Counted from the stretch's first letter, positions 1-64,000 are shown. The stretch: DNA of 64,000 bases from Alphaproteobacteria bacterium (GCA_947474565.1 CANJIS010000009.1:2178-66177); one strand, 5' to 3'. Made by a program: numbers and translations. The notes: generated by a model not told the origin, from the sequence alone.

Positions 1-1
1 G

Positions 2-97
2 CTCTTCGACTTCGCCAAGCTGGCATTCATCCCGCCGCTATTTCTGCTCGCGCTGGGCTACGTTGGACTGTGGGTCGGGCGCGGGTTTAGGCGGTAG
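2..97 (+). CDS. 3' end of a small membrane protein, truncated by the window edge; probably island cargo
   Basis: Open frame LFDFAKLAFIPPLFLLALGYVGLWVGRGFRR* with a hydrophobic stretch; TAG at 95-97. Confidence 0.5.
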   Translation, partial: LFDFAKLAFIPPLFLLALGYVGLWVGRGFRR

Positions 98-477
98 GGC
101 TATGACGTAGCCCATCGCACGACAAGCTCAACCGACTCTGCCTCGCCTTCGGCTGATATCGCCAAGCTGGGTCGGCCCCATGCGTCCTGACTTGCCCTTC
201 CCGCAACGAGTCAAAATGCCAGCCCATTTGTACGGCCATGTCATAGCTATGAGGCACCCACCCCGTCGAAGGGCGATGGGGGGTGGGGGGGTGTTGCCTG
301 TAGCCAAATCCGGGACAATTGTGGGGCAGCCACCAGCGTTTCGGCTCTGAAACCCATTGCTTCGTCCGCAGACCAGCACTAGCTTGCGAACTTCTAGGGC
401 GTTGGTTTGTAACAATTTATTGCTGTGCAGTAGGCGTTCATCTTCTGAAGCATGATTAGCTGTGAATGCGTTGGCGG

Positions 478-525
478 CCCTTCACACGGGAGGGGTCACA
501 GGTTCAATCCCTGTCGCGCCCACCA
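478..525 (+). mobile_element. att site: displaced 3' fragment of tRNA-Val(CAC), marking the right boundary of an integrated element
   Basis: ccc-TTCACAC-gggag anticodon loop, T-arm ggttcaatcc and acceptor 3' strand cgcgccc-A-CCA are present; the 5' half (GGGCGCG plus D-arm) is absent upstream. Confidence 0.85.
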
Positions 526-567
526 TTTTCCGGGTTGCAGTAGCCAGTCCCGACAGGGATTGAACCT
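500..567. repeat. 17-bp perfect inverted repeat: tRNA T-arm sequence (500-516) and its antisense copy (551-567)
   Basis: aggttcaatccctgtcg versus cgacagggattgaacct. Confidence 0.9.
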
Positions 568-598
568 TGTTTGATTGCGCCGCATACCCGGCGCGGGG

Positions 599-624
599 CC
601 CTGTCGCGCCTCCCATTATTCCGG
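599..624 (+). repeat. Degenerate second copy of the tRNA 3' end and trailer
   Basis: ccctgtcgcgcctcccattattccgg versus ccctgtcgcgcccaccattttccgg (509-533). Confidence 0.7.
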
Positions 625-642
625 TGTCGAAGGCGAGCCTGT

Positions 643-2787
643 ATGCAGAGCCCGGATATTCACAACCTGATGGCGGACGCGGTCTGGCACCACCAGGCCG
701 GGCGGTTCGCTGACGCCGAACGGATCTATCGCCAGGTTCTGGCGGTGATGCCCGACAATGGCGCGGCGCTGAACAATCTGGGTGATGCGCTTTGCGCCCT
801 GGGACGCCCCGATGAAGCCGAAGCGTGTTTTCGCCACGCTCTGGTGCTGGCGCCAGGCGATGCCGAAGCACACAATAATCTGGGCGCGCTGTTGTTCGAG
901 ATCGGCAAGCCGGACGCTGCCGAGGCCAGCTTCCGTGCGGCGCTCGCTCTCAAGTCTGATCACATCCAGGCCCATGCCAATCTGGGCGCCACGCTGCACG
1001 CCCAGAACAGGCTGGAGGAAGCCGAAGAAAGTTATCGCCAGGCGCTGGCGCTGAATCCCGACTTGATGTTCGCAGCCAGCAATCTGGCCGCCGCGCTTTG
1101 GGAACAGGGCAAGCCGCAAGAAGCGGCAGACCTCTATCATCGCGTACTCAAACAGCATCCGCAGGATGGTGAGACTCTCAGCGGGTTGGCGGCGGTGACG
1201 CTGGCGATGGGCGATCCCGCCACGGCGCTGCAATGGATCCGCCAATCGCTCACCATCCAGGAGAACGCCAAAGCGCGGCGGATTTTTTGCGATATCGTCC
1301 AGCAATTGCGCTGGACGGGCGACGATCCGCAAATCCGCGATTTTCTGGCGCGCGCCATCAACCAGACCTGGGCGCGGCCGCGCGATCGGGCACAGAGCGC
1401 CGCTGGACTGATCAAGCAGGGCCCAAGCGGCGCCCTGATGGCCCGCGCAGCACAGCCGGACGACGCGCAGGCACTGGCGCAAGATGCATTGCTGATGGCG
1501 TTGCTGGTTTCGACCCAAAACACCGATATCGAACTGGAGCGCTTTCTGACTTCGGCGCGGCGGCTGATGCTGGATGAAGCAGGCGCGCAAAGCGGCCTGG
1601 AATTCTGGAGCGCCCTGACGCGCCAATGCTTCATCAATGAATACGTCTTCTTCCGTGGCGAGGAAGAAAAACGTGCCGCGGAAAAGCTGCGTGACGATCT
1701 CGCGGCGGCGCTCAAAGCTGGGCAATCACCGTCATCGATGCTGGTGCTGACGGTGGCGGCTTATTTTCCTCTGGGTACCATCCCGTCTTGCGAACGCCTG
1801 CTAGACGGAAAATACCCGGCCGCTGTGGACGCCGTCATCACCCAACAAATACGCGAGCCCGCAGAAGAACAGCGTTTGCGCGCCGCCATTCCGCAACTTA
1901 CGCCCATCGAAGACGGCGTGTCTCAATCGGTGCGAGCGCATTACGAAGAAAATCCTTATCCGCGCTGGATCAATCCGGCGCCGGCGGAACAATCAAGGGG
2001 CATCGGTCCGTATCTGCGGCAGACCTTTCCGCTGGCGCGTTTTACCGCGCCCAATGGCAAAGTGCGGTTGCTCAGCGCCGGATGCGGCACCGGTCAGTTG
2101 CCGATTGAATGCGCCCGCGCTCTGGATGCGGATGTGCTGGCGGCGGATCTCAGCCTGGCCAGCCTTGGCTATGCCCGCCGCAAGGCTGAAGAGCTTCAAA
2201 TTTCCAATATCCGTTTTGCGCAAGCCGATATCCTGACTCTGGGACAGGCCGGACAAAAATTCGATGTGATTGAATCATCCGGCGTGCTGCACCACATGGC
2301 GGAGCCTTTCACGGGTTGGCGGGCGCTTCTGGATTTGCTGGCGCCGAGGGGCTTCATGCTGGTGGCGCTGTACAGCCGGCTGGCCCGGCGCAATGTTGAA
2401 CGCACCCGAAACCTTATCGCCGAACGCGGGACCGGCGTCAGCGCCGATGCCATCCGCCAATGCCGTCAGGATCTGTTGGCCCTGCCGGAAAGCGAAAATT
2501 TCGTCACCACCAGCGCCAGCGATTTTTTCGGAATCAGCACCTGCCGCGACCTGCTTTTCCACGGCCAGGAAACCCAGCTGGATCTTGGTCAGATCGGCGG
2601 CTTCCTGAAAGAAAACGGCCTGTCTCTGCTGGGCTTCGAAATCAGCAGCGACGTGCATTACGCCTATCGCCAGCGCTTTCCCGGCGATCCGGCGGCTGTG
2701 AACCTTGAGAACTGGCAGGCTTTTGAAGCCGACCACCCGGATACCTTCGCCGCCATGTATATTTTCTGGGTTCAGAAGTCCGGTTGA
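643..2787 (+). CDS. TPR-repeat protein with C-terminal class I SAM-dependent methyltransferase
   Basis: N-terminal TPR repeats (AHNNLG, ALNNLG); YEENPYPRW; SAM motif LSAGCGTG; DVIESSGVLHH; ATG 643 preferred over TTG 571. Confidence 0.85.
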   Translation: MQSPDIHNLMADAVWHHQAGRFADAERIYRQVLAVMPDNGAALNNLGDALCALGRPDEAEACFRHALVLAPGDAEAHNNLGALLFEIGKPDAAEASFRAALALKSDHIQAHANLGATLHAQNRLEEAEESYRQALALNPDLMFAASNLAAALWEQGKPQEAADLYHRVLKQHPQDGETLSGLAAVTLAMGDPATALQWIRQSLTIQENAKARRIFCDIVQQLRWTGDDPQIRDFLARAINQTWARPRDRAQSAAGLIKQGPSGALMARAAQPDDAQALAQDALLMALLVSTQNTDIELERFLTSARRLMLDEAGAQSGLEFWSALTRQCFINEYVFFRGEEEKRAAEKLRDDLAAALKAGQSPSSMLVLTVAAYFPLGTIPSCERLLDGKYPAAVDAVITQQIREPAEEQRLRAAIPQLTPIEDGVSQSVRAHYEENPYPRWINPAPAEQSRGIGPYLRQTFPLARFTAPNGKVRLLSAGCGTGQLPIECARALDADVLAADLSLASLGYARRKAEELQISNIRFAQADILTLGQAGQKFDVIESSGVLHHMAEPFTGWRALLDLLAPRGFMLVALYSRLARRNVERTRNLIAERGTGVSADAIRQCRQDLLALPESENFVTTSASDFFGISTCRDLLFHGQETQLDLGQIGGFLKENGLSLLGFEISSDVHYAYRQRFPGDPAAVNLENWQAFEADHPDTFAAMYIFWVQKSG

Positions 2788-2803
2788 AGACCCGCCCCGG
2801 AGT

Positions 2804-4075
2804 ATGTCAAACGGGTGCCCGCATTCAGACCTGAAGGCCGCCCCCTTGCCTAACGATCAGTCGAACCTCTCCAAAATCCTGGTCGCCCAAGGCGGCGGCC
2901 CCACCGCCGTGATCAACCAGTCGCTTGCCGGCGTGGTGCTGGAAGCGCGCAAATTCGCGCAAGTCCAGAAGGTCTATGGCGCGCTGCATGGCATTCGCGG
3001 GATCATCAACGAAGACTTTGTCGATCTGAGCCAGGAAAGTGTCGAAAATCTGGAGAGGGTGGCTGAGACACCCTCTTCCGCGCTGGGCTCGACCCGCGAC
3101 AAGCCGGACGACAAATATTGCGCCGAAATCTTCAAGTCGTTGCAGGCGCACGGCATCGGATGCTTCGCCTATATCGGCGGCAATGACAGTTCCGACACGG
3201 TGCGCATCGTTTCCGACCATGCCAAGGCAGCCAACTATCCTCTGCGCTGCATGCATATTCCCAAAACCATCGACAATGACCTGATGGTCAACGACCACAC
3301 GCCCGGTTTTCCCTCGGCGGCGCGTTTTGTGGCCCAGGCCTTTGCTGGCGCCAATCTTGATAACCGCGCCCTGCCGGGAATCTATCTGGCGGTGGTGATG
3401 GGCCGGCACGCCGGATTTCTCACCGCTGCGGCGGCGCTGGCGGCGAAATTCCCCGATGACGGACCGCATCTGGTGTATGTGCCCGAGCGCGCCTTCGATC
3501 AGGAACGCTTTCTGGCCGATGTCAAAAAGACGATGGACAAATATGGCCGCTGCGTCGTTGCCCTGTCGGAAGGCATTGCCGACGACAAGCATGTTCCCAT
3601 CGCCACCAAGTTGATGGCCCAGGTGGAGAAGGACGCCCATGGCAATGTCGAACTGGCGGGCGGCGCCCTGGCGGATTCGCTGACCAAGCTGATCAAGGAC
3701 AAGCTGGGTTTCAAGCGGGTGCGCGGCGATACCTTCGGTTATGTCCAGCGCAGCTTCCTGGGCTGCGTTTCGGATGTGGATCAGCGCGAAGCCCGTGCCG
3801 TGGGCGCAAAGGCCGTACAATATGCCGTGGAGGGCCAGCAGGATGGCTCGGTCACCATTCACCGCAGCAGCGGGAACTATGCCGCCGAATACAAGCTTTC
3901 AGCCTTGGCAGACATCGCAGGCAAGACCAAGCTGATGCCCGACGCGTTCATTGCCGCCGACGGCAATCACGTCACCGACGCCTTCCGCGATTATCTGCGC
4001 CCGCTGCTGGGCAGCAACATGCCGGAAGCTGCGCGCTTGCAGCGCACCCCGGTGGCGAAAATTCTCAAGCCCTGA
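2804..4075 (+). CDS. pfp: 6-phosphofructokinase, predicted pyrophosphate-dependent
   Basis: [30 protein letters not shown] motifs; start uncertain (2804 or TTG 2846). Confidence 0.85.
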
Positions 4076-4112
4076 GGGCATCACGCCCCAATTTCGTAGT
4101 AAAAGGGCCTGC

Positions 4113-5006
4113 ATGGCGGACCTGGATATCCGAAAAGAAAATGCGCGGGCCTGGTTCGAAAGCCTGGCGGTGAAAATCATCGCCACGTTCGAAAAGCTCG
4201 ACGCACAGGCGCCCGACAGCTATCGCGGCAAGCCCGGTAAGTTCGTGCGTACGCCCTGGCAGCGCAAGGCCCCGGCCGCCACAGGCGGCCAAGGCATGAA
4301 GGATGAAGGCGGCGGCCTGATGGGCATGATGCGCGGCCGCCTGTTCGAAAAAGTGGGTGTGCATGTTTCAACCGTGCAAGGCGAATTCTCACCCGACTTC
4401 GCCAAACAGGTAAAAGGCGCGGGCGATGATCCGCGTTTTTGGGCCAGCGGCATCAGCCTGATCGCCCATATGAAGAATCCGCACATCCCCGCGGTGCACA
4501 TGAACACGCGCATGATCGTGACGCGGGAAAACTGGTTCGGCGGCGGCGCCGACCTCAACCCCACTCTGGATACGGCGCGCACCGCCGAACATCAGGATAC
4601 CAAGGATTTTCATGCTCGCCTGAAAACGGCCTGCGATGATTTCGACAAGGCCTGGTATCCCAAATACAAGAAATGGGCGGATGACTATTTCTGGCTGCCG
4701 CATCGCGGCGAGCCGCGCGGCGTGGGCGGCATCTTTTACGATCATCACGATAGCGGCGACTGGGACAAGGATTTCGCCTTCACGCGCAGTGTCGGCGAAG
4801 CTTTCCAGGACGTTTACCCCAAGATCGTGAAGCGGCGCTGGAAGAAAGAATGGACGCCGGCGGAACGGCGCGAACAATCCAAATGGCGCAGCCGTTATGT
4901 CGAGTTCAATCTGCTCTATGACCGCGGCACCACCTTCGGGCTGAAGACCGGTGGCAATGTCGAAAGCATTCTGTCCTCCATGCCGCCGGTGGCGGAATGG
5001 CCATGA
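4113..5006 (+). CDS. hemF: Oxygen-dependent coproporphyrinogen III oxidase
   Basis: [48 protein letters not shown]. Confidence 0.97.
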
Positions 5007-5932
5007 AGATCGGCACGCGTGGCTCACCCCTGGCGCTGACCCAGACCAAGATGGTGGCGGTCCTGCTGGCGCGCGCCAGCGGCAAAGACGTGGGTGACTT
5101 TCCTCTCGAGAGCTTTGTCACCAGTGGCGACAAGCTGAAAGATCAGCGCCTGCAGGATGCCGGCGGCAAAGGCCTGTTCACCAAGGAACTGGACGAAGCG
5201 TTGCTGGATGGCCGCATCGATATCGCCGTGCATTCCATGAAGGACCTGCCGACGCATCTGCCGGATGGCATTGTGCTGGCGGCCGTGCCGGAGCGGGAAG
5301 ATCCGCGTGACGCCTTCATTTCGCACAAAGCGAAAAGTCTGAATGAGTTGCCGCAAGGCGCGGTGGTCGGCACCGCCTCGCTGCGCCGCCAGGCCCAGGC
5401 GCTGCATTTGCGGCCCGACCTCAAGGTGGTGATCCTGCGCGGCAGTGTTCAAACACGATTGCAAAAGCTGGAAGCGGGCGTCATCGACGCCACCTTCCTG
5501 GCGCTGGCGGGCTTGAATCGCCTGGGTCTCGCCGGTCACGCCACTTCGCTTGTCGATAGCGAAGATATGCCATCCGCGCCCGGCCAGGGCGCGCTGGCCA
5601 TCACCTGCCGCAGCGATGACGAAAATGCGCGCGCGATGCTGGCGAAGATTTCCGTAGCGGAAAGCGAAACCGCTGTCGCGGCGGAGCGCGGATTCCTGAC
5701 GGCCTTGGACGGATCGTGCCGCACGCCTATCGGCGCGCTAGCAATTATAAAGAACGGTAAGCTGCGTCTGGTGGGCGAAGTCCTGTCGCCGGACGGAAAA
5801 GAACATTGGCGGCGCGAAGACGCGATTGATCTTCCCGGTGACGCGGTTGCGCTGGGCATGAAACTGGGAAAAGCCATTCGCGCCCAGGCGGGCGAAGCCT
5901 TCATTCAAAGTCTGGAAAAACGCGGATGGTAA
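5003..5932 (+). CDS. hemC: Hydroxymethylbilane synthase
   Basis: [43 protein letters not shown]. Confidence 0.97.
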
Positions 5933-6936
5933 AAAAGCTGCTGCAAGTGTTGAAGGGTGAGGCGGTGTCGCCGCCCCCTGTCTGGCTGATGCGACAGGCC
6001 GGCCGCTATCTGCCGGAATATCGCGCCTTGCGCGCCAAGGCGCCGGATTTCATCCGCTTCTGCCTGACCCCGGATGTGGCGGCGGAAGTAACCCTGCAGC
6101 CGGTGCTGCGCTTTGATCTGGATGCCGCCATCCTGTTTGCGGACATTCTTTTGATCCCCCACGCGCTGGGACAAAAAGTGTGGTTTGCCGAAGGTGAAGG
6201 GCCGCGTCTGGAGCCGGTGCGCGATATGGCGGGACTGGACGCCCTTACCTATAGCGCCGCGATGTTGGCGCCGGTGATGGAAACCATCAAGCGCGTACGT
6301 GCCGATCTGCCTGAACGTGCGGCGCTGATCGGCTTCGCTGGCGCGCCCTGGACCGTCGCCACTTATATGATCGAAGGCATGGGCGGCACTGATCATGGGA
6401 CGACCAAGGCGTTGGCGGAAAAAGATCCCGCCTTCTTCGACCGCCTGATGGATATTCTGGTGGAAAGCACCAGCGCCTATCTGATCGCCCAGGCCAATGC
6501 CGGGGCGGAAGCGTTGCAAATCTTTGAAAGCTGGGCGGGCAGCGTGCCGGATGCGCTGTGGGGCCGCGCGGTGCTGGAACCGACCCGGCGCGTTGTCGAA
6601 GCCGTGAAGGCGAAACATCCCAACATGCCTGTCATCGGCTTTCCCCGCCTGAAGGGTGCATTGGCTTCGGACTACGCCAAGGCAACGGGCGTGAATGGCG
6701 TCGGCATCGACCAGATGACCGACATCACCGCCCTGCAAATGCCCAGAGGCATCGCGGTGCAGGGCAATCTCAGTCCGGAATTGCTGCTGGAAGGCGGCGA
6801 GACAATGCGCGCCGAAGCCAAGCGCCTGGTCAAGGCCATGACCGGCAAGCCCTTCATCTTCAATCTGGGCCATGGCGTGATGCAGCCGACGCCGCCCGAA
6901 CATGTGGCGGAGCTGGTCGCGGCGATACGGAGTTAG
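5926..6936 (+). CDS. hemE: Uroporphyrinogen decarboxylase
   Basis: PVWLMRQAGRYLPEY, LIGFAGAPWT, FNLGHG. Confidence 0.97.
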   Translation: MVKKLLQVLKGEAVSPPPVWLMRQAGRYLPEYRALRAKAPDFIRFCLTPDVAAEVTLQPVLRFDLDAAILFADILLIPHALGQKVWFAEGEGPRLEPVRDMAGLDALTYSAAMLAPVMETIKRVRADLPERAALIGFAGAPWTVATYMIEGMGGTDHGTTKALAEKDPAFFDRLMDILVESTSAYLIAQANAGAEALQIFESWAGSVPDALWGRAVLEPTRRVVEAVKAKHPNMPVIGFPRLKGALASDYAKATGVNGVGIDQMTDITALQMPRGIAVQGNLSPELLLEGGETMRAEAKRLVKAMTGKPFIFNLGHGVMQPTPPEHVAELVAAIRS

Positions 6937-8087
6937 TTGCGCTTCTGGATGTAAGAGCTGTCGAGGGTGGCCACCGACGGGCAACCCAGCAGCCGCATGG
7001 TGCGCAATAGATCGGCGTGGAAAATCTCCAGCGCCCGGTCAATGCCCTTCTCGCCCGCCGCCGCCATGCCATAGGCATAACCGCGCCCCAGCATCACGGC
7101 CTTGGCGCCCAGCGCCAGCGCCTTGACGATATCGCCGCCGCGCCGAATGCCGCCATCCATCAGCACTTCGATGTCATTGCCAACGGCGGTGACAATTTCC
7201 GGCAAGGCTTCCATGCCCGACGCCACCTGATCGAGCTGGCGGCCGCCATGATTGGACACCACCACCGCGGTGGCGCCCAGATCGCGGGCATGGCGCGCGT
7301 CATCGCCGGTGAGGATGCCCTTGATGGCGATGGGACCCCGCCATTGGGCGCGGATCCATTTGAGATCGTCCCAAGTCACCACGGATGTCTCCAGCGCCTT
7401 GGCGACATCGGTCAGCGGGAAATGCGCGCCGTCCGGTGTCATCACATTGGGCAGCGTCTTCATCTTGCCGCCGCTGAGATAACCCATCAGCCAGCGCGGA
7501 TGCGCCAGTATGTCGGGAATATAAGGCAGCTTGGCGGACAGGCTTTGACCCATCAGGTGGCGCGTACCGTTGCGGAAATCGCGTTCGCGCATTCCAGCTA
7601 CCGGCGTATCCACGGTGAGGAACAGGCCTTTGTAGCCGGCGGCATGGACGCGCTCCAAAGTTTTCTCGCCAGCGGCGCGTCCGGCAAGAAGATAGATTTG
7701 CAAAAAGACCGGCGCAGTGGCGGCGGCGGCAATCTCTTCCAACGCATAACCGGAAATCGTGGACATGGCGAAGGGCAAGCCCTGGCGGCCGGCGGCGCGC
7801 ACCGCGCCCAGCTCACCGTCCGGATGGATCAATCGCGAATAACCGATGGGCGCGACAAAGGCCGGCATCGACAGCCTCGCCCCCATCACGGTGGCGGAAA
7901 GATCGGGCTTTGGCACGTGCACGGCATGGCGGGGACGAAAAATATAGTCGGAAAAGACCCGCTCATTTTCCTGAAGGGTGCGCTCATCTTCCGCGCCGCC
8001 GTCCAGATAATCAAAAATGGCATTGGGCAGGCGGGCACGTGCCAGCTTGCGCAGGTCAGCAATGTTGACGGCACGTTCCAGAGACAT
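6933..8087 (-). CDS. FMN-dependent alpha-hydroxy acid oxidase/dehydrogenase (LldD-like)
   Basis: FDYLDGGAEDE, SNHGGRQLD, DGGIRRG motifs. Confidence 0.92.
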   Translation of the reverse strand: MSLERAVNIADLRKLARARLPNAIFDYLDGGAEDERTLQENERVFSDYIFRPRHAVHVPKPDLSATVMGARLSMPAFVAPIGYSRLIHPDGELGAVRAAGRQGLPFAMSTISGYALEEIAAAATAPVFLQIYLLAGRAAGEKTLERVHAAGYKGLFLTVDTPVAGMRERDFRNGTRHLMGQSLSAKLPYIPDILAHPRWLMGYLSGGKMKTLPNVMTPDGAHFPLTDVAKALETSVVTWDDLKWIRAQWRGPIAIKGILTGDDARHARDLGATAVVVSNHGGRQLDQVASGMEALPEIVTAVGNDIEVLMDGGIRRGGDIVKALALGAKAVMLGRGYAYGMAAAGEKGIDRALEIFHADLLRTMRLLGCPSVATLDSSYIQKRN

Positions 8088-8117
8088 GGCCCGAACTTAC
8101 CGGAACCTGACCACAAC

Positions 8118-8150
8118 AAAAAGCGGACAGGATCCGAGGACCCTGCCCGC
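8118..8150 (-). terminator. Intrinsic terminator downstream of the 58-aa ORF
   Basis: Minus strand gcgggcagggtcc-tc-ggatcctgtccgc followed by ttttt. Confidence 0.8.
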
Positions 8151-8180
8151 CTTTCACGCCCGCCAAAGCGGACTTAATCG

Positions 8181-8357
8181 TTACATCTTGGCGACTTGGC
8201 CATCGACTTCGTTGCCGGGACCGGGGCGGGTTTCGTTCAAACCCTTGCCCGAAGACTTTTCGACCGGGGTCTCCACATCGTCGTCAAGGGTGGCGGCGGC
8301 GTCGACCGGTTTGCCCTGGGGCTTCTTGTCATTGAAACTGGTTTTGTCGGTATTCAT
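8181..8357 (-). CDS. Small hydrophilic protein, 58 aa, absent from the ORF track
   Basis: MNTDKTSFNDKKPQGKPVDAAATLDDDVETPVEKSSGKGLNETRPGPGNEVDGQVAKM*; RBS agggaga; own promoter-like site and terminator; GC3-biased codons. Confidence 0.75.
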   Translation of the reverse strand: MNTDKTSFNDKKPQGKPVDAAATLDDDVETPVEKSSGKGLNETRPGPGNEVDGQVAKM

Positions 8358-8384
8358 GTCATTCTCCCTATCGTCTGTGGAGAT

Positions 8385-8409
8385 AACGACTGGGGCCTAA
8401 TTGCGTTGC
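8385..8409 (-). promoter_or_regulatory. EcfG/SigT-type general stress promoter (variant)
   Basis: GCAAC-N16-CGTT on the minus strand; consensus GGAAC-N16/17-CGTT. Confidence 0.55.
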
Positions 8410-9359
8410 GAGGCGGGAACTTTGGAAAAAATCCAGCCGGCGACATCCTGATTCACTTTGGGGCCGCCCAAGTCGCGCAGCAGCATATGGTAGCCATTGT
8501 CGTAGCGGCGGACGTCGGCGCGGGCTCCCAGATCGGCGATCACACCATCAGTGGGCGCGCGCGGGATGACCATGTCCTTGAGGCCAGTGAGCAACAGGAT
8601 AGGCGGCGGCGTGGCGGTGATGCGGGCGGGCGCGGCGCGGGCTTCGTCCATCAGATTGACCAAACCGAACAGCGCATCCGCCCTAGTCTGTTTCTGAAAC
8701 AGCGGATCGCGGCCCAGCGCCCGCATCATTTCGATATTGTCGGACGGGTAGATGGTCACCACGCGGCTGGCGGCGCTGTTGGAAAGAATAAGTCCCGGCC
8801 AGGTATGCGCCGCCGCGAACAAGGCGATGCGATAGAGGAGCGGCATGTCGCTGCGCGACCACACCGCCGGGGCCACCAGGATCACGCCATCAAGATGGGG
8901 CGGATTGGGATCGGCCAGCGCCGATAATATCACCGCACCGCCCATGCTTTCGCCCAGGGCGACGACGGGCACGCGGGGATAACGAAGCCGCGCCGCCGCG
9001 GCGAAATCGGCAAGATCACGCCGCATGATGTCATTGCCGCCCCACAGACCCGTGTTAGGCTCGCTGCCGAAGCCGCGCTGATCGAACGCCAAGGTGGTGA
9101 TGCCCGATTTGGCCCATTGCTTGCCGGGACCATCGAACGCGTTGGAGTAATCGCTCATGCCGTGCAGCGCCAGGATCACCGCGCGTGGTTTGCCTTCGGC
9201 ATTCCATTCCCGCATCGGCAATTGCAATCCATCCCGGGTGGTGAAGATGCCGCCGGTCAGCACGGGACTAACGCTTTGGCCCCCGCCGGGCGCCGTGACG
9301 GCAGCGCAGCCGAGCAGAAACAAGCAGAGACAAAGACTGAAAAAATAAGACGGCTTCAT
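8397..9359 (-). CDS. Alpha/beta hydrolase (lysophospholipase-like), probable lipoprotein
   Basis: LHGMSDY, DQRGFG, GESMGG nucleophile elbow, YHMLLRD; LLGC lipobox-like N-terminus. Confidence 0.88.
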   Translation of the reverse strand: MKPSYFFSLCLCLFLLGCAAVTAPGGGQSVSPVLTGGIFTTRDGLQLPMREWNAEGKPRAVILALHGMSDYSNAFDGPGKQWAKSGITTLAFDQRGFGSEPNTGLWGGNDIMRRDLADFAAAARLRYPRVPVVALGESMGGAVILSALADPNPPHLDGVILVAPAVWSRSDMPLLYRIALFAAAHTWPGLILSNSAASRVVTIYPSDNIEMMRALGRDPLFQKQTRADALFGLVNLMDEARAAPARITATPPPILLLTGLKDMVIPRAPTDGVIADLGARADVRRYDNGYHMLLRDLGGPKVNQDVAGWIFSKVPASQRN

Positions 9360-9410
9360 ATGCTCCGGTCCGGCTCCCCGTTCGCGCGAAGCGCTTGAAG
9401 GCAGAGGGGG

Positions 9411-10664
9411 TTAAGTCAAAATGCCGATCATGCATGCGGACAATCCGCTGGCCAGCGTACCCGAAATCATCGCCTTGAAGCAGAGCGGAACAATTTCGTC
9501 ACGCCGCTCCGGGATCAAGGCGCTGATGCCGGCGATAAGAATGCCGACGCTGCCAGGATTGGCAAAGCCGCACAGGGCATAGAGCATGATCAACGAGGTG
9601 CGGGGTTCAAGAGTTCCCTGCGGCATGGCCGCCATATGGAGATAGGCCACCAGCTCGTTCATCACCGCCTTGATGCCCATCAGGCTGCCGGCCGCCAGCG
9701 CTTCATGCCAGGGCACGCCGTAAAGCCAGACCAGCGGCGCGAACAGCAGACCCAATATCCGCTCGAGCGTGATCGGCGCGCCAGCGATATTGGGCAAAAA
9801 GGCCAGTGCCTGATCGGCCAACGACACCAGCGCCAGCATCACGATCAGCAGCGCCAAAATCTGCAGATAGATTTTCATGCCGTCTTCCGTGCCGCGCGCC
9901 ACAGCATCCATGCTGGAGCGATAGCCGAGATCGGCGGGCGCGTTCTCGGTGGCGGCATCGCCCGGCACCATCAGGCGGGCGATCAGTACCGCCGCCGGCA
10001 TCGCCATCATGGAGGCCACCAGCACATAGCCAAGCGCGCCGGGAATGGTTCCGGACAACACGGTGGCATAGACCAGGAACATGGTGCCCGCCACGGAGGC
10101 CAGGCCAACCGTGAACAGAATGAACAACTCGGTGCGGGTCATGCGCGGCAGGCAGGGCCGGATCAGCAGCGGCGCCTCGATCATGCCCAGGAACACCGTG
10201 GTGCCCACGCCCAAGGCGGTGGCGCCACCCAGGCGAAGCGTCTTTCGCAAGATGAAGGCAAGCCCGCCCACAATCAGCGGCAATATCCGCCAGTACCAGA
10301 GCAGCGCCGACAGAGCCGAGATGACGATGACCAGCGGCATCACTCCGAAAGCGAAATTGGTCAGCGCCGCCGGGTTGGTGACATGGAAGGGTGTGGGCCC
10401 GCCGCCGGCATAACCAAAAACAAAAGCGGTCCCGGTCTGTGTGGCTTTGAACAGCGCCGAGACCAGATTGTTTAGCCCCAGCAAGGCCTGACGCGCCAAA
10501 GGCAGCTTCAGCAACACCAGTGCGATGGCGGCCTGAAGCGCCAGCGCGCTGGCGACCAGGCGGAAAGAGAAGGCGCGCCGGTTTTCGGACAGGGCCCAGG
10601 CGATGAAAATGATGACCGCAATGCCGAGCACGGGCTGAAGATGAAGAAGAATGGTTTCGGACAT
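9411..10664 (-). CDS. Concentrative nucleoside transporter (NupC/CNT family)
   Basis: VFLGMIEAP, GLASVAG, GIKAVMNELVAY, YALCGFAN. Confidence 0.92.
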   Translation of the reverse strand: MSETILLHLQPVLGIAVIIFIAWALSENRRAFSFRLVASALALQAAIALVLLKLPLARQALLGLNNLVSALFKATQTGTAFVFGYAGGGPTPFHVTNPAALTNFAFGVMPLVIVISALSALLWYWRILPLIVGGLAFILRKTLRLGGATALGVGTTVFLGMIEAPLLIRPCLPRMTRTELFILFTVGLASVAGTMFLVYATVLSGTIPGALGYVLVASMMAMPAAVLIARLMVPGDAATENAPADLGYRSSMDAVARGTEDGMKIYLQILALLIVMLALVSLADQALAFLPNIAGAPITLERILGLLFAPLVWLYGVPWHEALAAGSLMGIKAVMNELVAYLHMAAMPQGTLEPRTSLIMLYALCGFANPGSVGILIAGISALIPERRDEIVPLCFKAMISGTLASGLSACMIGILT

Positions 10665-10746
10665 CGGGCCCCGCTCAGTACGATCCTAACCGATTCGCCC
10701 GCGACAGAAGCGGCGATGCGCATTAGGTTCATTCGTCGGGGGAAGT

Positions 10747-11904
10747 GTGGCTAGCCAGGACAAACCGGTTGAAATTCGGGCCTTGTCCGGCGTGCGGGCC
10801 ATTCCGCCGCTGCTGATTATCCTGTTTCATTTCAGCGAAGGCCATCACTACACCAACATTCGCTTGTTCGATCTGCTGGTGGCCCGTGGCTATCTGTGGG
10901 TGGAGTTCTTTTTCACCCTGTCGGGGTTTGTTCTTACCCATGTCTATGGCGCGCGACTGGCGCAGCTATTCTCGCCCGGCGGCTTTCGCGATTTTGTCCG
11001 GGCGCGGCTGACGCGGCTTTATCCCCTGCATCTGTTCATGCTGCTGGCGCTGCTGGTGCTGATGGAATGTGCGCGGCTGGCGGCGTCTGCCGGCGGCTAT
11101 CTTTCCTATTACGACGCGAAATATCACCCCGATATGAGCGCGATGGGATTCCTGCTCAGCGTGTTTCTGGTCCATGCCTGGAACACGATGGAAAACCTGA
11201 CCTGGAACGGGGCGTCCTGGTTCGTCAGCGTCGAATTCGCGCTGTGCCTGATGTTTCCCCTTTTCGCCTGGTTCGCAAATGGCCGCATTTGGCGCGGTTT
11301 TGCGTTGATCGCAGCGGGCGTGGCCGGGCTTTACATGCTGTCCATCACATCGGGGCATGGGCTGGACATCACCTTCCGCAATGGCGTGCTGCGCGGCATG
11401 GGCGCTTTTTCGGTGGGTGTGGGCATGGCGGTGCTGTACCGGGAGCTAAAACCGCGTGACACAATACCCGTCTGGGCACATTCCCTGATCCAGGGAGCTT
11501 TGGTTGCGGCCCTGCTCTATGCCTTTTGGAATGTCGGCTGGTCGCACAATAGCCGCGACATCTGGCCGGTGCTGCCCATGATGGCGCTGGTGCTGGCGCT
11601 GGCCTTCGATCGCGGCTGCGTGGCAGCCGCGCTTCAGACCCGTATCCCGCAGGCCATGGGTGCATGGTCTTATGCGATTTACATGGGGCAGACCTTTTGG
11701 CTCCAGATGATCCGGATTTTCGAGCAAAGACTTTATCCGCCGCCGGACACCTTGGTGTTGGGCATGCGCTTTGGGGACCTGATCTGGGGCCTGGAGCCGG
11801 CGCTGCTGGTTGTGGTCTGCATTGCCTGGGGCGCATTGCTGGAGAAATTTATCGAGCAGCCGGCGGCGACATGGCTAAAACCCGCACGCAAGAATCCGAA
11901 ATAA
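10747..11904 (+). CDS. Acyltransferase family 3 membrane protein
   Basis: LSGVRA, VEFFFTLSGFVL, SWFVSVEF, SYAIY; multiple TM segments. Confidence 0.88.
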   Translation: MASQDKPVEIRALSGVRAIPPLLIILFHFSEGHHYTNIRLFDLLVARGYLWVEFFFTLSGFVLTHVYGARLAQLFSPGGFRDFVRARLTRLYPLHLFMLLALLVLMECARLAASAGGYLSYYDAKYHPDMSAMGFLLSVFLVHAWNTMENLTWNGASWFVSVEFALCLMFPLFAWFANGRIWRGFALIAAGVAGLYMLSITSGHGLDITFRNGVLRGMGAFSVGVGMAVLYRELKPRDTIPVWAHSLIQGALVAALLYAFWNVGWSHNSRDIWPVLPMMALVLALAFDRGCVAAALQTRIPQAMGAWSYAIYMGQTFWLQMIRIFEQRLYPPPDTLVLGMRFGDLIWGLEPALLVVVCIAWGALLEKFIEQPAATWLKPARKNPK

Positions 11905-11949
11905 AAATTCCCACTTGCCGAGTACGAGTTGTTGCGGCAACTTGAGCGC

Positions 11950-12489
11950 ATGAACGATCTCGCGCTGAGTCTCAGACAGGCGCGGCCTTCAGACGCCGCT
12001 GACCTGGCGCGCATCTACGTTGAATCCTGGCAAGATACTTACGCAGGAATTTTTCCCCACAATCTTCTGGCCGCCATGTCGGTCAAGACTCATACGGCGC
12101 GCTGGCAAAACCAGTTGCACACGCCCGGCGCGGTGATCGTGGCCGAAGAAAAATCCCATGGCGTTATCGGTCTGGCCAGCCTGGGCAGCGCGCGCAACAA
12201 CAGCCTGGGTTTTGAAGGCGAGATCTACACCCTTTATGTCGACCCGGCGTTTTTCGGCCTCGGCACGGGCAAGAAATTGCTGCACGGAGCTTTCACCGCC
12301 CTCAAAGAGCAAAAATTCCAGTCCTGCCTGGTGTGGAGTCATGCCCGCAACAATGCCTGCTTCTTCTATGAAGCGATGGGCGGACAGCGCGTGGCGGAAC
12401 GTGTCACAAAACTGGGCGGCGAACCCACGCCGGAAGTGGCGTTCGGCTGGAAACGGCTAGCGACCAGCTCGAGAAAGTTGGCGATTTAA
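11950..12489 (+). CDS. GNAT family N-acetyltransferase
   Basis: EIYTLYVDPAFFGLGTGKKLL; ACFFYEAMGG. Confidence 0.88.
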   Translation: MNDLALSLRQARPSDAADLARIYVESWQDTYAGIFPHNLLAAMSVKTHTARWQNQLHTPGAVIVAEEKSHGVIGLASLGSARNNSLGFEGEIYTLYVDPAFFGLGTGKKLLHGAFTALKEQKFQSCLVWSHARNNACFFYEAMGGQRVAERVTKLGGEPTPEVAFGWKRLATSSRKLAI

Positions 12490-13008
12490 TTACAGATCCT
12501 TCGGCCGCACGAAATCGGCGAGCTTGCCATCGCCGGGGCTGATGGCGCGCCATTTGTCGATATCGAAATCCAGCACCGCCATGGCGGCGGTGGGAAATTT
12601 TTCTTCCAGCACATCGCGGCGCTCGCGTTCCTTGCGCTGCACCGGCTCGCGCGCCAGCCTTGTGGCCAGATCCTCTATTCCGGGGTTGTGGCCCACCACC
12701 ATCAACTCAGCGATGTTGGAAGGTGCCGCCTGTATCGCCGCCAGGATTTTTCCGGGCTCGGCGAGATAGAGCGCATCGCGATAGTCCACCTCCGCTTCGA
12801 TCTCGCGCAGCACCAGATCGGCGGTCTGGCGGGTGCGGGCGGCGGTGGAGACCAGAAGCAGCTTCGGCTCGAAGCCGCTTTTGCGTAAGTAGCGGCCCAT
12901 GGCGCCGGCATCATGCATCCCGCGCACGGTCAATTCACGGGCATGATCGTCCAGCTCCGGGTCGGCCGGCACGGCCTTGGCGTGGCGCAGAAGGTAAAGA
13001 TGCTTCAT
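12490..13008 (-). CDS. sixA: Histidine phosphatase, SixA-like
   Basis: LYLLRHAKA, STAARTRQTA, VVGHNPG. Confidence 0.85.
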   Translation of the reverse strand: MKHLYLLRHAKAVPADPELDDHARELTVRGMHDAGAMGRYLRKSGFEPKLLLVSTAARTRQTADLVLREIEAEVDYRDALYLAEPGKILAAIQAAPSNIAELMVVGHNPGIEDLATRLAREPVQRKERERRDVLEEKFPTAAMAVLDFDIDKWRAISPGDGKLADFVRPKDL

Positions 13009-13111
13009 CCTGGACTCATGGTGTCGCCGCATAACCGGCTTGCAGAGAGCCTAAGGAACTTGACCCAAGCCCTGCAAGCACGCGAAAACCTTGGAAGGAC
13101 AGGAAAAATCC

Positions 13112-14305
13112 ATGGCCACCAACAAAAAGCCCAATAACTGGAAAAAGCGCACCCTGGCAGTCAGGGCCGGGACCATGCGCACCCCCTTCCAGGAGACATC
13201 CGAGGCGCTGTTCCTCACCTCCGGCTATGCCTATGAAGCGCCGGAGGAAGCGGAAGCCCGCTTCAAGGGCGAGATTGGCGGTTATCAATATAGCCGCTTC
13301 GGCAATCCCACTGTTTCCATGTTTGAAGAGCGCATGGCGGCACTGGAAGGCGCCGAGGTCGGCCGCGCGACTGCGACCGGAATGGCGGCGGTGTCCAGCG
13401 TATTGCTGGCCGGACTGAAGACCGGCGATCATGTTGTGGCGGCGCGGGCGATGTTCGGCTCCTGCCTGCATGTGGTCGAGCAGATCCTTCCCCGCTTCGG
13501 CATCACCCATACGCTGGTAGATGGCAGCGATGTCGGCGCCTGGGAAAAGGCGATGAAGCCTGAAACCAGGATGCTTTTCCTGGAAACGCCGTCCAATCCA
13601 ACTCTGTCCATTGTGGATTTGAAGGGCGTGTCGAAAATCGCCGACAAGCACGGCGCGCTGGTGGTGGTGGACAACGCCTTCGCCACCCCGGCGCTGCAGC
13701 GGCCGATCGAATTCGGTGCGCACATCGTGGTGCATTCCACCACAAAATTTATCGATGGCCAGGGCCGCGCCCTGGGCGGCATGATTTTGTGCGACAAGAA
13801 ATTCCTGGACGATCATCTCCAGACTTTCCTGCGCAACACCGGCCCCTCGATCAGCCCGTTCAATGCCTGGCTGCATTTGAAGAGTCTTGAGACGCTGGAT
13901 CTGCGGATGCGCGCCCATTGCGAAAGCGCCGCCAAGGTTTCCGATTTCCTGGCCGGCCATCGCAAGGTGACGCGGGTGCTGTATCCGTTCCGCCCCGATC
14001 ACCCGCAGCACAATCTGGCCCGCGCCCAAATGGAAGGCGGCGGCGGCGTGGTGGCGTTTGAAGTCGAAGGCGGCAAGAAGGCGGCGTTCAAGCTTGGCAA
14101 CGCGCTGGGGCTGATCGATGTCTCCAACAATCTGGGTGACGCCAAAAGCCTGATCACCCATCCCGAAACCACCACCCACCAGAAGCTGACGCCGGAAGCG
14201 CGCGCGGCGCTGGGCGTGACATCCGGCCTGTTGCGGCTGTCGGTGGGGCTGGAAGATGCCGATGATATTTGCAGTGATCTGGATCAAGCATTGAAGGTGG
14301 CCTGA
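13112..14305 (+). CDS. metZ: O-succinylhomoserine sulfhydrylase
   Basis: ETSEALFLTSGY, YSRFGNPT, HSTTKFIDGQGR, NNLGDAKSLITHP. Confidence 0.93.
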   Translation: MATNKKPNNWKKRTLAVRAGTMRTPFQETSEALFLTSGYAYEAPEEAEARFKGEIGGYQYSRFGNPTVSMFEERMAALEGAEVGRATATGMAAVSSVLLAGLKTGDHVVAARAMFGSCLHVVEQILPRFGITHTLVDGSDVGAWEKAMKPETRMLFLETPSNPTLSIVDLKGVSKIADKHGALVVVDNAFATPALQRPIEFGAHIVVHSTTKFIDGQGRALGGMILCDKKFLDDHLQTFLRNTGPSISPFNAWLHLKSLETLDLRMRAHCESAAKVSDFLAGHRKVTRVLYPFRPDHPQHNLARAQMEGGGGVVAFEVEGGKKAAFKLGNALGLIDVSNNLGDAKSLITHPETTTHQKLTPEARAALGVTSGLLRLSVGLEDADDICSDLDQALKVA

Positions 14306-14742
14306 TGGCGGAACATAAAATCGCGCTGAGCTGGGAACGTGGCGACAAGCCCTTCACCTATGAAGGCTATTCCCGCAATCACGCCATCACCTTCAAGAAT
14401 GAAGCGCCGGTGACTTTCTCCACCTCGCCCACCTACAAGGGCGATCCCAGCAAGGGCGATCCCGAAGATCTGCTGGTGGCGGCGCTTTCCTCCTGTCACA
14501 TGCTCAGTTTCCTGGCAATCGCCTGCAAAAAGAAAGTGACCGTCGATTCTTACCAGGACGATGCCGTCGGATTTCTGGAAAATGACGGCGGAAAATTATG
14601 GATGACGCGTGCAGTGCTGCGGCCGCTGGTGAAATCCAGTGCCGATGCCGCGCTGCTGGCCGAGATTCACCATCTGGCGCATGAAGCCTGTTTTATAGCC
14701 AATTCGGTGAAAACGGTTGTCACCGTGGAACCGCGCGAATAA
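14305..14742 (+). CDS. OsmC family protein
   Basis: DPEDLLVAALSSCHMLSFL; AHEACFIANSV; TGATG coupling to metZ. Confidence 0.9.
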   Translation: MAEHKIALSWERGDKPFTYEGYSRNHAITFKNEAPVTFSTSPTYKGDPSKGDPEDLLVAALSSCHMLSFLAIACKKKVTVDSYQDDAVGFLENDGGKLWMTRAVLRPLVKSSADAALLAEIHHLAHEACFIANSVKTVVTVEPRE

Positions 14743-14770
14743 CCGCGTTAACCCGCCGCGCCCTTTCTGC

Positions 14771-14798
14771 TTGCGCCATTTCGGGAAGGGTCCATAAT
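14771..14798 (+). promoter_or_regulatory. Promoter of apaG; predicted leaderless mRNA
   Basis: TTGCGC-N16-CATAAT, then 7 nt to ATG; no SD. Confidence 0.55.
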
Positions 14799-14805
14799 TA
14801 TCGCC

Positions 14806-15198
14806 ATGTATGAACGTGAAACCCGCAAGATCCGCGTCGCGGTAAAACCGGCCTATTTGGACGATCAGTCCGATCCGGATGATAGCCGCTTTGTCTGGTC
14901 TTACACCGTCACCATTGAGAACCATGGGCCGGAATCGGTTCAGTTGATGTCGCGCTATTGGAGCGTCACCGATGGCGCCGGCGTGATCCGCGAAGTGCGC
15001 GGCCCCGGCGTGGTGGGCGCGCAGCCGGTGATCGCACCGGGCGAAAAATTCCAATACACCAGCGGTTGCCCGCTGGAGACCGCTTCGGGCGTGATGATGG
15101 GCCGCTATCAGATGAAGGCCGCGTCGGGCGAAGCATTTGAGGCGGAAATTCCGGCCTTCCTGCTGGAAAGCCCCTACGAGCAGCGACAGATTCACTAA
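14806..15198 (+). CDS. apaG: ApaG protein
   Basis: YTVTIEN, RYWSVTD, GPGVVGAQP, YTSGCPL. Confidence 0.96.
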   Translation: MYERETRKIRVAVKPAYLDDQSDPDDSRFVWSYTVTIENHGPESVQLMSRYWSVTDGAGVIREVRGPGVVGAQPVIAPGEKFQYTSGCPLETASGVMMGRYQMKAASGEAFEAEIPAFLLESPYEQRQIH

Positions 15199-15218
15199 AG
15201 TCCCTGTCTATTGAAAGG

Positions 15219-15248
15219 TTGCAATGTGGCTGTCAGGCCGCGTTTAAT
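15219..15248 (+). promoter_or_regulatory. Promoter of folE; predicted leaderless mRNA
   Basis: TTGCAA-N18-TTTAAT, then 7 nt to ATG 15256; no SD. Confidence 0.45.
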
Positions 15249-15255
15249 CCTTGCC

Positions 15256-15882
15256 ATGAGCCCCAAGATAATTATGCCCAAAGCGCCCCTGCCCAAGCGC
15301 CCTTCGCGCCAGGAAGCAGAGAAGGCCATCGAAACCCTGTTGCGCTGGGCAGGCGATGATCCGCGCCGCGAAGGCCTGGTCGATACGCCGGCACGCGTGG
15401 CGCGCGCCTTCGAAGACTGGTTTTCCGGCTATGGCCAGGATCCCGAGGAATATCTCAAGCGCACCTTCGAGGAGATCGAAGGCTATGACGATATGGTGGT
15501 GCTGAAAGACATTCGCTTTGAAAGCCATTGCGAGCATCATCTGGCGCCCATCATCGGCCGCGCCCATGTCGGTTACCTGCCCACCAAGCGGGTGGTGGGA
15601 ATCTCCAAGCTGGCGCGGGTGGTGGAAGCCTATGCGCGGCGGCTGCAGGTGCAGGAAAAAATGAATGCCCAGATCGCCAACACCATCAACAAGGTGCTCA
15701 AGCCCAAGGGCGTGGCGGTGGTGATCGAAGCGGGGCATCAATGCATGACCACGCGCGGCGTGCACAAGACCGGCGTTACCATGGTGACATCCACCATGCT
15801 GGGCGCGTTTCGCAGCAATGACTCGACGCGAAAAGAATTCCTGACAGTGATCGGCAATCCCACCTCGCGCGAAGACCGCTAA
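15256..15882 (+). CDS. folE: GTP cyclohydrolase I
   Basis: [38 protein letters not shown]. Confidence 0.97.
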
Positions 15883-15891
15883 GGTTCACCG

Positions 15892-17031
15892 ATGAGCGCC
15901 CTCGATCTGGTCAAGACGCTCATCGGATTCGATACCACCAGCCGTGGCTCCAACCTGGAGCTGATCAGCTTCGCCCGCGACCTGCTGGAGAAAAGCGGCG
16001 CGCGCTGCCGCCTGACGCCGGACGCCACCGGCAAAAAGGCCAATCTGTTCGCCACGTTTGGACCGGACGGCGGTGGCGGCTTTGTGCTGTCAGGCCATAC
16101 CGATGTCGTGCCGGTGGATGGGCAGGACTGGTCCAGTGATCCCTTCAAGCCGGAAGTGCGGGACGGAAAACTGTATGGCCGCGGTGCGTGCGACATGAAG
16201 GGCTTTGTCGGGGTGGCGCTATCGCTGGCGCCCGAGATCGCCAAAGCCAAATTGAAGCGGCCCGTGCATTTCGCCCTTTCCTATGACGAGGAAGTGGGCT
16301 GTGTCGGCGTCACCGGATTGCTGGAAGACTTGAAAAAGGCCGGGATCAAGCCTGCGCTGGCGCTGGTGGGTGAACCGACCTTGATGAAGATCGTGGGCGC
16401 GCATAAAGGCGGCGCCAAGCTTACCACCACATGCTGCGGCCGGGAGCATCATTCCAGCGCGCCGGAAAAAGGCGCCAATGCGGTGATGATGGCGGGCGAA
16501 TTCGTGGCCATGCTGGACGATGTCTGGAACGGGCTGCGCGCCGATGCCGATCCGCGTTTCGATCCGTCCCATTCCACGGTGCAGGCCACCGTGATCGAAG
16601 GCGGCACTGCGGTGAATATCCTGGCGCGCGAGGCCGAAGTGACCTGGGAATATCGCTGCCTGCCCGATCGCGATCCGGAAAAGATTTTACAGACTGTGCG
16701 GGAGCGGGCTGACAGTCTTCTGACCAAGTATCGCGCCCGCGCATCGGAAGCGGCGTTCAATACCGAACTGCATGCCCAATATCCCGGGCTGGTGATGGAC
16801 GAGGATTCGCCGGCGGTGCGGCTGGCGCGAGAATTGACCGGCGCCAACCAGGTCGAAGCCGTATCCTATGGCACCGAAGCCGGGCATTTCCAGGCCTATG
16901 GCATTCCGGCGGTGATCTGCGGGCCGGGCTCCATCGAACAGGCGCACCGGCCGGATGAGTTCTGCGCGTTAAGCGAACTCGAGGCGTGCGAGAAGTTCTT
17001 GAGGAAAGTGATCGCCAAAGCGACCGCTTGA
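15892..17031 (+). CDS. argE: Acetylornithine deacetylase (M20 family)
   Basis: SGHTDVVP, GRGACDMKG, DEEVGC, VGEPT, YGTEAG, QAHRPDE. Confidence 0.92.
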   Translation: MSALDLVKTLIGFDTTSRGSNLELISFARDLLEKSGARCRLTPDATGKKANLFATFGPDGGGGFVLSGHTDVVPVDGQDWSSDPFKPEVRDGKLYGRGACDMKGFVGVALSLAPEIAKAKLKRPVHFALSYDEEVGCVGVTGLLEDLKKAGIKPALALVGEPTLMKIVGAHKGGAKLTTTCCGREHHSSAPEKGANAVMMAGEFVAMLDDVWNGLRADADPRFDPSHSTVQATVIEGGTAVNILAREAEVTWEYRCLPDRDPEKILQTVRERADSLLTKYRARASEAAFNTELHAQYPGLVMDEDSPAVRLARELTGANQVEAVSYGTEAGHFQAYGIPAVICGPGSIEQAHRPDEFCALSELEACEKFLRKVIAKATA

Positions 17032-17037
17032 TTCTTG

Positions 17038-17082
17038 CCGCGCTTGTGCGCGGCGCTGGATTCCCGTTTTCGCGGGAATGAC
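17038..17082. repeat. REP/dRS3-like palindromic element between convergent argE and hslO
   Basis: gccgcgc-ttgt-gcgcggc hairpin, then ctggATTCCC-gttttcgc-GGGAATgac (ATTCCC-N8-GGGAAT). Confidence 0.7.
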
Positions 17083-17085
17083 AAT

Positions 17086-18039
17086 TTAAAGAGAGGCCGG
17101 CGCGATTTCGTGGGTGGCGCCGCAGAACTCACAACGGGCGCGGATCATGCCATCGGGATCGGCCAGAGTGGCGCGCTCGTCCGGGGCATAGGATTTCAGC
17201 ACCTGCGCAATACGCTCGGGCGCGCAATCGCAACGGAAAGCGATGGGCAGCGCCGGCTGCACCATGACTTCGTCTTCGTGAAAAAGCCGCCAGAGCACGG
17301 TTTCGGGCGCCAGGCTGACATCCAGCAATTCCAGATCTTCGACGGTTTTCAGGATCAGCGACAGGCGCTGCCAGTCGTCACTGGTCTGCATGTCTTCGGG
17401 CGCGGCGCCGGGCTTGGCGGATTCCGGGGTCATCTGCAGCATGATGCCGGCAGCGCGCCAGTGCGGTTGCTTGTCGCCCGCCAGATAGAGCGGGGCTGCC
17501 GCCAGCCGGATCACGGTGGGAAGCTGTTCCGACTGGGTGAAATAGATTTCAGCGGACGCGGCGATGCCTTCGGGCGAAAGCGCGACAATGCCCTGATAGG
17601 TGTTGCCGCCGCGCCTGGGCTCGATGGTGATCGCCATGGAACCCTGGCCCAGCAACTGCGTGAAATCGGGATTTTGCAAGGCGTCGAAGCGCGCCTGATC
17701 CAGCCGGGCATGGCCGCGCACACCGCGCTCTTTGGCCCCATCTTCATGATCAGGATCCTCGCCGTAATAATCAGCAGCAACCAGATCGAGCGGTCCGTGG
17801 GCTTTGGTCTGCACTGTGAGGCGGCCATCCAGCTTCAGGGCGGTGCCCAGAAGAGCGCTGAGCGCCAAGGCCTCGCCCACGATGCGGGCAGCCGGCTCCG
17901 GCAGGGCATGCGCGGACAAGGCGCGGGCCGAGGCCAGGTCGAGACGAACCAGCCGCCCCCGCACGCCGGCTTTGGCGATGTCGAAAGGCAGGACGAAGTC
18001 GCCGGTGGCGGCGATGACGGTGTTGGCGGCTTGAGACAT
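17086..18039 (-). CDS. hslO: Hsp33 redox chaperone
   Basis: VRGRLVRL, YQGIV, QSEQLP, zinc motif CDC...CEFC. Confidence 0.95.
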   Translation of the reverse strand: MSQAANTVIAATGDFVLPFDIAKAGVRGRLVRLDLASARALSAHALPEPAARIVGEALALSALLGTALKLDGRLTVQTKAHGPLDLVAADYYGEDPDHEDGAKERGVRGHARLDQARFDALQNPDFTQLLGQGSMAITIEPRRGGNTYQGIVALSPEGIAASAEIYFTQSEQLPTVIRLAAAPLYLAGDKQPHWRAAGIMLQMTPESAKPGAAPEDMQTSDDWQRLSLILKTVEDLELLDVSLAPETVLWRLFHEDEVMVQPALPIAFRCDCAPERIAQVLKSYAPDERATLADPDGMIRARCEFCGATHEIAPASL

Positions 18040-18045
18040 CGACCC

Positions 18046-18075
18046 TATATGGCGGGCGAACCGGCGATTTTCAAC
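18046..18075 (-). promoter_or_regulatory. Sigma32-type promoter of hslO; predicted leaderless mRNA
   Basis: GTTGAAA-N16-CCATATA, then 6 nt to ATG 18039; no SD. Confidence 0.65.
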
Positions 18076-18112
18076 TTACATGCCCTCAAGCAGCGAAGCG
18101 GTAGGGCAAACG

Positions 18113-19051
18113 TTAAGTTAAAGCCCAGGCCAGGATGGCCTTCTGGGCGTGGAGGCGGTTCTCGGCCTCGTCGAACACCACCGATTGCGGCCCGTCGATC
18201 ACTTCGTCGGTGACTTCCTCGCCGCGATGGGCGGGCAGGCAATGCATGAAGATGGCATCTTTCTTGGCCAGCTTCATCAGCGCGCCATTCACCTGATAGG
18301 GCTTGAGCAGATTGTGCCGCTTGGTGGCGTTGTCGTCACCCATTGAGACCCAGGCGTCGGACACGATGCAATCGGCGCCTTCCACGGCGGCCTGCGGATC
18401 ATGACCCATTTCCACATTCCTGGAATTTTTCAGCCAATCGCGCAGTTCGGGATCGGCGGAGAGTTCCTTGGGCGACGCCACCTTGAGCTTGAAGTTGAAC
18501 TTCACCGCTGCATGCGCCCAGCTGGTCAGGACATTGTTGCTGTCACCGCTCCAGGCGACGCTGGCGCCGGTGATGGGGCCCCTATGCTCCTCAAAGGTCA
18601 TCACATCCGCCATCACCTGGCAGGGATGGGACCATTTGGTCAGGCCGTTGATCACCGGAATGGTGGCGTTGATTGCCAGCTCTTCCACCATTTCATGGTC
18701 GAGCAGGCGGATCATCACGGCATCGACATAACGGGAGATCACCCGCGCCGTGTCGGCGATGGTTTCCTCGCGCGCCAACTGCATTTCGTTGCCGGTCAGC
18801 ATCAGGGCGCTGCCGCCCAGCTGCCGCGCTGCCATATCGAATGAGATGCGGGTGCGGGTGGATTGCTTGTCGAAGATCATCGCCAGCACTTTGCCGTCCA
18901 GCGGGCGATCGGCATCGGCCTGGCCGCGCGGCAGACCGCGGCGCGCGGCCTTGCGGGCCTTGGCGTCGTCGATCAGGGCGCGCAGCATCGCCGGATCGTG
19001 ATCGGAGATATCCAGGAAATGCCGGGGCGCGGTGCGGACGGGGGCGTTCAT
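18113..19051 (-). CDS. argF: Ornithine carbamoyltransferase
   Basis: [36 protein letters not shown]. Confidence 0.97.
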
Positions 19052-20238
19052 GGTACGGCGGCTTTCTGCGGTTCCAGCGCGGCGGCAGCCTGATGCATCA
19101 GGCTGACCCCTTCGCGGATTTCTGCTTCACTGATGGTGAGGGGCGGCAGCAGCCGCACCACATTGTCGCCCGCCGGCAAGACGATCAAGCCGGCGTCACG
19201 CGCCGCCTTGATAAAATCGCCGTTGGGAATTTTCATCTTCAAACCCAGCATCAGGCCCTGGCCGCGCACACTTTCGAAAATCGCCGGATGCTCGGAGACC
19301 AGGGCGCCCAGCTGCTGGCTGAAATAGTTCGCGACTTTGGCCACATGTTCGAGAAAGCCCTGTGACAGAACCATGTCGAGCGCGGCATTGCCCACCGCCA
19401 TGGCCAGGGGATTGCCGCCATAGGTGGTGCCGTGGGTGCCCGGTGTCATGCCCCGGGCGGCATCGGCGGTGGCCAGCAACGCGCCCAGCGGGAAGCCGCC
19501 GCCAATCGCCTTGGCGATGGCCATGATGTCGGGCGTGAAGCCAAGCCATTCATAAGCGAACAATTTCCCAGTGCGGCCGACGCCGGTCTGAATTTCGTCG
19601 AAGATCAGAAGAATGCCGTGGCTGTCGCAGATGGTGCGGAGCTGGCGCAGGAAATCGGCCGGCACCGGACGCACCCCGCCCTCGCCCTGCAAGGGTTCGA
19701 TCACCAGCGCGGCGGTGTTGGGACCAATCGCGTTGTTCAGCGCCGCCAGATCGCCAAGCGGCACCTGATCAAAGCCCTGAACCTTGGGGCCAAAGCCTTC
19801 GAGATATTTTTCATTTCCGCCCGCAGCGATGCCGGCCAGGGTACGGCCGTGGAAGGCGCCTTCAAAGCTGATGATCTGGAAGCGGTCGGGGCGGCCATTC
19901 ACGAAGTGGTAGCGGCGCGCCATCTTGAAGGCGAGCTCCATCGCCTCGGCGCCCGAGTTGGTGAAGAACACCGTGTCGGCAAAAGAATGCGCCACCAGTT
20001 TCTGCGCCAGCTTTTCCTGGCCCGGCACCCGGTAAAGGTTGGAGGTGTGCCAGAGCTTACCCGCCTGCTCGGTCAGGGCCGCGATCAGCTTGGGGTTGGC
20101 ATGGCCGAAAGCGTTGACGGCGATTCCCGCCCCGAAATCCAGGTAGCGCTTGCCATGCTCGTCAAACAGCCACGAGCCCTCACCCCGGACAAAGGCGACG
20201 TCCGTCCGGCTGTAGGTGGGAAGCAAAGCGGGAAACAC
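19048..20238 (-). CDS. argD: Acetylornithine aminotransferase
   Basis: [32 protein letters not shown]; GTG start at 20238 with ggag RBS. Confidence 0.93.
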
Positions 20239-20451
20239 GGCGAAAACTCCTGCAAACGCTTGGGAAGGGCTGCTTATCGGCCTTCCCGAGCGGCAAAACA
20301 AGATTCCGCCAGCGCAGAACAGCCCTGAGTGGGCCGCGACTCATGTTGTGGACAAGGGCTGGGGCACTCGCTCCAATGCTTGTGAGTTGCAGTGGGGGCA
20401 GTACGATATCTTGTAGCCCGAAGGTGGGCTTGGCGGGGTAAGGAGCTTTCC

Positions 20452-20907
20452 ATGAACCAGATGAACTGGTCGGACGACCGGGTGGAGCAACTCAAGACGC
20501 TTTGGACGGAAGGCCTTTCCGCCAGCCAGATCGCGCGCGCCCTGGGCGGCGTGACCCGCAATGCCGTCATCGGCAAGGTACACCGGTTGGGCCTGGCAGG
20601 CCGCGCCAGCCCCTCGCGGGCCGAGCGCCCCCGGGTCTCCCTGCCCAAGGTGCCGTCCATGCGCACCCATGTCCCGGCCATTCCGGTGGTGGAGGAGGAT
20701 CCGCTGACCCTGGATGACGGCAGCCACGCCACCGTGCTCACCATTTCCGACCGCATGTGCCGCTGGCCGATCGGCGACCCTGCGGCAACGGAATTCCATT
20801 TCTGCGGGCACTCGCCCAAATCCGGCTCGCCTTATTGCGAGGCGCATGCCCGCAAGGCCTACCAGCCGCAGCAGGCGCGCAAGGACAAAGGGCGCATGGT
20901 GGGGTGA
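20452..20907 (+). CDS. gcrA: Cell cycle regulator GcrA
   Basis: WSDDRVEQLKTLWTEGLSASQIA, TRNAVIGKVHRLGL, CRWPIGDP, YCEAHA. Confidence 0.96.
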   Translation: MNQMNWSDDRVEQLKTLWTEGLSASQIARALGGVTRNAVIGKVHRLGLAGRASPSRAERPRVSLPKVPSMRTHVPAIPVVEEDPLTLDDGSHATVLTISDRMCRWPIGDPAATEFHFCGHSPKSGSPYCEAHARKAYQPQQARKDKGRMVG

Positions 20908-21075
20908 AATGCGACCGGCTTCGCCGGTCAAATCGGTCCTGACGGACCGATTTGAGCATTTCACGCGCCGAGCACGGGCGAGGCGCCAGACCGCTGTTGA
21001 CGCAAGCACGCCTGTGTTCTCATGCTTCGACAGTCGCTAGCGACAGCGTAGTGCGACCAGCATGAGGAGTTGGCC

Positions 21076-21552
21076 ATGACGGTCTACGGTTATTCCGCGC
21101 TTCGTCTCGATGGTCATGAGGAGAGCTTATCCGCCTATCGCGGCCAGGTTCTGCTGATCGTCAACACCGCCAGCGCCTGCGGCTTCACCCCGCAATATGC
21201 CGGCTTGGAAGCGCTGTACCAGGATTTCCACGACCAAGGCCTGGCGGTGCTGGGATTTCCCTGCAACCAGTTCGGCGCTCAGGAGCCGGGCGCGGAGGCC
21301 GAGATCGGCGCTTTCTGCCAGAAAAATTACGGCGTGACGTTTCCCATATTCGCCAAGATCGACGTGAATGGCGAACATGCCCATCCGCTTTACAAATATC
21401 TGAAGGACGCCAAGCCGGGTTTGCTGGGCACCGAAGCCATCAAATGGAATTTTACCAAATTCCTGATCGGCCGCGACGGCGAACCCGTGGCGCGCTATGC
21501 GCCCCAGACCAAGCCGGAAGAGCTGGAAGCGCCGATCAGGAAGCTGCTTTAA
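21076..21552 (+). CDS. Glutathione peroxidase family protein (Cys type)
   Basis: VNTASACGFTPQY, GFPCNQFG, KWNFTKFL. Confidence 0.95.
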   Translation: MTVYGYSALRLDGHEESLSAYRGQVLLIVNTASACGFTPQYAGLEALYQDFHDQGLAVLGFPCNQFGAQEPGAEAEIGAFCQKNYGVTFPIFAKIDVNGEHAHPLYKYLKDAKPGLLGTEAIKWNFTKFLIGRDGEPVARYAPQTKPEELEAPIRKLL

Positions 21553-22246
21553 CCGCGACGCTCTCGTCCAGCGAATAACCGGCTGACCGCACGGTGCGAA
21601 TCGGATCGTTGACGCCTTCGATATTCAGCGCCTTGCGCAAGCGGCCGACATGGACGTCCACGGTGCGGGCTTCAACATAGACATCGCTGCCCCAGACCGC
21701 ATCCAGCAGCTGTTCGCGGGAGAAGACCCGGCCCGGATGCTGGATCAGATGGTCGAGCAGCTTGTATTCGGTGGGACCAAGATGGACTTCCACCCCGGCG
21801 CGGCGCACCCGGTGGGCGGCGCGGTCCATTTCAATATCGGCCACGGTGATGACGTCTTCCGCCAGGCTGGGACGGATGCGGCGCAGCACCGCGCGCAAAC
21901 GGGCCAGCAATTCGGTCATGGCGAAGGGCTTGGTCATGTAATCATCGGCGCCGGTGTCCAACCCGCGAATACGGTCGCCTTCTTCGCCGCGCGCCGTCAG
22001 CATGATGATGGGGACGTTGCGGGTTTCCTGGCGGCCACGCAGGCGGCGGCAGACCTCGATGCCGGAAAGCTGCGGCAGCATCCAGTCGAGCAGGACCAGA
22101 TCGGGCTTTTCTTCCGAGGCGACCAGAAGGGCTTCTTCGCCATCCTGGGCTTCCAGAACCCGGTAGCCTTCGCGTTCCAGATTGTAATGCAGCAGGGTGA
22201 TCAGGGCGCCGTCATCTTCGGCAACAAGAACGGTGGGCTTGCTCAT
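21536..22246 (-). CDS. phoB: Phosphate regulon response regulator
   Basis: LLDWMLP, GADDYMTKPF, HLGPTEY, RTVDVHVGRLRK; follows phoU. Confidence 0.95.
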   Translation of the reverse strand: MSKPTVLVAEDDGALITLLHYNLEREGYRVLEAQDGEEALLVASEEKPDLVLLDWMLPQLSGIEVCRRLRGRQETRNVPIIMLTARGEEGDRIRGLDTGADDYMTKPFAMTELLARLRAVLRRIRPSLAEDVITVADIEMDRAAHRVRRAGVEVHLGPTEYKLLDHLIQHPGRVFSREQLLDAVWGSDVYVEARTVDVHVGRLRKALNIEGVNDPIRTVRSAGYSLDESVAVKAAS

Positions 22247-22959
22247 CGGCGGGCCTCGAAGGGAACGGACGTTTCGCTGGTGGTGTCGGCCTTGGGACGG
22301 TTCGGCGCAAGATGGCCGGCGCTGACCATGTGATAGACCACTTCAGCGATGTTGGTGGCGTGATCGCCGCTGCGTTCAATATTCTTGGCGATGAAAAGAA
22401 GATGTGTGCACAGGCCGATGGTGCGCGGATCTTCCATCATGTATGTGAGAAGTTCGCGGAACAGGCTGTTGTAGATTTCGTCGATTTCGCCGTCCTGTTT
22501 CCACACCGTTTCCGCCAAGGCGGCATCGCGATTGGAATAAGCGTCCAGCACCTGCTTGAGCTGGCTGAGCGCCGCGCGGCCCATGCGGGCCAGCGATTGC
22601 GTAAGACGAATGGGCGGTTCGCGATTGAGCACAAGCGCCCGCTTGGCGATGTTCTTGGCAAGATCACCGATGCGTTCCAGCTCGGCCGCGATCTTGATCG
22701 CCGCCAGCGTGTCGCGCAGATCGACCGCCATGGGCTGACGCAGCGCCAGCAACTTCATGGCGCGGTCTTCAATCTCGCCTTCCATGGCGTCGATGCGGGC
22801 GTCGCCACCCACGGCGCTTTCCGCCGCCTGGCTGTCGCGGCGGGCAACAGCTTCAATCGCCGCCGCGAATTGCGCTTCCGCCAGGCCGCCCATCTGGGCA
22901 ACCAGCGCGGACAGCGTTTCCAGCTGTTCGGTGAAAGACTTGACGGTGTGCTCGGACAT
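22243..22959 (-). CDS. phoU: Phosphate signalling protein PhoU
   Basis: HTVKSF, LALRQPMAVDLR, ELERIGDLAKNIA, KNIERSGDHATNIAE. Confidence 0.96.
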   Translation of the reverse strand: MSEHTVKSFTEQLETLSALVAQMGGLAEAQFAAAIEAVARRDSQAAESAVGGDARIDAMEGEIEDRAMKLLALRQPMAVDLRDTLAAIKIAAELERIGDLAKNIAKRALVLNREPPIRLTQSLARMGRAALSQLKQVLDAYSNRDAALAETVWKQDGEIDEIYNSLFRELLTYMMEDPRTIGLCTHLLFIAKNIERSGDHATNIAEVVYHMVSAGHLAPNRPKADTTSETSVPFEARR

Positions 22960-23010
22960 CCCGACTCGGTGCTGCAATGGCTCTATCGGCATATGGGTCT
23001 TCCGCCAACT

Positions 23011-23043
23011 CTATGCGACAGTTTTATAACACTTCTGTGACAA
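23011..23043 (-). promoter_or_regulatory. Pho box: three 11-bp repeats upstream of phoU-phoB
   Basis: Minus strand TTGTCACAGAA-GTGTTATAAAA-CTGTCGCATAG versus consensus CTGTCATAAAA. Confidence 0.75.
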
Positions 23044-23077
23044 CGCCCAGAGCGGCAGCGGAAAAACCAGGCGTAGC

Positions 23078-24310
23078 CTAGTTTTTTGTGTCGTTTTCCG
23101 AAGGCGCAGGGGGCAGCAAAACTGTAAAACTCGAGCCCTCGCCCAACCGGCTTTCGATCTGCAGCCGGCCCTGATGGCGACTGATGATGTGCTTGACGAT
23201 GGCGAGCCCAAGGCCGGTGCCGCCCTTTTCCCGAGAGCGTTTCACATCCACCCGGTAAAAACGCTCGGTCAGGCGCGGCACGGCGCTGGAGGCAATGCCT
23301 TCGCCATCATCTTTCACCGTGGCAAAAATCTGATCATCCGCGGTCTGGCCGCAGCTGATCCAGATGTGACCGGCCTCGCGGCCATATTTGATGGCGTTGT
23401 GAATCAGGTTCTGGAACAGCTGCACCAGCTCGTCACGATCGCCGATCACTGGCGGCAGATTGGGCGGGGTGGAAATCTCGAGTGTGATGCGATCATTTCT
23501 GGTCAGCGGCGAAAGCGCTGCCGCGGCTTCGCGCACGACTTGATCGAGCTGGATGCGCTTATACGGCGGCACATGCTCGTTCATTTCGATGCGGGTGAGC
23601 GAAAGAAGATCATCGATCAGCCTGCGCATGCGGGCCGATTCGACGCTCATGATGCCGAGGAATTTCTCGCGCGCCACTTCGTCATCCTTGGCATGGCCGC
23701 GCAATGTGTCGATAAAACCGGACACCGCCGCCAGGGGCGTGCGCAATTCATGACTGGCATTGGCAATGAAATCCGCCCGCATCTGCTCGCTGCGGCGGAT
23801 GGCGGTAAGATCGTGGAGCATCAGCACTGTGGCGGGCGGATTGTCGCCGACGCGCACGACATAGGCTTCGTAATGCCGCTCGATCGGCACCGGCAGGGTG
23901 AACTGGACCGTGGCGGGTTCGCCGTCATCGGCGGTCTGATCTATGGCGGTGAGCACCGCCGGATTGCGCAGCACGGCGCTGACATGCCGGCCTTCGGCAT
24001 CGGCGCCGACCAGAGGACGCATCGCGCTGTTGACGAGGATCACCCGCTTGGATTCATCCAGCAGCAGCACCGGCGCGGGCAATTGTTCGATCACGCCCCG
24101 CACCAGGGGCGAAAGCGGCTGCGGATCTTCCGGCCTCGCCGAGGCGGGCGAGGTTTCTGGCTGGCCCAGAAAAATCACCGCCGCAATCGTCAGGCCGATC
24201 ACCAGCGCCAAGGCGAGCGGACCGAACAGCAGCGCCACCACGCCGGCCACCGCCATGCCCGCTGCCAGCGGCCATGCCCGGCCGTGGAAAAAGACTTTTA
24301 AAGCGGCCAT
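23078..24310 (-). CDS. phoR: Phosphate regulon sensor kinase
   Basis: DFIANASHELRTPL, NLIHNAIKY, RLTERFYRVD, GGTGLGLAIVKHI. Confidence 0.92.
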   Translation of the reverse strand: MAALKVFFHGRAWPLAAGMAVAGVVALLFGPLALALVIGLTIAAVIFLGQPETSPASARPEDPQPLSPLVRGVIEQLPAPVLLLDESKRVILVNSAMRPLVGADAEGRHVSAVLRNPAVLTAIDQTADDGEPATVQFTLPVPIERHYEAYVVRVGDNPPATVLMLHDLTAIRRSEQMRADFIANASHELRTPLAAVSGFIDTLRGHAKDDEVAREKFLGIMSVESARMRRLIDDLLSLTRIEMNEHVPPYKRIQLDQVVREAAAALSPLTRNDRITLEISTPPNLPPVIGDRDELVQLFQNLIHNAIKYGREAGHIWISCGQTADDQIFATVKDDGEGIASSAVPRLTERFYRVDVKRSREKGGTGLGLAIVKHIISRHQGRLQIESRLGEGSSFTVLLPPAPSENDTKN

Positions 24311-24413
24311 GATTCTTGCCGATCCTCCGGACCCATCTTAACGCGCTTTGCGACTTATTTTTGAAGGGTTTCGCCAGGCTGACCGTCAGAAGGTCAACGG
24401 GACGATAATCGGG

Positions 24414-24836
24414 TCAATCCGAAAAATTCTTGGACCGGTCCCGTTTGCGGGCGCCTCGCTGCTTTTTGGCATCCAGACGCTGCCGCTTGCTGGAGCGGGG
24501 GATCTTGGTGGCATGGCGGGGTTTGGGCGGTGTTGCGGCCTTGGCGATCATCTCAGCCAGGCGCACCCGGGCATCGGCGCGGTTCAGCTCCTGCTCACGA
24601 AAGCGCCGGGCGCTGACCGTCAGAATGCCGTCCTTGCTGAGCGGCAAGGCGCGGGCAACCAGCGTTTTGACCGCCTCCGGCAAGCTGGGCGACTGAAGCA
24701 CGTCGAAGCTCAGCTGTACCGCGCTGGCCACCTTGTTGACGTTCTGGCCCCCAGGCCCCGAGGCATGAATAAAGCGCTCGGACAATTCCTGGGCCGGGAT
24801 CACCAGTCCAGGCTTGATGAAAAGAGCTTCCGGCAC
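24414..24836 (-). CDS. arfB: Alternative ribosome rescue aminoacyl-tRNA hydrolase
   Basis: ASGPGGQNVNKV, basic C-terminal tail; GTG start. Confidence 0.93.
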   Translation of the reverse strand: MPEALFIKPGLVIPAQELSERFIHASGPGGQNVNKVASAVQLSFDVLQSPSLPEAVKTLVARALPLSKDGILTVSARRFREQELNRADARVRLAEMIAKAATPPKPRHATKIPRSSKRQRLDAKKQRGARKRDRSKNFSD

Positions 24837-24906
24837 GTCAGCTTTCCTTTGGCCGCTTCGCGGAAAGGCAGTATAGCCAATCGGAATTGTCCCGCGAAAG
24901 AATGCG

Positions 24907-26130
24907 ATGCCGCACGGCTTTGCTCCAGACCGGCTCACCCGCGTCAGCGACGCGATAAAAGCCCATTATGTCGACAGCGGGCTTATCCCCGGCGCCCTGA
25001 CCCTGATCTGGCGCAAAGGCGAAACCGCGCATCTGGGCCTAAGTGGCGTCAGCGACCTGGAACGCAAGACTTTGATGCGAGAGGACACGATCTTCCGCAT
25101 CTATTCCATGACCAAGCCGATCACCAGCGTGGCGCTGCTGATGCTGATGGAAGACGGCAAAGTGGCGCTGGACGATTTCGTGCATCGCTATATTCCCGGC
25201 TTTGAACATTTGCGCGTTTTCGCAGGCGGCAGCCTGGATAGCGGCTTCCTGAGCGGGCCCGCAGCAAAACCGATGAAGGTGGTCGACCTTCTGCGCCACA
25301 CCTCCGGTCTCGCCTATGGCATTCTGGCCCGCACCAATCTGGATGCGGCGTACGCCAAGCTGAAGATCGCGGAAGCGGGCAGTGTGGGCGGCTTGCCGGC
25401 GATGATCGCGCAGCTGGAGCAATTGCCTCTGGAATTTTCGCCTGGCACGGCCTGGAATTATTCCGTTGCCACCGATGTGGTGGGCTATCTGGTAGAAAAA
25501 ATTTCCGGCCAAAGCTTCGGCGCGTTTTTGCGCGAACGCATCCTGACGCCGCTGGGCATGCACGACACCGATTTCCATGTGCCGGCAGAAAAACAGGCGC
25601 GGCTGGCAAGCTGCTATTACGCCAAGGCCGGCAAGCTGATGCTTTATGATGCCGGCCAAAAATCCATCTATGCCACGCCGCCGGCGCTGGAATCGGGCGG
25701 CGGCGGCCTGGCGGGAACGGCGGGCGACTACTTGCGCTTCTGCCGCATGATGCTGGGCGGCGGGGCCTTGGATGGCTTACGGTTGCTCAGTCCCAAGACC
25801 GTAGAACTGATGACCATGAATCATTTGCCCGGCGGCAAAGAAATGACCGAGCTGATGCCGTCCACCGCCGCTTTCAATGAGAGCGGCTATTCCGGCGTGG
25901 GATTCGGACTGGGTGTGGCCGTCACCACCAATCTGGCCCGTGCCGCCCTGCCCGGCACGGTCGGGGAGTATTCCTGGGGCGGCGCGGCAGCGACCTATTT
26001 CTTCTGCGATCCCAAAGAAGATATGGCCGTGGTGTTCATGACCCAGGTTCTGAGCATGCCCGACCGGGTGCGGCTGCGGCGCGAACTTCGCACGCTGGTA
26101 TATGGCGCAATGACAGAAAGCTTTGCCTGA
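24907..26130 (+). CDS. Serine hydrolase, beta-lactamase/esterase family
   Basis: IYSMTK (SxxK), LLRHTSG, WNYS, YSWGG. Confidence 0.9.
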   Translation: MPHGFAPDRLTRVSDAIKAHYVDSGLIPGALTLIWRKGETAHLGLSGVSDLERKTLMREDTIFRIYSMTKPITSVALLMLMEDGKVALDDFVHRYIPGFEHLRVFAGGSLDSGFLSGPAAKPMKVVDLLRHTSGLAYGILARTNLDAAYAKLKIAEAGSVGGLPAMIAQLEQLPLEFSPGTAWNYSVATDVVGYLVEKISGQSFGAFLRERILTPLGMHDTDFHVPAEKQARLASCYYAKAGKLMLYDAGQKSIYATPPALESGGGGLAGTAGDYLRFCRMMLGGGALDGLRLLSPKTVELMTMNHLPGGKEMTELMPSTAAFNESGYSGVGFGLGVAVTTNLARAALPGTVGEYSWGGAAATYFFCDPKEDMAVVFMTQVLSMPDRVRLRRELRTLVYGAMTESFA

Positions 26131-27014
26131 TGCTGGAGCCGTTCGATATTGATAGCTGGACCGGACCCTTCGCGCCCGAAACGCGCGCGCGGGCGCAGGC
26201 CGCGCTGGAAAGCGGCGCGGTGCTGTTTTTTCCGCGGATGCCCTTCCGCCTGGGAAACAGCGAGACGGAATTCCTGGATGCGCGGCTGACCGACGGCAAG
26301 GCCAAGAATATCAGCCTGGATTGGTCCCGGGGGAAATTGCAGGGCACGTCGGCCAGCGGCGAAAAAGCAGAGCGGCTGGCGGCGATGATCGAGCGCTTCG
26401 GCGCGGGCGCCACGCGTTTTGTCACCGATCTTCTTCCCAATTATTCAGGTGTTGAACGGGCACGCACCAGCTACCGGCCCGTGGAAGTGGAAGGCCGCGC
26501 CTATTCGCGGATCAAGGACGACCGGCTGCTGCATGTCGATGCCTTTCCGTCGCGGCCGATGGGCGATGGCAAACGTATCCTGCGTTTCTTCGCCAATGTG
26601 GCGCCTCCCAAAGCCAAGGGCGGCGGCGCGCGACGCTGGCATGTGGGCGAGCCATTCGAGAATTTCGCGCAGAAATTTACGCCGCGGGTGCGGCCGCATT
26701 TTCCGGGCCAGAGCTGGCTGTTCGGCAAGCTGGGCGTCACCCATGGCCAGCGCAGCGCCTATGACGAGATGATGCTGTCGCTGCATGACGCGGCCAAACG
26801 GGATGCGGAGTATCAGAAACATGCGCCGCACAGTGCGGTGGAGTTTCCGCCGGGCTCCTGCTGGCTGGTTTATACCGACATGGTGTTGCACGCGGCGCTG
26901 GCGGGCGAATTTGCCCTGGAACAGACCTTCCATTTCGATGTCGCGAAGATGGGCGAGCCCGACAAGGCCCCCATCAAAGTGCTGGAAAGATTGACCGGAA
27001 AGACGCTCGCTTAA
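26130..27014 (+). CDS. kdoO: Kdo hydroxylase family protein (Fe/2-oxoglutarate dioxygenase)
   Basis: KNIS, DDRLLHVDAFPSRP, RILRFFANV, WHVGEPFE, YTDMVLHAALAG. Confidence 0.8.
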   Translation: MLEPFDIDSWTGPFAPETRARAQAALESGAVLFFPRMPFRLGNSETEFLDARLTDGKAKNISLDWSRGKLQGTSASGEKAERLAAMIERFGAGATRFVTDLLPNYSGVERARTSYRPVEVEGRAYSRIKDDRLLHVDAFPSRPMGDGKRILRFFANVAPPKAKGGGARRWHVGEPFENFAQKFTPRVRPHFPGQSWLFGKLGVTHGQRSAYDEMMLSLHDAAKRDAEYQKHAPHSAVEFPPGSCWLVYTDMVLHAALAGEFALEQTFHFDVAKMGEPDKAPIKVLERLTGKTLA

Positions 27015-27841
27015 ACTGCGGCGCTGAGGCGCGGCTGGGCCGTCTTTACGCGCGTATAAATTCCATTGCCCGACAGAGACTGGAACAGGCGTTTGGGCGG
27101 AGCCTCGGCATCGCCCAGGCACAACACGCCTTCCGGCGCCAGAACATCGGCCATGCGCTCCAGAATAGACGTCTGCGTGGCGCCGTCGAAATAGATCAAC
27201 GCATTGCGGCACAGCACCAGATCGATGTCATCCAGCCAGCCATAGGAATCGAGCAGGTTGAATCGGCGGAACGTGACGGTGCGGCGGATATTGTCGGTGA
27301 CCGCATGGCCGGATTCATCGGCTTTGAACCACACCGTCAGATGCGCCTCGCTGAGACCGCGCTGGGTTTCGTAGAAATTGTAATGACCGCGTTCGGCGCG
27401 GGCGAGCGCTTCCCCGGAAAGATCGGTGGCCAGAAAATCTATGGTCCAGCCTTCAGAAGCGAGGCCGATACTATCCAGAATCATGGCCACCGAATAAACC
27501 TCCTGCCCTGTGGCGCAGGCCGCCGACCAGATGCGCAGGCGTTTTTCGGTTTTGCGGGCCTCCATCAACGCCGGAATGATGTCATCACCCAGGCGGCGGA
27601 AAAAATCAGCGCCGCGGAAAAAACTCGTTTCACCCACCGTCATGGCTTCGGTGACGGCGGCGGCGAGCGGTTCAGAGCCCAGGCGCAAGGCGCGCATCAC
27701 CTGGGAAAGATCCTTGAAGCCGAAGCGATGCATTGCCGGGGCGAGACGGCGCTCGATCAAAGCGCGGCGGCTTTCGGTCAGCACAATGCCGGAGCGCCGG
27801 TGCACCAGGCGCGCCAGAAAAGTGAAGTCGGCGGGGAGCAT
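27011..27841 (-). CDS. cheR: Chemotaxis protein methyltransferase
   Basis: ETSFFR, RIWSAACATGQEVYS, LCRNALIYFD. Confidence 0.9.
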   Translation of the reverse strand: MLPADFTFLARLVHRRSGIVLTESRRALIERRLAPAMHRFGFKDLSQVMRALRLGSEPLAAAVTEAMTVGETSFFRGADFFRRLGDDIIPALMEARKTEKRLRIWSAACATGQEVYSVAMILDSIGLASEGWTIDFLATDLSGEALARAERGHYNFYETQRGLSEAHLTVWFKADESGHAVTDNIRRTVTFRRFNLLDSYGWLDDIDLVLCRNALIYFDGATQTSILERMADVLAPEGVLCLGDAEAPPKRLFQSLSGNGIYTRVKTAQPRLSAAV

Positions 27842-27842
27842 G

Positions 27843-28241
27843 CTAGACGGCCGCGCTTGCCAGCGGAGGCACGGCCTGATGCGGACGAAGCTCGGCCAGC
27901 TTGGCAGCCAGGGTTTCGCGGTCAAATGGCTTCATCAGATAATCGTCAATGCCGGCCGCCACCGCATGGGATATTTCTGTCGCGTCAATTTCGGTGGTGC
28001 TGATCAGGATGATCGGGCGGCCGCCTTCGGGCTGGGCGCGCAGCGAGCGCACCAGATCCACGCCGGTCATGCCGGGCATGCACCAATCCAGCAGGATCAG
28101 GTCGGGCATCTTTTCGCGGCAGGCGCGCAGGGCTGACATTCCGTCTTCGGCCTCCCCGGCGACGAAATGCAATTCCTCAAAAATACGGCGCGCGACGGTA
28201 CGCATCACGCGGCTGTCGTCCACGACCAAACAGTGCGCCAT
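27843..28241 (-). CDS. cheY: Single-domain response regulator, CheY-like
   Basis: CLVVDDS, LLDWCMP, TTE, YLMKPFD. Confidence 0.85.
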   Translation of the reverse strand: MAHCLVVDDSRVMRTVARRIFEELHFVAGEAEDGMSALRACREKMPDLILLDWCMPGMTGVDLVRSLRAQPEGGRPIILISTTEIDATEISHAVAAGIDDYLMKPFDRETLAAKLAELRPHQAVPPLASAAV

Positions 28242-28359
28242 CGGAAGAATATGTCCCGTCAAAGGTGGGCCAGCCCCACCCGTCACAATCAAGGCATTCA
28301 GCGCCGGAAGGGCGCCAAACCGCACAAAGATTACAGGGTTGAAGATAAACGGACGCTTA

Positions 28360-28980
28360 TCAGCCCGCTTTCAATTCCACCACGCCTTCGTTCAAAGCGA
28401 TGGAAAGTCCGGCATTTACGGTGCGGGAGAGCCGGTGGGTGAGGAAGGGCTGGATGGCGCGGGCGTCCAGCGCCCCCGGCTGGGCTTCGCCGCGGATGGA
28501 TTTCTCCACCTCTTCCGTCACCCGGGCATTCATGCCGCTGGCGGTGATCGTGAAGGAGGGGAGTTGCGGATCGCTGCCGGCATTCACCGTAACCAGGCCG
28601 CCGCGCGGCAGGCAATCCGCGCCGATCAGCGTGGCGTTCATCAGAAGCTTGGCCCAGTCTTTGGCCCAATAAACATGGGGCACATTCCATTCCAGTTTGA
28701 CTTTGCCGCCTTCCAGAAGGCCGGTTACCAGCCGCCCCACTTCGCCCAGGTCCAGTTCGGCACCCGCCGAACCGGCGGCGCCGAAAGCAATGCGCATGAA
28801 TTGAATGCGGGCCAGGGCCTGATTGGCGCTGGAGGTGACTAGCCGGAGCGCGTCTTCGCGCATCTGCGCATCACGCTCGTCCTCCAGGACCTCCAACCCG
28901 TTGATCACGGCCCCCAAAGGGCCCACAAGGTCATGGCAGACCCGGCTCACCATCAGGGCGGAGAATTCAATCTCGGTCAT
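28360..28980 (-). CDS. chpT: Histidine phosphotransferase ChpT
   Basis: SRVCHDLVGPLGAVINGLE, RIAFGAAGS, KLLMNA, PRGG. Confidence 0.93.
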   Translation of the reverse strand: MTEIEFSALMVSRVCHDLVGPLGAVINGLEVLEDERDAQMREDALRLVTSSANQALARIQFMRIAFGAAGSAGAELDLGEVGRLVTGLLEGGKVKLEWNVPHVYWAKDWAKLLMNATLIGADCLPRGGLVTVNAGSDPQLPSFTITASGMNARVTEEVEKSIRGEAQPGALDARAIQPFLTHRLSRTVNAGLSIALNEGVVELKAG

Positions 28981-29025
28981 GCACTTTTTCCAGCGTTAGG
29001 ATTTGGTAAACAAGCCTATCGCGTC

Positions 29026-29040
29026 TTAAGGAATTCTTAA
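29026..29040. promoter_or_regulatory. CtrA-type box between chpT and cysQ
   Basis: TTAA-ggaattc-TTAA (TTAA-N7-TTAA). Confidence 0.6.
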
Positions 29041-29041
29041 T

Positions 29042-29779
29042 ATGGCCGCAACGGCGGAGATTTTGGGGAACATAGCCCGCCAAGCCGGGACCGTGGTCAT
29101 GCGCCATTACGGCGGTGTCGCCGAGGCCCGGCTGAAGTCCGACCGGTCGCCTGTGACCGATGCCGACGAGGAGGCCGAAGCGCTGATCCTTGCCGGCCTG
29201 GCCCGCGCCTTTCCCGGCGTACCGGTGGTGGCCGAGGAAGAAGCCGCGGCGGGGCGCATCGCCAAGGTGGCTCATCGTTTCTTTCTGGTCGACCCCTTGG
29301 ACGGGACCAAGGAATTTCTTTCCGGCAATGGCGAATTCACGGTCAACATCGCCGAGATCGTGGACGGCGTGCCGGTGGCGGGCGCGGTCTTCGCGCCGGC
29401 GTTGAAACGTCTCTTCGTGGGCGGACCGGAAGGCGCGCTTGAAGACGACAAAGTGATTTGGGCGCGGCCGGCGCCGGCAGACGGCCTGATCGCATTGGGC
29501 AGCCGCAGCCATGGCGATGCCATGACGGAAGAATTTCTCAAACGCTGGCCGTTGAAAAGCATGGTCGGCATCGGGTCATCACTGAAATTCTGCCTGCTGG
29601 CGGCAGGTGAAGCCGATATTTATGCGCGCGGCGGACCCACCATGGAATGGGACACCGCAGCGGGCCATGCGGTGCTGCTGGCCGCGGGCGGCACGGTGGA
29701 GACTTGGGACGGCGCGCCGATGCGCTATGGCAAAGCGGGATTCAGAAATTCGGCGTTTGTGGCGTTCGGCCAAAGATAA
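29042..29779 (+). CDS. cysQ: 3'(2'),5'-bisphosphate nucleotidase
   Basis: SPVTDAD, VDPLDGTKEF, EFTVNIA, GSSLKFC, EWDTAAGHA. Confidence 0.93.
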   Translation: MAATAEILGNIARQAGTVVMRHYGGVAEARLKSDRSPVTDADEEAEALILAGLARAFPGVPVVAEEEAAAGRIAKVAHRFFLVDPLDGTKEFLSGNGEFTVNIAEIVDGVPVAGAVFAPALKRLFVGGPEGALEDDKVIWARPAPADGLIALGSRSHGDAMTEEFLKRWPLKSMVGIGSSLKFCLLAAGEADIYARGGPTMEWDTAAGHAVLLAAGGTVETWDGAPMRYGKAGFRNSAFVAFGQR

Positions 29780-29782
29780 GCA

Positions 29783-30031
29783 CTAGCGGTCGAAGTCGTG
29801 GCGGGCGGAATAAAAGACGAGAGCCATCAGGCCTGCGCCGACCAGAAATGTGACCACGATCCCCAGGATGAGAAAAAGCCAGCCCCAGCCGCTCATGGCG
29901 ACGCCCCGCATCGCGGTCCAGACCTGAACCGCGTACCAAACCGCGCCCGCCAGCAACGCCAGCATGGCGATGATGACAATCCAGCCACCCAAGGAAAGCG
30001 GCGGATTCCTGTTGTTTTCCGGCTCCGGCAT
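29783..30031 (-). CDS. Small two-TM hypothetical membrane protein
   Basis: 82 aa, two hydrophobic helices, LMALVFYSAR near the C-terminus. Confidence 0.7.
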   Translation of the reverse strand: MPEPENNRNPPLSLGGWIVIIAMLALLAGAVWYAVQVWTAMRGVAMSGWGWLFLILGIVVTFLVGAGLMALVFYSARHDFDR

Positions 30032-30122
30032 GACGGCACTATAGTGATGCTGGCTGTAAAAAAGACAAAATTCCGGTCAGACTGTGAACGGGCGGGGAAC
30101 CCGATTCGTCGAAGGAGTGAAT

Positions 30123-30686
30123 ATGGACCGCAAGCAATTTATCGCAGGCCTTCTGGCTTTTGGCGCGTCTCCCACTTCGGTGCTGGCGCAGGAAGCGCAT
30201 GACGCGCGCTATACCGCCAACGAAATCACCCAGGCCGGCGCGGACTTTTTCGGCATCACCACCGAAGCGATGGCCAAGGCGGTGCAACATATTTTTGGCG
30301 ATCTGGGGCTACCCGACGCTTACATCAAGGGCGACGAAGGCTCGGGCGCCTTCATCCTGGGCTTGCGCTACGGCTCAGGCTGGCTGTTGCGCAAGGGCGT
30401 CGAGCCGCAGAAGGTTTACTGGAAGGGGCCGTCGGTCGGATTCGACTTCGGCGGCAACGCGGCCAAGAGCTTCACCTTGATCTACAATCTGCGTGATACC
30501 AGAAGGTTGTTCCAGCGCTTCCCGGGCGTCGAAGGCAGCGTGTATTTCATCGCGGGACTGGGCGTGAATTATCAACGCAGCGGCGGCGTCACACTGGCGC
30601 CGATCCGTTCGGGCGTGGGCTTCCGCGCCGGCGCGAATGTCCAGTATCAGGTCTATTCTGATAAAAGAGACTGGTTCCCGCTCTAG
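30123..30686 (+). CDS. eipA: DUF1134 / envelope integrity protein EipA family
   Basis: YIKGDEGSGAFILGLRYGSG, YWKGPSVGFDFG, FPGVEGSVY; aggag RBS; signal peptide. Confidence 0.85.
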   Translation: MDRKQFIAGLLAFGASPTSVLAQEAHDARYTANEITQAGADFFGITTEAMAKAVQHIFGDLGLPDAYIKGDEGSGAFILGLRYGSGWLLRKGVEPQKVYWKGPSVGFDFGGNAAKSFTLIYNLRDTRRLFQRFPGVEGSVYFIAGLGVNYQRSGGVTLAPIRSGVGFRAGANVQYQVYSDKRDWFPL

Positions 30687-31657
30687 GCGGTCGCTTCACT
30701 CGCAGATTCGCTGGACTTGGCGCCGACCGCGGGCAAATACAGCAACAGCGCCGCCGCCACATAGGTGGACGAGAAGGTGCCGATCAGTATCCCGAACAGG
30801 ATCGCGATGCTGAAATTCAGCAGCACCGGGCCGCCGAACAGCAGCGGCACAACCGACACCGCCGTGGCGAATGACACCAGCGTGGTACGGGTCGCGATCT
30901 GATTCGTGGAAAGATTGATCATGTCGCGCAGCGGCATACGCTTGTATTTGCGCCGGTTTTCGCGAAGACGGTCGAACACCACGACGGTGTCGTTGATCGA
31001 ATAACCCGCCAGCAACAGCAGCGCCGCCACGGTATTGATGGTGAAGTCGATGTCGTAGCCGACCCAATTCAAGAAGGAATAAAAGCCGGCGGTGACGAAG
31101 ACGTCATGCCCCGTGGCGATCAAAGCGCCCACGCCATACTGCCATTCAAAGCGCACCGCGACGTAAATCGAGATCATGAGAACCGCCAGAATGGTGGCAT
31201 AGATGCCGTCATTCAGCAGCTCGCCGCTGACCTTGGGGCCGATGACCTGGGCGTTGCGGAAGGTGTAGGCCGAACCAAGCTTGCCGCGGATGGAACGGAC
31301 GGCCGCCTGATCGATATCTTCCTGCTTTTCAGCACCGACAGCCTTGCGCGGCTGAACGCGGATGATGACGCAACTGTTGACCGGGGTATCGCAGGCGCCG
31401 CCGCCGAAATACTGAACCTGGGTCTCGTTGAATTCCAACGTGGAAATGCTGCTGCGCACTTTGGCGACATCGATGGTCTGGGCGGCTTTCACTTCCATCA
31501 GGACGCCGCCGGTGAAGTCGATGCCCAGATTGAAGCCATGGATCGCGATGGCCAGCACCGCGATCACCACCAGCAACCCGTCAATCGCAAAGGCGACAAA
31601 GCGCCATTTGACGAAATCGACATTGGTGGTTTCGGGAATAAATCGCAGCAGAGGCAT
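30683..31657 (-). CDS. secF: Protein translocase subunit SecF
   Basis: GIDFTGG, VIGPKVSGEL, GYSINDTVVVFDRLREN, GTFSSTYVA. Confidence 0.95.
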   Translation of the reverse strand: MPLLRFIPETTNVDFVKWRFVAFAIDGLLVVIAVLAIAIHGFNLGIDFTGGVLMEVKAAQTIDVAKVRSSISTLEFNETQVQYFGGGACDTPVNSCVIIRVQPRKAVGAEKQEDIDQAAVRSIRGKLGSAYTFRNAQVIGPKVSGELLNDGIYATILAVLMISIYVAVRFEWQYGVGALIATGHDVFVTAGFYSFLNWVGYDIDFTINTVAALLLLAGYSINDTVVVFDRLRENRRKYKRMPLRDMINLSTNQIATRTTLVSFATAVSVVPLLFGGPVLLNFSIAILFGILIGTFSSTYVAAALLLYLPAVGAKSSESASEATA

Positions 31658-31837
31658 GGGACGGCTTTCGTCGGATTTAAGGGCGGTGAACCTACAGGGC
31701 CGGAAGCAACGGAACAAGCAGCATAACGCCTTGCAGGACTGGGGTTTTCCGCCAGGGACGGGGTGCTTGCCCAGCCTGTTGGCAGCTTTGCCCGCCGCTT
31801 GAAGCCTTGCTGGCAACCGCTTCTACTGCCGCCAACC

Positions 31838-33052
31838 ATGCGCCCGAACAGCCAAGACTTTGAGGGGGAGGTTTCCGGCAGTGCCCTGACGATTCTGTTG
31901 ACGGTGATGTTCGTCAACATGATCGGATTCGGGATCATTGTGCCGTTGCTGCCCTTTTATTCCGAGAGTTTCCAGGCCGCTTCCTGGCAGGTGGCGCTGA
32001 TCTTTTCTGCCTATTCGGTCGGCGCCTTTTTTGGCGAACCTTTCTGGGGCCGGATGTCGGACCGGCTGGGGCGCAAGCCGATCCTGATGCTGACGGTATG
32101 CGGCAACTGCGCCTGCTACCTGGCGCTGGCCTTCGCCCCAAGCATCGGGATCGCTTTCGTGGTGCGGTTTCTGGGCGGGCTGGCCAGCGGCAACAATTCG
32201 GTGGTGCAATCCTATCTCGCGGACGTCACCCATGAGCGTGATCGCGCCGGACGCATGGCCTGGGTCACCGCCAGCTACAATGTCGGTTTCATCATCGGCC
32301 CGGCGATGGGCGGCTGGCTGGCCAATCCCGCCGAAGGCACCGCCGGTTTTCGCGTGCCGCTACTCGTGGCGGCGGCCTTTTCGGCTCTATGCGTCGCCGG
32401 ATTATGGGTGCTTGTCGGCGAAAGCCGCAATCAGCGGCATGAGCCGGCCGAGCCGCAATACGCCCGCGCCTTTCACGAGCTGGCGCACCATCCGGTGATC
32501 GCGCGGTTGCTGCTGGTGACGCTGTTGTCAGGCTCGGCCTTCAGCGGCGTGGAATCCATGTTCGGCTTTTGGGCAGAGAAGAAATTCAACTGGGGGCCGC
32601 ATGAAGTGGGCGACACTTTCGCCATAGCCGCGCTGGTGGCGGCCTTCTGCCAGATCGTGGTGGTGGGGCCGATGTCGAAGCGCTTCGGCGCGGCAAGGAT
32701 GCTGGCCGTCGGCATGACGCTGACGGCAATAAGCGTGCTTCTGCTGACCCTTGCCAACAACGGCACGATCGCCATGGGGTTGATCGCAGTGGCGGCCTTC
32801 GGGCAGGCCATCGCCTGGCCCAATGTCGCGGCCCTGATCTCGCGCAACAGCGATCTGCATGAACAGGGTTCCTGCCTGGGCCTGAACAACGCCGCCGCGG
32901 CGATGTCGCGATTGGCCGGCCCGCTGGGAGCGGGGCTGGCTTTCTCGCTGTACAGCATGGATGCGCCGTTCTGGCTGGCGGCGGCACTGGTGGTGCCCGC
33001 CATCGGCCTGTCGCTGTCGGCCCGGCGCGCGCATACGCACACCGAAGCCTGA
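31838..33052 (+). CDS. MFS transporter (DHA1/TetA-like)
   Basis: GFGIIVPLLP, motif A GRMSDRLGRKP, GFIIGPAMGG; start uncertain. Confidence 0.88.
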   Translation: MRPNSQDFEGEVSGSALTILLTVMFVNMIGFGIIVPLLPFYSESFQAASWQVALIFSAYSVGAFFGEPFWGRMSDRLGRKPILMLTVCGNCACYLALAFAPSIGIAFVVRFLGGLASGNNSVVQSYLADVTHERDRAGRMAWVTASYNVGFIIGPAMGGWLANPAEGTAGFRVPLLVAAAFSALCVAGLWVLVGESRNQRHEPAEPQYARAFHELAHHPVIARLLLVTLLSGSAFSGVESMFGFWAEKKFNWGPHEVGDTFAIAALVAAFCQIVVVGPMSKRFGAARMLAVGMTLTAISVLLLTLANNGTIAMGLIAVAAFGQAIAWPNVAALISRNSDLHEQGSCLGLNNAAAAMSRLAGPLGAGLAFSLYSMDAPFWLAAALVVPAIGLSLSARRAHTHTEA

Positions 33053-33147
33053 ACAGGCTTTAGGCCCCTTCAAGCCCGCCGCGCTTGGAGCTATTCTTGC
33101 CCCATCACCAGGGCGGACATCACCACCATCAGAAAAGGGAGTACGCC

Positions 33148-33975
33148 ATGCAGATCAACAAGCGTGAGCTTCTGGCTTTGGGTGCAAGCATGGGCTTGGG
33201 AGCCATCAACAGCGCGGCGGCACAGACTCGCATGAAACCGGGGTTGGAACAGGTCAAGGTCATTGTCTTCGATACGTTCGGGTCCGTGGTGGATTGGCGC
33301 GCCAGCATCATCCGCGATCTCACCACGTGGGGCGCGAAGGAAGGCCTCAAGGCGGATTGGGCCAAGCTGGCCGATGACTGGCGGATCGGAAAATATAGCG
33401 ACGGAATGAACCGGGTGCGCACCGGCAAGCTGCCCTGGATGAATCTGGAAGCGCTGAACGCCATGACCCTGGAAGAAGTGCTCCCCAGCCATCCAGGTCT
33501 GAGAAACCTCACCAAAGACCAGAAACATCACATCAACATGGTATGGCGGCGGCTGGACCCCTGGCCGGATTCCGTTGCCGGACTGACCCGGTTAAAGAGC
33601 CGGTACATTATCGGCCCACTGTCCAACGGCAGCGTGGCGCTGCTGGCCGAGATGGCCAAGCACGCCAAACTGCCCTGGGACAACATCTTCTCCTGCGAAT
33701 TGTTCAAGCACTACAAGCCCGACCCCGAAACCTATCTGGGTGTGGTCAAGCTGATGGAACTGAAGCCGGAGGAAGTGATGATGGGTGCGGCCCATGCCGG
33801 TGATCTGGATGGGGCAAAAAAATGCGGACTGAAGACCGCCTTCTTCCCGCGCCCGCTGGAATTCGGCGCCGACAGTCCGCGCCGCGCCACGATCAGAAAA
33901 GCCAATGCCGATGGGCATAGCTTCGACATTGTCGCCGACAATATCGAGGATTTCGCGAAGCAAATGGGGGTTTAA
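33148..33975 (+). CDS. Haloacid dehalogenase type II with N-terminal signal peptide
   Basis: VFDTFGSVVDW, LSNG, YKPDPETY, AAHAGDL; N-terminus NKRELL + hydrophobic + AAA-Q. Confidence 0.85.
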   Translation: MQINKRELLALGASMGLGAINSAAAQTRMKPGLEQVKVIVFDTFGSVVDWRASIIRDLTTWGAKEGLKADWAKLADDWRIGKYSDGMNRVRTGKLPWMNLEALNAMTLEEVLPSHPGLRNLTKDQKHHINMVWRRLDPWPDSVAGLTRLKSRYIIGPLSNGSVALLAEMAKHAKLPWDNIFSCELFKHYKPDPETYLGVVKLMELKPEEVMMGAAHAGDLDGAKKCGLKTAFFPRPLEFGADSPRRATIRKANADGHSFDIVADNIEDFAKQMGV

Positions 33976-34003
33976 CGCCGCACGGCGCTAAACCCCGTTT
34001 GTC

Positions 34004-34411
34004 TTACTTGGCGCACCAGCGCGCCTGGATCGCGGCCCGCACCAACTGCGCGCCCTGTTCCGGACGGCGTTCGGGATGGGCGATCAGATAGGCGATCAGA
34101 GTCTGCTGGATGGCGATCTGGTCAACCTTGCCGAGGCCTTGCGGATAGCAATCCGGCAAGCCCGCCTGCTTGCGGTCAAAGACAAACAGATCGTTCACGC
34201 CTTCCAGGAAACCCAGGCATTCCAGCAACTGGGTTTCGTCTTCGGCCGCGCAAAGGCGCAGCACATCCAGGCCGTCCTTGTATCCGGCATTGGCATCGCG
34301 CGCCGGCAACAGCCGTCCGAAGCCGCCATACTGCGCCACGGCCGGCACGACCGTCGCGCCGGCAAGCGTGCCGATCAGCAAGCCAATGAGAATGCCCTTG
34401 AAGCCCTTCAT
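34004..34411 (-). CDS. Rap1a/Tai-like immunity domain protein, secreted
   Basis: Signal peptide; C...[10 protein letters not shown]...CYP...YLIAHPE...A.LV..A...WC pattern. Confidence 0.75.
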
Positions 34412-34664
34412 AGTACCCCTCCGAACATGTGGCACTCCCAAAAGGGAGCGTCCGAGTAATGCAGAGCAACCTTTAATGGAAAGCGGGACAATTTACAGCC
34501 CCCATGTTTTTCAATGCTTATTTGGCCCCGCCCTGCCAATCATGGGAAAAATTCCCGGACGGCGCGCCTGCCGAAGGGGGCCGGGCGGGCGTGCCGGACA
34601 TGACCCCATGTCCATAACGACGGCCAACGTTAAGATCGGTCCCGCTGAAAAAACGGAAGCCAAC

Positions 34665-35879
34665 ATGTCGTCCGCCGATGCCCCCAAAATCGCTTCCGAG
34701 TCGTTCGCCTGGGAAGATCCTTTTCTGTTGGACAGCCTGCTGACCGAAGATGAGCGCATCGTGCAGCGGTCCGCGCGCAAATTTTGTCACGATGCGCTTC
34801 AGCCAGGAATCCGGGATGCGTTTCGCCTTGAGAAATTTGACAGGGCCATCATGCGTGACATGGCGCGCATGGGTTTTCTCGGCATCACATTGCCGGAGAA
34901 TTATGGCGGCAGCGGACTCAGCTACGTCAGCTATGGCGTGGTTGCGCGGGAAGTTGAACGCATCGACTCAGGCTATCGCTCGGCGATGAGCGTGCAAAAT
35001 TCTCTCGTCATTCATCCCATCCATGCCTACGGAAACGAAGAGCAACGCAGGAAATATTTACCCAAACTTGCGCGTGGAGAATGGGTGGGCTGTTTCGGCC
35101 TCACCGAACCCGATTACGGTTCGGATCCCGGCGGTATGAAAACAGTCGCGGTGAAAGATGGGCCACATTTCCGTCTAAATGGCGCCAAAACCTGGATCAC
35201 AAATTCTCCCATCTGCGATTTGGCCATCGTTTGGGCGAAACTCGATGGCGTAATTCGGGGCTTTATCGTGGAGAGAGAGACGCCAGGTTTCTCCACGCCG
35301 AAAATCGAAGGAAAACTCTCTCTTCGCGCCTCGGTCACGGGCGAAATCATTTTGGCAGAGGCGCTTGTTCCAGAAGCGAATCTTTTGCCGGATGCGAAAG
35401 GCCTGTCAGGGCCGTTTGGCTGCTTGAATCGGGCACGTTATGGCATCGTATGGGGCGCGATGGGCGCCGCAGAGGCCTGCTGGCTGGCGGCGCGCCAGTA
35501 TGCGATGGACAGAAAACAGTTCGGCAGCCCGCTTGCCGCGACACAGCTCATTCAGAAGAAATTGGCGGACATGCAAACCGAGATCGCGCTCGGGTTGAAT
35601 GGCGCACTTCGCCTTGGCCGCATGATCGACGACGGCAAAGCATCGCCGGAACTGATCTCACTGATGAAACGGAACAATTGTGAGAAAGCGCTGGCCATCG
35701 CCCGCATGGCGCGAGACATCCATGGCGGGAACGGAATTTCAGACGAGTATCCGGTTATCCGGCATGTTCTCAATCTGGAAGCCGTGAATACCTATGAGGG
35801 CACCAGCGACATACACGCCCTCATTTTGGGCCGGGCGCAAACAGGCATTGCGGCCTTTAGCGCTTCCAAGCCCCAATAG
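34665..35879 (+). CDS. gcdH: Glutaryl-CoA dehydrogenase
   Basis: [49 protein letters not shown]. Confidence 0.92.
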
Positions 35880-35903
35880 CCGGACAAGCGGCTTTGTCCC
35901 GGC
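35879..35903. terminator. Hairpin between convergent gcdH and tRNA-Glu
   Basis: gccggacaa-gcggct-ttgtcccggc. Confidence 0.55.
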
Positions 35904-35907
35904 TTGA

Positions 35908-35982
35908 TGGTGCTCCCACGGGGAATTGAACCCCGGTTTCAGCCTTGAGAGGGCCGCGTCCTAACCGCTAGACGATGGGAAC
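35908..35982 (-). tRNA. tRNA-Glu (anticodon CTC)
   Basis: GTTCCCATCGTCTAGCGGTTAGGACGCGGCCCTCTCAAGGCTGAAACCGGGGTTCAATTCCCCGTGGGAGCACCA; full cloverleaf, encoded CCA. Confidence 0.97.
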
Positions 35983-35994
35983 AAGCGAAGCCGC

Positions 35995-36023
35995 TTATAA
36001 AGCGGGGGCCGGGTTTCCCGCAA
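35995..36023 (-). promoter_or_regulatory. Sigma70 promoter of tRNA-Glu
   Basis: TTGCGG-N17-TTATAA followed by a GC-rich discriminator. Confidence 0.6.
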
Positions 36024-36060
36024 GTTCCAGCAGGAAAACAGCAATTTTGAAAATGGGACC

Positions 36061-36085
36061 GGAACGGCAGCCCGCCAGCACCGTT
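36061..36085 (+). promoter_or_regulatory. EcfG/SigT-type general stress promoter
   Basis: GGAAC-N16-CGTT, exact consensus, 34 nt before ATG 36120. Confidence 0.75.
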
Positions 36086-36119
36086 GCTTTTCTTTAGGCA
36101 GCACAACCGGTTTGGACAA

Positions 36120-36440
36120 ATGACCCGTTTCTTTTTTCATGTACGTGAAGGCAGCAGCGACGTGAGCCGCGACACCGAAGGTCAGGACCTGCCCGACCTG
36201 GAAGCGGCACGGCTTGAGGCGATGAATGCCAGCCGGGAGATCATCGGCGAGAAAATTCTTCATGGCGGTTCCATTAACAATCGCCAGATCGAAATCTGCA
36301 ACGAAAAGGGTGATGTTCTGGCGATCGTCAACGCTCAGGATACGCTGTTTAAAGAAGGTCAGTTGCGCTCATTCAGCGACGACGTCACGCAGTCGGCGCC
36401 GGTCGTCAGAGCCAACGGCTCGAGCGTCGAAGAGCGGTAA
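36120..36440 (+). CDS. DUF6894-like small protein
   Basis: RFFFHV...D.EGQDLPDLEAARLEA...REI...IEICNEKG. Confidence 0.75.
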   Translation: MTRFFFHVREGSSDVSRDTEGQDLPDLEAARLEAMNASREIIGEKILHGGSINNRQIEICNEKGDVLAIVNAQDTLFKEGQLRSFSDDVTQSAPVVRANGSSVEER

Positions 36441-36805
36441 AGAAAAGCGCGCAGGGTGCAATCTGCGCCGCCGCTTGCCGCAATCAGCCAGAGAAAATCT
36501 TCTTCCTCCGCGCCATTCAGATCGTGCCGCGACGGTACGGGCGCGCCATTGGGATGGGAGTGATAGCACCCAATCACATTATGATGGTTGGCACGCGCCA
36601 GACGGGAAGCCGTGAAATGATCTTCCGGCGCAATTTCAAAACGGTCTGATGCCTTTGCGTCATTGCGGGCGGGATGCAGCGCCCGCGCTTCAAACACCTC
36701 ACCTGAGACCATGCCTTCGATCAGGCCGCAGCATTCGCGCGGGAAAGCAGATTTTGTCTCTGCCTCGATTTGCGCCTGCAGGCCCAAGGGCAGGATCAGC
36801 TTCAC
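36359..36805 (-). CDS. JAB/MPN (M67) metallopeptidase
   Basis: PRECCGLI, YHSHPNG, PSRHDL (E...HxH...S..D). Confidence 0.9.
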   Translation of the reverse strand: MKLILPLGLQAQIEAETKSAFPRECCGLIEGMVSGEVFEARALHPARNDAKASDRFEIAPEDHFTASRLARANHHNVIGCYHSHPNGAPVPSRHDLNGAEEEDFLWLIAASGGADCTLRAFLYRSSTLEPLALTTGADCVTSSLNERN

Positions 36806-37152
36806 GGCCCGTCTTTGACTTGAGAGGTGAGCTTGCCGCTGGTCAGGTCGAACACGTCCACCTCGCTGCCCGAGGGCGTGGTTACGTGCAGCACCAATTT
36901 GCCGGCGTCTGTGGCGGCGGACACAATATGGGTGCCGGGGGCCAACTGTATCGCGGCGGCAGAGACGTCTGTCACGCCCGTCACCGCTGCGGGCGCGACG
37001 GCGGTGCGATTTTGCTGATAAATGCGGTATTGCCGCACAAAACCGTAAACCACGGCTATAAAGGCCCCGACCACCAGCAGCGAAAGAATGATGACGGCGG
37101 TCAAGGCGGCGCGATAAGTTCCGCCGGATTTGGACCCATCAATGTCAGCCAC
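36802..37152 (-). CDS. Hypothetical single-TM membrane protein
   Basis: TM helix LTAVIILSLLVVGAFIAVVYGF; stop/start overlap with the JAB gene; start uncertain. Confidence 0.65.
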   Translation of the reverse strand: MADIDGSKSGGTYRAALTAVIILSLLVVGAFIAVVYGFVRQYRIYQQNRTAVAPAAVTGVTDVSAAAIQLAPGTHIVSAATDAGKLVLHVTTPSGSEVDVFDLTSGKLTSQVKDGP

Positions 37153-38146
37153 TGAAACCTCCACGCAAACCGGCATCCTCGCGCCCGACCAGGCGGGCCA
37201 ACGGCTGGACCGCGTGCTGGCGGCACTGCTGCCGGAGTTCAGCCGTTCTCGCCTTCAGGAGCTTATCACCCAGGGCGCGGTCACGCTGACCGGTGCAACG
37301 ATAAAAGACCCCAACCACAGGGTCAAAGGGGACGAAGAATACCGAGTCGCCATTCCGGCCGCTCTGCCGGCGCGACCGCGCGGGCAGGATATTCCGCTGG
37401 ATGTGGTTTACGAAGACAAAGAGCTGATTGTGATCGACAAGCCGGCCGGGCTGGTGGTGCATCCGGCGGCGGGCAATCCCGACGGCACCCTGGTCAATGC
37501 CCTGATCGGCCATTGCGGGGAAGAACTGATAGGCATTGGCGGCGAAGCGCGGCCGGGCATTGTGCACCGCCTGGACAAGGACACGTCGGGCGTAATGGTC
37601 GCCGCCAAAACCGAACGCGCCATGGGAAGCCTGGCCAAGCAATTCGCCAATCACACCATTGAACGGGCCTATCACGCCCTGGTGTGGGGCAGCCCGCGGA
37701 TGGCTTCCGGCCTCATTGAAGGGCAGATCGGCAGAAGCCCGTTCGATCGCAAGCGCATGGCGGTGCTGCGCGGCGGCGGCAAGAGCGCCCGCACCCGCTA
37801 TAAAGTGCTGGAAGCATTTGGGCCCACAGCCCGGCCCTTTGCATCCCTGATCGAGTGCCGGCTGGAAACGGGCCGCACTCATCAGATCCGGGTGCACCTG
37901 ACCCATCTGGGCCACCCCTTGATCGGCGATCCGCAGTATGGCCGGGCGCGCAGTGCGCCCCGGGCCAAAAATGCCGGAGAAGAAATTGCGTTTGCACTGG
38001 CAACCGGCTTTTCCCGTCAGGCCCTGCACGCTTTTGTCTTGGGATTTCAGCACCCTAGCTTGCACAAAAGCATGCGTTTCGAGTCCCCCTGGCCAGATGA
38101 TTTCGCGCAGCTTGTTGAGGCTTTTCGCGCCTTGAAAAACCCGTGA
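37142..38146 (+). CDS. rluD: 23S rRNA pseudouridine synthase (RluA/RluD family)
   Basis: S4 domain; IDKPAGLVVHP, HRLDKDTSG, LETGRTHQIRVH, QALHA. Confidence 0.93.
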   Translation: MSATETSTQTGILAPDQAGQRLDRVLAALLPEFSRSRLQELITQGAVTLTGATIKDPNHRVKGDEEYRVAIPAALPARPRGQDIPLDVVYEDKELIVIDKPAGLVVHPAAGNPDGTLVNALIGHCGEELIGIGGEARPGIVHRLDKDTSGVMVAAKTERAMGSLAKQFANHTIERAYHALVWGSPRMASGLIEGQIGRSPFDRKRMAVLRGGGKSARTRYKVLEAFGPTARPFASLIECRLETGRTHQIRVHLTHLGHPLIGDPQYGRARSAPRAKNAGEEIAFALATGFSRQALHAFVLGFQHPSLHKSMRFESPWPDDFAQLVEAFRALKNP

Positions 38147-38177
38147 CGGATTATCATCTGGAACTCTAGCGTTTGCG

Positions 38178-38202
38178 GGGACCGGCTATGGGGGCTGGGC
38201 GT
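38178..38202 (+). promoter_or_regulatory. Possible EcfG-type promoter of rpoH (one mismatch)
   Basis: GGACC-N16-CGTT. Confidence 0.35.
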
Positions 38203-38234
38203 TTAAATCGTATGCGCCAGAACAAGGGGATTTC

Positions 38235-39098
38235 ATGAGTGGCCGTGGCTTACCCGCGCTTTCCAGCGATGCCGGTCTTTCGCGCTATCTGAGCGAGATC
38301 CGCAAATTTCCGCTGCTGACCCCCGAAGACGAATTCATGTTCGCCAAGCACCTGAAGGAGCATGGCGACAAGGAAGCGGCGCACCGGCTGGTCACCAGCC
38401 ATCTGCGCCTGGTGGCGAAGATTGCCATGGGCTATCGCGGCTATGGCTTGCCGGTCTCCGAGATCGTGTCCGAAGGCAATATCGGCCTGATGCAGGCCGT
38501 GAAGCGCTTCGATCCCGACAAGGGTTTCCGCCTGGCGACGTATGCCATGTGGTGGATCCGCGCCGCGATCCAGGAATATGTGCTGCGGTCGTGGAGCATG
38601 GTGAAGCTCGGCACCACCGCGGCGCAGAAGAAGCTGTTCTTCAATCTGCGCAAAGCCAAATCCAATATCGGCGCGATTGAAGAAGGCGATCTTACCCCCG
38701 GCCACACGGCCACCCTGGCGGATCAGTTGGGTGTAACCGAGCGTGAAGTGACGGAGATGAACCGCCGCCTCACCGGGCCGGATTCATCGTTGAATGCGCC
38801 ACTGCGCAGCGAATCCGAAAACGAATGGCAGGACTGGCTGGCGGACGACACGCTGGACCAGGAAACCAGGCTGGCCGAGCGCGAAGAGCTGGGCGACCGG
38901 CATGCCTTGCTCACCAATGCCATGGACACGCTGACCGACCGGGAGCGCGACATCATCCAGGCGCGGCGGCTGCAGGAAGACCCGGCCACGCTGGAAGAAC
39001 TGTCGCAACGCTATGGCGTCAGCCGCGAGCGGGTGCGCCAGATCGAAGTGCGGGCGTTCGAAAAGCTGCAAAAGGCCATGTCGGCGGCAGCGGCTTAG
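38235..39098 (+). CDS. rpoH: RNA polymerase sigma-32 factor
   Basis: RpoH box QKKLFFNLR; SHLRLVAKIA; YAMWWIRA; SRERVRQIE. Confidence 0.96.
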   Translation: MSGRGLPALSSDAGLSRYLSEIRKFPLLTPEDEFMFAKHLKEHGDKEAAHRLVTSHLRLVAKIAMGYRGYGLPVSEIVSEGNIGLMQAVKRFDPDKGFRLATYAMWWIRAAIQEYVLRSWSMVKLGTTAAQKKLFFNLRKAKSNIGAIEEGDLTPGHTATLADQLGVTEREVTEMNRRLTGPDSSLNAPLRSESENEWQDWLADDTLDQETRLAEREELGDRHALLTNAMDTLTDRERDIIQARRLQEDPATLEELSQRYGVSRERVRQIEVRAFEKLQKAMSAAAA

Positions 39099-39143
39099 CC
39101 TCAGCCATGCTATAGTCTTGCGCACAATCGCAGGAGGCGCGGC

Positions 39144-39704
39144 ATGAATGCTTCACGGATCGGATTGGGCCTGGCCGCCGGGCTTGCCGCACTTTGTGCA
39201 GGCGGGGCGACGGTTGCCGCGACGTCCAAACCGCCCCTGCCCTATTACGATAAAGGCGCCTGCCCGTTTGAATGCTGCACCTATCGCGGCTGGACCACCA
39301 ACGCCCCGGTTGAGGCGCGGGCCGAGCCCAACGCGAAATCGCGGCTGGTGTTTCATCTGAACAAGAACACGCCCGTGACCGGTGTCACGGGCGTGGTGAT
39401 CACGGATCGCTTTGGTGTCATCCGGCTCACCAAGCCGGCCAAAATCGGTGACGGCTATATTCCGAAAAGGCCTATCGTGCCTTTGCGGACCGGCGATGAA
39501 CTTTACACGCTGCACTATGCCGGCGAAGGGTCTGTCCTTTTCTGGCACCAGGGCAAAACCTACGAAGAAATTCTCGACGACCGCGCCACCAGGATTGTCA
39601 GCCAGCCGCGTTACGTCTGGTGGGTGAAGATCAAGACGAAGGCGGGCAACACCGGCTGGACCGACCAGACCAAGCGCTTCGACAACATGGACTCGTGCGC
39701 GTAA
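39144..39704 (+). CDS. Hypothetical secreted protein
   Basis: aggagg RBS, signal peptide, CPFECCTY motif, WWVKIK..G.TGW C-terminus. Confidence 0.75.
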   Translation: MNASRIGLGLAAGLAALCAGGATVAATSKPPLPYYDKGACPFECCTYRGWTTNAPVEARAEPNAKSRLVFHLNKNTPVTGVTGVVITDRFGVIRLTKPAKIGDGYIPKRPIVPLRTGDELYTLHYAGEGSVLFWHQGKTYEEILDDRATRIVSQPRYVWWVKIKTKAGNTGWTDQTKRFDNMDSCA

Positions 39705-39706
39705 GC

Positions 39707-40219
39707 CTAAACTCTTTTTGAATCCTGCGTGCGGTCCGGCATGTTGCCAAGCGGCTCATTCTCTTCATTGAGCCCTTCAGTCTTGTCGGACTCATCGACA
39801 ATGCCTTCGTCGAACAACGCCATGCCATCTTCCAGATAGTCGCCCAGCAGCGGCAGGCCCATGAGATATTCGGCGGCACGCTTGCCATGCTCGCTGCGGG
39901 CCGTGGCAACCGCCTCGTCCCATTCCTCAATGTCGAAGGTGCCGCGCCCAAGCCAGGCCAGGGCGATCAGTTCCGCTTTTTCATCTTCGTTCAGGGCGCG
40001 AATGGCAGAGGTCAACTCCTCACCCGTGGCGTCGCCCGGCTTGTCCTGGAGAATATCGGTGGCCCCGTCATCGGTGGGATTGGAGCCACCATCGTCCGGA
40101 TTGGTGTCGGGGTCGCTGTCGCTTTCCTTGACGTCGAATTCCCGCGCCCGCTCAATGATAAAGGCGAGCTTGTCCGTGGAAATATCCAGGCTGGGCGATT
40201 CCGGGGTTTTCAGCGACAT
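39707..40219 (-). CDS. DUF3775 domain protein
   Basis: LAFIIERAREFD, LNEDEKAELIALAWLGRG, YLMGLPLLGDYLEDG. Confidence 0.85.
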   Translation of the reverse strand: MSLKTPESPSLDISTDKLAFIIERAREFDVKESDSDPDTNPDDGGSNPTDDGATDILQDKPGDATGEELTSAIRALNEDEKAELIALAWLGRGTFDIEEWDEAVATARSEHGKRAAEYLMGLPLLGDYLEDGMALFDEGIVDESDKTEGLNEENEPLGNMPDRTQDSKRV

Positions 40220-40248
40220 CTTTGTTTCACCTTGGTGTGCCAAAGAAA

Positions 40249-40273
40249 AACGCACGGGAACCGGCCCTGTTCC
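40249..40273 (-). promoter_or_regulatory. EcfG/SigT-type general stress promoter
   Basis: GGAAC-N16-CGTT, exact consensus, minus strand. Confidence 0.75.
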
Positions 40274-40276
40274 GTG

Positions 40277-40305
40277 TTGACGGGCGCGGTGCCCTCCCCT
40301 ATATC
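40277..40305 (+). promoter_or_regulatory. Sigma70 promoter of serC
   Basis: TTGACG-N17-TATATC. Confidence 0.65.
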
Positions 40306-40361
40306 GGCGCCGGGCCACACTCCCCCAACGGAGTGCTATCATTCTGGAAGGAATGAATGAC

Positions 40362-41519
40362 ATGACTGAAGTGACCAAACCGGCTGTGCGTCCCGCGCGG
40401 CCTTTTTTTTCGTCCGGCCCCTGCGCCAAGCGCCCCGGCTGGACCCCTGAAGCCCTGAAGAATGCGCTGGTGAGCCGGTCTCACCGCTCCAAGCCCGGCA
40501 AGGCCCGGCTGAAGGATGCGATCGACCGCACCCGCAAGATTCTGGGTGTTCCCGCCGATTATCGCATCGGCATCGTGCCCGCTTCCGACACCGGCGCCAT
40601 GGAAATGGCGATGTGGTCGATGCTCGGCCCGCGCGAAGTTGATCTCTATGCCTGGGAAAGCTTTGGCGAGGATTGGGTCACCGATACCGTCAAGCAGCTC
40701 AAGCTCAAGGCCGAAGTACACAAGGCCGGTTACGGCAAGCTGCCGGAACTGAAATCCACCAAGGATCGCGACGTGGTGTTCCTGTGGAACGGCACCACCT
40801 CGGGCGTCAAAGTCCCCAATGGCGATTGGATTCCCGCCGACCGCGAAGGCATCACCATCTGCGACGCCACCAGCGCCGCATTTGCGATGGACCTTCCCTG
40901 GGACAAGCTGGATGCCACCACCTTCTCCTGGCAGAAGGTTCTGGGCGGCGAAGCTGCGCACGGCATTCTGATTCTGTCGCCGCGCGCCGTGGCCCGTCTT
41001 GAGAGCTATACGCCCGCCTGGCCCATGCCGAAGATTTTCCGCATGACCAAGGGCGGCAAGGTCACCGAAGGCCTGTTCGAAGGCGAGACCATCAACACCC
41101 CGTCCATGGTTGCGGTCGAAGACTATCTCGACGCGCTGACCTGGGCGGAAAGCGTTGGCGGCCTCAAGGGCCTCATCGCCCGCTCCAACGCCAATCTGAA
41201 GGCGCTGGCGGACGGCATCAACGGCGGCGCGTTCGGCTTCCTGGCCGAAAACGAAGCCATCCGCTCCAACACCTCGGTCTGCATCAAGGTGGTGGACCCT
41301 TGGTTCGCCGGTCTGAACGAAGAAGCCCAGGCCGAAGCCGCCAAGAAGATCGCCTCTGCCCTTGAGAAAGAAGGCGTGGCACTCGACGTGGCCGGTTATC
41401 GCGCCGCTCCTCCGGGCCTGCGCATCTGGTGCGGCGCCACTGTGGAAGAAGCCGACGTCAAGGCGCTGACGCCCTGGCTGAACTGGGCGGTTGCCCAAGT
41501 CAAAGCCAGCGCTTCCTAA
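40362..41519 (+). CDS. serC: Phosphoserine aminotransferase (alphaproteobacterial type)
   Basis: [44 protein letters not shown]. Confidence 0.95.
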
Positions 41520-41531
41520 GCTGCTGATACC

Positions 41532-41565
41532 AATCCCGGCGCGCTTTGGGCCGCCGGGATTTTTC
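41532..41565 (+). terminator. Terminator-like hairpin between serC and serA
   Basis: aatcccggcg...cgccgggatt followed by a T-rich tail. Confidence 0.65.
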
Positions 41566-41594
41566 CTTTCCCCTCTTTATTGCTGGAGTGACCC

Positions 41595-43169
41595 ATGAAG
41601 GTTCTCATCGCCGACAAGCTTTCCCCCGCCGCCGTCGCCATTTTCAAGGATCGTGGCGTTCCCGCCGATAACAAGCCGGGCATGACCAAGGAAGAGTTGC
41701 TGGCCTGCGTCGGCGAATATGACGGCATCGCCATCCGCTCGGCGACCAAGATCACCGCCGATGTTCTCAAGGCCGCCAAGAAGCTCAAGGTTGTGGCCCG
41801 CGCCGGTATCGGCGTGGACAATGTGGATATTCCCGCCGCCACTGCCGCCGGCGTGATCGTGATGAACACCCCGTTCGGCAACTCCATCACCACCGCCGAG
41901 CATGCCATCTCGCTGATGATGGCGCTGGCGCGCGAATTGCCGGAAGCCAATGCCTCCACCCAGGCCGGCAAGTGGGAAAAGAACCGCTTCATGGGCGTGG
42001 AAATCACCGGCAAGGTGCTGGGCCTGATCGGCGCCGGCAATATCGGCAGCATCGTCGCCGACCGCGCCCAGGGCCTGAAGATGCGCGTCATCGCCTACGA
42101 CCCCTTCCTGTCGGCGGAACGCGCCAAGGACATCGGTGTCGAGAAGGTGGAATTGAACGACCTTCTGGCCCGCGCCGATTTCATTACCCTGCATGTGCCG
42201 ATGACGCCGGAGACCAAGAACATTCTCTCCGCCGAAGCGCTGGCCAAGACCAAGAAGGGCGTGCGCATCATCAACTGCGCTCGTGGCGGACTTATTGATG
42301 AAGCCGCGTTGAAGGCGGCGATTGATAGCGGCCATGTCGCCGGCGCGGCGCTGGACGTGTTCGCGGTCGAACCGGCCAAGGAGAATGTGCTGTTCGGCAT
42401 GGAGAAAGTGGTGGCGACGCCGCATCTGGGCGCGTCCACCAACGAAGCACAGGAGAATGTCGCGTTGCAGGTGGCGGAACAGATTTCCGATTACCTGCTC
42501 ACCGGCGCCATCACCAACGCCCTGAACATGCCGTCTCTCTCGGCGGCGGAAGCGCAGAAGGTGGGCCCCTGGATTTCGCTGGCTTCGAAGCTGGGCTCTT
42601 TCGCGGGCCAGCTCACCGGCACCAGCCTGACGGCGGTGGAGATCGTCTATGAAGGCGTCGCCGCCCAACTCAACACCAAGGCCCTGACGTCCGCGGCCTT
42701 GTCCGGCCTGCTCAAGCCGATGCTGGAAGAGGTCAACATAGTCAATGCCCCCGTCGTCGCCAAGGAACGCGGCATCAAGGTGAGCGAAACCCGCCGTGAC
42801 CGCGAAGGCGCCTATGAAGGCTATATCAAGATCGTGGTGACCATGGGCGACACCACCCGCCGCGTCGCCGGCACCGTCTTCTCCGACGGCCGCCCGCGCA
42901 TGATCCAGATCAAGGATATCAACCTGGATTCGGAATTCGCGCCGCACATGCTCTATGTCGTCAACGAGGACAAGCCGGGCTTCATCGGCAAGCTGGGCAC
43001 CATCCTGGGCGACGCCAAGGTCAATATCGCCAACTTCACCCTGGGCCGCAGCGCCCCGGGCCAGGACGCGATCTGCCTGGTGGAAGTGGACGGCCAGGTG
43101 CCGGATGCCGTGATCGAAGCCATCACCAAACTGCCGCCGGTCAAAATGGCGAAAGCGCTCGCGTTCTAA
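41595..43169 (+). CDS. serA: D-3-phosphoglycerate dehydrogenase
   Basis: RAGIGVDNVD, GLIGAGNIG, INCARGG, TPHLGAST; C-terminal ACT domain. Confidence 0.97.
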   Translation: MKVLIADKLSPAAVAIFKDRGVPADNKPGMTKEELLACVGEYDGIAIRSATKITADVLKAAKKLKVVARAGIGVDNVDIPAATAAGVIVMNTPFGNSITTAEHAISLMMALARELPEANASTQAGKWEKNRFMGVEITGKVLGLIGAGNIGSIVADRAQGLKMRVIAYDPFLSAERAKDIGVEKVELNDLLARADFITLHVPMTPETKNILSAEALAKTKKGVRIINCARGGLIDEAALKAAIDSGHVAGAALDVFAVEPAKENVLFGMEKVVATPHLGASTNEAQENVALQVAEQISDYLLTGAITNALNMPSLSAAEAQKVGPWISLASKLGSFAGQLTGTSLTAVEIVYEGVAAQLNTKALTSAALSGLLKPMLEEVNIVNAPVVAKERGIKVSETRRDREGAYEGYIKIVVTMGDTTRRVAGTVFSDGRPRMIQIKDINLDSEFAPHMLYVVNEDKPGFIGKLGTILGDAKVNIANFTLGRSAPGQDAICLVEVDGQVPDAVIEAITKLPPVKMAKALAF

Positions 43170-43190
43170 AAAAGACTTTAGACAAAAAAG

Positions 43191-43222
43191 AAAAAGGCGG
43201 TCCGCAAGGGCCGCCTTTTTTT
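43191..43222. terminator. Bidirectional intrinsic terminator
   Basis: aaaaa-ggcggtcc-gcaa-gggccgcc-ttttttt. Confidence 0.92.
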
Positions 43223-43243
43223 CTGGAGCGTGCCGCGCGACGG

Positions 43244-43534
43244 TTAGCCCTTGGCCGCCCGCAGGGACTCATGGTGGCGGATCACTTCCTTCACCACAAA
43301 GGCCAGGAATTTTTCCGCAAAATCCGGATCAAGCTTGGCATCAGCCGCCAGCGCCCGCAGCCGCGCAATCTGGGCTGCCTCGCGCGAGGGGTCGGCGGGC
43401 GGCAGATCATGTTCGGCCTTATAGACGCCCACCGCCTGGGTGCATTTGAACCGTTCCGCCAAAAGATGGATCAGGGCCGCGTCGATATTATCGATGCTGT
43501 CTCTCAGCCGTAAAAGTTCTGGATGGGCGGTCAT
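43244..43534 (-). CDS. Chorismate mutase (type II, monofunctional)
   Basis: LRDSIDNIDAALIHLLAERF, K.E..LPPADPSRE. Confidence 0.9.
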   Translation of the reverse strand: MTAHPELLRLRDSIDNIDAALIHLLAERFKCTQAVGVYKAEHDLPPADPSREAAQIARLRALAADAKLDPDFAEKFLAFVVKEVIRHHESLRAAKG

Positions 43535-43708
43535 GGCGGGTCCCCTGTCTGCCCCTCATTAGATGCTGACTGGCGTTTGAGCAACGATCCCGGTTTGACC
43601 GCGTTCCCCTGGGCATAAGTCCCTGGAATTGCCCGGCTTTGAGGTCATTTTCCCGGTCGTCCCGATCATCTTCCGCCAAGCCTTGAAACAGGCTAAAGCC
43701 TTGCCCCC

Positions 43709-46312
43709 ATGACCATTATCGAGCGCATTGTCAGCTTTTGCTGCCGTTTCCCCGCCCTTATCCTGCTGGCGGGATTGCTGCTGAGCGCCGGGGCAGGCGT
43801 TTTCACCTGGCAGCATTTCAACATCAATACCAACAGCGAAGAGCTGTTCTCTGCCGATGTCGCCTGGCGCCAGCGCGAGATCGCGTACGACAAGAAATTT
43901 TCCGGCGAGACCGGCCTGATCGCCGTGGTGATTGATGGCGCCACCCCGGAACTGGCGGAAGACGCCGCCGCCCAGCTCAACAACCGCCTCACCGACAAAT
44001 TCCTGTTCCGCTCGGTGCGCCGGCCCGATGGCGGCGATTTTTTCAATCATAACGGCCTGCTGTTCCTGCCGCTGGCGGAGGTGGAAAGCACCACCAACCA
44101 GTTGTTCAAGGCCCAGCCCTTTCTGGGACCGCTGGCGGCGGACCCCTCCATTCGCGGCATCCTGGAGGGACTTGATACAGCCCTGATCGGCGTGGAAAAC
44201 GGACAGGCCCAGCTTTCCGATCTGGGAACGCCACTGTCGCTGTTCGCCGACAGTTTCAGCGCCGCCGCTGCTGGCAAAGTACAGTATGTGTCCTGGCGCG
44301 CCATGATGACCGGAGCCAAGCCCCGGCCCGAGGAATTGCGCCGCTTTATCGAAGTGCAGCCGAACCTAGATTTCAATGCCCTGGAGCCGGGATTGAAAGC
44401 TTCCACCGCCATCCGCGATGGCGTGCAATGGCTGGGCTTGATCCCCGAGAACGGCGTGCGCGTGCGGTTGACCGGCGATGTGCCGCTGCAGGATGAAGAA
44501 TTCCGCACCCTCACCGACCGCGTCTGGCTGATGGGCGGCGTGATGCTGTGCGGCGTGCTGCTTCTTCTGTGGCTGGCCGTGCATTCCTTCCGCATGATCT
44601 TCGCCATTCTGGCGACCCTGGTGATGGGCCTGGTGATGACCATGGCGATCGGCCTGTTGGCCATTGGCGTGTTCAACATCATCTCCATCGCGTTCATCGC
44701 CCTGTTTGTGGGGCTGGGCGTGGATTTCGGCATTCAGTTCTGCGTGCGCTATCGCTGCGAACGCTTCCATTTGAAAGATCTGGGCAAGGCCCTGGGCCAT
44801 ACCGGCCGCAGCGTCGGCGTGCCGCTGGCAATGGCGGCCGCCGCCACCGCCGTGGGCTTTTTCTCATTCCTGCCCACCGAATATACCGGCGTGGCAGAGC
44901 TGGGCTTTGTTGCGGGTGTGGGCATGGTCATGGCCTTCCTGGCCAGCATCACCCTGCTGCCGGCGATGCTGATGCTGCTGAAGCCGAACAATGAAGCCAG
45001 CGATGTCGGATTCGACAGGCTGGCCCCGCTGGACAAATACCTCTCCGACCGGCGCAAAATCGTGCTGCGCACAGCCGCCCTGGCGGGCACGGTAGCGCTG
45101 ATCCTGACCTTGTTCCTGAGCTTTGATTCCAACCCCCTCAATCTGCGCAGCCCCAAGGTAGAATCGGTTTCCACCCTGTTCGACCTGATGAAGAATCCCA
45201 ACACGTCGCCCAACACCGTGGCTGTGACGGCGCCTTCGCTTGCCGCTGCGGACGCGCTGGCGGCCAAGATTTCCGCCAAACCCCTGGTCGCCCAGGCACT
45301 CACCCTGTCGAGCTTCATTCCCGAGGACCAGGACCGCAAACTGGCGATTATCGCCGATGCCGACGGCATTCTGGGTCCCACCCTCAATCCCATCGAATTG
45401 ATGCCGCCGGTCAACGATCAGGTGATCAAGGAAAGCATGGCGGCCGCCGTGCCCAAGCTGCGCAAGGCCGCCGGCAACAATACCGCCAAGCCTGCCGCCG
45501 ATGCGCGGCGCCTGGCTGATGCGCTGGAAAAACTGGCGGCGGGCTCGCAGGACAACCGTGACATTGCCGGCAAGGCCTTGGTGCCGGGCCTGATCACCAT
45601 GCTGAAGCAACTGACGGATTCCATGAAGCCGCAGAAAATCACGCTGGACAATATTCCCGCCGAGATGAAGGCGGACTGGATCGCCAAGGACGGCACCGCT
45701 CGCATCCAGGTGTTCCCGAAGGACACCAGCAACGAACCCGCAGCACTGGGCGCCTTCAGCGATCAGGTTTTGAAAGTGGCGCCGGAAGCCAGTGGGGCGC
45801 CGATCACCATCCGCGAATCCGGACGCACCATCGTCAAGGCCTTCACCGAAGCGGGCATATTGTCGTTTATCGCCATCGTGATCCTGCTGCTGCTGGTGTT
45901 GCGGCGCGTGGGCGATGTGGTGCGCACCCTGGCGCCGCTGGTGCTGGCTGGCTTGCTGACTTTGGCAAGCTGTGTCGTGCTGAATTTGAAACTCAACTTC
46001 GCCAACATCATCGCCCTGCCCCTGCTCTTGGGTATTGGCGTCGCCTTCAACATCTATTTCGTGGTGGCGTGGCGAGCGGGCGCGAAAAGCTTCCTGCCTT
46101 CGGCGCTGACGCGCGCTGTGATCTTCTCGGCGCTCACAACTGCCACCGGTTTCGGCACGCTATGGCTGTCTGAACATCCCGGCACCGCCAGCATGGGCGA
46201 ACTTCTGATGATTTCGCTGGGCTGGACGCTGGTGACGACGCTGTTCGTTTCACCGGCCGTGTTGGGGCCGCCGCCGCCGCGCAAGGATCGCGGCGGAGAA
46301 GAGCTGGTTTAG
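43709..46312 (+). CDS. hpnN: Hopanoid biosynthesis-associated RND/MMPL transporter
   Basis: 867 aa; GLGVDFGIQF, GIGVAFNIY, HPGTASMG; located in the hpn cluster. Confidence 0.92.
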   Translation: MTIIERIVSFCCRFPALILLAGLLLSAGAGVFTWQHFNINTNSEELFSADVAWRQREIAYDKKFSGETGLIAVVIDGATPELAEDAAAQLNNRLTDKFLFRSVRRPDGGDFFNHNGLLFLPLAEVESTTNQLFKAQPFLGPLAADPSIRGILEGLDTALIGVENGQAQLSDLGTPLSLFADSFSAAAAGKVQYVSWRAMMTGAKPRPEELRRFIEVQPNLDFNALEPGLKASTAIRDGVQWLGLIPENGVRVRLTGDVPLQDEEFRTLTDRVWLMGGVMLCGVLLLLWLAVHSFRMIFAILATLVMGLVMTMAIGLLAIGVFNIISIAFIALFVGLGVDFGIQFCVRYRCERFHLKDLGKALGHTGRSVGVPLAMAAAATAVGFFSFLPTEYTGVAELGFVAGVGMVMAFLASITLLPAMLMLLKPNNEASDVGFDRLAPLDKYLSDRRKIVLRTAALAGTVALILTLFLSFDSNPLNLRSPKVESVSTLFDLMKNPNTSPNTVAVTAPSLAAADALAAKISAKPLVAQALTLSSFIPEDQDRKLAIIADADGILGPTLNPIELMPPVNDQVIKESMAAAVPKLRKAAGNNTAKPAADARRLADALEKLAAGSQDNRDIAGKALVPGLITMLKQLTDSMKPQKITLDNIPAEMKADWIAKDGTARIQVFPKDTSNEPAALGAFSDQVLKVAPEASGAPITIRESGRTIVKAFTEAGILSFIAIVILLLLVLRRVGDVVRTLAPLVLAGLLTLASCVVLNLKLNFANIIALPLLLGIGVAFNIYFVVAWRAGAKSFLPSALTRAVIFSALTTATGFGTLWLSEHPGTASMGELLMISLGWTLVTTLFVSPAVLGPPPPRKDRGGEELV

Positions 46313-46321
46313 GCTGCTAAC

Positions 46322-46939
46322 TCAGCCGGACAATTCCTTGTCCGCCAGAGCGTCAATCTTCTTGGCCAGACCCTGCGGGCCCGACGTGCTGAGGGTCGAG
46401 GCGAAGTCGGCGCGCTTTTGGGCGAGCTGGCTGATATTGCCGGCCAGATAGACATCCACGATCTTCCAGCCGGTTCCCACCTGGTGCAGGCGGTAATTGA
46501 ACGCGGTGGGCGCGCCGCTGGACGGCTGCAGCGTGGATTTGACGTATTTGTCGGTGCCGCGCTGGGTGACGTCGGGATCGACAACGAATTTCTCGCCGGA
46601 ATAGGAATTGAAGTTGCGGGCATAGTTGGCAACCGTCATGCGCTCAAACGCATCCACCAGAGTCTTCTGGTCGGCGGCAGAGATGGAGGCCCAGCTCGGG
46701 CCCACGGACAGCGCGGTCATGCCCTGCAGATCGAAATCCTGTTCCACCGCGGGCTTGAGCTTGTCGAAACGGGCCTTGGTGCCGCCGCTGGTCTTCATGC
46801 TGGCGGTGAGTGCGTCATAGAAATTCTGAACCGAAACCGCCGCCGGATCGTCGGCCGCCCAAGCAGGCAAGGTAAGGGCCGGCAAGGCAAAAGCGGAAAT
46901 CATCAGGGCGGCGGAAAAAGCCTTAACAGCGCGGTTCAT
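46322..46939 (-). CDS. hpnM: Hopanoid biosynthesis-associated protein, MlaC/Ttg2D family
   Basis: Signal peptide; WKIVDVYLAGNISQLAQKRADF. Confidence 0.8.
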   Translation of the reverse strand: MNRAVKAFSAALMISAFALPALTLPAWAADDPAAVSVQNFYDALTASMKTSGGTKARFDKLKPAVEQDFDLQGMTALSVGPSWASISAADQKTLVDAFERMTVANYARNFNSYSGEKFVVDPDVTQRGTDKYVKSTLQPSSGAPTAFNYRLHQVGTGWKIVDVYLAGNISQLAQKRADFASTLSTSGPQGLAKKIDALADKELSG

Positions 46940-47019
46940 GAAATGCCTCTTGAATATGCCTAGATCAAAAACGCACAAGCCGAAATTTTGCTGCGCCAAC
47001 AAGGCGAAATTAAGAAAAT

Positions 47020-47943
47020 TCAGGCTTCCCGGTCCAGCAGAAAGAAGGGCAGGCCCGACAGCTCCGGCGCCTTGGCAGCATACGGGCCAAGCGCCGCGAT
47101 GGCGGCATGGGCACGCTTTTCCGCTTCGGCGCGCGCGCCGTCCACTCCCAACAGGGTGACCAGGGTGGCCTTGCCCATATCGGCATCCTTGCCCACGGCC
47201 TTGCCGGTTTTTTCGGCCGTCGAGGTCACATCCAGCAGGTCGTCGGTGATCTGGAACACCACGCCCATTTCGCGGGCATAGGCGCGCAGCCGTTGGCGGT
47301 CTTCCGCCGCCGCATTGCCCAGGATAGGCCCGGCTTCGCAGGCGAACTCGAATAGCTGGCCGGTCTTGAGACGCTGCAGGTTGATCACATCGTCAACCCC
47401 GAATTTCTCGGTTGCCAGCATGTCGATCACCTGGCCGCCGATCATGCCATCATGGCCGCCGGCCTCTGCCAGCCGCGCCACCAGCGCGATGCGCACGGCC
47501 GGGTCGGGATGGGTTTTTTCATCCGCCAGAATTTCAAAAGCGACGGTGAGCAGCGCATCACCAGCCAGCACCGCGGTCATTTCGTCAAAGGCGATATGGG
47601 TGGTGGGACGGCCACGGCGCAGATCGTCATCGTCCATGCAGGGCAGATCATCATGCACCAGCGAATAGGTATGCAGCGCTTCCAGCGCAGCTCCGACCCG
47701 AAGGCTGTGGGCGTCATCCACCCCGAACAGCCGGGCGGAATGGAGCACCAGGAAAGGGCGAAGGCGCTTGCCGCCGGCGAAGGTGGCGTAGCGCATCGCT
47801 TCCTGCACCCGGCCCTGCGGGCCCTGGGGGCTGGGCAGCACCTGTTCCAGCACGGCATCCACCGCCTTGGCCGACTGGTTGATGGCCTGGGGCAGATCGA
47901 GGCCGGCCAAGGGTTCCCGGGCCTTTGTCTGGTCTATGGTCAT
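47020..47943 (-). CDS. ispA: Farnesyl diphosphate synthase
   Basis: GGKRLRP, YSLVHDDLPCMDDDDLRRG, FQITDDLLD, GKAVGKD. Confidence 0.9.
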   Translation of the reverse strand: MTIDQTKAREPLAGLDLPQAINQSAKAVDAVLEQVLPSPQGPQGRVQEAMRYATFAGGKRLRPFLVLHSARLFGVDDAHSLRVGAALEALHTYSLVHDDLPCMDDDDLRRGRPTTHIAFDEMTAVLAGDALLTVAFEILADEKTHPDPAVRIALVARLAEAGGHDGMIGGQVIDMLATEKFGVDDVINLQRLKTGQLFEFACEAGPILGNAAAEDRQRLRAYAREMGVVFQITDDLLDVTSTAEKTGKAVGKDADMGKATLVTLLGVDGARAEAEKRAHAAIAALGPYAAKAPELSGLPFFLLDREA

Positions 47944-48141
47944 GTCTGAGTGCCCCATTTTCCGTCCCTATGGCCGGATTGGCCCCCCAAATCAACCTTT
48001 TCCCACCCCTTTCCGGCAGACCGGCCATGCCGGGCCTATTTGGCCCTTTCAGCCCGGGGGTTGAATGGGCTATCCCGATGAAGGAAATTACCATTGTTGC
48101 GCTGCACTGGCGGGGGCCATCGGGCGCGTCGAAGGAGATTT

Positions 48142-49065
48142 ATGCGAGTTATTCTTGCCCAGCCGCGCGGCTTCTGTGCCGGGGTGGTGCGCGCCATCGA
48201 GATCGTGGAGAAGGCGCTCGATAAGTATGGCGAGCCCGTCTATGTGCGCCACGAGATCGTGCACAACAAGCATGTCGTCAACACCCTGAAGAACAAAGGC
48301 GCCCGCTTTGTCGAAGAGCTGGACGAAGTGCCCGAAGGCGCGGTGACCGTATTCAGCGCGCACGGCGTTCCGCAGTCGGTGGTGAAGACCGCCCAAGACC
48401 GCGGCCTGCCGGTATTGGACGCCACCTGCCCCCTGGTTTCCAAAGTGCATAATCAGGGCAAGCGCTATGTCGGCCAGGGCCGCACCCTGATCCTGATCGG
48501 CCATGCCGGCCATCCCGAAGTGGAAGGCACCATGGGCCAGGTCGGCGCGCCGGTGCATCTGGTGCAGAGCGAGGCCGATGTCGCCACCCTGCCCATCCCG
48601 GTCGAAACGCCGGTCGCGTACATTACCCAGACCACGCTTTCGATCGACGACACCAAGGGCATCATCGTCGAGTTGAAGAAGCGCTACCGCAACATCGTCG
48701 GCCCCGAGACCAGCGACATCTGCTACGCCACCCAGAACCGCCAGACGTCGGTGCGCGAACTCGCAAAGGTGGCCGATGTGATCCTGGTGGTCGGCGCGAA
48801 GAATTCCTCCAATTCCAACCGCCTGCGCGAAATTGGTATCGAGGAAGGCATTCCTTCCTACCTCATCAATGACGGCACCGAACTGGATCCGGCCTGGGTC
48901 AAGGGCAAAGCGGTGGTGGGACTGACGGCCGGTGCATCCGCGCCGGAAAGCCTGGTGCAGCATGTGATAGACGCGCTGGGCGAAATCGCGCCAGTGACGG
49001 TGGAACAGATGGACGGCAAGAAGGAACATATCGAGTTCCGCCTGCCCGTCGAATTAAGGGCGTAA
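48142..49065 (+). CDS. ispH: 4-hydroxy-3-methylbut-2-enyl diphosphate reductase
   Basis: [38 protein letters not shown]. Confidence 0.97.
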
Positions 49066-49069
49066 GCAA

Positions 49070-50230
49070 ATGGGTCTTCCCTTCATACAAGCCGCCAAGA
49101 TCGGCGCATACGTGATGAAGAAGCATATTACCGGCGGCAAATACCCGCTGGTTCTGATGCTCGAACCCCTGTTCCGCTGCAATCTGGCCTGTGCCGGCTG
49201 CGGCAAGATCGATTATCCGGACGAGATTCTGAACCAGCGCCTGTCTTATCAGCAGTGCATGGACGCGATTGACGAATGCGGTGCGCCCGCCGTTTCGATC
49301 GCTGGCGGCGAGCCCCTGCTACATCGCGACATGGCCAAGATCGTGCAGGGCTATATCGAGCGCGACAAGTTCGTGATCCTGTGCACCAACGCGCTGCTGC
49401 TGTCGAAGAAGATCGACCAGTACACGCCGCATGAGAATTTTACCTGGTCCATCCATCTGGATGGCGACAAGACGATGCACGACAGTTCGGTCTGTTTAGA
49501 TGGCACCTATGAAAAGGCCATCGCAGCCATCAAGCTGTGCAAGGACCGCGGCTTCCGCACCCAGATCAACTGCACCCTGTTCGACGGCTCCGATCCGGAA
49601 CGCACCGCCGCCTTCTTCGATGAGATGATGGCGATGGGCGTGGACGGCATCACTGTGTCGCCCGGCTATGCCTATGAGCGCGCGCCCGACCAGCAGCACT
49701 TTTTGAACCGCGAACGCACCAAGACCATGTTCCGCGAAATTCTTTCGCGCGGCCGTGGTGGCAGGAATTGGAACTTCACCAATTCCGGCCTGTTCATGGA
49801 TTTTCTGGCCGGCAACCAGACTTATGAGTGCACGCCCTGGTCCATGCCGCTGCTGACCGTGTTCGGCTGGCAGAAGCCCTGCTACCTCTTGGGCGAAGGC
49901 TATGCCGCGACCTTCAAGGAACTGATGGACGGCACCGAGTGGGAGAAGTACGGCGTCGGCAAGTATGAGAAATGCGCGAACTGCATGGTCCATTGCGGCT
50001 TTGAAGGCACCGCCGCCACCGATGCGATCAAGCATCCGCTCAAGATGCTGCCGATCCTGATGCGTGGCGTCAAGACCGAAGGCGCGATGGCGCCGGATAT
50101 CGACCTGTCAAATCAGCGCCCGGCGGAATTCACCTTCTCGCGTCACGTCGAGCACAAGATGTCAGCGATCTGGGCCGGCAAGTCCAACACCACCCAGACC
50201 GGGGCCCAGGAGATTGCGACAGCGGAGTAA
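49070..50230 (+). CDS. hpnH: Adenosylhopane synthase (radical SAM)
   Basis: LMLEPLFRCNLACAGCGK, GWQKPCYL, CANCMVHCG. Confidence 0.96.
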   Translation: MGLPFIQAAKIGAYVMKKHITGGKYPLVLMLEPLFRCNLACAGCGKIDYPDEILNQRLSYQQCMDAIDECGAPAVSIAGGEPLLHRDMAKIVQGYIERDKFVILCTNALLLSKKIDQYTPHENFTWSIHLDGDKTMHDSSVCLDGTYEKAIAAIKLCKDRGFRTQINCTLFDGSDPERTAAFFDEMMAMGVDGITVSPGYAYERAPDQQHFLNRERTKTMFREILSRGRGGRNWNFTNSGLFMDFLAGNQTYECTPWSMPLLTVFGWQKPCYLLGEGYAATFKELMDGTEWEKYGVGKYEKCANCMVHCGFEGTAATDAIKHPLKMLPILMRGVKTEGAMAPDIDLSNQRPAEFTFSRHVEHKMSAIWAGKSNTTQTGAQEIATAE

Positions 50231-50839
50231 CTCCGCGAACGCTTTTTCCGAGGTGCGGCCGGTGCGAATCAGCGCCGGTATCTGCAGCGGGTTTTTCACC
50301 ACCGACCATAACACGCGGCCAAGCGCGATGCCGCCGTCTGGCGTCATCGCCACCAAAGCGGCGGGCGGCAGGGTGTGATTGGCGTCGTCGGAAATAACCC
50401 GGAGCACCGCCAGTTTAAGGTTTCTCGCCGCGGCGAAGCGGGCTGCCACCGCGCTTTCCATATCCACCGCGAGAGCGCCGCTACGCTGATGGAGCGTGGT
50501 CTTTGCTTCGGCATCGTCCAGCACGGCATCACTTGCCACAATGGGCCCTTGATGCGCGGTTGGGATTTTTGCCGCCAGCGCCACGCGCCAGAGATTGTCA
50601 CAGCGGAACACGTCGCTGCCCGCCAGCACCCGCTCGCCAATCACGACGTGACCGGCTTTCAAATGCGGCGACAGGCCGCCACCCAGACCGATGGAAATCA
50701 CGCCGGTAATGTCGCCATGCAGGGCATCGAGTTTTCGGGCAAGACCGGCGCTATCACCGCCGCCCGCCACTGCCACCACGCCGGGCAGACCGGCGATTTC
50801 GGCTTCGCGCTTCAGGCCGCAGACTGCAAGGATGGTCAC
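50162..50839 (-). CDS. hpnG: Hopanoid-associated nucleosidase/phosphorylase
   Basis: SIGLGGGL, AVDMES, LRVISD; directly downstream of shc. Confidence 0.88.
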   Translation of the reverse strand: MTILAVCGLKREAEIAGLPGVVAVAGGGDSAGLARKLDALHGDITGVISIGLGGGLSPHLKAGHVVIGERVLAGSDVFRCDNLWRVALAAKIPTAHQGPIVASDAVLDDAEAKTTLHQRSGALAVDMESAVAARFAAARNLKLAVLRVISDDANHTLPPAALVAMTPDGGIALGRVLWSVVKNPLQIPALIRTGRTSEKAFAELLRCRNLLGPGLGGVGLAGPDR

Positions 50840-50851
50840 GGGCCGGCCCTC

Positions 50852-52783
50852 TTACAAACCAAAAGCGACGTGACGGGAATTGCCGGCCTTCAAATTGCGG
50901 TAGCGCGCCAGCGCCCAGAGCGGGAAGAATTTCGGATAGCCGTGATAGTTGAGATAAAATACGCGCGGAAAACCGCCACCGGTGTAATGCGCCTGTTCCC
51001 AAAGTCCATCCTGCTGCTGGTTCGCGAAGAGCCAGGACAGGCCGCGCTGCACCGCCGGATGATCCACTTCACCCGCCGCCATCAGGCCAAGCAATGCCCA
51101 AGCGGTCTGTGACGCGGTGGAGGGCGCAGGCTCATAGGCTTTGTAATTCAGCTTGTAGCTGTCGCAGCTTTCGCCCCAGCCGCCATCCGCATTCTGAATG
51201 GCGATCAGCCAGTCAGCGCCCTTCTTCATGGAGGGATGATCCGGGGCCAGGCCCGCGCCGTTCAGACCGGCCAGCGCCGACCACGTGCCGTAGATGTAAT
51301 TGACGCCCCAGCGGCCCCACCAGCTGCCATCCGCCATCTGGACCTTGATCAGGTAATCCACGCCGTCGGCGAGACGTTTCTTGTCGCCCTGAAGCTGGGC
51401 GATCATGCCGACGCAGCGGCCGGACACGTCTTCCGTGGGCGGGTCCAGCAGCGCGCCGTGATCAGCGAAGGGAATATTGTTTAGGTAATAATAGGAATTG
51501 TCGGCGTCAAAGGCGCCCCAGCCGCCATTGCGGCTTTGCAAGCCATCCACCCATTCCGCGCCACGGGCGATGGCATCATCATAGCCCCCAGCAAGACCGC
51601 GCTTCTGGGCACGGTCCATCGCCATCACCACCACGGCGGTATCGTCCAGATCGGGATAATGATCGTTGCGATACTGGAAGGCCCAGCCGCCGGGGCGGAC
51701 ATCGGGCTTTTCCTCAGCCCAATCGCCTTTGACGTCCAGCACCTGAAGCGGCTTCAGCCATTCCAGGCCCCGCACGGCGGCGGCTTCGGCGGCGGCATCA
51801 CCGGTTTCCAGAAGCGCGTGGGCGACCAGAGCAGTATCCCAAACCGGCGAGACGCAAGGCTGGCAATAGGCTTCGCCGTCCTTGATCACCAGCAGATTTT
51901 CCACCGACAGCCTCGCAATGGCGCGGTCCGGATGGTCCGGCGGATAGCCCAGCACATCATACATCATCACGCTGTTGGCCATGGCGGGATAGATCGCACC
52001 CAACCCGTCTTCGCCGTTCAAACGTTCCGTGGTCCAGGCGCGGCATTTTTCAATGGCGCGCGCGCGCAGGCCCTTTGGCCAGGGCACAACTTTCAAAACG
52101 CGATCCAGCACATGGAAAAACGCCGACCAGCCGGCGCTTTGATGCGGCGCGCGCGGTGATGCGGCACCCACGCCGGGAACAAACAGTTCGGCGATATGGA
52201 TATTGCGGGGATTGCGCGCCAGCGGTCTTTTTGCACACAGCACCAGCAGCGGCACGATCACGGTGCGGGCCCAATAGCTCATCTTGGACAGATGAACCGG
52301 GAACCAGCGCGGCAACAGGATCAATTCCACCGGCACGGTGGGCACATTGGCCCAGGAGGTTTCGCCATACAGCGCCAGCAAGATACGGGTGAAGACGTTG
52401 GCCTTGATGGCGCCGCCCCGCTGATGCAGCGCCTCGCGGGCGCGCACCATATGCGGCGCGTTGATGTCGTCCCCGATCATCTTCAAGGCGAAATAGGCTT
52501 TCACCGTGGCGGAGATATCGAGCGCGCCTTCGTGATAAAGCGGCCAGCCGCCATGTGCACCCTGAATGCGGCGCAAATAGACTCCGATCTTCTTTTCCAG
52601 TTCCAGGTTCGGCGTTTCGGCCAGATAGTGCACCAGCAGGACATATTCCGCCGGGATGGTGCAGTCTGCTTCCAGCTCATAAACCCAATGACCGTCCTGC
52701 CGCTGCTGCGCCAGGATGCCCTTGGTGGCGGCGTTTATGCTGCCGTCCAGATCGTTGAATTGTCCGGGATTCAACTGGTTCAT
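50852..52783 (-). CDS. shc: Squalene-hopene cyclase
   Basis: YPDLDDTA (DxDD), QW repeats, SPVWDT, FPRVFYL. Confidence 0.98.
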   Translation of the reverse strand: MNQLNPGQFNDLDGSINAATKGILAQQRQDGHWVYELEADCTIPAEYVLLVHYLAETPNLELEKKIGVYLRRIQGAHGGWPLYHEGALDISATVKAYFALKMIGDDINAPHMVRAREALHQRGGAIKANVFTRILLALYGETSWANVPTVPVELILLPRWFPVHLSKMSYWARTVIVPLLVLCAKRPLARNPRNIHIAELFVPGVGAASPRAPHQSAGWSAFFHVLDRVLKVVPWPKGLRARAIEKCRAWTTERLNGEDGLGAIYPAMANSVMMYDVLGYPPDHPDRAIARLSVENLLVIKDGEAYCQPCVSPVWDTALVAHALLETGDAAAEAAAVRGLEWLKPLQVLDVKGDWAEEKPDVRPGGWAFQYRNDHYPDLDDTAVVVMAMDRAQKRGLAGGYDDAIARGAEWVDGLQSRNGGWGAFDADNSYYYLNNIPFADHGALLDPPTEDVSGRCVGMIAQLQGDKKRLADGVDYLIKVQMADGSWWGRWGVNYIYGTWSALAGLNGAGLAPDHPSMKKGADWLIAIQNADGGWGESCDSYKLNYKAYEPAPSTASQTAWALLGLMAAGEVDHPAVQRGLSWLFANQQQDGLWEQAHYTGGGFPRVFYLNYHGYPKFFPLWALARYRNLKAGNSRHVAFGL

Positions 52784-52791
52784 AGGCGGGA

Positions 52792-54051
52792 CTATAAAGA
52801 CAGTTGCTTCAAGGCCAAAGCCGCAGCGCTTTCGCCCGAGCGCACAGCCCCTTCAATGGTGGCGGGCAGGCCGGTATCGATCCAGTCACCAGCCAGAATG
52901 AAATTGCGCCATCCGGTTTCGGCGATGGGGCGCATGGCGTCCTGGGCCGGGGTGGCGGCGAAGGTGGCGCGCTTTTCCTTGACGATCTGCCATTTCGGCA
53001 GGGCGGCGGGAATATTCAGAGCCTTGGCGACATCCGCCCAGAGCAGTTCGGCCAGTTCATCGCGGTCGCGGTCCACAAGGCCTTCAGCAGCCGAGACGGT
53101 GACCGAAATGCGGTCGGCGAAGCTGAAAATCCACTCCGCCGTGCCGTTGATCACGCCCAGAATGGTCGGCACGCCCAGCGGCGCGGGGAATTTGAAATGG
53201 GCGTTGACGATGCTGCGATACTGCGTTGGCGCCGGCAGGTTCGGCACCAGGTCCTTCGCCACCCAGCTTGGCACCGCCAGGATCACCGGGGTTTTGGCGG
53301 ACAGTGGAATGGTGGCGTCGGGAAACTCCAGCGCCAGGGCCTGCTGGCCGTTGAAAGCGATGGCGCGCAACCTCTCATTGAAGCGAACATCGCCGCCTCG
53401 CGCCTTGAGGAATTCCAGCGCCGGTTCAACAAAGGCCGCGGCGAGCGTGGGTGTGGCGATGCGGGGACGATAGGCCTGGCCGCCTTTGGCCAGGGTTTCC
53501 TTCAGCACCGCTGCCGCCAGCCGGACCGAGGCCTGTTTGGGTTCTGTGTTGAGCGCGGCGAGCAGGAACGGATGCATCAGCCGGTCCCAGAGCGGGCCCT
53601 GGCAGGACACGGTTTCGCCGATGGTCTTGTTAGGACCGGCGAACAGCAGCTTGGCATACTCGGCGTAATCGGTGGCGCTGGTGCCCGGCACGCGCCGCGC
53701 CTCTGAGACAACCCACCAAGGCAACGGCCCGTCATTGGGTTGAAGCGTCCAGCGCGCGCCGCTCTTTAGATCTGCGAAATCGAACAGCGCCTTGACCGGC
53801 CCGGACAGATTGGCGAGCGCCCCGATGCGTTCCAGATAGGTGTGAATAGCCTGGTTGCCCGACAGAACCAGATGATTGCCATTGTCGATCACGCCATCGA
53901 AACTGGCATCGTGATAGGAGCGGCAGCGGCCGCCCGCCTGCCCGGCAGCTTCATAAAGCGTTACCGCTGCGCCTTTCGCTGCCAGATGGGTGGCGGCGGC
54001 CAGCCCGGCCAGTCCCGCACCAACGACATGGACCTTTTTCGGCGCACTCAT
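52792..54051 (-). CDS. hpnE: Hydroxysqualene dehydroxylase
   Basis: GAGLAGL, GGRCRS, DNGNHL, LPATIEGAVRSG. Confidence 0.93.
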   Translation of the reverse strand: MSAPKKVHVVGAGLAGLAAATHLAAKGAAVTLYEAAGQAGGRCRSYHDASFDGVIDNGNHLVLSGNQAIHTYLERIGALANLSGPVKALFDFADLKSGARWTLQPNDGPLPWWVVSEARRVPGTSATDYAEYAKLLFAGPNKTIGETVSCQGPLWDRLMHPFLLAALNTEPKQASVRLAAAVLKETLAKGGQAYRPRIATPTLAAAFVEPALEFLKARGGDVRFNERLRAIAFNGQQALALEFPDATIPLSAKTPVILAVPSWVAKDLVPNLPAPTQYRSIVNAHFKFPAPLGVPTILGVINGTAEWIFSFADRISVTVSAAEGLVDRDRDELAELLWADVAKALNIPAALPKWQIVKEKRATFAATPAQDAMRPIAETGWRNFILAGDWIDTGLPATIEGAVRSGESAAALALKQLSL

Positions 54052-54893
54052 AGGAATTGGGCGCGGAGCACCATGGTGAGCAGCTTGCCCTTGCCGATGG
54101 AGACGCGGCTACGCGGCGGCTTGAAGCCTTGGGCCTCGGTCGCCCGCAGGATTTCGGAATAGACCGCACCCATCAGCCAGGGCGTGGCGATGCGGCCTTT
54201 GGGCTTCTTGCCCAATATGGCTTGCGCCTTGTCGTAATGCGCATGCGCCATGGCGGCGACCTGGCGGCACGCCAGATCAACGCGCGGATCGGACGCCACC
54301 ATTTCGGGATCGAGCGAGGTGAAGCCGGCGGCAAAAAGATACTCGCGGGGCAGGTACAGACGGCCGATGGATGCGTCTTCGTCAATGTCGCGCAGGATAT
54401 TGGTCAGCTGCAGCGCCCGGCCCTGATGGTGGGCAAGCGCAAAGCCCGCCCCTTCTTCCATTCCGAACACTTTGATGGACAAGCGGCCAACCGCGCTCGC
54501 CACCCGCTCGCAATACAGATCTAGCGTGGGCAGGTCGGGCGCCACGATATCTTCGGCCACATCCATCGCCATGCCGTCAATGATGGTGTGGAAATCGGCC
54601 AGCCGCAGGCCATATTGCTTGACGGCGGGCGCGAGGAACCGTGCTTCGCCGCCGGTCTTGCCGGCATAAAGTGCATCCAGATCGGTGCGCCAGCTATCCA
54701 GCTTGGCGGCACGCTCCGGCCTTGTGCCGATGCCGTCATCGGCAATGTCGTCCACCTTGCGGCAGAAGGCATAGATGGCGAACATCGCTTCGCGCTCCGC
54801 CTTGGGCATCAGCCGCATGGCGGTATAGAAGGAACTGCCGGCGGCTTTTTTCTTCACGGCCCGGATCTGGGGCGCGGCCAATGCTTCGCTCAT
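54048..54893 (-). CDS. hpnD: Presqualene diphosphate synthase
   Basis: AGSSFY, YAFCRKVDDIAD, LQLTNILRD. Confidence 0.93.
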   Translation of the reverse strand: MSEALAAPQIRAVKKKAAGSSFYTAMRLMPKAEREAMFAIYAFCRKVDDIADDGIGTRPERAAKLDSWRTDLDALYAGKTGGEARFLAPAVKQYGLRLADFHTIIDGMAMDVAEDIVAPDLPTLDLYCERVASAVGRLSIKVFGMEEGAGFALAHHQGRALQLTNILRDIDEDASIGRLYLPREYLFAAGFTSLDPEMVASDPRVDLACRQVAAMAHAHYDKAQAILGKKPKGRIATPWLMGAVYSEILRATEAQGFKPPRSRVSIGKGKLLTMVLRAQFL

Positions 54894-55750
54894 ACGGCTC
54901 TCGCTCCGCCGCTGATCAGGCGCTTCAGCGCAAAGACCGGCAGGCGCATCAGGAACAGGGCGGCGACATTCATTTTGGAGTGATGCACGGTCTGGGACAG
55001 CGGATCGCGGCTTGTGAGTTTGGCGTTCAAATCCTGGGCGAGGGTTTGAATGAGATCGACTTCCAAGGCAAGCCTTGAGTCCTTTATTTGCGGGGCGAAA
55101 TGCCGCGAAATACCCAATAAACCGGCGTTTTTGCGGGCCAGACCCGCGATCACCGATTGGAGCGCCGGGCTCGCGGCGGCAGCGCCCAGGGCTTCTACGG
55201 ACACGCCGGCCTCGGCCAGCAAAGGTTCGGGAATGTAGACGCGATTGAGATCGCGATAGTCCTTGCCGCAATCCTGAAGGTGATTGATGACCTGCAGCGC
55301 GGCGCAGAGTGCATCGTTGGCGGGCCAGGTTCGCGAATCCTCGCCATGCACATCCAGGACGAAGCGCCCCACCGGCATGGCGGAGTAGCGGCAATAATCG
55401 AGCAGATCGTCCCAGTCGCGATAGCGCAGCTTGGTGACATCGCGCCGGAAGGCCTCGAGAAGATCAAGGGCGTGGACCGGGGACAGCGCGTATTGGTCAA
55501 GCGCCTGACGCAACGCCACGCCTTCCGGCGATGCATCACTTTCGCCCATCAGGCTGGCGCGCATTTCTTCCAGCAGGCGCAGTTTTTCATCCGGTGCGGC
55601 GCTGGCGTGATCGGCAATGTCGTCGGCAAAGCGGACGAAGCGATAAAAGGCCAGCACTGGCGGGCGATGCTTGGGAGCGATCAGGAAAGACGCGACGGGA
55701 AAATTCTCGTCGCTATGGCCTTTGCCGGATTGAAGTTCGGTGCCGCTCAT
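54890..55750 (-). CDS. hpnC: Hydroxysqualene synthase
   Basis: ENFPVAS, FADDIAD, YCRYSAMPVG, INHLQD. Confidence 0.94.
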   Translation of the reverse strand: MSGTELQSGKGHSDENFPVASFLIAPKHRPPVLAFYRFVRFADDIADHASAAPDEKLRLLEEMRASLMGESDASPEGVALRQALDQYALSPVHALDLLEAFRRDVTKLRYRDWDDLLDYCRYSAMPVGRFVLDVHGEDSRTWPANDALCAALQVINHLQDCGKDYRDLNRVYIPEPLLAEAGVSVEALGAAAASPALQSVIAGLARKNAGLLGISRHFAPQIKDSRLALEVDLIQTLAQDLNAKLTSRDPLSQTVHHSKMNVAALFLMRLPVFALKRLISGGARAV

Positions 55751-56880
55751 ATCTTGGTTTCCGCCTGGGCGCGGCCTTTCCACATGCCGCCCCTGCCCCG
55801 CCAATGCTGGATGGCGGAATCGAGCGTGAAAGCAGCGTAGGTGAGTCCCATCAACGGCAAAGCCAAACCCCAGAACGGCGACAAGCGATAGAAGCGCAGC
55901 ATGGGCTGGAACATCAGCGCCATGATAATCCAGGTGGCCCAGCCGGCGATCTGCCCCAGGCCCGCGCCAAACAGCGCCATCCCGACGGGCGCGATATATA
56001 CCACAAACAGGCCCAGCAGCGTGCCAAGCAGCAGCAGCGGCGAATAGCTGAGCTGGGCATAAGCCGAGCGCGCCACCATGCGGCGAATTTCGGCAAAACC
56101 GTCATAGGGCCGCAGCGATACCGCGCGGTCGCTGAGGCCCAGCCAGATCGGGCCTTGCGGCTTCATCAGCCGCGCCAGAGCGCAGTCATCAATGATGTTG
56201 CGATGAATGGCTTCAATGCCGCCTGCCACGATCAAATTTGAGCGCCGCGCCAGCATGCAGCCGCCGGCCGCCGCCGCCAGCTTGTTTTTCGGATCATTCA
56301 CCGCGCCGAAGGGAAACAGCATGTCGAAGAAAAACACGAAGGCCGGGATCAGGAACGCTTCGGCCCAGCTGGCGCAGGACAGGCGCGCCATCAGCGATAC
56401 CAGAACCTTGCCGTCCTGTTCGGCGCGCGCCACCAGCCGGGAAAGATTGTCGGGCGCATGCGCGATATCGGCATCGGTGAAGAGCAGAAAATCCGGCGCG
56501 AATTCATCGGCCTTGGCCACGCCCTGATGCATGGCCCACAGCTTGCCGGCCCAGCCCGGCGGGCGCTGGACGCCGGAGAGGATGGTGAGCTTGTCGAAAT
56601 TCATCGCCCGCAAAAGACTGGCGGTGCCGTCGTCGGATTGGTCGTCCACCAGAATGACGCGGAAATCGCCTTGGTAATCCTGGGCCAGCAAGCTGCAGAT
56701 GCTTTTCTGGATCACGTCGGCTTCATTGCGCGCAGGCACCACCGCCACTACCGAAGGCCAACGTGCGGGAGCAGGCAGGACTTCGTGGCCATCCCGCTCC
56801 TTCAACTGCCAGAAGCCGTTATGGGCCAGCAGCAGATAAAGCCATATCGCCAGCGGCAGAAAACCCAGCAGCAGCGTCAT
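55747..56880 (-). CDS. hpnB: Hopene-associated glycosyltransferase (GT2)
   Basis: VPARNEA, GWAGKLWA, FTDAD, AAAGGC, IIDDC, MVARSAY. Confidence 0.9.
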   Translation of the reverse strand: MTLLLGFLPLAIWLYLLLAHNGFWQLKERDGHEVLPAPARWPSVVAVVPARNEADVIQKSICSLLAQDYQGDFRVILVDDQSDDGTASLLRAMNFDKLTILSGVQRPPGWAGKLWAMHQGVAKADEFAPDFLLFTDADIAHAPDNLSRLVARAEQDGKVLVSLMARLSCASWAEAFLIPAFVFFFDMLFPFGAVNDPKNKLAAAAGGCMLARRSNLIVAGGIEAIHRNIIDDCALARLMKPQGPIWLGLSDRAVSLRPYDGFAEIRRMVARSAYAQLSYSPLLLLGTLLGLFVVYIAPVGMALFGAGLGQIAGWATWIIMALMFQPMLRFYRLSPFWGLALPLMGLTYAAFTLDSAIQHWRGRGGMWKGRAQAETKI

Positions 56881-57869
56881 GACAGATACCCGTGGGCACG
56901 GAACCAGGCGATGGCATCGGTCAGGCCTTCAACATAAGGCCTGGCGCGATAACCCAATTCGCTGGAAGCCTTGGCGGAAGAAAAAAACATGTGATAGCGC
57001 GACATGCGCAGGGCATCGGCGGTGAGCATCGGCTCCTTGCCGGTGAGCCGCGCCAACGCTTCCGCGCCATAGGCCAGCGGAAACAGGGGCGCACGGGGAA
57101 GCTTGATCCGCGGCGGTTTGCGCCCCGTCAGGCGCGCAATCTCAGCCAGCATGGCTTCCAGCGAAACATCCGCGCCGCCCAGAATGTAGTTCTGTCCGAT
57201 GCAGCCTTTTTCCAGCGCCAGAAAATGGCCCTCGGCCACATCTTCCACATGCACCAGGTTGAGACCGGTATCGACAAAGGCGGGCATGCGGCCGGTGGCG
57301 GCTTCGACAATAATACGGCCGGTGGGTGTGGGCTTGATATCGCGCGGGCCGATGGGGGTGGATGGCGCCACGATCACGGCAGGCAGATTTTCTTCCGCCA
57401 CCAGGCGTTCAACTTCGCGTTCCGTCACCAGCTTGCTGCGCTTATAGGCGCCGATGGCGCTTTGCGGGGTGTGGCGGGATGTTTCGTCCACCGCTTCGCC
57501 ATTGCCCGGCTTCAAGGCCGCCACCGAAGACGTATAGACCACCCGCTCCACGCCGGCTTTCAAGGCCGCCTGCATGGTGGCGCGCGCGCCTTCCAGATTG
57601 TTGCGCTCGATCTCCGACGGGTCTTTGGCCCAGAGCCGGTAATCCGCCGCGACATGAAACAGATAACGCGTGCCGGACATCGCGCGCGCCATGGAGTCAG
57701 CATCGCGCATATCGCCTTCCACCGGCTCCACCGTCAGGCCCGCGATATTGGCGTGGTTGGAGCCCTGCCGCATCAGCACCCGGGTCTTGAAACCACGGGC
57801 CAGCGCCGCGCGCGTCACGGCAGCACCTACAAATCCGGAAGCACCGGTGACCAAAATGGTATCGCTCAC
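56877..57869 (-). CDS. hpnA: Hopanoid-associated NAD-dependent epimerase
   Basis: VTGASGFVG, HVAADYRLW, YKRSK, PIGPRDIKPTPTG; GTG start. Confidence 0.94.
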   Translation of the reverse strand: MSDTILVTGASGFVGAAVTRAALARGFKTRVLMRQGSNHANIAGLTVEPVEGDMRDADSMARAMSGTRYLFHVAADYRLWAKDPSEIERNNLEGARATMQAALKAGVERVVYTSSVAALKPGNGEAVDETSRHTPQSAIGAYKRSKLVTEREVERLVAEENLPAVIVAPSTPIGPRDIKPTPTGRIIVEAATGRMPAFVDTGLNLVHVEDVAEGHFLALEKGCIGQNYILGGADVSLEAMLAEIARLTGRKPPRIKLPRAPLFPLAYGAEALARLTGKEPMLTADALRMSRYHMFFSSAKASSELGYRARPYVEGLTDAIAWFRAHGYLS

Positions 57870-58012
57870 TGCCTCGGTTCTCCCCCGGCCGCTCGCTCAA
57901 GCTCGCGGCGCTCGTCGCTTTCGCAGGTCCACCGGACCTGCTCATGCGCTGCGCGCATCGCTCCTCGCCCCACAAATCCGGAAGCACCGGTAACAAGGAC
58001 CGTGTCACTCAT
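57829..58012 (-). mobile_element. 143-bp palindromic micro-insertion between two copies of the hpnA 5' end
   Basis: Identical 20-bp core at 57829-57848 and 57972-57991; internal palindromes gcaggtcc-acc-ggacctgc and atgcgc-tgc-gcgcat (plus strand). Confidence 0.7.
57866..58012 (-). CDS. 48-aa bridging ORF beginning with a duplicate HpnA N-terminus
   Basis: MSDTVLVTGASGFVGRGAMRAAHEQVRWTCESDERRELERAAGGEPRQ*; ATG overlaps the hpnL stop; TGA overlaps the hpnA GTG. Confidence 0.55.
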   Translation of the reverse strand: MSDTVLVTGASGFVGRGAMRAAHEQVRWTCESDERRELERAAGGEPRQ

Positions 58013-58988
58013 GCGCGCTCTTGAAAGCTTTGCGGCTTTCAAAGCCCTGCCAATAGATCAGCGCAGGAACGCCGATCACAATCTCTCTCGCCCGCTTGAG
58101 CAGCGATACCGCCAGTCCCATTTCCGCGGACAACCCGAACAGGGGCGCCAGAAAAACGTAACCCGCCTCCTGCACCCCGATAGCGGCGGGCACAAAGGCG
58201 GCAATGCTGCGCAGGGTGCAGAGCAAAGCTTCCAGTGCGATGGCATTGAGCAGGCTGATCTGACCGCCCACCAACTGGAAAGCGATAAAGGTGCCGCCGC
58301 CCGCGCCGATCCAGGAAATCAGATGCATGGCGGCGGAGGCCGCCAACCGGGAGGGCGAGTCGTAAAGCGTTTCGATAGCGGCGCGGAAGGAGACCCCGGT
58401 CTGGGTCTGCGGGAAAAAGCGGGCAGCGATTTTTTCCGCGAAGCTGGCGCCTTTTTTCTGCAACAGGATCAGAAGCGCGATGCCGGGCGCCGCCAGGATC
58501 AGCACCAGCACCATCGCCCAGGTCAGCGTGGTGCTGTTTTCCATGTGGCGGAATTGGGTGAAGCCCAGGCCCAATCCGAACGCCAGGAAAGCCACCTGTG
58601 CCATCGCCTCGGTGGTGGCGTCGGCAGCGACCGAAGCCGCCGCGTAAGAGGCGTTCATGCCCTTCAGGATCATCAGCCTTGCGGCGGCCACCATGCCGCC
58701 CACCGGCGAGAAGGGCGAGATCTCGGCGATGGAGTCGCGCACCAGCCGGGCAATATAGAGATCAGCGATGGGCCGGCGCTCTTCCTGCGGCAACAGAAAT
58801 TGCCATGCAAAAGCCAGCGAAATGAATACCACCAGGGCGTAGAGGCAGAGCAACGCCAGCCCGCCCAGACCGGCGCGCGCGACGGCGCCGAACACCGCGT
58901 CAAAACCGATGGCCCAGATGAGATAGACGGCCGCGACCAGCCCCACCAGAAGCGCGATGGCCACGCCTATCTTGGGGCCCCATTTCAT
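58005..58988 (-). CDS. hpnL: HpnL-like membrane protein (lysylphosphatidylglycerol synthase TM domain)
   Basis: RLVRDS, PVGGMV, FVPAAIGVQEAGY, SLLKRARE; multi-TM. Confidence 0.85.
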   Translation of the reverse strand: MKWGPKIGVAIALLVGLVAAVYLIWAIGFDAVFGAVARAGLGGLALLCLYALVVFISLAFAWQFLLPQEERRPIADLYIARLVRDSIAEISPFSPVGGMVAAARLMILKGMNASYAAASVAADATTEAMAQVAFLAFGLGLGFTQFRHMENSTTLTWAMVLVLILAAPGIALLILLQKKGASFAEKIAARFFPQTQTGVSFRAAIETLYDSPSRLAASAAMHLISWIGAGGGTFIAFQLVGGQISLLNAIALEALLCTLRSIAAFVPAAIGVQEAGYVFLAPLFGLSAEMGLAVSLLKRAREIVIGVPALIYWQGFESRKAFKSAHE

Positions 58989-58993
58989 TGGGT

Positions 58994-59842
58994 TCAGGCA
59001 GGCAGCGGCTTGGCGCGGAAGCTCCACAGCCGCATCGCGCCCAGCGCCGTTTCCGCCAGCTGCGGCAGGAAGCTGGGACGCAGCAATTCGGCGTCAAAAG
59101 CATCCATGCGGCGGCGGTTTTCCGAATAGCAGTCTTCCAGGAAGCGGCTGAAAGTGAAGCCGTCGAGGAACACCGAAGCCTGGGTGGCGGTGAATTCCTT
59201 GCCGTCGTTCAAGTCTTTGCCGCGCTTGGCGGTGCCGATCATGCGGCCCAAGGCGCGCATATAGTAGCGGAAAGAAGTCAGCGGCAGCATTACCTTCGAC
59301 AGCGCGCCCTTCTGTGCCTGGGTATAGGCCATCCAGTTGACGAAGAAGACGATGTGACGGGTTTCTTCGTACATCAGGGTTTCGAAGATGGCGAACATCT
59401 CTTTGGGAAGAAATTCCGACTGCATCGCGATCTTGAAGACGCCGAAGCCCAGGAAGGAATCCATGCATTCGCCAAAGCCGAAATCCTTGAAGCGGGTTTC
59501 GACATTGTCGGACACATCTTCCAGCGGCCGTTCGGCGGCGTCGATATTGTATTTCTTGATCATAAAACGGATCATCTCGGCGTGGCGGGCTTCCTCGAAA
59601 CCCTGCAGCGCCACGGCTTCCTTCAGCACCGGATCGGTGATGGTTTCCGTGAAAGCGGCGACAATCGCGCCCGCCCGGCGCTCGGTATAGAAAACCTCTT
59701 CCCAGAACGGCACCGATTTCAGCCGCTGCAAGGCAGCGTCATCCAGTTCAGGCCAAGGCAGCTTTTCCGGATGGAATTCCGAATATGTCCGCATGAAGTG
59801 ACTGCAAAATGCGTCGCGATGTTCGAGCGAGCCGATCTTCAT
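58994..59842 (-). CDS. Ferritin-like diiron-carboxylate protein, paralog B
   Basis: TERRAG...GFEEARH...GECMDSF...EETRH; E-x29-ExxH-x37-E-x34-ExxH. Confidence 0.85.
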   Translation of the reverse strand: MKIGSLEHRDAFCSHFMRTYSEFHPEKLPWPELDDAALQRLKSVPFWEEVFYTERRAGAIVAAFTETITDPVLKEAVALQGFEEARHAEMIRFMIKKYNIDAAERPLEDVSDNVETRFKDFGFGECMDSFLGFGVFKIAMQSEFLPKEMFAIFETLMYEETRHIVFFVNWMAYTQAQKGALSKVMLPLTSFRYYMRALGRMIGTAKRGKDLNDGKEFTATQASVFLDGFTFSRFLEDCYSENRRRMDAFDAELLRPSFLPQLAETALGAMRLWSFRAKPLPA

Positions 59843-60780
59843 GCTGCGGCCTTTTTCTTACCGACGAATTTCAGCGCCATCCGGGCCATGAACGGCACGA
59901 AACGGGGGCGCCTGAGACGGGCATCGTAAAGCGAAGTCGAAAGCCGCTTCTCATTTTCAGAAAGGCAGATGGTGATCAGCTCGCCAATATCGATATCGGC
60001 GCCCAGCTTGCTGGCGCCGTTCATGGTGAAATTCCAGTCCTGCTCGCCATGCCCGACGTCGGAAGCCATGTTGATCCGCTCATAAATCAGGAACAGCCAG
60101 ACCCCGAGTACCCGAAGCTCAAACCAGGGCCGGCGCCAGAACGGCATGTTGCGGCGATGCCAGGCCACCCAATTGACGAAGAAGAGGATATGCCGCCCCT
60201 CTTCCTTGATCACTGGATCAAAGGTCTCCACCAGTTCGGGCGGGAAAAATCCGGTGTCCTTGGCGGCCTTGAACAAACCGAAGGCGAAGAAGGAATCGAT
60301 ACATTCGCTATAGCCGGTGAGCAGGAAATGCCATTCCGGATCTTTCGGCTTTTCATAAACCGGTTCCGGCGACAGCTTGATGCCATAGGCTTCGACCAGA
60401 TTGGCCAGCACATGGCGGTGGCGGCGCTCTTCAAAGCCGTTCAGTTCGATGGCTTTGCGCAGCAAGGGATCGGGCACCATTTCGGCATAGGTGCAGACAT
60501 TCAGCCCGGCGCGATTTTCGGTCTGCACCGCGATGTCCCAGATCGGCAGGGAGGTGATGCGCTTCTCAGCTTCCTCGCCCAGACGGGGCCAATCCAGCAC
60601 GGCGGGGCGGTAGGGATCGAAGGTGTCCAGCAGGGTCTTGCAGAACAATCTTTTGTGCTCATCCGAGCCGATCTTGATCGGTCCGTCGCCCGGCCAGGTG
60701 CCGGTATCGCGGGTCAAGTCGGGGGGTATGGCAAAGGCCGAACTGCTCATGGAACCCGTGTTAAGTGTTTGAAATGTCAT
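59839..60780 (-). CDS. Ferritin-like diiron-carboxylate protein, paralog A
   Basis: TENRAG...GFEERRH...SECIDSF...EEGRH; same spacing as B; start at 60780 or 60750. Confidence 0.85.
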   Translation of the reverse strand: MTFQTLNTGSMSSSAFAIPPDLTRDTGTWPGDGPIKIGSDEHKRLFCKTLLDTFDPYRPAVLDWPRLGEEAEKRITSLPIWDIAVQTENRAGLNVCTYAEMVPDPLLRKAIELNGFEERRHRHVLANLVEAYGIKLSPEPVYEKPKDPEWHFLLTGYSECIDSFFAFGLFKAAKDTGFFPPELVETFDPVIKEEGRHILFFVNWVAWHRRNMPFWRRPWFELRVLGVWLFLIYERINMASDVGHGEQDWNFTMNGASKLGADIDIGELITICLSENEKRLSTSLYDARLRRPRFVPFMARMALKFVGKKKAAA

Positions 60781-60808
60781 CGGCAACGCCCAGCCGCAGA
60801 CTTGTTTG

Positions 60809-61654
60809 TCAGTGTATCGGAAAGTCGCTGAAACCGCCAAGGCGAATATCGCCGCTGGCGATCAGACCCGGCATGCGCGGATCGATCAGGGCGGCCAGTT
60901 CGGCGCGGTATTCATAGTCCGGCACGGCACCTGGAAACGTACCGCCCGTGGCCGGATGCATATAAATCTCGGTCAGGCCCTTGGGCAGGTTGGAGAGAAG
61001 GCCAACCAGCCGGCCGGCCCGCATCGCCCCGCTCCAGGCCAGGCCGAAAACCTGATCGGGGGCGGCGATCCCGGCGCGGCGGAAACGGCTACGCAGGGCG
61101 CGGGCGAAAGGCTGGGTCAGCGCCACGGTGCCCGACACGCCGGTCTTTTCGATTGCGCGCAAGACCTTTTGCGGCTCCAGCGGCACACGTGCGCCTTTGG
61201 CGCCGTGACGGCGGGCGAATTTCACCATCACGTCGGCGATGGTGGGATGCAGATGAAAATGCTTGTGAGCGTTGACGTGGTCGAGCGGCAATCCCGTGGC
61301 TTCGAAGGCGGCGAACTGGGCTTCGACTTCCGCTTCCAGTTGGCGGCGCACCTTGGGCAGGAAGAACATTGCGGCGCCTGCCCGCGCCATATCGGTACGG
61401 AAAAAGCCGCGCTCATTCACCAGATCGGGCACCTTATCGGCGGGCAATACCGGCCTGCCCTCCACCAGCACCAGATGCAGGCCGACCCGCAGGTTCGGCA
61501 TGCCCCTGGCGCGGCGCAACGCATCGGCGGCGTGGGTGCCCGACACCATCAGGCTGGCGGCGGTGAGAATGCCATTGCGATGGGCGTGCTCAACCGCATC
61601 ATTGACCGCTTCGGCGGCGCCGAAGTCGTCTGCGGTGACGATGAGCCGTCGCAC
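60809..61654 (-). CDS. hpnK: Hopanoid biosynthesis-associated deacetylase (YdjC family)
   Basis: TADDFG, GLHL, HVNAHKHFHLHP, EIYMHP. Confidence 0.93.
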   Translation of the reverse strand: MRRLIVTADDFGAAEAVNDAVEHAHRNGILTAASLMVSGTHAADALRRARGMPNLRVGLHLVLVEGRPVLPADKVPDLVNERGFFRTDMARAGAAMFFLPKVRRQLEAEVEAQFAAFEATGLPLDHVNAHKHFHLHPTIADVMVKFARRHGAKGARVPLEPQKVLRAIEKTGVSGTVALTQPFARALRSRFRRAGIAAPDQVFGLAWSGAMRAGRLVGLLSNLPKGLTEIYMHPATGGTFPGAVPDYEYRAELAALIDPRMPGLIASGDIRLGGFSDFPIH

Positions 61655-61658
61655 CTTC

Positions 61659-63086
61659 TTAGGAAACGATCATGTCTTCGCGGTGGCGCAGGAACTGGAA
61701 GAATTCCACGCCCTCGCGCAGGCGGCGCACCATCATGTCGCGGGAGGTGAGCATTTCGCCCAGGATCTCGGCGATCTTGGAGGGGCGGAAATAGAACTTC
61801 TTGTAGAAGTGCTCCACCGACTCGAAGATTTCCGTGTGGCCGAGATGCGGATAATTCAGCGGCGCGATCTGGGTGCCGTCATCGGTCAGCAGATCCACAT
61901 CCGATGCGAACCAGCCATTTTCCTTGGCCTGCTTGTAGAGGAAGGTGCCCGGATAGGGCGCAGCCAGCGATACCTGCAAGGTGCGCGGATTGACTTCCTT
62001 GGCGAAGGCCAGGGTTTCCTGGATGGTCTCGCGCGTCTCGCCCGGCAGGCCCAGAATAAAGGTGCCGTGCACAACAATGCCCAGATCATTGCAATCCTTG
62101 GCGAAGCGCTTGGCGACAGGCACCAGGAGGCCCTTCTTGATGTTGTGCAGGATCTGCTGATTGCCGGATTCGTACCCGACCAGCAGCAGGCGAAGACCGC
62201 CCTTCTTCATCGCTTCCAGAGTCTTGCGCGGCACATTGGCCTTGGCATTGCACGACCACACCACGCCCAGCTTGCCCAGTTCGGCAGCCAGCTTTTCCAC
62301 GCGGTCGTGATTGTCGGTCAGAGTGTCGTCGTCAAAGAAGATTTCCCGCACCTGGGGATAATTCTCTTTCACATACTTCACTTCCTCGACGACCTTTTCG
62401 ATCGACTTGAAGCGATAGTTGTGGCCGCCAATCGTCTGGGGCCACAGGCAGAAGGTGCAGCGCGATTTGCAGCCGCGGCCGGTGTACCAGGACATATAGG
62501 GGTGCAGCAGATAGCCGCCGAAATATTTGGAGACATCGAGCTGCTTGTACATCGGCAAAACCGACGGCAGCTTGTCCATGTCCATCAGGATTTCGCGTTC
62601 CGGATTGGTGACGATTTCACCAGCCGCATTGCGCCAGGTCAGACCCTTGATGCCGGCCCAATCATCGCCGCGCGCCAGTTCCTGAACGGTGAACTCATAC
62701 TCATTGCGGCAGACGAAATCGAGCGCCGGGCAGGCTTCCATGCTCTGGTTCGGTTCGACCGCCACCTTGGCGCCGATGAGACCGATCTTGGCGGTGGGGT
62801 TGATGGCGCGGATCATGCCCGCGGTCTTGCAGTCCGACTTAAAGCTGGGCGTGGAAGTGTGAATGATGATCAGCTCATGCGCCTTCACATCGGCTTCAAT
62901 GTCCTTGAAGGAGAGATAGTGCGGCGGGGCGTCGATGATGCGCGAGCCCGGCACCATCACGGCGGCTTGAGCCAGCCAGGTGGGGAACCAGAAGCTCTTG
63001 ACCTCGCGCTTCATCTGATAGCGCGCGCCGGCGCCGCCGTCATAACCGTCAAAGGAGGGAGCCTGGAGGAAAAGAGACTTCATCAT
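61659..63086 (-). CDS. hpnJ: Hopanoid biosynthesis-associated radical SAM protein
   Basis: DGGAGARYQ, GRGCKSRCTFCLWPQT, B12-binding-like N-terminus. Confidence 0.95.
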   Translation of the reverse strand: MMKSLFLQAPSFDGYDGGAGARYQMKREVKSFWFPTWLAQAAVMVPGSRIIDAPPHYLSFKDIEADVKAHELIIIHTSTPSFKSDCKTAGMIRAINPTAKIGLIGAKVAVEPNQSMEACPALDFVCRNEYEFTVQELARGDDWAGIKGLTWRNAAGEIVTNPEREILMDMDKLPSVLPMYKQLDVSKYFGGYLLHPYMSWYTGRGCKSRCTFCLWPQTIGGHNYRFKSIEKVVEEVKYVKENYPQVREIFFDDDTLTDNHDRVEKLAAELGKLGVVWSCNAKANVPRKTLEAMKKGGLRLLLVGYESGNQQILHNIKKGLLVPVAKRFAKDCNDLGIVVHGTFILGLPGETRETIQETLAFAKEVNPRTLQVSLAAPYPGTFLYKQAKENGWFASDVDLLTDDGTQIAPLNYPHLGHTEIFESVEHFYKKFYFRPSKIAEILGEMLTSRDMMVRRLREGVEFFQFLRHREDMIVS

Positions 63087-64000
63087 TGCACTGCCTCAAC
63101 TGATTCAGACGGTAAAATCACGCCATCCGGTGCGACTTCCAGGCGGGCACCCCGCCAATGAACTGTCTCGCCGAACATGGATGCCACAAATACCACGAAA
63201 CTCAGGATATCCCGGAACGGCAACAGCCAGGCGGGGCCCGCATGCGTGGCAAAAATACTGTCGATGCGGTACTTTAAAAACAGCCGCGCGCCAAGCGCTA
63301 TTCCCAGGACCGCCAGGCCAAATGGCCGGAAACCCAGCAAAATCGCGGCCATAAGGGCCAAGGGCACGGCAAAAGTAATGAAGCTGCCGGCGTGGCCTGC
63401 CGGGTTAATGCGGCGGATAGTGCGGCTCCAGCGCAACTCATGCCGGACGAGTTCCCGGGCCGAGGCGTCGGACGCGCTGTGACTGACCCCGATGGCCGGG
63501 ATGGCGAGGCGAAGCCCCAGCCCCCGTACCGCCCGGCCCATTTCATAATCATCGGCCAGGTGATTGGCGAAAGCGGCAAAGCCGCCGATACGGGTGAGCG
63601 TGGCGCGGGTGAAGGCGATGGTGGAGCCCATGCAGGGTTCCGCAAGCCCCAGCGCAATACCGGTCAGGGCATTGGGCAGGAATTCATAGGAGGTGCCCAT
63701 CGCCGCCATGGTCGGCCACAGGCCCGTGGCTCCAGCCACGCCTTTATAAAGACAGGTGACCAGACCCACGCCCGGCTGCGCCAGCGCGGCGGTAACCTGG
63801 GACAGCCAATCGCGCGGCACATTGATGTCGCTGTCGCTCAGCACCAGAATATCGTGCCGGGCGGCGGGCAGCATATTGATGAGATTGGAGATCTTGGCAT
63901 TGGCGCCAGCAACCGCCGCATCGGCGACAATGGTGGTGTCGAAGCCCGGATATCTGGCTTGAAGCGCTCGCACCGCTTCCAGCGCCGGATCGGATGCATC
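63083..64000 (-). CDS. hpnI: Bacteriohopanetetrol glycosyltransferase; 5' end lies beyond the window
   Basis: GANAKISNL, LSDSD, GLVTCLY, LADDYEMG, HELRW. Confidence 0.9.
   Translation of the reverse strand, partial: DASDPALEAVRALQARYPGFDTTIVADAAVAGANAKISNLINMLPAARHDILVLSDSDINVPRDWLSQVTAALAQPGVGLVTCLYKGVAGATGLWPTMAAMGTSYEFLPNALTGIALGLAEPCMGSTIAFTRATLTRIGGFAAFANHLADDYEMGRAVRGLGLRLAIPAIGVSHSASDASARELVRHELRWSRTIRRINPAGHAGSFITFAVPLALMAAILLGFRPFGLAVLGIALGARLFLKYRIDSIFATHAGPAWLLPFRDILSFVVFVASMFGETVHWRGARLEVAPDGVILPSESVEAVQ

Follow-up and report, generated by a model that had tools for sequence, protein, structure and literature searches.

The 143 extra bases that separate two starts of hpnA in the 64,000-nt stretch of alphaproteobacterial DNA analyzed here (the window) are made up of a full-length copy of a structured repeat, a 13-nt spacer carrying GGAG, and a replacement of the first 44 nt of hpnA. 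The repeat is a member of a large, widespread, non-coding and strongly folded family that appears to be new; no catalogued class tested fits it. We give a probability of about 0.5 to the reading that a relative's hpnL-repeat-hpnA allele was the source of both repeat and new start, through an exchange with one homologous and one illegitimate end, and that an open reading frame (ORF) bridging the insertion preserves coupling.

Sequence comparison confirmed the doubled hpnA start of the original prediction, with its spacing, core and codon differences. The two starts form a direct repeat with a period of 143 nt and share a 20-nt core, and between the 15-codon copies the start codon differs, together with seven synonymous codons and one V/I codon. 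The core, ACCGGTGCTTCCGGATTTGT, has two exact occurrences in the 64 kb, against a chance expectation of 0. On the minus strand, the hpnL stop overlaps the ATG at 58012 (ATGAGTGA), which opens MSDTVLVTGASGFVG..., and the downstream hpnA start reads GTGAGCGATACCATTTTGGTC...GTAGGTGCT. Both gene assignments passed the NCBIfam curated cut-offs, with scores of 472.5 for HpnA (TIGR03466; cut-off, 367.65) and 250.1 for HpnL (TIGR03476; cut-off, 195.65). The 48-codon ORF that had been described is also present, its ATG overlapping the hpnL stop and its TGA overlapping the hpnA GTG (GTGA); the peptide gave no match in a protein-family search and is probably incidental. The features are collected in Table 1.

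Table 1. Positions of the doubled hpnA start, the structured repeat and related features in the window
Feature	Position	Strand	Basis or remark
hpnL (TIGR03476)	58005..58988	-	Open frame reaches 59027; nucleotide end ...GCGCATGAGTGA
hpnL native short tail, ...YWQGFESRKAFKSAHE*		-	Colinear with empty-site relatives L209 and L012
Upstream hpnA codons 1-15, native copy, now remnant	57969..58012	-	5 mismatches in 44 nt versus L209
Bridging ORF, 48 codons from ATG	57866..58012	-	15 native HpnA codons, then the whole repeat read through
Core copy 1, identical 20 nt	57972..57991	-	Exact-match count
Structured repeat element, 89 nt	57883..57971	-	Covariance model R1; fold z-score -3.2
Repeat hairpin 1	57944-57958	-	Family alignment
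Repeat hairpin 2	57923-57941	-	GCAGGTCC ggt GGACCTGC
Spacer 3' of repeat, 13 nt	57870..57882	-	Shine-Dalgarno-like GGAG (57880-57883), 10 nt before GTG
hpnA (TIGR03466), GTG start	56877..57869	-	Opens VSDTILVTGASGFVG...; re-coded patch is the first 66 nt (57804-57869)
Core copy 2, identical 20 nt	57829..57848	-	Derived ACC and GGA versus L209 in both cores
Second family copy	20901-20991	+	R1 58 bits, E = 1.5e-9; outside the training set

An assembly artefact, the doubt that the original prediction had itself raised, is very unlikely. The assemblies L081 and L082, which are independent, are 100% identical to the window across the region, so that three independent assemblies agree. Each unique junction is carried without mismatch by Logan contigs from at least 8 runs and 3 studies, with equal depth on both sides, and no Logan contig at the locus showed a competing hpnL end or hpnA start. 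Furthermore, in run X13 a single contig from a diverged relative (~94% identical) links both junctions. In favor of a chimera made through the repeated element, Logan contigs of several runs stop at shared positions within the insert (57941 and 57915). These contigs break there because the core of the insert is a community-wide repeat: in lake metagenomes, Logan read depth rises 10- to 70-fold, from 13x on the flanks to 150-880x over 57886-57957, and the excess consists of many contigs with other flanks. Given the identical assemblies, the equal-depth junctions in many runs and the X13 contig, such a chimera is scarcely credible.

With respect to the insert itself, the idea of a tiny non-autonomous element held up, as the insert belongs to a family whose conserved 22-mer box occurs in soil, rhizosphere and freshwater metagenomes, on at least 120 contigs. 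The family consensus of ~89 nt consists of (G)GGTGAG, a closing helix, two hairpins, CGAAC and then the box GCCGCGAGCTTGGGCGAGCGGCCGG, with a conserved top (GTCC-AGT-GGAC) on the second hairpin, and its architecture is that of a three-way junction plus a conserved 3' hairpin. The invariant box, GCCGCGAGCTTGRGCGAGCGGC, corresponds in the window to the 22-mer hairpin box at 57888-57909, and both hairpins and the closing helix are present in the window copy. The 5' box of the window copy reads GGGGCGAG, compared with GGGGTGAG in the family consensus; the consensus TGA has been lost through a change of T to C, with its pairing partner changed in compensation. In the family alignment, 97.5% of cells are paired, and covariation is 0.348, compared with 0.117 after shuffling and 0.02-0.07 in slid-partner controls.

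We built the covariance model R1 from 75 metagenome copies and the window copy (76 rows). The window element, itself a training row, scores 97 bits (E = 4e-17) over model positions 1-89, and this full-length match makes the suggested scar of a larger element unnecessary. R1 also recovered the second family copy in the window (Table 1), whose GGGGTGA gives the stop codon of a gcrA-like ORF (20392..20907; GcrA match). In exact and 3-mismatch searches, the insert was found once in the window and, in 80 relatives, only at the hpnL-hpnA junction. These searches had suggested that the insert was a mere alternative HpnL tail, a candidate that was overturned by read depth, blastn-short and the metagenome scan.

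Searches of Rfam with the window copy and 12 canonical copies, at gathering and permissive thresholds, gave no hit covering the element. Two features depart from a canonical MITE: the best terminal inverted repeat is 10/25 (5' end versus the reverse complement of the 3' end), and most copies have no target-site duplication, the flanking repeats being 27-62 nt and variable where they are present. The repeat ends share a direct GAGCGG, and we know of no transposase associated with this family. A literature search with the hairpin sequence gave no match, and the MITE and RIME literature gave only general reviews. In a plasmid collection there were three weak matches (73-76%), lying inside a Rhizobium gene and judged irrelevant, and among 2.9 million viral contigs there were 4 matches, with no sign of a phage vector.

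Family copies are placed and oriented in a characteristic way, mostly lying directly behind the stop codons of unrelated genes, and the ordinary copies carry no gene fragment. In 39 of 71 copies, a long ORF ends at the TGA within the 5' GTGAG (12 and 19 in two control frames), the upstream flank is coding on the strand of the repeat in 35 versus 13 cases, and the downstream gene is often convergent. In about one third of copies, a same-strand ORF begins 10-30 nt past the G-rich 3' end. Arrays and partial copies are common (L090, L143, L151 and L186), and internally deleted copies exist. The bridging ORF with its overlapping stop and start is a recurrent feature, with a read-through ORF ending in an NTGA overlap with the next start in 17 of the 40 copies that precede a gene start. 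In L010 and L013, the repeat is read in different frames and the same overlapping stop is reached, a pattern of frames that argues for selection on coupling and not on the peptide.

To place the insertion among related loci, we used 80 representative genomes and scanned 59 hopanoid loci with R1. Among these 59 loci, the element occurs at two junctions only, hpnL-hpnA and hpnH-hpnK. Alleles with a repeat and no duplication at hpnL-hpnA are found in L001, L004, L010 and L013, as well as in L184 (metagenome) and L220, and in all six the HpnL frame continues through the repeat; L006, L009, L012 and also L181 have the repeat at hpnH-hpnK. The empty hpnL-hpnA junction that the original prediction had suggested looking for does exist in the nearest relatives, with the hpnL stop lying over the hpnA ATG in L209, L210-L213, L214 and L215 (HpnA identity to the window is 94% for L209, 89% for L210-212 and 88% for L213). 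From called gene coordinates alone, P0002 and P0048 have a 4-nt hpnL/hpnA overlap. Runs X9 and X10 contain a contig of the empty-site L209 type alongside the window allele. Over 11 kb, the window and L209 are 85-95% identical without a break; the 143-nt insertion is therefore the sole structural difference, and the uniformity of this identity led us to reject a large-scale import of either flank.

Two further candidates were rejected on these loci. Short HpnL tails are not supported as scars of the repeat: 28 of 30 nt agree by eye between L005 and L010, but the L005 junction scores 11.7 bits (E = 1.3). It would be unparsimonious to derive the window from an ancestor that had the repeat, underwent a tandem duplication and then lost the first repeat, as all close relatives have the short native hpnL tail.

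The same distribution bears on a reading in terms of function, in which the folded repeat is a resident module that serves the stability, processing or insulation of the hopanoid mRNA as a functional RNA, the duplication being incidental. The strong covariation and the structure on the transcribed strand, the orientation with the upstream gene (35 versus 13), the recurrence at two hopanoid-cluster junctions in several lineages and an hpnK remnant with 18 nt identical between L006 and L181 are all in its favor. Nevertheless, we regard this reading as improbable, because the closest relatives have intact clusters without the repeat here, and because the patchiness across lineages, the arrays and the internal deletions are the behavior of a selfish or recombinogenic repeat. 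Since it concerns function, it agrees with either model of origin.

Comparison of the two hpnA starts with those of relatives separates a native from an incoming copy. The upstream copy differs from L209 at the gene-wide level (5/44 nt; 10.8% across the gene), has AGT GAC in common with L209, and its register is that of the native junction. Judged by this comparison, it is the original hpnA start, which still overlaps the hpnL stop as in close relatives. The downstream patch, on the other hand, has 17 mismatches to L209 in its first 66 nt, where the remainder of the gene has ~3.2 per 30 nt. These 66 nt contain 15 lineage-specific changes, a rate several-fold that of the gene as a whole; 14 of them leave the amino acid unchanged or affect the start codon. 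Read at the codon level, so dense a series of silent changes fits divergence in a functional orthologue and not a recent duplication. In nucleotides 1-20, the downstream copy agrees at 19/20 positions with the hpnA start of the more distant lineage L214, whereas the remainder of hpnA is 76% identical between L214 and the window, and 91% between L209 and the window. We infer that the downstream start is foreign-like and would come from another lineage.

Several details of the insert recall repeat-bearing hpnL-hpnA alleles. The window spacer resembles that of the L010 and L013 alleles (GGGGGGGAACT GTGAGCGA), as does the GTG start. The window element and the hpnL-hpnA junction copies of relatives have a rarer C-G pair at columns 13/84 (GCGAG...CGAGC), a variant seen in 7 of the 76 aligned copies, window copy and L184 counted in. 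At the left joint, at codon 15, the window reads GTG|GGGCGAG and the donor type GAG|GGGCGAG, so that the joint has G-run microhomology only (GTGGGG/GAGGGG), and the patch is hyper-diverged, silent, L214-like over 20 nt and mosaic. The upstream core of the X13 relative has TCG GGT and differs from the window core at 2 of 20 positions, which suggests that the two window cores may have become identical later, by gene conversion; their identity is better read as a trace of exchange or gene conversion than as an attachment site. We looked for a donor among relatives with 'DTI', 'VTRAA' or GTG starts (P0024, P0048, P0049, P0017 and P0082) and found no exact one; the same search yielded the S-type lineage L214 and the repeat-bearing allele L220.

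These observations favor the option, already named in the original prediction, that the allele came from a relative through homology-facilitated recombination. The repeat, spacer and new start would have been imported together from a related lineage that already had the hpnL-hpnA repeat. On the right, the exchange would have taken place by homology in the 5' part of hpnA, and on the left, the 5' edge of the repeat would have been joined illegitimately to codon 15 of the resident hpnA, giving the 44-nt duplication; the identical 20-nt core may mark the homologous exchange or a later gene-conversion tract. A number of points run against such an import. The match to L214 extends over only 20 nt and could be explained by convergent AT-rich start codons, no donor with the exact patch was found, and the window repeat is nearer to generic copies (91% to L163, a generic family member) than to the hpnL-hpnA junction copies (81-85%). 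In addition, replacement by a linear fragment rarely duplicates, so that a template switch, a sister molecule or a circular intermediate would be needed, and a native-like core amid a diverged patch calls for an extra step (a mosaic tract or gene conversion). A start-anchored duplication at three separate genes also hints at a mechanism tied to the element and not at chance recombination.

The other split genes are hpnK (YdjC-type) and ligA. The original prediction had proposed a check of other copies for re-coded gene-end duplications; re-coded, start-anchored duplications are present at both genes, at hpnK in L006, L181 and L009 (p = 0.007-0.03) and at ligA in L125 (p = 0.0045), and in L181 and L125 the remnant ORF runs through the repeat to an ATGA overlap. 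The left joint lies exactly at the repeat edge in the hpnA, hpnK and ligA cases. For both hpnK and ligA, third codon positions are richer in AT in the downstream copy, and the duplication is without an identical core.

The main rival, an insertion in situ, is possible but doubtful, namely, that the repeat was copied into hpnA after codon 15 with a 44-nt target duplication and that the copies then diverged. This could have happened, for example, by replication template switching at the hairpins, after which the downstream copy would have changed fast at synonymous sites while its new initiation region adapted to being uncoupled, and the core would have been kept or homogenized by gene conversion. 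The exact left junction at the 5' edge of the repeat in all three genes is in line with this course of events, as are the flanking direct repeats of 38-62 nt and the tandem units common in the family (L110, L186, L151, L090 and L143), the lineage-specific ACC and GGA states in both cores, the AT-rich third positions at hpnK and ligA, and generic family members being nearest to the window repeat; the recurrence of the duplication at hpnK and ligA also fits an element-linked process. However, the downstream copy would have had to acquire 15 changes, all but one silent, within 66 nt after the lineages of the window and L209 parted, which is far above background, and the excess reaches +66, past the duplicated 44 nt and the usual initiation region. 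Start-site accessibility is predicted to rise only slightly, without significance (0.419 versus 0.37; null, 0.395 +/- 0.073). Moreover, random staggered cuts would not produce duplications that all begin at a start codon, as those in the three genes do, and the 19/20 match to L214 is left without explanation.

The original prediction placed more weight on site-specific integration at the crossover core, with Rossmann-motif DNA as the target. A site-specific recombinase would then have acted on a micro-element, or on an att-flanked remnant, at the 20-bp Rossmann-motif core, the element bringing its own replacement gene end. The identical 20-nt core at both ends with re-coded flanks is what recommends this model, as does the replacement, not destruction, of the gene start here and at two other genes. 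It nevertheless fares badly across the family, and we hold it to be very improbable: ordinary copies sit without a gene fragment behind the stops of unrelated genes, the other duplications lack an identical core, and the core of the window is not the same as that of the X13 relative. Nor are the targets Rossmann motifs; the element is without inverted termini, and the family contexts examined point to no recombinase.

A variant that would give the element a more active part is that of an "operon-safe" micro-element. Both a stop codon (5' GTGAG) and a Shine-Dalgarno-like 3' end would come with such an element. When it landed in a tight gene junction, its mobilization would regenerate the interrupted start as a re-coded, start-anchored duplication together with a relay ORF that preserves translational coupling. 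We consider this unlikely; if true, it would be a dedicated insertion mechanism of a kind not described for REPs, MITEs or RPEs.

Under the favored import, expression of hpnA would be maintained as follows. No promoter-like or terminator-like site was found in 57500-58400, and the anatomy therefore implies that the operon transcript should run on through the repeat. As the in-frame TGA has been lost from the window copy, the ORF that starts at the hpnL stop can take ribosomes through the folded repeat. Ribosomes ending hpnL would restart at the overlapping ATG, translate the 48-codon ORF, stop at GTGA and restart on hpnA, with GGAG 10 nt upstream. Such a relay would hold hpnA translationally coupled in spite of the insertion.

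Small folded repeats are usually dismissed as intergenic filler, and the present family is abundant in soil and freshwater Alphaproteobacteria. The family is suited to sitting within operons, as its members carry a stop codon at the 5' end and a ribosome-binding-like stretch at the 3' end and are bridged by ORFs. The three re-coded start duplications offer a testable case of selfish or recombinogenic repeats spreading between alleles of an essential-pathway operon without polarity, and the same case bears on how short new ORFs and protein tails arise. On a practical level, the family explains recurrent contig breaks in metagenomes and could mislead gene callers at hpnL and hpnA.

What appears to be new is the family itself, its stop-supplying 5' end and ribosome-binding-like 3' end, its relay ORFs, and its repeated link with re-coded start duplications; small structured repeats behind genes (REP and ERIC) and repeats read in frame (the RPEs of Rickettsia) are kinds already known. 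Phage 21 and e14 integrate into icd and bring an element-borne replacement gene end. The likeness lies in the duplicated gene end with mostly synonymous differences and in the intact gene, whereas the window insert is 143 bp, replaces the 5' end and comes without an integrase or a larger element, the core not being a feature of the family. Homology-facilitated illegitimate recombination of the type of de Vries and Wackernagel is known from natural transformation. It resembles the case at hand in the homologous anchor in the 5' part of hpnA, the non-homologous G-rich joint (GTGGGG/GAGGGG) and the short, putatively foreign orthologous tract; it differs in that the window has a duplication and not a replacement with deletion.

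REP/BIME, ERIC and QMITE2 elements are, like this family, short, GC-rich, structured, abundant, array-prone and oriented with the upstream transcript, and they lie mostly just downstream of genes, often between convergent genes; a position at the 3' ends of genes is reported for ERIC and QMITE2 (PMC10969869). In contrast to these elements, our family has a 5' GTGAG that serves as a stop codon in 39/71 copies and is not in Rfam, and its three-way junction with a fixed 22-mer hairpin differs from the single imperfect palindrome of REP/BIME. GANTC, the methylation site (CcrM) that defines the CcrM-associated intergenic repeats (CIR) of Caulobacter, is found in just 1 of 76 copies of this family, which is therefore not CIR-like; the CIR are named among the long intergenic repeats of Alphaproteobacteria (PMC10969869).

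The Rickettsia palindromic elements (RPEs) are small repeats inside reading frames that are read in frame, so that the gene survives (PMC10969869). This family likewise consists of small, non-autonomous alphaproteobacterial repeats that lie within reading frames without destroying the gene, and the HpnL tails of L001, L004, L010, L013 and L220, as well as the 48-codon ORF, are predicted to read through the repeat. We know of no duplicated, re-coded gene start reported with RPEs. The present elements also belong to another sequence family, are ~90 nt long compared with ~150 bp for RPEs, and keep no conserved peptide, two frames being used in L010 and L013; their usual site is directly after a stop codon that they supply themselves.

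The element splits gene starts other than that of hpnA in the window. We observe a comparable arrangement in a ligA-like gene (NAD-dependent DNA ligase) of L125, where the new start 3' of the element is re-coded and AT-richer, and where the remnant ORF terminates at an ATGA overlap. Furthermore, a contig from X13, a sequencing run with a diverged relative that comes from an unrelated study, aligns to window 57852-58013 at ~94% identity and shows a split hpnA start with the same order of remnant, element and new start, with the upstream core reading TCG GGT in this relative versus TCC GGA in the window.

With respect to HpnL tails in relatives, the hpnL-hpnA junction element of L004 (L004:3858-3991) has its left 30 nt identical to the window's element and carries ~45 additional nt in the hairpin-2 region, despite which HpnL reads through the element and ends at a stop codon that overlaps the ATG of hpnA. 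The hpnL tails of the close relatives L010 and L013 use different frames across most of the element and converge on the same stop, which overlaps the hpnA GTG. When L005:3963-4041 was compared with L010:3905-3993, L005 showed a "short" HpnL tail, GGGCGAGCCGCGTTCCGCGCAGCGGATGAG, that matches the left third of the L010 element at 28 of 30 positions, after which the sequences diverge. Judged from this sequence match, a truncated element may have been co-opted as a protein tail in L005, whose hpnL-hpnA junction scored 11.7 bits with the covariance model R1, which is not significant. The database HpnA homologue P0093 (402 aa) has an annotated N-terminal extension of ~70 aa that resembles an hpnL 3' end translated out of frame, probably reflecting a gene-calling error at an hpnL-hpnA junction of this kind.

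Features in the window and in L125
Feature	Location	Strand	Remarks
ligA-like start split by element	L125:3440-3620		interruption after codon 16
Two adjacent genes between hpnK and hpnL	window 58994-59842, 59839-60840	-	no Pfam hits
Second element copy	window 20901-20991	+	R1, 58 bits; 3' box diverged
Short motif CTAGCGACAGCGTAG, distinct from element	window 21037-21051	+	variable inverted arms on both sides

A GcrA-like gene (ORF 20392..20907, +) takes its stop codon from the GGGGTGA of the second window copy, and CTAGCGACAGCGTAG lies 45 nt downstream of this copy. The same motif is found within element copies of L094, L096, L109, L146, L006, L111, L189 and L201, nested in the hairpins of several family members, and is apparently a mini-hairpin repeat that accompanies the element family. 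The element, alone or as a unit together with flanking sequence, forms tandem arrays at L143:6272-6496, L090:1754-1917, L151 and L186, with periods of ~66, 82, 150 and 125 nt across this set; one copy in L186 is internally deleted and joined at a direct GAGCGG common to both element ends.

The two genes between hpnK and hpnL are kept in the clusters of all relatives. Apparently paralogous, they contain repeated E..RH motifs and may adopt a di-iron fold.
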